IMG/VR virus record: IMGVR_UViG_3300031758_000043
Coordinates: 58,258 to 78,257 of that record
Length of the DNA: 20,000 nt
Strand: one strand, 5' to 3'
Origin: an uncultured virus (IMG/VR IMGVR_UViG_3300031758_000043)
Taxonomy: Duplodnaviria; Heunggongvirae; Uroviricota; Caudoviricetes
Both the position numbers and the translations under genes were made by a program. This document shows, one piece after another, positions 1 through 20,000 of this stretch (positions are counted from its first letter, which is position 1; each line of letters begins with the position of its first letter). Below the pieces are notes generated by a model. The model did no database searches. It worked only from the letters and a program-made list of their open reading frames with translations, and was not told the origin of the DNA.

Positions 1-322
1 GCCGGAGCTTTTTGAGCAAGGTAGGGTCTACAAGGTGATGACTCCTCTTGTAGTGGCTAAAAAGGGTAAAGATTCCCTAAACTTCTACACCAATGAGGAG
101 TTTGACGCTTGGGAGAAGAAAACCAAGACCTCAGGTTGGGAGATTGAGTACAAGAAGGGACTTGGAGCCCTTGAGGACGCAGAATACGAAGAAATAATAA
201 AGAATCCTTACTTAGTACAGATAAAGAACGATAAGGATTACAAGGGATCGCTAGAATCTTGGTTTGGGAGAGATTCTCAACCTAGGAAGGAAAAGATCCT
301 CGGAAATAACGAAGAGAGATGA
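1..322 (+). CDS. Type II DNA topoisomerase large subunit, C-terminal TOPRIM part (T4 gp39/gp60-like); 5' truncated by window edge
   Basis: Frame open from base 2: PELFEQGRVYKVMTPLVVAK...WEIEYKKGLGALEDAEY...WFG; PELF..GR and Y.KGLG motifs are typical of T4-type topo II; lies directly upstream of gp52. Confidence 0.9.
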   Translation, partial: PELFEQGRVYKVMTPLVVAKKGKDSLNFYTNEEFDAWEKKTKTSGWEIEYKKGLGALEDAEYEEIIKNPYLVQIKNDKDYKGSLESWFGRDSQPRKEKILGNNEER

Positions 323-432
323 AATATCATAATGAACACCAAAGAGCTCCCAAATTTATCCTTATTTGGGTCATAATCCTAGTTGGATTCTTCGCTGGAA
401 TGACAGCAATCATCTCAACCGCAATAAAATAG
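319..432 (+). CDS. Small single-pass membrane protein (37 aa), not in ORF track
   Basis: ATG overlaps the upstream TGA (ATGA 319-322); MKYHNEHQRAPKFILIWVIILVGFFAGMTAIISTAIK, TAG at 430-432; fills the gap between the topoisomerase genes; long hydrophobic stretch. Confidence 0.65.
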   Translation: MKYHNEHQRAPKFILIWVIILVGFFAGMTAIISTAIK

Positions 433-438
433 AGAAGA

Positions 439-1812
439 ATGGCAAAACCCATCATAAAAACAGTAACTGACTACTTAGACAACGATTATAAGGAATATGC
501 AGTCTATGTTGTCGAAGAGAGAGCAATACCTTCAGTGATTGACGGGTTCAAGCCCACTCAACGTAAGGTGATATTCATTGCCAATAAGGTATGGAGAAAC
601 GGGAGTGAGAAACCACTAAAGATATTTCAGTTAGCCGGTAGAGTCGCAGCAGACGCCTTTTATCACCATGGAGACGGATCCTTAAACTCTGCGATCATTG
701 GAATGGCTCAAAGATTCAAAAACTCTATGCCTGTCCTAGAAGATATTGGACAGTTCGGTTCTTTGCGATCGCCGGAGGCGGCCGCTCCTCGATATATCGC
801 AACTAGATTACATAAGAACTTTAGACTTCTATACAAGGACTTTGAGCTTCTTGAATCTAGACACGAGGAGGGCAATGAGATCGAACCTAAATACTTTTTA
901 CCCATAATTCCTACTGTTCTCCTAAATGGAGGTAGCGGAATCGCAGTCGGCTTCTCAACCAACATCCTAAATAGAAACCCTTTGCACCTAATTGATGCCT
1001 GCTTAAAGTCGCTGGAAGGTAAAAAATATACTGAGCCTGCACCATGGTATCAGGAATTTAGAGGAACATGTCAGCTATTAGATACTCCTGATGCTAAGTT
1101 CTCATGGCTATTTTCAGGCAAGTATGAGGTAAGGAACACATCCACTGTCACGATCAGCGATCTTCCTCCTTCCGTTACCTATGAGAAGTTTGATCAATAT
1201 CTAATAGATCTTGAGGATTCTCGTAGGATTGTGAGCTATGAAAACAACTGTAAGTCGAACATAAGTTATACTATAAAGTTCAGAAGAGAGGACCTAAAAG
1301 CTCTTTCTGATTCTTCCAGGCTAAACCGATTCCTAAAGATGGAGGAGAAGCAGACTGAAAACTTCACAGTATTAGATGAGTTCGGCAAGCTTAAAGTATT
1401 TACTTCAGCCAGTGAGATCATTGAGTATTTCGTCAGCTTTAGGCTCTCTTTCTACGATAAGCGTAAGCAGTACCTAATAGACAAAGCAGAACAAGAATTA
1501 TTAGTCCTTTCAAACAAGGCCAGGTTCATCAAGGATATTATTGATGGCAAACTAAAGGTGAACAATGTTCCTCGTAAGGAGATAGTTCTGTATTTACAGA
1601 CTGCTGATTTTGATGAGGTAAACGGATCGTATCAGTATCTACTTTCTCTTCCTATCTATACTCTTACTAAGGAGACGTATGAGGAATTGATCGAAGCTGA
1701 AAAGCAAAAAATTGAGGAAATCACTAGGCTAAAAGCGATGGAACCTAAACAAATGTATAGGGAAGATTTACAAGAATTGAAAAAAGCCCTACAAAAGGAG
1801 TATAATAACTAA
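439..1812 (+). CDS. gp52: Type II DNA topoisomerase medium subunit (T4 gp52-like, GyrA/ParC breakage-reunion domain)
   Basis: RAIPSVIDGFKPTQRK, YHHGDGSL, GQFGS, AAAPRYI (catalytic Tyr), LLNGGSGIAVGFSTNI; 457 aa with no GyrA C-terminal pinwheel. Confidence 0.95.
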   Translation: MAKPIIKTVTDYLDNDYKEYAVYVVEERAIPSVIDGFKPTQRKVIFIANKVWRNGSEKPLKIFQLAGRVAADAFYHHGDGSLNSAIIGMAQRFKNSMPVLEDIGQFGSLRSPEAAAPRYIATRLHKNFRLLYKDFELLESRHEEGNEIEPKYFLPIIPTVLLNGGSGIAVGFSTNILNRNPLHLIDACLKSLEGKKYTEPAPWYQEFRGTCQLLDTPDAKFSWLFSGKYEVRNTSTVTISDLPPSVTYEKFDQYLIDLEDSRRIVSYENNCKSNISYTIKFRREDLKALSDSSRLNRFLKMEEKQTENFTVLDEFGKLKVFTSASEIIEYFVSFRLSFYDKRKQYLIDKAEQELLVLSNKARFIKDIIDGKLKVNNVPRKEIVLYLQTADFDEVNGSYQYLLSLPIYTLTKETYEELIEAEKQKIEEITRLKAMEPKQMYREDLQELKKALQKEYNN

Positions 1813-1815
1813 AAT

Positions 1816-2055
1816 ATGGCAGAATTCTCAAAACAATACTGTGAAAGAAAGTTTCCTGAGATGCCAGGAGACTTTGATATCCTGGAAATGGCTAAGGATC
1901 TTTCTAACGGCAACTATGTTCCCATGATCTGTGAGGGTTATGGATTCATCGCTATAGGTAAGGACGAGACTGGATCGATAGTGCTCGCATTTCCTGAAGA
2001 TTCTAACCCGACTCCATCAGCGATTTGGAAACCTTATGAGGAAGTCGTAGTTTAA
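1816..2055 (+). CDS. Hypothetical phage protein (79 aa)
   Basis: Starts 3 nt after gp52 stop, A-rich upstream; MAEFSKQYC...GDFDI...ICEGYG. Confidence 0.75.
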   Translation: MAEFSKQYCERKFPEMPGDFDILEMAKDLSNGNYVPMICEGYGFIAIGKDETGSIVLAFPEDSNPTPSAIWKPYEEVVV

Positions 2056-2071
2056 TAGAAAAACTTAAACG

Positions 2072-2338
2072 ATGAAGCTTCTTACTTTACTTACTTTTTT
2101 CACAAGCATGGGTATAGCCTTATCCCAGGAACCCATCATAAATGATTATGTCGTGGCTACGCCAGACAGATCTAAAGTCTGGATAATAAACAATCCGACT
2201 GGTCAATTAATATACGACAACTGGCAACAGAATCCAGAATACAATGGAATTAGGCCAAGTGTTGCCCTAGTTGAGGACCTGGAACCATATCGTAGGAGGG
2301 TAAAAAAGATGACTAAAAATTCTAAAAAAAGCAAATAA
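2072..2338 (+). CDS. Hypothetical protein with probable Sec signal peptide (88 aa)
   Basis: MKLLTLLTFFTSMGIALS|QEP: basic N-terminus, hydrophobic core, A-L-S cleavage site; basic C-terminus. Confidence 0.65.
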   Translation: MKLLTLLTFFTSMGIALSQEPIINDYVVATPDRSKVWIINNPTGQLIYDNWQQNPEYNGIRPSVALVEDLEPYRRRVKKMTKNSKKSK

Positions 2339-2339
2339 T

Positions 2340-2768
2340 ATGACTATTGCACAAGCATTAAAAGAAAAGAACAAAAAGGTGACTAAGTTATCTAGTATGT
2401 GGGACAGACTTCAGCGTTACAACGTGGTGAATGAGGGAGAGGCTAAACCGTATACTAGCGAAAATACTTGGGAGGAGATCAATCGATTAACTAGCGAACT
2501 GATAGAATTAAAGACTAGAATTCATGCGGCGTCTGAGCCTGTTCGAGCTAAGATCTTTATGCTTTCTGAACTAAAGAGCAAGGCACAACGACTAAAGGGT
2601 ATGAACACAAACAATGGAACCTATAGAGATCGTTATTCTGAAACAACTATCTCACAAGTAGCAGAGTTTGATGTGCTTTGGAAGGACGGAATGGTTGAAC
2701 TTATCGAAATGGAAATAGAAACTATTCAGGAAGAACTAGATAAGTTTAACCATACAACGAACATCTAG
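2340..2768 (+). CDS. DIP1984/septicolysin-like helical protein (142 aa)
   Basis: M-x-I-A-Q-A-L-K start, N.V.EGE...Y, L..L...I...S, RDRYS and terminal I..IQ.ELD.FN pattern resemble the DIP1984 family as recalled; not confirmed by search. Confidence 0.6.
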   Translation: MTIAQALKEKNKKVTKLSSMWDRLQRYNVVNEGEAKPYTSENTWEEINRLTSELIELKTRIHAASEPVRAKIFMLSELKSKAQRLKGMNTNNGTYRDRYSETTISQVAEFDVLWKDGMVELIEMEIETIQEELDKFNHTTNI

Positions 2769-2961
2769 GGCGGGCCCAAGACTAGGGAGCGGACTATTAG
2801 TATGTGAAGCAGCAAAGCTTTGTACAACTTCTAGACTTTAAAGGATGTTAGATGGTGATTGTGAGGGTCAAGATTCAAGATTCATAATGGTTCAACACTC
2901 TTCTGTCAAACATCAAAACTCTGGATTACTTTTAGACCATCACTTTTCACGGGCTTGCCCT
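2767..2961 (+). ncRNA. Putative structured RNA or 3' UTR element with 7-nt repeats
   Basis: Closing helix AGGGCGGGCCC (2767-2777) with GGGCTTGCCCT (2951-2961), 11 bp incl. 2 G-U; nested GTGAAG(2804-09)/TTTCAC(2945-50) and GATGGT(2851-56)/ACCATC(2936-41); terminator follows. Confidence 0.5.
2868..2926 (+). repeat. Degenerate 7-nt tandem repeat, TC(A)NNNN x8
   Basis: TCAAGAT TCAAGAT TCATAAT (GGT) TCAACAC TCTTCTG TCAAACA TCAAAAC TCTGGAT. Confidence 0.6.
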
Positions 2962-2972
2962 CCTATATATAG

Positions 2973-3001
2973 AAGAAGAGGATCTTTCGATCCTCTTCTT
3001 T
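2973..3001. terminator. Intrinsic terminator, probably bidirectional, between convergent transcription units
   Basis: Perfect 12-bp stem AAGAAGAGGATC-TTTC-GATCCTCTTCTT located between the end of the plus-strand block and the stop of minus gene 3003..3932. Confidence 0.85.
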
Positions 3002-3002
3002 G

Positions 3003-3932
3003 TTATAATATGATTTCTAAGATCTTTTCAGCGACGCTAATAAATTGATCACTAGTTAATACTGGTTCTCCAGGCTGAGTCGAAACTAATGCATACACGA
3101 TTCTGCTTCTATCTGAGATTCCTATTACTGCATGATCATCGTTATCGTTACTATCTCCTCCATCGTCGTCTTCAAATTCGTGAGTTATGCCATCCGAACT
3201 TCCTGGAATCAAGATCAGGTGATTTATCGTAGGGTCTGTGTCCAATGGATCTTCCAAATTAGTCTTATAGAAAAGGGTCCAGCCAGGTATGACTTCTTCA
3301 ATTGATCCGCCATTAACCGTGTCTTCATCTGAACCTACATTACCTGTTATCGAAAATTCTGATACTGATGTATTGTCAGCAACCATCACAAAGAGTCCAG
3401 GATACATGTTTGTGAAGTACTTTGATCCTGGTCCAAAGTAAGAGTTTCCGTCGCTTACTATACCATCCATTGGAGGACTTGTGTATTCGTTCTCATCATC
3501 TTCATTATCAGCCTGAGTGTGAGTGTACGGTATGCTGGTTGCTGCTAATGGATTATCCTCGTCTATCCCACCTTCTTTAATGATATCATACAGATTAGTC
3601 AAGTTAGTGTTCAAGTAGTTTCCACCGTCGTACATATCGTCTCCTCCGTCGTTTATTCCTGGCAAAGGATCGCCAGTCTCCCCGCTCGTAGTGTAATCGT
3701 CCCAAAAAAGATAGATGTTCGGCACAAGAGCAGTGATTTCAGAATACTTAGCATTCAATTTACTTAAAGCTAGATCTATCCACTCGCTAGTTTGGATTCT
3801 GCTGCCGCCTCCTACTCCTCCTTGAGCTTGAAGTCTCATGCGCATTGCTTGCTCATATAGAGCCTGTTGTTCAAAGAAAGATCGCAAGTCCTTTTGTTCT
3901 CTGCTCTCTTCTCCCCAATTTATAAATGACAT
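3003..3932 (-). CDS. Acidic hypothetical protein (309 aa), possible virion or head-associated protein
   Basis: Long ORF co-oriented with and downstream of head genes; helical N-terminal segment, GGVGGGS linker, then D/G/N-rich domain (INDGGDDMYDGGNYL). Confidence 0.8.
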   Translation of the reverse strand: MSFINWGEESREQKDLRSFFEQQALYEQAMRMRLQAQGGVGGGSRIQTSEWIDLALSKLNAKYSEITALVPNIYLFWDDYTTSGETGDPLPGINDGGDDMYDGGNYLNTNLTNLYDIIKEGGIDEDNPLAATSIPYTHTQADNEDDENEYTSPPMDGIVSDGNSYFGPGSKYFTNMYPGLFVMVADNTSVSEFSITGNVGSDEDTVNGGSIEEVIPGWTLFYKTNLEDPLDTDPTINHLILIPGSSDGITHEFEDDDGGDSNDNDDHAVIGISDRSRIVYALVSTQPGEPVLTSDQFISVAEKILEIIL

Positions 3933-3941
3933 AATAAAAGA

Positions 3942-4304
3942 TTATTTTAGTGTAAGCAAGTATTTTAGCTTATTTACTGCAGCAAGCAGCTCATCTCTCA
4001 GGTTTAAGAGATCACTATCTCGTTGAGGATTTAACTGATTATTAAGAGACAATAGGAAATCTGTAATAGTCTCTAAGAACTCATCCTGGTTCATCTCGCC
4101 GATGTTTGATAAGATAATTTGATCATCCTTTTCTACTGCAAGACGTCCATATTTTCCCATGTATATCTCTACGAAATCATCAGTCAGAGCGCTAAATGTA
4201 TCGTATGCTTCTCCATATGCTTGGTGTCGTGCGTAGGATTGGGTCTGCCAGTGTAGTACTTTAAACTGTGACTGTATGCCCAAGAACATTGATATGATTG
4301 TCAT
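3942..4304 (-). CDS. Ferritin-like / Dps-like protein (DUF5856-type of T4-like phages)
   Basis: LHWQT.SYARHQA...YD......DDFVE.YMGKYGR and terminal L.N.RDE.L..VNKLKYLLTL; H..H..D..E resembles Dps ferroxidase ligands. Confidence 0.8.
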   Translation of the reverse strand: MTIISMFLGIQSQFKVLHWQTQSYARHQAYGEAYDTFSALTDDFVEIYMGKYGRLAVEKDDQIILSNIGEMNQDEFLETITDFLLSLNNQLNPQRDSDLLNLRDELLAAVNKLKYLLTLK

Positions 4305-4312
4305 CTTGTGAG

Positions 4313-4326
4313 TTTTTATTATTTAT
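4313..4326 (-). promoter_or_regulatory. Putative late promoter ATAAATAATAAAAA (T4 TATAAATA-like)
   Basis: Identical 14-mer also lies upstream of the protease gene (8066-8079); located just downstream of the capsid terminator. Confidence 0.6.
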
Positions 4327-4336
4327 CTCTATAAAC

Positions 4337-4366
4337 AAAAAAAGAGGACTCTTACGAATCCTCTTT
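4337..4366 (-). terminator. Intrinsic terminator after major capsid gene
   Basis: Minus strand AAAGAGGAUUC-GUAA-GAGUCCUCUUU then UUUU; GNRA loop; the U-G wobble only pairs on the minus strand. Confidence 0.88.
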
Positions 4367-4387
4367 CTATATTTGCTTTTATTCAGA

Positions 4388-6055
4388 TTAGCTGAATGAA
4401 GGAGCAACACCACCAGTAAGAACTGCGATATCACCTTGGATATCCATGTTCACATACTGAGTTTCAGGATGCCATCCACCCTCTGTGATCGCGTAACGAG
4501 ATTTCATACCGATCTTAGGAGAGAATGTTCCTTCAGAGATAGTCTGAAGAGATTCAGCCATGATGTACGGCATGAATTTAACTCCAGGCTCCTCGTCTGC
4601 ACCTTTACGTCCGATACAGATTCTTGGATCTCCCCAAGATAAGTTAGGATCAACGTAAACTTGTACACCGTAAACTTTACCAGCTGGGTAAAGGTTACCT
4701 GCAACACCGCCCATATCAGTAGGTACAGTTGCAATAGAGTAACCAGCAACGTCAGCCAAAGCAGAAGCAAGGCGACCGTTGGTTACCATGAATGTACCAG
4801 CACCGAAACGACCTCTGTGGTAGATTAGGTTAGCAAGTTCAAGAACTTTAGTAACCAATCTTCTTTGCAATGTAGAAACGTTTTCGAATCCACCTGCACC
4901 AGCAGCTAGGTCAAGAGTAGTGATTCCAGCACCCTCAACTAGCGCGATCTCACCGTTGTGATAATCAGCCAATTGGAATACTCGGTCAACCAATCTCTTA
5001 TTGATAGATTGAGCAAGCTCGTTAACTGCTACGTTCTCTAACATAGAGATAACGTCGTAGTTCCAAACTCTGTTCAAGTCTTGGATCTGCTCAACAGTTG
5101 CAGAGATTGATACTTGATCAGTCTCAGCTTCAACGAACTTAGTGAACATTCTAAGACCCATTTGACGGAACTTAGAGTTCTCACCAGCTTCTCTCTTCAT
5201 TGATCCAGGAACGTTTCCTGTACCAGGAAGGTAAGAACCATTGAATTGGCTGCTAGTTGAAGATGTACCAGCATCCCAGTAATCAGCATCAGAAACTGAT
5301 GTGAAACCAGAAATGTGGTTCTCTAAAGCAGAAACCAACTGAACGTTAGCTGGAACAATTGCAGCAGAAGTATCACCAGCAATAGTGAAAGTAACACCAT
5401 TCAACTGAGTTGCAAGAGAATCACTAGTTCCATCGTCTTCAAGGATACGAACAATTGCCGTTCCGTCTACACGAGAGAATCCAACGAAATCTGCAGATCC
5501 ACCCCAACCTGCACCACCGGGAGTAACAGCGTCACCCGCAACAGCACTGTTGAAAGTAGAGTAGTCAAAACCTACAAGTTTAACCAAGTAAGGTTCGAAC
5601 TCAGAACCAGAAGTACGACCTCCAGCATATAGATAATCCAAGTAAGGAAGGAATCCAACTGGAGAATCCATAGGGATAACTGGAACTAGGTCGAAACCAA
5701 TAGTTTTTGCTGCTACTTGAATAGCAACTGGTAAAAGTGATGGAAATTTATCACCAGAACCGTTAGCGCTAGCTGAGAAAGAATTCTTAGCTCCTGCAGT
5801 GAACGGAGTCATTGCTGATGTTGGAGCTGATGGGTTCCCCATGAAACCACCAAGAGATCCTGGTGTTTGGAAGAACACTCCTGGAGAAGAATTCTCGAAT
5901 ACAGGTGCTGTGTTGTCGAAGATCGCGTGGTTGTGAGCGTACTCAGCTAACCAAGGCGTGTTCTCAACGTTCGCACCATATCCTTCAAGAATCGGCTTCC
6001 AGGTGTTTGTCAAACGAGTGTCGTTTGAACGTCTGAAAATTTTAGTACGTGCCAT
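4388..6055 (-). CDS. gp23: Major capsid protein (T4 gp23-like), 555 aa
   Basis: N-terminal WKPILE, DLVPVIPM.SP.G, TVEQIQDL, ELAQSINK, RGRFGAGTFMV, VYVDP, FMPYI, FSPKIGMKSRYAI; directly downstream of protease/scaffold; own terminator. Confidence 0.93.
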   Translation of the reverse strand: MARTKIFRRSNDTRLTNTWKPILEGYGANVENTPWLAEYAHNHAIFDNTAPVFENSSPGVFFQTPGSLGGFMGNPSAPTSAMTPFTAGAKNSFSASANGSGDKFPSLLPVAIQVAAKTIGFDLVPVIPMDSPVGFLPYLDYLYAGGRTSGSEFEPYLVKLVGFDYSTFNSAVAGDAVTPGGAGWGGSADFVGFSRVDGTAIVRILEDDGTSDSLATQLNGVTFTIAGDTSAAIVPANVQLVSALENHISGFTSVSDADYWDAGTSSTSSQFNGSYLPGTGNVPGSMKREAGENSKFRQMGLRMFTKFVEAETDQVSISATVEQIQDLNRVWNYDVISMLENVAVNELAQSINKRLVDRVFQLADYHNGEIALVEGAGITTLDLAAGAGGFENVSTLQRRLVTKVLELANLIYHRGRFGAGTFMVTNGRLASALADVAGYSIATVPTDMGGVAGNLYPAGKVYGVQVYVDPNLSWGDPRICIGRKGADEEPGVKFMPYIMAESLQTISEGTFSPKIGMKSRYAITEGGWHPETQYVNMDIQGDIAVLTGGVAPSFS

Positions 6056-6084
6056 TTTTATACACTGATTTTTTTAGTTGTTTA

Positions 6085-7323
6085 TTACCCTCGGTAGTTT
6101 GCTCCTCTGAGCATGTTCTCTAGGTAATTTTGAGAGTAACCTCTCTGCATCTCAACAACCTGATTTACAGGTACTAGGCCTTCTGTACTTTGGCTCTCGT
6201 TGAGTTGTTGCATTTTATTATTTTGTTTTTGAATTTCAATTCTTTCGTTAACTCCTCTTAGGTCTACTTCGTCCCAGAAAGCTTTAACTTGATATGGAGT
6301 GTTCACTGAATAAAGCTGAGCTTTTGCGTGAATTCTTCCTTGCTCGCTCTCATTCATCTCGTTCCAGATAGGTTTGTACTCAGCTGGCATGAATCGTAAG
6401 TAAGTAGGAATGTTTTGCTCTTTGTGATTGATCACTGCTTCCATGATTCCAGTGATATCATTCTCATTGAACCATACTGATCCGTTAAGAGCTTCTACGA
6501 TAGCTTGTTTAGTTCCTGCTTCAAGACCAAAGAAAGATTTCTTGTTTGCCTCACTCATAACCTTTAAGAAAGGATATTTGTTTTCAAGCACTGCTTTAGA
6601 AGACTTATCGTTTACTTCAGTGATCACTCGGTCAACTTTAGAGATAAGGTTATCGATTGAGCTAGACTCATTCAATCCGCTAACTCCTCCAAGAACGTTT
6701 CTAGTTCTTAGTTTAGTTCCGTCTGTTAAAGACTCGGCAATGTACTCAGAGTATCCAATAGATTGTCCAAGTTTTTCAGATAAGTACTGAGCGTATTCTC
6801 TGTTCAAGTTAACGTTCTCAGAAACGTATTCAGTAAATTCAATTCCTCGGTTAGCACCTTCAGCAACGTATTCTGTGTACTGGATGTTTTTGTCAAGCTC
6901 CTCAGCCAAGTAGTTTTGGTACTTGATAGAATTGTTTAAGCTCTCTTTAATGTATTCAGAATAGTTGATAGACTGATTCAATTTCTCAGAAACATAATCT
7001 TGGTAGTTTACTGAACGGTTCAACATCTCTCCAAGGTAAGAAGAATATTCGATACCATTGTTCGCTGTCTCAGCAACGTGCTCAGTATAATTAATAGACT
7101 GATTTACCTTGTGAGAAAGATAATCAGCGTAATTGATTACTCCCTCAAGAGATTCTGCCAAGTAATTAACATAGCTTCTCAAATCAGAGTCAGTACTTGG
7201 AGAATTTTGTGATGATTCAAGCACGGATCTGTGATTCTTCAATTCTTTCTTAATACCAGTGAACTGTTTTTGCAGAACTTCGGAATACTTATCCATCTGC
7301 TCTTTTGTTACAAACTCTGCCAT
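6085..7323 (-). CDS. Putative nested in-frame scaffold protein (412 aa, MAEFVTKEQM...)
   Basis: Internal ATG preceded by AAAAAAATAACAACACA, like other A-rich starts here, and by GATAAATAAA at 7387-7396. Confidence 0.55.
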   Translation of the reverse strand: MAEFVTKEQMDKYSEVLQKQFTGIKKELKNHRSVLESSQNSPSTDSDLRSYVNYLAESLEGVINYADYLSHKVNQSINYTEHVAETANNGIEYSSYLGEMLNRSVNYQDYVSEKLNQSINYSEYIKESLNNSIKYQNYLAEELDKNIQYTEYVAEGANRGIEFTEYVSENVNLNREYAQYLSEKLGQSIGYSEYIAESLTDGTKLRTRNVLGGVSGLNESSSIDNLISKVDRVITEVNDKSSKAVLENKYPFLKVMSEANKKSFFGLEAGTKQAIVEALNGSVWFNENDITGIMEAVINHKEQNIPTYLRFMPAEYKPIWNEMNESEQGRIHAKAQLYSVNTPYQVKAFWDEVDLRGVNERIEIQKQNNKMQQLNESQSTEGLVPVNQVVEMQRGYSQNYLENMLRGANYRG

Positions 7324-8052
7324 TGTGTTGTTATTTTTTTGTTCTTGTATAGTTCGCTGGAAATTGTTTCCTGAACTATTTTCTAGTTTATTTATCTTGT
7401 AAACTTTAAAATTGTCTGCAAAGTTTAAACTTTCAGATAAGTCAACTAGTCCAGATTTTTGTATTAAGGAATTTTCTTTCATTGATGAGTAACTCTCGTT
7501 AATCATCGAGAAGTTAGACTTAAGAGATTCGCTCACAGTCTGACGAAGAACAGCCTCAGTAAAACCAGGCTCTCCGACTAAATCGTAAGTAAATATTCTT
7601 TGTAATTTTACTGCTCCGCTCTCGCTTACTTGACCTGCGGCTCTAGAAGAGATCGACAATTGAACTCCTCCATCGATGAGTGCTTTGGCAAGCTTTCCAT
7701 GAGGAGTGTTCTCCAAGAGTCTTACTTTAATATGGACCTTGTTTCCTCCGTCATAATTAAGACCCTCAATGATGTGTGATGCCTCGCTCAACTTAGCCTC
7801 AAAGTGCTGAGGGTGATCGATTGTTCCAACCAACTGTCTTTTTGAGATCTTGTCCTGCAAGTAAGTAAGATGAGGAAGGTATTCAGTCTTTTCGTATACC
7901 CTACGATTGTTATTCATCTGACCAAACACGGCACATACTCCTTCGAGTACTGTTCCTGCCGATCCGGTGTTCTGAACTTGGAGTTTTTCTCCAACGTTCT
8001 CTACGATTAGCACCCAATCATTACGATCGATTTGTGCTGAGTTAGGATTCAT
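6085..8052 (-). CDS. gp21: Prohead core protease (gp21-like) fused to a coiled-coil scaffold/core domain
   Basis: N.N.RVY, GTIDHP (His), SISSRAAG (Ser), TYDLVGEPGF in the first ~170 aa; long repeat-containing helical C-terminus; ATG 8052 preferred over TTG 8055. Confidence 0.9.
   Translation of the reverse strand: MNPNSAQIDRNDWVLIVENVGEKLQVQNTGSAGTVLEGVCAVFGQMNNNRRVYEKTEYLPHLTYLQDKISKRQLVGTIDHPQHFEAKLSEASHIIEGLNYDGGNKVHIKVRLLENTPHGKLAKALIDGGVQLSISSRAAGQVSESGAVKLQRIFTYDLVGEPGFTEAVLRQTVSESLKSNFSMINESYSSMKENSLIQKSGLVDLSESLNFADNFKVYKINKLENSSGNNFQRTIQEQKNNNTMAEFVTKEQMDKYSEVLQKQFTGIKKELKNHRSVLESSQNSPSTDSDLRSYVNYLAESLEGVINYADYLSHKVNQSINYTEHVAETANNGIEYSSYLGEMLNRSVNYQDYVSEKLNQSINYSEYIKESLNNSIKYQNYLAEELDKNIQYTEYVAEGANRGIEFTEYVSENVNLNREYAQYLSEKLGQSIGYSEYIAESLTDGTKLRTRNVLGGVSGLNESSSIDNLISKVDRVITEVNDKSSKAVLENKYPFLKVMSEANKKSFFGLEAGTKQAIVEALNGSVWFNENDITGIMEAVINHKEQNIPTYLRFMPAEYKPIWNEMNESEQGRIHAKAQLYSVNTPYQVKAFWDEVDLRGVNERIEIQKQNNKMQQLNESQSTEGLVPVNQVVEMQRGYSQNYLENMLRGANYRG
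6727..7173 (-). repeat. About 10.6 tandem 14-aa (42-nt) repeats in scaffold domain
   Basis: YVNYLAESLEGVIN/YADYLSHKVNQSIN/YTEHVAETANNGIE/YSSYLGEMLNRSVN/YQDYVSEKLNQSIN/YSEYIKESLNNSIK/YQNYLAEELDKNIQ/YTEYVAEGANRGIE/FTEYVSENVNLNRE/YAQYLSEKLGQSIG/YSEYIAESL. Confidence 0.92.
7387..7396 (-). promoter_or_regulatory. Putative internal late promoter GATAAATAAA
   Basis: Same ATAAATAA core as the two intergenic motifs; ~65 nt upstream of internal ATG 7323. Confidence 0.45.
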
Positions 8053-8065
8053 CAAAGCCTAAAAT

Positions 8066-8079
8066 TTTTTATTATTTAT
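8066..8079 (-). promoter_or_regulatory. Putative late promoter ATAAATAATAAAAA upstream of prohead protease
   Basis: Exact 14-nt match to 4313-4326; resembles T4 gp55-dependent TATAAATA. Confidence 0.6.
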
Positions 8080-8099
8080 TATGGCTTTGAGTAATTTTT

Positions 8100-9104
8100 C
8101 TAAGTTTTAGACTCGCAGTCTAACATTAGTGCTCTTAATTTATCAGATTTTTCTTTACTTAAGGAATAAACGTCAGGCACAGAGACATCGAACTTGACTA
8201 AATATTCCCCTACCTTTCCCTTATCGTCCTTAATTCCGCTATTGGGTATGGAGAACTTTAAGTTATTTAGAGTCTTTGGTCCATTTATCGATGCTTCGTA
8301 TTTCTTATTGAATAGAGTCTCGATCTGTACTTTTTCTTCCCCGAATAGGACCTTACTTAACGGCACCTCTATCGTGTGAACTATTTTATTCTCCTCAATT
8401 GATATTTTTTCGGGAATCTTGAACTCTATCGTCAGGTACAGATCACCAACTAGAGGTATCTGTTCCAGTTCTCCCCAAATATTGGTTCTGGTCACAACTT
8501 CTTCGTTGCCTAGTCCTGAGACTCTGACTACAGTAAAGGTCTTTCCCTTTTCTTTCTTGATCTGAAAGTGGGTCGCTCTAAGGTCTATCGCTATTGTGAT
8601 CTCCTTTTCCTCGTCCTCAACCAAGTAGTTTATTAGGTTTGATACTTTTCCAGTATAATTTATCTTTTTTCTGGTGAACTCAAGCTTTATCTTTGTGCCA
8701 ATTAGTGCATCTGATAGATCTATTTCATGATTTAACTTGATGTCCAGGTGATTGGTAGTCGGTGGCGGCGCGTGAGTTCTTCCTTGGGTCTTTTTTTCTC
8801 TATTTGATCTCTCTCTCCGCCAATCCTCGTTCTTAAAGTTATTCATGAATTCCTCAAAACCGAATCCTCCGCCCTGTCCTCCTTGACGAGGCCCTCCTCC
8901 AAAGTTTCTAGAGTCGTACTCTTGTCTCTTTTTAGAATCGCTCAGAACCGAGTAGGCCTCTGCCAACCTTTTAAACTTTTCTTCTGCTTGTGAATCATCC
9001 TTATTTTTATCAGGATGATACTGTAGAGCCAGCTTACGATATGCCTTTTTTATCTCGGCTTCGTTTGCAGTTCTTGCAACCCCTAAAACTGAATAATAGT
9101 CCAA
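8100..9104 (-). CDS. dnaJ: DnaJ-class chaperone (J domain, G/F region, C-terminal domain; no zinc finger)
   Basis: DYYSVLGV...[18 protein letters not shown]...AEEKFK...[14 protein letters not shown] linker; GDLYL motif; TTG start directly after an in-frame TAA. Confidence 0.92.
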
Positions 9105-9168
9105 TTAACTTGATTATTTTCTAAACCTAGTGTTCTCTATATTGTATAACAAAAAAAGAAAAAGTTTC

Positions 9169-9783
9169 ATGTCTCTAATTAAGACGTTAAAGGAATTCGC
9201 TGGCATACATACTGGAAAAAAGATAATAGTTTGCGGCTGCGGAGTCTCGCTAGTAGATTTTAAGGAACATCACCAAGATTTCATAACGATTGGGGTGAAT
9301 GACGTTAGTGAGCTATTCGATCCCACATATCTACTAGTCACTGATCATTCAGGAAGGTTCAGCTCTGATAGGAGACGAAGAGTTCACGGAACCAATGCAA
9401 AATACGTGTTTACTTGTGCTAAGGGTTGGTATCACAAAAACCTAGTCCATTTTGAATTAGGAAGCAGGTCCCTTACTAACCTTGACCATCCTGATAGAAT
9501 AGATCATTACATGAATTCTCCGTATGCTGCTGCGATCCTTGCCTACAAGATGGGAGCGAAGAATATCGGCCTGATTGGAGTCGATTTTACAGATGGCCAT
9601 TTCTATAATCTAAAGGACGGTAAACATCCTATAGTGAAATCAAACTACCTTAACAAAGTGAATTCAGCCTATCAGACTCTTAGCAGCGAGCTTGCTAAGA
9701 GAGGCACAACGCTAGTCAACCTAAGTCCAATCAGCAACCTCGCAATACGAAAAATAAGCTTGGAGGAGTTTAAAAAGATATGA
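9169..9783 (+). CDS. Maf/DUF115-like (sialyltransferase-like) glycosyltransferase
   Basis: IIVCGCGVSL, TIGVND, PTYLLVTD, A..LAYKMGAKNIGLIGVDF; ATG 9169 after A-rich tract preferred to GTG 9130. Confidence 0.7.
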   Translation: MSLIKTLKEFAGIHTGKKIIVCGCGVSLVDFKEHHQDFITIGVNDVSELFDPTYLLVTDHSGRFSSDRRRRVHGTNAKYVFTCAKGWYHKNLVHFELGSRSLTNLDHPDRIDHYMNSPYAAAILAYKMGAKNIGLIGVDFTDGHFYNLKDGKHPIVKSNYLNKVNSAYQTLSSELAKRGTTLVNLSPISNLAIRKISLEEFKKI

Positions 9784-10409
9784 AGATAATAATACCCGCT
9801 CGAATGGGATCCAAGGGTCTTCCATTTAAGAATAGAACGTTGTTTAAGTACACGGCAGAATCGATTCCTAATGAATTAAGAGGAGACACATTCGTCACGA
9901 CGGACGATTCAGATATCATGATAATGGCTAGAGCTCATGGTTTCAATGTCATCGACCGACCCTTTTGCCTTGCTCAAGATACAACTTCCACTAAAGATGT
10001 CTTGATCCATGCACTGGGTGAAATTAATCCCGATCCTTACGAGGATGTCATTGTTCTCTATCTTACTTATCCTCAGCGTTCCTGGAAAGACGTTAAGTCT
10101 GCTATGGAGTACGCCGATTCACTAGATTTCAGCGTTAACTCTCTACTCTGTAAAAAGGAATGCCCGAGCCCATACTTGATGATGTTTGAGAAGGGACCAT
10201 TTGGTACCCAAGTCATCCCACACGACCTATATCGACGCCAAGACTATCCTTCCTGTTTTGAGATAAGTCACTTTGTCATAATCTTTAAGGCGCATTACAT
10301 AAATAACTTAAATAGTAATCTGTATTCTGAAACTACTGTTTTCTATGGAATAGACGATGTAGTTGACGTTGACTTACAGAGAGACCTAAATCAATTTTAT
10401 GAAAATTAA
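9780..10409 (+). CDS. neuA: Acylneuraminate (nonulosonate) cytidylyltransferase
   Basis: IIIPARMGSKGLPFKN, VTTDD, RP..LAQD, LYLTYPQR, RRQDYP, DVD. Confidence 0.88.
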   Translation: MKIIIPARMGSKGLPFKNRTLFKYTAESIPNELRGDTFVTTDDSDIMIMARAHGFNVIDRPFCLAQDTTSTKDVLIHALGEINPDPYEDVIVLYLTYPQRSWKDVKSAMEYADSLDFSVNSLLCKKECPSPYLMMFEKGPFGTQVIPHDLYRRQDYPSCFEISHFVIIFKAHYINNLNSNLYSETTVFYGIDDVVDVDLQRDLNQFYEN

Positions 10410-12108
10410 CTTAGCAATAGACTGTCTAGAAGGATATGAATTTAATGCTATTACCTCAATACATTCATTCCTGAATACTAACAAATGGTTTGATGGTAAG
10501 ATATACATAATAGTGCCCAAGCATTCTGTGATTACTTCTAGAATCTCTTCGGAAATTCTATCAATCTATGAGAATTTTGAGATAGTCAATGCTCAAGAAG
10601 ATTTGAATTTTTCAAATGAATTAAGTAAAGCCTCTTCTGACTTAACAAAGATTCAAACTATTCTTTCAATCAAAAGCCTTTACATTAAAGAGGAACGTGT
10701 CCTATTCATTTCAAGTGGGTGTCTCATCTTCAAGGACTTGAGTAAATTACTAGGCACCAACGAAGTAACGCTGATTAGCAATCCATCAGCAGAAATAGAC
10801 TTTTCTGTATTCTATCGAAATAAGATAGCTAATTCTTCTCTATCAATCTCTCAATTACTCAATCAGGTTTTTACTGATCGTAATTCAATACTTTCCCTGT
10901 TTCAAACTAACCAAAAGATCACAACTGTTTTGGGAGAAACTTCTTCTAGTTTTAATGATAGGGTCTTTCTAAAGAAGAAATCAGTCTTAAATCTTCTTAA
11001 TTTCATTAAATATGACACATTAAGAGGAGAATCTAGGAACTATTCTAAGATAAACTATATTTGGATTCAGCATCAAAAGGTAGTCAAAAACATCCTAAAA
11101 AGACCGGCATCCTTCAAAGGAAAGAGGACTTTAAATAAAAGTCTCTCCCCTAAACTTGATGGACTACTTAATTCTCCACAGGCTCAGCCAACTCAAAATA
11201 AGAACATCCAGTCGGCCACAAAGGAAGTAAATCTAAATAAGGCGAGAAGTCTCTTAAGAGTCAGGGAAACGGATAAGAGATACTTACTTAATGAGAAGAA
11301 AAAAGCAGAGAGTCTTTCTCAATATCATGAAACTGTCTCACAATATTCTGAGACTCCTCCTCGACACGATTATGCTACTGCTTGTGTGATAGCATTTTTA
11401 GATCGGCATGAGATGGTTGAACTTAATGTCAAGCTTCTAAGCCAACAAAGTTTGGTACCTGCGATAGTCCTAGTTGCTTCAAATCCAACAGATGCTGCAT
11501 TTGCTAATGGGTTAATTGAAAGATATCCTAACGTGTTCGTCACCTACTATCAAAATTATCCAATAGGCGGAAAGTGGAGAGCCGGGGTAAAGTATGCACA
11601 GCGTCTGAACGTTAGAGGACTGATGATACTCGGATCAGATGATCTACTATCACTAGATTACTTTAAGAAGTGTTACTCAATGATTGATCGCGGTAACGGA
11701 TCGAGCGGGACTGGCGTGGACCTGGTCGGCAATCGTAGCTGGTTTATATACGATACCTCACGGAAGCTCTACAATCTTTCTTACTTGCCTAGCGTGAAAA
11801 TATTTTTAGGCGGAGGAAAGATGTTCTCTAAGAACTTTTTAGATGCAGTTGACTGGGAGATATTTAAACCACTACGACCAGTTCACCTGGACGAGTATGG
11901 ATATGAATTGATTGAAGCATTTAGTAATTCAATGTCTCTAATATCTCAAGATAATTTTATTTTAAGTATAAAAGGAAGCTGGGAAGTCATTAATTCAACT
12001 GATGCTATACTTAAAGCTAGGAATCGAATAAGAGTAATTGATGTTACGACACGGCTCTCTACAATACTCAATAATCTTAAAATAGATCGTAAAGAAATTG
12101 AAATATGA
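10399..12108 (+). CDS. Two-domain putative glycosyltransferase (degenerate GT8-like N-terminus, GT-A/GT2-like C-terminus)
   Basis: C-terminal ACVIAFLDR...L..QS, N.PIGGKWRAG, ILGSDDLLS (DxD-like), GGGKMFS; N-terminal SFL..N.WF resembles GT8. Confidence 0.6.
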   Translation: MKINLAIDCLEGYEFNAITSIHSFLNTNKWFDGKIYIIVPKHSVITSRISSEILSIYENFEIVNAQEDLNFSNELSKASSDLTKIQTILSIKSLYIKEERVLFISSGCLIFKDLSKLLGTNEVTLISNPSAEIDFSVFYRNKIANSSLSISQLLNQVFTDRNSILSLFQTNQKITTVLGETSSSFNDRVFLKKKSVLNLLNFIKYDTLRGESRNYSKINYIWIQHQKVVKNILKRPASFKGKRTLNKSLSPKLDGLLNSPQAQPTQNKNIQSATKEVNLNKARSLLRVRETDKRYLLNEKKKAESLSQYHETVSQYSETPPRHDYATACVIAFLDRHEMVELNVKLLSQQSLVPAIVLVASNPTDAAFANGLIERYPNVFVTYYQNYPIGGKWRAGVKYAQRLNVRGLMILGSDDLLSLDYFKKCYSMIDRGNGSSGTGVDLVGNRSWFIYDTSRKLYNLSYLPSVKIFLGGGKMFSKNFLDAVDWEIFKPLRPVHLDEYGYELIEAFSNSMSLISQDNFILSIKGSWEVINSTDAILKARNRIRVIDVTTRLSTILNNLKIDRKEIEI

Positions 12109-13010
12109 TAACTTTAAGAAACGTAATAGCGTACCTATCTGAAAAAATGGATCTTGAAATAATTTATGGAAATGTTGGTGAAGATCAATCGATCTCTAAA
12201 ATAATAAAATTTGATCCGGCAAACCTGGACAATTCAATTCTTTTTTGGATAAGTGAAAAGAACCTTCCACAGACAAGGGATCTTGTTACTGGGACTTTGA
12301 TAGCTCCACGATCAATCGCTCGTCCTAATAATTTTAATGGAACTCTATTGATTTGTGAAAATCCTAGAAAGGCATTTAGCTTAATAATTAACGAATTCTT
12401 CAAGCCTAGCAATAATTTGATTCCAATTGGTTCTTTAGTCACGATCATGTCAAATGTCCCAAAAAGCTCTAAAGTAGGAAAAGGGACAATTATTGAAAAA
12501 GGGGTGACAATCGGTGAAAACGTAGTCATTGGATACAATAATGTCATTCTATCAGGAACAGTCATTGGAGATAACGTTAAGGTAGGTTCGAACAACACGA
12601 TAGGAGCGGTCGGCTTTGGTTACGAAAGGGGAGAGAATGGAGAATATGAACTGATTTCTCACATAGGAAACGTTGTAATTGAGGATGACGTTGAGATAGG
12701 AAACAATAATTGCATTGATAGAGCGGTTCTTGGATCAACCCTTCTCTGTAAAAATTCCAAGATAGATAACCTAGTTCATATCGCACATGGAGTAAAGATA
12801 GGAAGAAATTCTCTAGTCATCGCAAATTCCATGATTGCTGGAAGCTCTGAGATAGGCGATGACGTATGGATCGCGCCCTCAACTTCTGTGATAAACGGTA
12901 AAACTGTGGGATCAAGATCGATGACTGGCTTAGGTTCAGTCGTGATTTCAAACGTGGATGAAGGCTCATTAGTGGTCGGAGTCCCAGCAAAAAAGATAAA
13001 AGACATATAA
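12105..13010 (+). CDS. lpxD: LpxD-like hexapeptide-repeat N-acyltransferase
   Basis: NPRKAF, GFGYER, GNVVIEDDVEIG.N.CIDRA, KIDNLVHIAHGVKIG (catalytic His), GVPAK; true substrate uncertain. Confidence 0.8.
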   Translation: MITLRNVIAYLSEKMDLEIIYGNVGEDQSISKIIKFDPANLDNSILFWISEKNLPQTRDLVTGTLIAPRSIARPNNFNGTLLICENPRKAFSLIINEFFKPSNNLIPIGSLVTIMSNVPKSSKVGKGTIIEKGVTIGENVVIGYNNVILSGTVIGDNVKVGSNNTIGAVGFGYERGENGEYELISHIGNVVIEDDVEIGNNNCIDRAVLGSTLLCKNSKIDNLVHIAHGVKIGRNSLVIANSMIAGSSEIGDDVWIAPSTSVINGKTVGSRSMTGLGSVVISNVDEGSLVVGVPAKKIKDI

Positions 13011-14770
13011 TGTGCGGAATAAGCGGAATAATTTTTAAAGAGCATTGCACTGACTTCACTCAAGCTAGACTCGAATTGGAACACATGAAATCCTCACAGC
13101 ATCTGAGAGGACCTGATTCTTCTGGTGAGTTTAATGATACTAAAGTATTTTTAGCTCATAATAGACTTTCGATACTTGATCTTAGTCCAGCAGGAAATCA
13201 GCCCATGCAAAATGAGGATTGGGTGATAGTCTTTAACGGGGAGATCTATAATTATGTGGAACTAAGAGACGAGCTCATAGGATTAGGTGAGACCTTTATC
13301 GGTTCTTCTGATACTGAGGTTCTCTTGACCTGTATATCTAGGTTTGGAATCCAGGAAGCACTACAAAAGATAAACGGTATCTTCTCATTTTGTGCATACA
13401 ATAAATACACAAAGGAGGTTCATCTAGTTAGGGACAGACTCGGCGAGAAGCCTCTTTTTTACTACGTGGATGAGAATTCGACCCTTTACTTTTCATCGAA
13501 TCCTTCAGCGATAGTGAATTCATTACCTCAAGTAGACTGGCATCTTGATTACGAAGGACTATGGGAATATTTTGTCCTCGGAGGAATTTTTTCCGATAAG
13601 ACTCTATTCAAAGGGATCAATCGACTTGATTCTGCTTCCGTCTTAAGCTATGTTAATAACGAAATAACTATATCTAAGTATTGGACACCAGTATTTCAGC
13701 CTAATTTGACTGATTCTGATCTTGACTCGCTAATCAGAGAAGCGATAACGAGCCGAACAGTCTCAGACGTCCCAATTGTTCTGTTCTTAAGTGGAGGAGT
13801 TGACTCCAGTGCAGTTGCTGCTGTGCTTAAAGACACTGATGCAGTTCACCTGATATCAGATGAGGTTGATTCTGCGAGAAAGGTCGCTGAAAAATTCAAA
13901 ATGAGATTCAAAGTAGTCCAACCGGCGAGTTTAGACATCTCGGAAACGTTATTCAAGTATTCTGAATTTTCAGGAGAGGCAACGATGGCAGGATTCATTC
14001 CTTATGTGACAAGCAAAGCAATTTCTGGTGAATATAAGGTGGCAATAAGCGCGAATGGAGCAGATGAACTGTTTTTTGGATATCTTAGAATTCCCACACC
14101 AAAAATAAAAAATGAATTCTTTGATAAGTTAAGCAAAAGACGAAACATCAACATAAATCGTCGGTCAAGTCAGCCAGATGGACAGATTGCTGAAATCTTT
14201 AGACACCCTGACAATTTTTCTATTCCTCTTTCAGGAAAAGTTAGTTCAATGGCTGATCTATTGAGATTGATTGAGCTAGAATTAAAGGATTTCAACCAAA
14301 ATGAAGACTTTCCACAGTCTTCAAAATACAGATGGCTCGAACTAATGACCTACGTAAAGGGCGATCTTAATAACACTCTAGATTTTGCAAGCATGGCAAA
14401 CTCCTTAGAGGTAAGGGCTCCTTTCTTAGATTATCGACTAGTTGAGGCCGCTTTAAGCTTGGATGAGACTCGACACATTAATATCAAAAATGGAAGAAAA
14501 CACTTTTTAAAGAAGATCTTAGATTCTGAAGGAGTCGATGAATCGATTTGGAATAGGGATAAACTGGGATTTAGTCTCATTTCTTCCTATTTCAATAGCA
14601 TAGAATCGATCAAAGACTTAGCAGTAAAGGAGCTCAAAAGAGAAGGGTTTTTGTCTATTTCATGTACTAAAGGTAATTTAGGAAGAGACCTTCAATACTT
14701 AAGAAGTTCTGCCTTGGGATTTTTAGCTTGGAAAAAGGCGTGGATCGACAACGGAAAAGTAAAAAAATAA
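13010..14770 (+). CDS. asnB: Asparagine synthase (glutamine-hydrolysing)-like amidotransferase
   Basis: MCGISG (Ntn Cys), RGPD, HNRLSILDLS, FNGEIYNY, RDRLGEKPL, LSGGVDSS, GADELF, SLEVRAPFLD. Confidence 0.92.
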   Translation: MCGISGIIFKEHCTDFTQARLELEHMKSSQHLRGPDSSGEFNDTKVFLAHNRLSILDLSPAGNQPMQNEDWVIVFNGEIYNYVELRDELIGLGETFIGSSDTEVLLTCISRFGIQEALQKINGIFSFCAYNKYTKEVHLVRDRLGEKPLFYYVDENSTLYFSSNPSAIVNSLPQVDWHLDYEGLWEYFVLGGIFSDKTLFKGINRLDSASVLSYVNNEITISKYWTPVFQPNLTDSDLDSLIREAITSRTVSDVPIVLFLSGGVDSSAVAAVLKDTDAVHLISDEVDSARKVAEKFKMRFKVVQPASLDISETLFKYSEFSGEATMAGFIPYVTSKAISGEYKVAISANGADELFFGYLRIPTPKIKNEFFDKLSKRRNININRRSSQPDGQIAEIFRHPDNFSIPLSGKVSSMADLLRLIELELKDFNQNEDFPQSSKYRWLELMTYVKGDLNNTLDFASMANSLEVRAPFLDYRLVEAALSLDETRHINIKNGRKHFLKKILDSEGVDESIWNRDKLGFSLISSYFNSIESIKDLAVKELKREGFLSISCTKGNLGRDLQYLRSSALGFLAWKKAWIDNGKVKK

Positions 14771-14776
14771 GAATCG

Positions 14777-15400
14777 ATGACAGTATTAATATTATCTCCA
14801 CACACGGATGATGCTGAGCTCGGTTGCGGAGGAACGATATCGCGTCTCATTGAGGAAGGTCACTCAGTATGGGTTGCAATATTCTCAACCTGTGATGAGT
14901 CGCTTCCTCCTGGATTTTCTCCAGGGACCTTAAAAACTGAGAGCATAAATTCGTTAGTCTCATTGGGTTTAAATAAGGATCAAATCATCCATTATGACTA
15001 TCAAGTTAGAGTCTTTAACTACAGTAGACAGTCAATATTAGAAGATCTAGTACAGTTAAAGAAGAAGATGTTGCCTGATCTTGTATTCATTCCTTCACTA
15101 GATGATTATCATCAAGATCATAAGACCGTTGCTGAGGAAGGAGTTAGGTGTTTCAAAAACGGCTGCTCAATCCTTTCTTATGAATTGATATGGAACAACA
15201 CTGGATTTAAGAATCAGCTTTACTATGTCTTAGAGGAAAGGCATATCAAGAACAAAATAAAAGCTCTTAAGAATTATGAAACGCAACAAGGAAGATCATA
15301 TCTCTCTGAAGAATTTATTCGCTCCTTAGCTAAGGTTCGGGGAATACAAAATGGCGTAGATCTGGCTGAAGCATATGAAGTCATACGATATAAAATATAA
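14777..15400 (+). CDS. PIG-L/LmbE family N-deacetylase
   Basis: SPHTDDAELGCGG and D.HQDH motifs; YE, K..AL..Y.TQ, AEAYEV. Confidence 0.9.
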   Translation: MTVLILSPHTDDAELGCGGTISRLIEEGHSVWVAIFSTCDESLPPGFSPGTLKTESINSLVSLGLNKDQIIHYDYQVRVFNYSRQSILEDLVQLKKKMLPDLVFIPSLDDYHQDHKTVAEEGVRCFKNGCSILSYELIWNNTGFKNQLYYVLEERHIKNKIKALKNYETQQGRSYLSEEFIRSLAKVRGIQNGVDLAEAYEVIRYKI

Positions 15401-15409
15401 TACATACAA

Positions 15410-16156
15410 ATGCAATCATTATCTAAATTTACCAATTCACCTATTATTATTGGAGGCTGTGGCAGATCTGGAACAACTCTTCTTGCTGCAATTCTTTCAT
15501 CTCATCCAAGTATCTATTCATATACTTACGAAACTATGGCATTCTGTCCCAGTGCATGGATGGATCCCTTAAATAGAAACGTTCCATTTAGTCTTTCCAT
15601 TCTAGAGGAAGTACTCATTGACTCTCCTCCAAGTAAAGAGAACAATAGATTTTTAGAAAAGACCCCTAGAAATACCCTTGTCTATAAAAGAATAGCCGAC
15701 TATTTTAATGATCAAGTTAAGATCATAAATCTTGTAAGAGACGGTCGAGATGTTGTTCTATCGAAGTATCCAGGAAAGGAAGACACACAATACGTAACTG
15801 CTGACTTTTGGAAAACTGAAATTGAGTATGGGATTGAGTGTGAAGATTTTCCATGGTTTAAAACATTTAGATATGAAGATTTAATTCTTAATTTTAAGGA
15901 AACTCTTCTCGATATCTGTGAATTTTGTGAGATTGAATACTGTGATCAATTGACTAACTACACTGACTTTACAAAATATAAAGAATCTGATGCTTGGAGC
16001 CATCGTAAAATTCAAAGCCCTCATCAAAAGTCAATTGGAAAATGGAAGAATCACATGGATCATATTGAAGTAAAAAAGTTGAATTCAGACCCACACAATA
16101 TTGATTTATTAAAAAAATATAACTATGAAATTATTAGTGATTGTTCCAGCATATAA
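15410..16156 (+). CDS. PAPS-dependent sulfotransferase
   Basis: GCGRSGTTLL (5'-PSB), EKTP, VRDGRDVVLS (3'-PB), RYEDL, SIGKWK. Confidence 0.88.
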   Translation: MQSLSKFTNSPIIIGGCGRSGTTLLAAILSSHPSIYSYTYETMAFCPSAWMDPLNRNVPFSLSILEEVLIDSPPSKENNRFLEKTPRNTLVYKRIADYFNDQVKIINLVRDGRDVVLSKYPGKEDTQYVTADFWKTEIEYGIECEDFPWFKTFRYEDLILNFKETLLDICEFCEIEYCDQLTNYTDFTKYKESDAWSHRKIQSPHQKSIGKWKNHMDHIEVKKLNSDPHNIDLLKKYNYEIISDCSSI

Positions 16157-16811
16157 CGCTCAGTCTTTTATAAAGGAGAGTATTTCTTCGATATTATCGC
16201 AAAATATTTTAATTCAAGTTGTTGTGATAGACGACGGATCAATCGATAAAACAGTTTCTCAAATTCCTAAAAATTCAAACATCAATGTGATACGAAACCT
16301 CAAAAACATGGGAACGTATTATTCAATTAATCGAGCTCTAGTTTCCTCAGCTTCCGATCCTTCATGGACCCACTTTACCGTTCATGGAGCAGACGATGTT
16401 TCCCTTCCTGGAAGATTTAAAGCACAGCTTTCTAAATTTTCAAACGGAATCTTAGCAGTCGGCTGTGGTTACAATAGAGTTGACCACTCAACTGGGAAAG
16501 TAATGAGTACTACCTTGAAGACTGATGAATCAGTTCTAATTTTTTCAAGAAAGGTTTTTGAATCCATTGGATACTATGCGACTCACAGAGTAGGAAGCGA
16601 TACTGAATACAAGAAGCGCCTCTTACTATGTCATCCAAAATCCATTTCGACAGTTCCTAGGGTACTAATAAAATCCTATTTACATGGAGAAAACTTGACT
16701 AAAAAAATACCGCTCGGTGGATCAGTTAGAAAGAAGGTAGTAGAGTCATTTACCTCGAGTCACAGAGAAATGGTTAAAACTAAAAATTATTATCAGAAAT
16801 TCAATCCATGA
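16125..16811 (+). CDS. Glycosyltransferase family 2
   Basis: VIVPAYNA..FI.ESI.SILSQ, VIDDGS.D, N.GTYYSIN, HGADDVS. Confidence 0.9.
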   Translation: MKLLVIVPAYNAQSFIKESISSILSQNILIQVVVIDDGSIDKTVSQIPKNSNINVIRNLKNMGTYYSINRALVSSASDPSWTHFTVHGADDVSLPGRFKAQLSKFSNGILAVGCGYNRVDHSTGKVMSTTLKTDESVLIFSRKVFESIGYYATHRVGSDTEYKKRLLLCHPKSISTVPRVLIKSYLHGENLTKKIPLGGSVRKKVVESFTSSHREMVKTKNYYQKFNP

Positions 16812-17635
16812 AATTAGGAGTAGCATACATAGTGTTCGACGGGATAGAGCTTCTTGAACATTCAATAAGACAGATACGCCCTCACGTTGATCACATCAAC
16901 GTGATCTATCAAAATCATTCATGGTTTGGCACTCCCATCTCAAAGGAAGATTTAATCAAGCTCAAGTCTCTAACGTCGGCTCGACTTATAGATGAGCTCA
17001 CACTATTTAACGACTTTTCTCCCATTCGAGTCAAGAATCATCAGGGAATAATGAAGGCAAAGGGATACGAGCGAACCAAGCGACAGTTGGGTCTAAGTAT
17101 CACTCTTAATCGTGGGTGCACTCATTATCTTTGCATGGACGTTGATGAATTCTACAAGTCAGAAGAATTTGCTAAGGCTAAGTCTGAGATAATCAGCAAA
17201 GGATATGACCAGACCGCCGTTAGACTCATCAATTACGTCAACGTTCCTATCGTTCATCGAGGATATGATTCCATCAGGGTTCCTTTCATCTGTAGGATAG
17301 ACCGTTCGACTAAGATGACTCCTTCATTCTTCGTTAAGTGTGATCCTACTAGGGGACTTACTAGCGCAAGTAAGAATAAACATGAATTCGCTCCAAGCAT
17401 TATCACAATGCATCACATGGAAACAGTAAGAAAGAATCTGACCCTAAAGTATGACTCTACCACTCGAGCAGTATTTGCTCGCGCTAGAACTTCTGAGCTA
17501 GTTGATAGTATTAAGAATGTAAACGAGAAAAGTTCTAATTTCAGTTTTAAGAAGATAATATTTCCTGGACTGAATTCGATAAAACTGATTCAGTGTGAGA
17601 ACATATTTAATATACCTTATCAAAAATGGAAATAA
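16808..17635 (+). CDS. Putative GT-A fold glycosyltransferase
   Basis: FDG.ELL..SI..IR.HVD, E..KR, THYLCMDVDEFY (DxD), MHHM. Confidence 0.65.
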   Translation: MKLGVAYIVFDGIELLEHSIRQIRPHVDHINVIYQNHSWFGTPISKEDLIKLKSLTSARLIDELTLFNDFSPIRVKNHQGIMKAKGYERTKRQLGLSITLNRGCTHYLCMDVDEFYKSEEFAKAKSEIISKGYDQTAVRLINYVNVPIVHRGYDSIRVPFICRIDRSTKMTPSFFVKCDPTRGLTSASKNKHEFAPSIITMHHMETVRKNLTLKYDSTTRAVFARARTSELVDSIKNVNEKSSNFSFKKIIFPGLNSIKLIQCENIFNIPYQKWK

Positions 17636-17644
17636 TTTTAAGAA

Positions 17645-18328
17645 ATGTCTAAAATAGCTTTGGAATTTACAACAACTGCCTGTAATCGGCCTTCAGTATT
17701 AAACGCAACATATGCATCATATTGTAAGAATCTTACAGGCATAGACTTTTCAAAAAGCACAGTATATTTGTATGTTGATCCTGCGCCTGATTCTAAAAAT
17801 ATTCAAATGGTAGAGGAAGTTGCAAGGAAATATTTCGGCACAGTTATTGTTAATTATTCATCTTCTCCTAATTTTGCAGCAGCGGCTCTTTGGTGTTTTT
17901 CTCAAGTAAAGGGTGAATTTTTTTTTCATTTGGAAGACGATTGGAAACTTATGAAGGCTATTAACATCCATTCGATGATCTCAAAACTAGGAACATCTAA
18001 TTTACAGTGTGTATTAAATAAGGGAAGGACTTCAATTACAATAAAGGAGACTGGTGAACCATGTTTTGTTCCTTCTCTAATCGCAACGCAATATTGGAAA
18101 AAATATCTAACTAACTTTAGACTTGATATTAATCCTGAATATCAAATGAAAGTTCTTTTTAAAAATAAGTCGACTGGTTTATTTAAAAATCGCTCAATTT
18201 ATTATAATCCGGCTCAAGAGCTTTCAAAAGATATTGGTCGATCATGGTTAATGGCAAATAAACTAGCTAGAAGTTATACTCCGGGAGCAAAATGGTCTCC
18301 TTGGATAAAATGGAGAAATAAAAAATGA
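17645..18328 (+). CDS. Putative GT-A fold glycosyltransferase
   Basis: TTACNRP..L..T, FFFHLEDDW motif, DIGR; cluster context. Confidence 0.6.
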   Translation: MSKIALEFTTTACNRPSVLNATYASYCKNLTGIDFSKSTVYLYVDPAPDSKNIQMVEEVARKYFGTVIVNYSSSPNFAAAALWCFSQVKGEFFFHLEDDWKLMKAINIHSMISKLGTSNLQCVLNKGRTSITIKETGEPCFVPSLIATQYWKKYLTNFRLDINPEYQMKVLFKNKSTGLFKNRSIYYNPAQELSKDIGRSWLMANKLARSYTPGAKWSPWIKWRNKK

Positions 18329-19209
18329 AAACACTAATCATTGCTGAGATCGGAATTAATTATGCATATGGTGAGTCTCAATCTCTCTTTATGGATAATA
18401 TAAAGAGACTTATCGACGTAGCGAAAGTTTCTGGTGTAGATTACGTTAAGTTTCAAAAACGCAATCCTGAATCTTGCGTTCCTCAAAATGAGAGAGATAA
18501 ACCTAAAAGGGTTCCTTGGAGAAAAGAAGAGACTACCTATCTGCATTATAAAAAAGACATTGAGCTTTGGCAAAAGGAATTTGATGAGATCGACGATTAC
18601 TGTCGAGAAAAGGAGATAGGCTGGTTCGCGTCAGTCTGGGACAAGGATTCAGTGGATTTCATGAGAAGATACACAAGTCCTTTACCGAACGGCAAGTGGG
18701 GAATCATGCTTAAGATACCATCTGCGTTAATCACGGATCTTAGCCTAGTACAATACGCTAAAGAGTGTTCAGATTTTCTTCTCATCTCTACTGGCATGAG
18801 CAGGCAGAGTGAGATCGATCTTGCTATCGAGACAGGCGAGCCAGATGTAGTGTTCCATACAAATTCAACCTACCCTTCTCCAGTATCAGAGCTAAAATTA
18901 GATTACATACCATATCTCAATCACATCTCAATTGAATTTAAGAAGAAGTTTGAAGTAGGGTATTCCGGTCATGAGTTTGGGCTAAACACCACTCTTGCTG
19001 CTAATCTTTTGGGCGCAAGGTGGATTGAACGACACATAACATTAGACCGAACTCACTGGGGTAGCGATCAGATGGCCTCAGTTGAACCGCAAGGCTTGAT
19101 TAAATTGGTAAAGAGCATTAGAGACATTGAGCTCTCCAGGGGAGGATATGGCGCTAGAGAAGTCCTAGCCTCAGAAAAAGAAAAAAGAAAAACACTTAGA
19201 GGAAAATGA
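18325..19209 (+). CDS. neuB: N-acetylneuraminate/nonulosonate(-9-phosphate) synthase
   Basis: IIAEIGIN, VKFQKR, ASVWD, KIPSA, STGMS, STYP, GYSGHE, IERHITLDR, GSDQ; lacks C-terminal SAF domain. Confidence 0.92.
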   Translation: MKTLIIAEIGINYAYGESQSLFMDNIKRLIDVAKVSGVDYVKFQKRNPESCVPQNERDKPKRVPWRKEETTYLHYKKDIELWQKEFDEIDDYCREKEIGWFASVWDKDSVDFMRRYTSPLPNGKWGIMLKIPSALITDLSLVQYAKECSDFLLISTGMSRQSEIDLAIETGEPDVVFHTNSTYPSPVSELKLDYIPYLNHISIEFKKKFEVGYSGHEFGLNTTLAANLLGARWIERHITLDRTHWGSDQMASVEPQGLIKLVKSIRDIELSRGGYGAREVLASEKEKRKTLRGK

Positions 19210-19505
19210 AGATAACTCCAAAAAAGATCCTTCAGTTCTTTGAAGGCAACATCAAGATGTTGGGAGACATGTTTTATCTCCTACCTGAACATGAAAAAGA
19301 ACAAGTATTCTTTAGATCTCAGATCTGTAAGGAAGAGTGTGTGAAGCTAGGATATTGCGTTTACTGCGGTTGCGACGTCCCGGGAAAGCTGTATGTAAAA
19401 GAGTCTTGTAATGGAGGAGAAAGATTTCCTGATCTCATGTCAAAGAAGGACTGGGAAGAGTATAAAAAGGAAAATAACATTGAGGTAAATGATCTATTAC
19501 ATTGA
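19206..19505 (+). CDS. Cys-rich hypothetical protein (possible metal binding)
   Basis: RSQICKEECVKLGYCVYCGC...C; overlaps both neighbours. Confidence 0.75.
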   Translation: MKITPKKILQFFEGNIKMLGDMFYLLPEHEKEQVFFRSQICKEECVKLGYCVYCGCDVPGKLYVKESCNGGERFPDLMSKKDWEEYKKENNIEVNDLLH

Positions 19506-19788
19506 CATTGACGACACGATATGTACTCTATCTGAGTCCATGAACTATGGATCAGCTACACCCATTCCAAAAGCCATTGAGAAGGTGAATCGTCTCTATG
19601 AAGAAGGCCATCGCATCGTCTTCTGGACTGCTAGAGGGACTGTTAGTGGCAAGGATTGGAGACAGTTAACTGAGAGTCAACTCATCTCTTGGGAAGTAAA
19701 ATATCATGAGCTCAAATTCGGTAAACCTGCATACGATTTCTTCATAGACGATAAAAACATCAATTCGAATGATTGGCTCAGCAAGTAA
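19489..19788 (+). CDS. Minimal HAD-superfamily phosphatase
   Basis: DIDDT (motif I), WTARG (II), GKP (III), IDDK (IV). Confidence 0.85.
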   Translation: MIYYIDIDDTICTLSESMNYGSATPIPKAIEKVNRLYEEGHRIVFWTARGTVSGKDWRQLTESQLISWEVKYHELKFGKPAYDFFIDDKNINSNDWLSK

Positions 19789-20000
19789 CGTAAAGGTACT
19801 TGTCCTAGGCAACGATCCTCAGATCAACACCATTGATTTTGACAGATTGAAGCCTGAAGTGATCACACTGGGCGTGAATAGGATCTGGTTGAAACACATA
19901 CCTGACTATCTTTTTTTCAATGATATTCAGATCTTGACTGAGATTGAAAGACATCCTGAAATAATGGCTCAACTTCAATCTAATACTAAGTGTTTTTCTA
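19769..20000 (+). CDS. Second Maf/DUF115-like transferase, 3' truncated; not in ORF track
   Basis: MIGSASNVKVLVLGNDPQI...VITLGVNRIWLKHIPDYLFFND..., same GN..S/P, GVN, P.Y....D pattern as 9169..9783; open to window end. Confidence 0.7.
   Translation, partial: MIGSASNVKVLVLGNDPQINTIDFDRLKPEVITLGVNRIWLKHIPDYLFFNDIQILTEIERHPEIMAQLQSNTKCFS

What the first reader, a model, noticed from the sequence alone, without database searches (positions are those of the whole stretch)
2340..3001. DIP1984-like gene followed by a structured RNA with a 7-nt repeat array: candidate protein-RNA module
Seen: in a densely coding genome, ~230 nt after this gene carry no credible ORF. The segment is clamped by an 11-bp GC-rich helix (2767-2777/2951-2961) that starts in the stop codon. 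Two more helices nest inside it (2804-09/2945-50, 2851-56/2936-41), possibly also AGGGT 2864-68/ACTCT 2918-22. They enclose eight TC(A)NNNN heptamers, and a 12-bp terminator follows. G-U pairs suggest the plus-strand RNA is the folded form. Inference: an oligomeric helical protein could bind the periodic heptamers one subunit per repeat, giving an RNP, a type III toxin-antitoxin-like pair, or an autoregulatory or sponge RNA. I do not recognise this as a described system.
Basis: partly seen in the sequence, partly recalled or inferred. Interest (0 to 1): 0.8.

Follow-up and report, generated by a model that had tools for sequence, protein, structure and literature searches.

The report
Phage helical-protein gene with partner RNA
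A small helical protein gene of unknown function in a T4-like phage is always followed by a conserved, rod-shaped non-coding RNA that turns up on its own in river RNA samples, apparently joined head to tail, which points to an undescribed protein-RNA pair.

Summary
The 142-aa gene (2340-2768) is a remote DIP1984/DUF6847 relative: HMM hits fall below cut-off, but the fold matches PDB 3KDQ (Z 13.4). The ~200 nt after it are a conserved non-coding RNA. My covariance model finds it on the gene's strand, directly downstream, in 78 of 90 relatives, including ones with only 26-33% protein identity. It is single-copy and has no Rfam match. The architecture is a long closing rod with strong covariation, a small hairpin, and a core conserved in sequence that carries U(C/U)AA heptamers (lag-7 periodicity).

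The unexpected result comes from three river metatranscriptomes. Their contigs cover only this element, at 99-100% identity. Two of the three are head-to-tail permuted, each with a 204-nt unit (about 2765-2968). This suggests a circular or concatemeric RNA cut at the base of the clamp.

Bona fide bacterial DIP1984 genes also carry a conserved 3' RNA. It differs in sequence and also has no Rfam match.

The type III toxin-antitoxin and DNA-element readings are not supported.

Protein-RNA binding and true circularity remain inferred. I rate it an undescribed protein-RNA module of high interest.

The parts
2340..2768 (+). DIP1984/DUF6847-like gene, 142 aa; helical bundle with one beta-hairpin
   Evidence: ORF. 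HMM hits below cut-off but full length. Model pLDDT 89. Fold match to 3KDQ. 159 homologues found.
2765..2968 (+). 204-nt unit seen head-to-tail in RNA contigs; the boundaries are ambiguous, running from 2763-2966 to 2769-2972
   Evidence: The X19 contig of 231 nt is permuted, with a joint 2966->2763 ('goes back 204'). The X22 contig covers 2786-2972 and then continues with 2769-2783. The X17 contig covers 2777-2976 colinearly.
2763..2768 (+). 5' copy (ATCTAG) of an imperfect direct repeat at the junction; it covers the last sense codon and the stop codon
   Evidence: Boundary repeats across the family are weakly enriched: mean longest shared string 4.33 against 4.0 permuted, reached by 4 of 200 permutations.
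2967..2972 (+). 3' copy (ATATAG) of the direct repeat; it abuts the terminator stem
2767..2777 (+). 5' arm of the 11-bp clamp
   Evidence: Covariation of the outer helix is shown.
2951..2961 (+). 3' arm of the 11-bp clamp
2780..2802 (+). 5' strand of the interrupted inner rod (helices of 2-4 bp separated by 1-2-nt internal loops)
   Evidence: MFE. Family rods are listed. Alignment-free arm-to-arm duplex has mean z -3.36 in 49 elements.
2927..2948 (+). 3' strand of the interrupted inner rod
2803..2826 (+). P2 hairpin (2806-2810/2817-2821, loop AGCAAA), followed by the conserved UAC
   Evidence: This is helix 6: all 4 pairs have changes on both sides.
2844..2859 (+). Conserved GAU-repeat strand (GAUGUU A GAUGG UGAU)
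   Evidence: Invariant GAT columns. It pairs with 2903-2914 in this window's MFE, but this pairing is not supported across the family.
2868..2888 (+). Three tandem heptamers: TCAAGAT, TCAAGAT, TCATAAT
2892..2926 (+). Five further TC-led heptamers, shifted in phase by 3 nt; they include the conserved UCAAAACUC at 2913-2921
2972..3001 (+). 13-bp hairpin with a T-rich 3' arm, lying between convergent genes; likely a terminator
   Evidence: Equivalent hairpins occur in relatives. The simple scan did not call it.

Best explanation
The ~200 nt after the DIP1984-like gene are a gene for a stable non-coding RNA that is the conserved partner of that protein.

Proposed pathway:
1. The RNA is transcribed with the gene. 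No conserved promoter lies between them.
2. It is cut out at short, similar sequences on either side of the clamp (ATCTAG / ATATAG here).
3. The clamp and rod hold the two ends together.
4. The ends are joined into a 204-nt rod-shaped circle, or kept as a tightly closed linear form. The joining enzyme would be an RNA ligase of the phage or the host.
5. The closed rod protects the RNA. Its apical domain displays a G-poor array of U(C/U)AA heptamers and a GAU-repeat strand, both conserved in sequence.
6. I take that array to be a multivalent binding platform for the co-encoded DIP1984-like protein, giving an RNP. Its target in the infected cell is unknown.

Shown: conservation, covariation of the rod, strict linkage to the gene, accumulation of the element alone in RNA samples, and head-to-tail junctions in contigs.

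Inferred: covalent circularity in vivo, the ligase, binding by the protein, and any downstream function.
For: Linkage to the gene:
- Model R2 finds the element on the gene's strand, directly downstream, in 78 of 90 sources at E<=1 and in 59 at E<=0.01, with one stray minus-strand hit. The hits include Lentisphaerae-type loci with 26-33% protein identity.
- There is one copy per record, at the gene, in 4 of 5 large phage records.
- Flanking genes differ between loci.
- In three loci a small ORF is inserted between gene and RNA, and the RNA is kept.

Structure:
- 88.4% of cells are paired against 65.8% shuffled. All 25 pairs have changes on both sides. No shuffle of 500 reaches the observed values, and slid controls give 30-53%. 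That alignment was fitted to the model.
- An alignment-free test of arm-to-arm duplex energy gives mean z -3.36; 35 of 49 elements have z below -2.
- Lentisphaerae-type clamps of 15-17 bp differ in sequence between loci.

RNA form:
- 6 RNA runs hold about 0.2 of the sampled words.
- In the 3 RNA runs laid, contigs cover only 2763-2976 at 99-100% identity, with mean depths of 4-8. Two are head-to-tail with a 204-nt unit.
- The junction is absent from metagenome contigs and viral contigs.

Ligase candidates:
- PF09414 hits in 5 of 5 large records, 2 of them over the cut-off. PF09511 is over the cut-off in 2 of 5.
- An RNA ligase gene sits directly upstream of the DIP1984-like gene in L044.

Parallel in bacteria:
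- 8 of 8 intact, readable bona fide DIP1984 loci, plus the frameshifted L128, carry a conserved 3' RNA.
Against: - Only contigs were laid, not raw reads. One of the three RNA contigs (X17) runs colinearly past the junction to 2976.
- The junction lies in 2-6 nt of microhomology, which is the mark of reverse-transcriptase template switching. Ligase steps in library preparation could also close such an RNA. RNA libraries can hold DNA.
- No ligase or RT was found in the window's own record, which is only 26% complete. RtcB was found in 0 of 5 large records. How common RNA ligases are in phages that lack the element was not measured.
- Binding of the protein to the RNA was not tested. Linkage could reflect co-transcription or a cis role in the mRNA.
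- The GAU strand and the UCAA strand do not pair better than shuffles (mean z -0.33).
- The heptamer array in this window alone is not beyond chance.
- The phage-type and bacterial-type RNA models do not detect each other.
Confidence: 0.5

Rival explanations
1. The element is a linear, processed 3'-UTR-derived small RNA, or a stable decay-resistant 3' end. The head-to-tail junctions are artefacts: template switching between abundant short molecules, or in-vitro ligation of ends held together by the clamp.
For: - Microhomology at the junction (AT or TAG).
- The X17 contig is colinear to 2976.
- A de Bruijn graph closes into a cycle from few junction reads if the RNA has sharp ends. This point is inference.
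- No junction was found in other collections.
Against: - At mean depths of only 6.5 and 4.1, junction words still made it into contigs in 2 of 3 runs. This argues against a rare artefact (inference).
- Both junctions give exactly 204 nt.
Confidence: 0.27
2. The element acts in cis on the mRNA. It would be a 3' stabiliser or insulator, or an operator through which the DIP1984-like protein controls its own mRNA, rather than a free RNP or sponge.
For: - It always lies immediately 3' of the gene on the same strand.
- The clamp overlaps the stop codon here.
- The 5' cut would remove the stop codon from the mRNA.
Against: - RNA contigs hold the element without the coding region.
- In Lentisphaerae-type loci the clamp lies 70-120 nt past the stop, behind other hairpins.
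- The ~100-nt core is conserved in sequence far beyond what a stabiliser needs.
Confidence: 0.15
3. It is a type III toxin-antitoxin-like pair, with a protein toxin neutralised by a repetitive RNA.
For: A protein gene sits next to a repeat-bearing RNA.
Against: - The protein has the DIP1984 helical fold, not an endoribonuclease fold.
- The RNA is downstream and its repeats are 7 nt long.
- No ToxI or other Rfam match, even at E<=10.
- The PADLOC library was not scanned.
Confidence: 0.03
4. It is a DNA-level element, such as origin iterons, a recombination site, or the remnant of an inserted mobile element with a target-site duplication.
For: - Heptamer repeats.
- Short direct repeats at the boundaries, weakly enriched.
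- Variable genomic neighbourhood.
Against: - G-U pairs exist on one strand only.
- Compensatory changes in helices.
- The element is present alone in RNA libraries.
- It is single-copy in each genome.
Confidence: 0.03

Closest known systems
DIP1984 family / DUF6847 (NF038048, PF20935; crystal structure 3KDQ of a Corynebacterium diphtheriae protein of unknown function)
   Same: Full-length HMM alignment and the same fold: VIA Z 13.4, rmsd 3.2, 140 residues aligned; Foldseek TM 0.70-0.78. Cellular members also have a conserved 3' RNA closed by a clamp near the stop codon.
   Different: Scores are below both curated cut-offs. The bacterial RNA has other motifs: a T-arm-like hairpin, GCACA repeats and GAGGGNGGGNNNGGGG. 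It is not detected by the phage model, nor the phage RNA by the bacterial model. In the 20 papers listed the three family identifiers had no occurrence; only the old label 'septicolysin' appeared.
Type III toxin-antitoxin systems (ToxIN and relatives; features recalled, not from a call)
   Same: A protein gene adjacent to a repeat-bearing, protein-binding RNA, also found in phages.
   Different: The toxin there is an endoribonuclease. The RNA lies upstream and consists of repeats of about 34-45 nt. Here the protein is a helical bundle, the RNA is downstream, the period is 7 nt, and there is no Rfam match.
[quoted passage not shown]
   Same: About 200 nt, rod-like, and seen as permuted contigs in metatranscriptomes.
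   Different: Those have no DNA template and rely on self-cleaving ribozymes or RNA replication. This one is encoded in phage DNA (X14 DNA pieces; 90 DNA loci) and has no ribozyme match. That preprint notes a large set of ribozyme-less predicted circles left unanalysed and possible contamination with DNA-encoded sequences.
DucS, a non-coding RNA of Bacillus altitudinis with linear and circular forms (PMC10504365; only title and start of abstract seen)
   Same: [quoted passage not shown]
   Different: It is a cellular sRNA without a dedicated partner gene. No sequence comparison was made here.
Ro60-Y RNA (YrlA) modules and the phage-linked large RNAs ROOL and GOLLD (recalled, not from a call)
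   Same: A long closing stem formed by the 5' and 3' ends with an effector domain at the tip. Occurs in phages and next to tRNA genes; tRNAs follow the element in L046 and L075-L077.
   Different: No Rfam match to any of them. The partner protein is unrelated. None of them is known to be circular.

Membership tests
DIP1984 family (NF038048) / DUF6847 (PF20935) | HMM score at or above the curated cut-off | tested here: not met
   NF038048 35.2 bits against 70. PF20935 26.4 bits against 27. Some close homologues carry a precomputed PF20935 hit.
DIP1984 family (NF038048) / DUF6847 (PF20935) | Full-length alignment to the family profile | tested here: met
   Residues 3-141 align to profile positions 2-148 of 149.
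DIP1984 family (NF038048) / DUF6847 (PF20935) | Fold of the solved member 3KDQ | tested here: met
   Foldseek E 6e-4, TM 0.70-0.78. VIA Z 13.4, well above the next row at 9.2.
Type III toxin-antitoxin (ToxIN-like) | Toxin with a ToxN/AbiQ-type endoribonuclease fold | tested here: inconclusive
   The model matches only 3KDQ clearly. No nuclease appears among the listed matches, but an unlisted family is not excluded.
Type III toxin-antitoxin (ToxIN-like) | Antitoxin RNA made of tandem repeats of about 34-45 nt, encoded upstream of the toxin gene | tested here: not met
   The RNA is downstream, has a 7-nt period and only 2.4 exact copies. No ToxI match at E<=10.
Any Rfam 15 family | Covariance-model match | tested here: not met
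   0 matches at gathering score in the whole window. Only chance-level hits with E 1.9-7.8 in 2700-3050. 0 matches in four related loci apart from tRNAs. 0 matches in three bacterial-type loci at E<=0.1.
Viroid-like circular RNA replicons | Covalently closed circular RNA | tested here: inconclusive
   Head-to-tail 204-nt contigs in 2 of 3 RNA runs. Contigs cannot prove covalent closure.
Viroid-like circular RNA replicons | No DNA template; self-cleaving ribozymes | tested here: not met
   The element is encoded in phage DNA. No ribozyme family match.
Group I / group II intron circles | Intron catalytic core | tested here: not met
   No Intron_gpI or group II match. Exon ligation is not testable with contigs.
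DRT2-type template RNA (rolling-circle reverse transcription; features recalled) | Adjacent reverse transcriptase, and a stop-free frame around the repeat unit | tested here: not met
   No RVT_1 in the own record, which is 26% complete. All six frames of the 204-nt circle contain stops; the best frame has one per unit.

The most novel reading that the evidence does not exclude
DIP1984-family proteins, a structural-genomics orphan, are the protein halves of an ancient and widespread RNP. In T4-like and jumbo phages of freshwater Bacteroidota and of gut Lentisphaerota, the RNA half is a DNA-encoded, viroid-shaped circle of about 200 nt. It is cut from the 3' end of the protein's own mRNA at short direct repeats and sealed by an RNA ligase. 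This would give T4-type RNA ligases a natural substrate other than broken tRNA. The circle would display a heptamer array that the protein oligomer, or a host factor it sequesters, reads one unit per repeat.
Probability: 0.35. Interest if true: 0.95.

Novelty: categorically new. Interest (0 to 1): 0.85.

Why it matters
- It gives a first functional handle on a protein family with a solved structure and no known function: every member examined comes with its own structured RNA.
- It adds a conserved non-coding RNA class, absent from Rfam, to large phages of abundant freshwater and gut bacteria.
- If the head-to-tail form is a true circle, it would be a DNA-templated, non-intronic circular RNA made during phage infection. 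That bears on two open questions: what phage RNA ligases are for, and what the many ribozyme-less 'circular' RNAs in metatranscriptomes are.
- The system is small, about 640 nt for gene plus RNA, and is directly testable in a heterologous host.

Tried and rejected
**Searches that found nothing**
- Rfam at gathering and at permissive thresholds. ARAGORN on the window.
- DNA similarity to deposited phages: no match. Protein tblastn found only two unannotated huge-phage records.
- Junction probe in metagenome contigs and viral contigs, and an internal 30-mer in metagenome contigs: no match.
- Five literature searches (listings and abstract starts only, plus passages) found no description of this RNA or of a phage-encoded non-intronic circular RNA.

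**Readings tested and dropped**
- Endless ORF around the 204-nt unit: rejected, all six frames have stops.
- RT and RNA ligase in the own record: none, but the record is 26% complete.

**Structure analyses that did not work**
- RNAalifold on MAFFT alignment A3 gave 0 pairs because the helices were out of register.
- The brute-force covariation scan was noise.
- Pairing of the GAU strand with the UCAA strand: not supported.
- The clamp-counting script failed on most Lentisphaerae-type loci because of a faulty marker.

**Surveys that were infeasible or inconclusive**
- A pattern scan for the RNA without the protein was judged infeasible. The candidate patterns matched 7-38 of 60 known members and were too unspecific.
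- R3 over 151 Actinomycetota genomes: the only strong hit is a training sequence, and the second protein-positive genome is N-masked, so this is no independent test.

- Complex prediction (four copies of the protein) could not be queued. Self-association is therefore untested.
PMC9911046 is not held.
- The sigma-70 promoter scan gave fewer sites than shuffles.

Full report
**Setting.** The window is the last 20 kb of a 78-kb IMG/VR phage fragment that is 26% complete. It is T4-like: a topoisomerase II subunit lies at 439-1812 and a Gp23 major capsid protein at 4388-6055 on the minus strand. Gene 2340-2768 encodes 142 aa. Relatives sit on contigs binned with freshwater Crocinitomicaceae and Flavobacteriales MAGs and, at 26-33% identity, with rumen and gut Victivallales/Lentisphaerae MAGs. 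They also occur on phage records of 176-318 kb.

**The protein.**
- NCBIfam DIP1984_fam aligns end to end but scores 35.2 bits against a cut-off of 70. Pfam DUF6847 scores 26.4 bits against 27.
- An AlphaFold model built from 23 sequences has pLDDT 89.3. It shows four helices and one beta-hairpin.
- The model matches only 3KDQ, a Corynebacterium diphtheriae protein of unknown function: Foldseek TM 0.70-0.78 and VIA Z 13.4, with the next row at 9.2.
- The 'DIP1984-like' label therefore holds as a remote relative.
- The word-index search found 159 homologues. The atlas shows mostly viral clusters.

**The observation.**
- The 11-bp clamp 2767-2777/2951-2961 is exact. It carries two G-U pairs and starts inside the TAG stop codon.
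- The whole region folds better than shuffles on both strands: z is -3.76 and -3.97. Folding energy alone therefore does not choose the strand.
The MFE and the family structure instead use an interrupted rod (2780-2802 with 2927-2948) and a hairpin (2806-2810/2817-2821).
- In this window alone the heptamers are modest. TRF reports 2.4 exact copies, and 87 of 200 shuffles give a comparable triple.

**Conservation.**
- A scan of viral contigs with a protein alignment gave 128 relatives, of which the best 80 were kept. Together with the window they give 60 distinct downstream sequences.
- I seeded a covariance model with 9 close members and rebuilt it from 22 confident hits.
- I then searched 90 sources: the window, 59 distinct viral loci and 30 genome-collection loci. 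Identical duplicates, L002-L004 and the truncated L099 and L113 were left out.
- 78 sources have a hit on the gene's strand directly after the gene at E<=1, and 59 at E<=0.01. One stray minus-strand hit has E 0.62.
- Of the 12 misses, L050, L074, L097, L098, L100, L107, L108 and L111 show the motifs by eye. L102 and L109 appear to have the element further downstream. L087 and L110 were not inspected.
- Four of five large records have exactly one copy, at the gene. The fifth is a divergent member that the model misses.
- Flanking genes differ widely: topoisomerase, dCMP deaminase, UDP-galactopyranose mutase, phosphoesterase, several DUFs.
- In L034, L036 and L037 a small cysteine-rich ORF sits between gene and RNA, and the RNA is kept.
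- No conserved ORF lies inside the element.

**Structure.**
- On the 22-sequence model-fitted alignment, 88.4% of cells pair against 65.8% in shuffles. All 25 pairs show changes on both sides. The covariation score is 0.605 against 0.225, reached by 0 of 500 shuffles. Slid controls give 30-53% paired. That alignment leans towards the model.
- I therefore added an alignment-free test on 49 elements. These are the hits with E<=1.4e-5, without the duplicates L014, L042 and L065 and the partial hit L035. The first and last 45 nt form a duplex with mean z -3.36. 35 of 49 have z below -2, and 24 of 49 are beaten by none of 200 shuffles.
- Rods commonly hold tandem G-A or GGA(U)/(U)GAA-type symmetric internal loops.
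- In the Lentisphaerae type the clamp is 15-17 bp long, and its sequence differs between loci between conserved GAGAA and UUCUC ends.
- The core is conserved in sequence. It holds GAU repeats, then U(C/U)AA heptamers, and ends in UCAAAACU(C/U).
- Self-identity at lag 7 is 0.41 against 0.306 shuffled, with echoes at lags 14-15. The sequences are related, so the z value overstates independence.
- The two repeat strands do not pair better than shuffles (mean z -0.33), and the register differs between lineages. I read the core as a binding surface rather than a fixed helix.

**RNA evidence.**
- Six metatranscriptome runs hold about 0.2 of the sampled words of 2300-3050.
- I laid three of them and one DNA run.
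- The RNA contigs cover only the element:
  - X17: 200 nt, 2777-2976, no differences.
  - X19: 231 nt and permuted, 2900-2966 followed by 2763-2926, reported as a joint that goes back 204 nt.
  - X22: 202 nt, 2786-2972, followed by 15 letters equal to 2769-2783, again a 204-nt unit.
- The two junction sequences differ by one letter, C or A. This fits either a crossover on different sides of the mismatch in the flanking repeat ATCTAG/ATATAG, or a synonymous variant.
- The DNA run holds only colinear 151-nt pieces.
- At mean depths of 4-7, junction words that survive assembly are unlikely to come from a rare artefact. This is inference.
- Contigs cannot prove covalent closure. Microhomology is typical of template switching, and X17 runs past the junction.
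- The 5' boundary lies in the last sense codon or the stop codon, so excision would leave the mRNA without its stop unless the flanks are rejoined. Rejoining at the repeat would restore Ile-stop. This too is inference.
- Similar short repeats that include the stop codon flank the element in several relatives, for example 8 nt in L024, L013 and L006. The enrichment is weak: 4.33 against 4.0, reached by 4 of 200 permutations.

**Ligase.**
- RNA-ligase-type domains occur in all five large records. PF09414 is over the cut-off in 2 and PF09511 in 2. RtcB occurs in none.
- In L044 an RNA ligase gene lies immediately upstream of the DIP1984-like gene. In L083 one lies 1.3 kb upstream.
- This is suggestive only. 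No control set of phages without the element was examined.

**Cellular relatives.**
- Bona fide DIP1984 genes, over the cut-off, are rare: 1 of 301 Bacteroidota genomes and 10 of 401 Actinomycetota genomes sampled.
- Eight intact, readable loci were examined: L117, L119-L123, L125 and L126. Left out were L124 (unpublished, not read), L127 (N-masked) and L128/L129 (one frameshifted gene).
- All eight have a conserved element of about 230 nt right after the stop, with a clamp near the stop codon. GAGGGNGGGNNNGGGG is present in 8 of 8, and a T-arm-like hairpin in 6 of 8. Other shared features are GGAGCAGGUAGCC and G-poor GCACA repeats. The alignment has 50 invariant columns.
- A model built from them also finds the element after the frameshifted gene in L128, at 39.8 bits.
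- It has no Rfam match.
- Lag-7 periodicity is only weak in this set, z 2.6.
- The phage and bacterial models do not detect each other. The parallel is therefore one of arrangement, not of shown homology.
- In 151 Actinomycetota genomes the only strong RNA hit is a training sequence. The 12 weak hits of 17-25 bits mostly cover the T-arm region. They include the unpublished genomes G329 and G431, on which no claim rests.

**Reading.**
- A conserved RNA tied to this gene: about 0.95.
- It accumulates as a discrete RNA: about 0.9.
- A head-to-tail form exists in vivo: about 0.65.
- The protein binds it through the repeat core: about 0.45.
- Type III toxin-antitoxin, DNA-element, intron, viroid-like replicon and DRT2-type readings each fail at least one defining feature tested here.
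- I found no description of the RNA in Rfam 15 or in five full-text searches, for which I saw listings and abstract starts, plus passages.

Noticed in passing
L117, L119-L123, L125, L126, L128 (about 230 nt after the DIP1984 stop codon): Bona fide bacterial DIP1984 genes carry their own conserved 3' RNA. It has a T-arm-like hairpin, GCACA repeats and a GAGGGNGGGNNNGGGG motif, and has no Rfam match.
   Followed up: partly
L044:303-1439 (+); L083:17-232: An RNA ligase gene (PF21189 + PF09414) lies directly upstream of the DIP1984-like gene in L044. The C-terminal part of a homologue lies 1.3 kb upstream in L083.
   Followed up: partly
L034, L036, L037 (about 195 nt after the gene's stop): A small cysteine-rich ORF (CxxC ... 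CxxC) is inserted exactly between the DIP1984-like gene and the RNA. Its close relatives L038 and L051 lack it.
   Followed up: no
L046, L075-L077 (just after the element); L117:1211-1422: tRNA genes directly follow the element in some phages. tRNA-Gly and tRNA-Val lie just upstream of the bacterial DIP1984 gene in L117.
   Followed up: no
L005:1927-2056: A GC-rich stretch of about 125 nt lies between the stop codon and the element in this one locus. It may be a further structured piece or an insertion.
   Followed up: no
window 3003-3932 (-), 3942-4304 (-): The convergent neighbour is a 309-aa, very acidic protein with no Pfam or PHROG match. Next to it is a DUF5856 protein (PHROG label: starvation-inducible regulator), ahead of the Gp23 capsid gene.
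   Followed up: no
rods of many loci, e.g. L021, L023, L026, L027, L066, L040, L078, L083: A recurrent symmetric internal loop, 5'-GGA(U)-3' opposite 5'-(U)GAA-3' or tandem G-A, occurs in the closing rod. It may be a protein-recognition motif.
   Followed up: no
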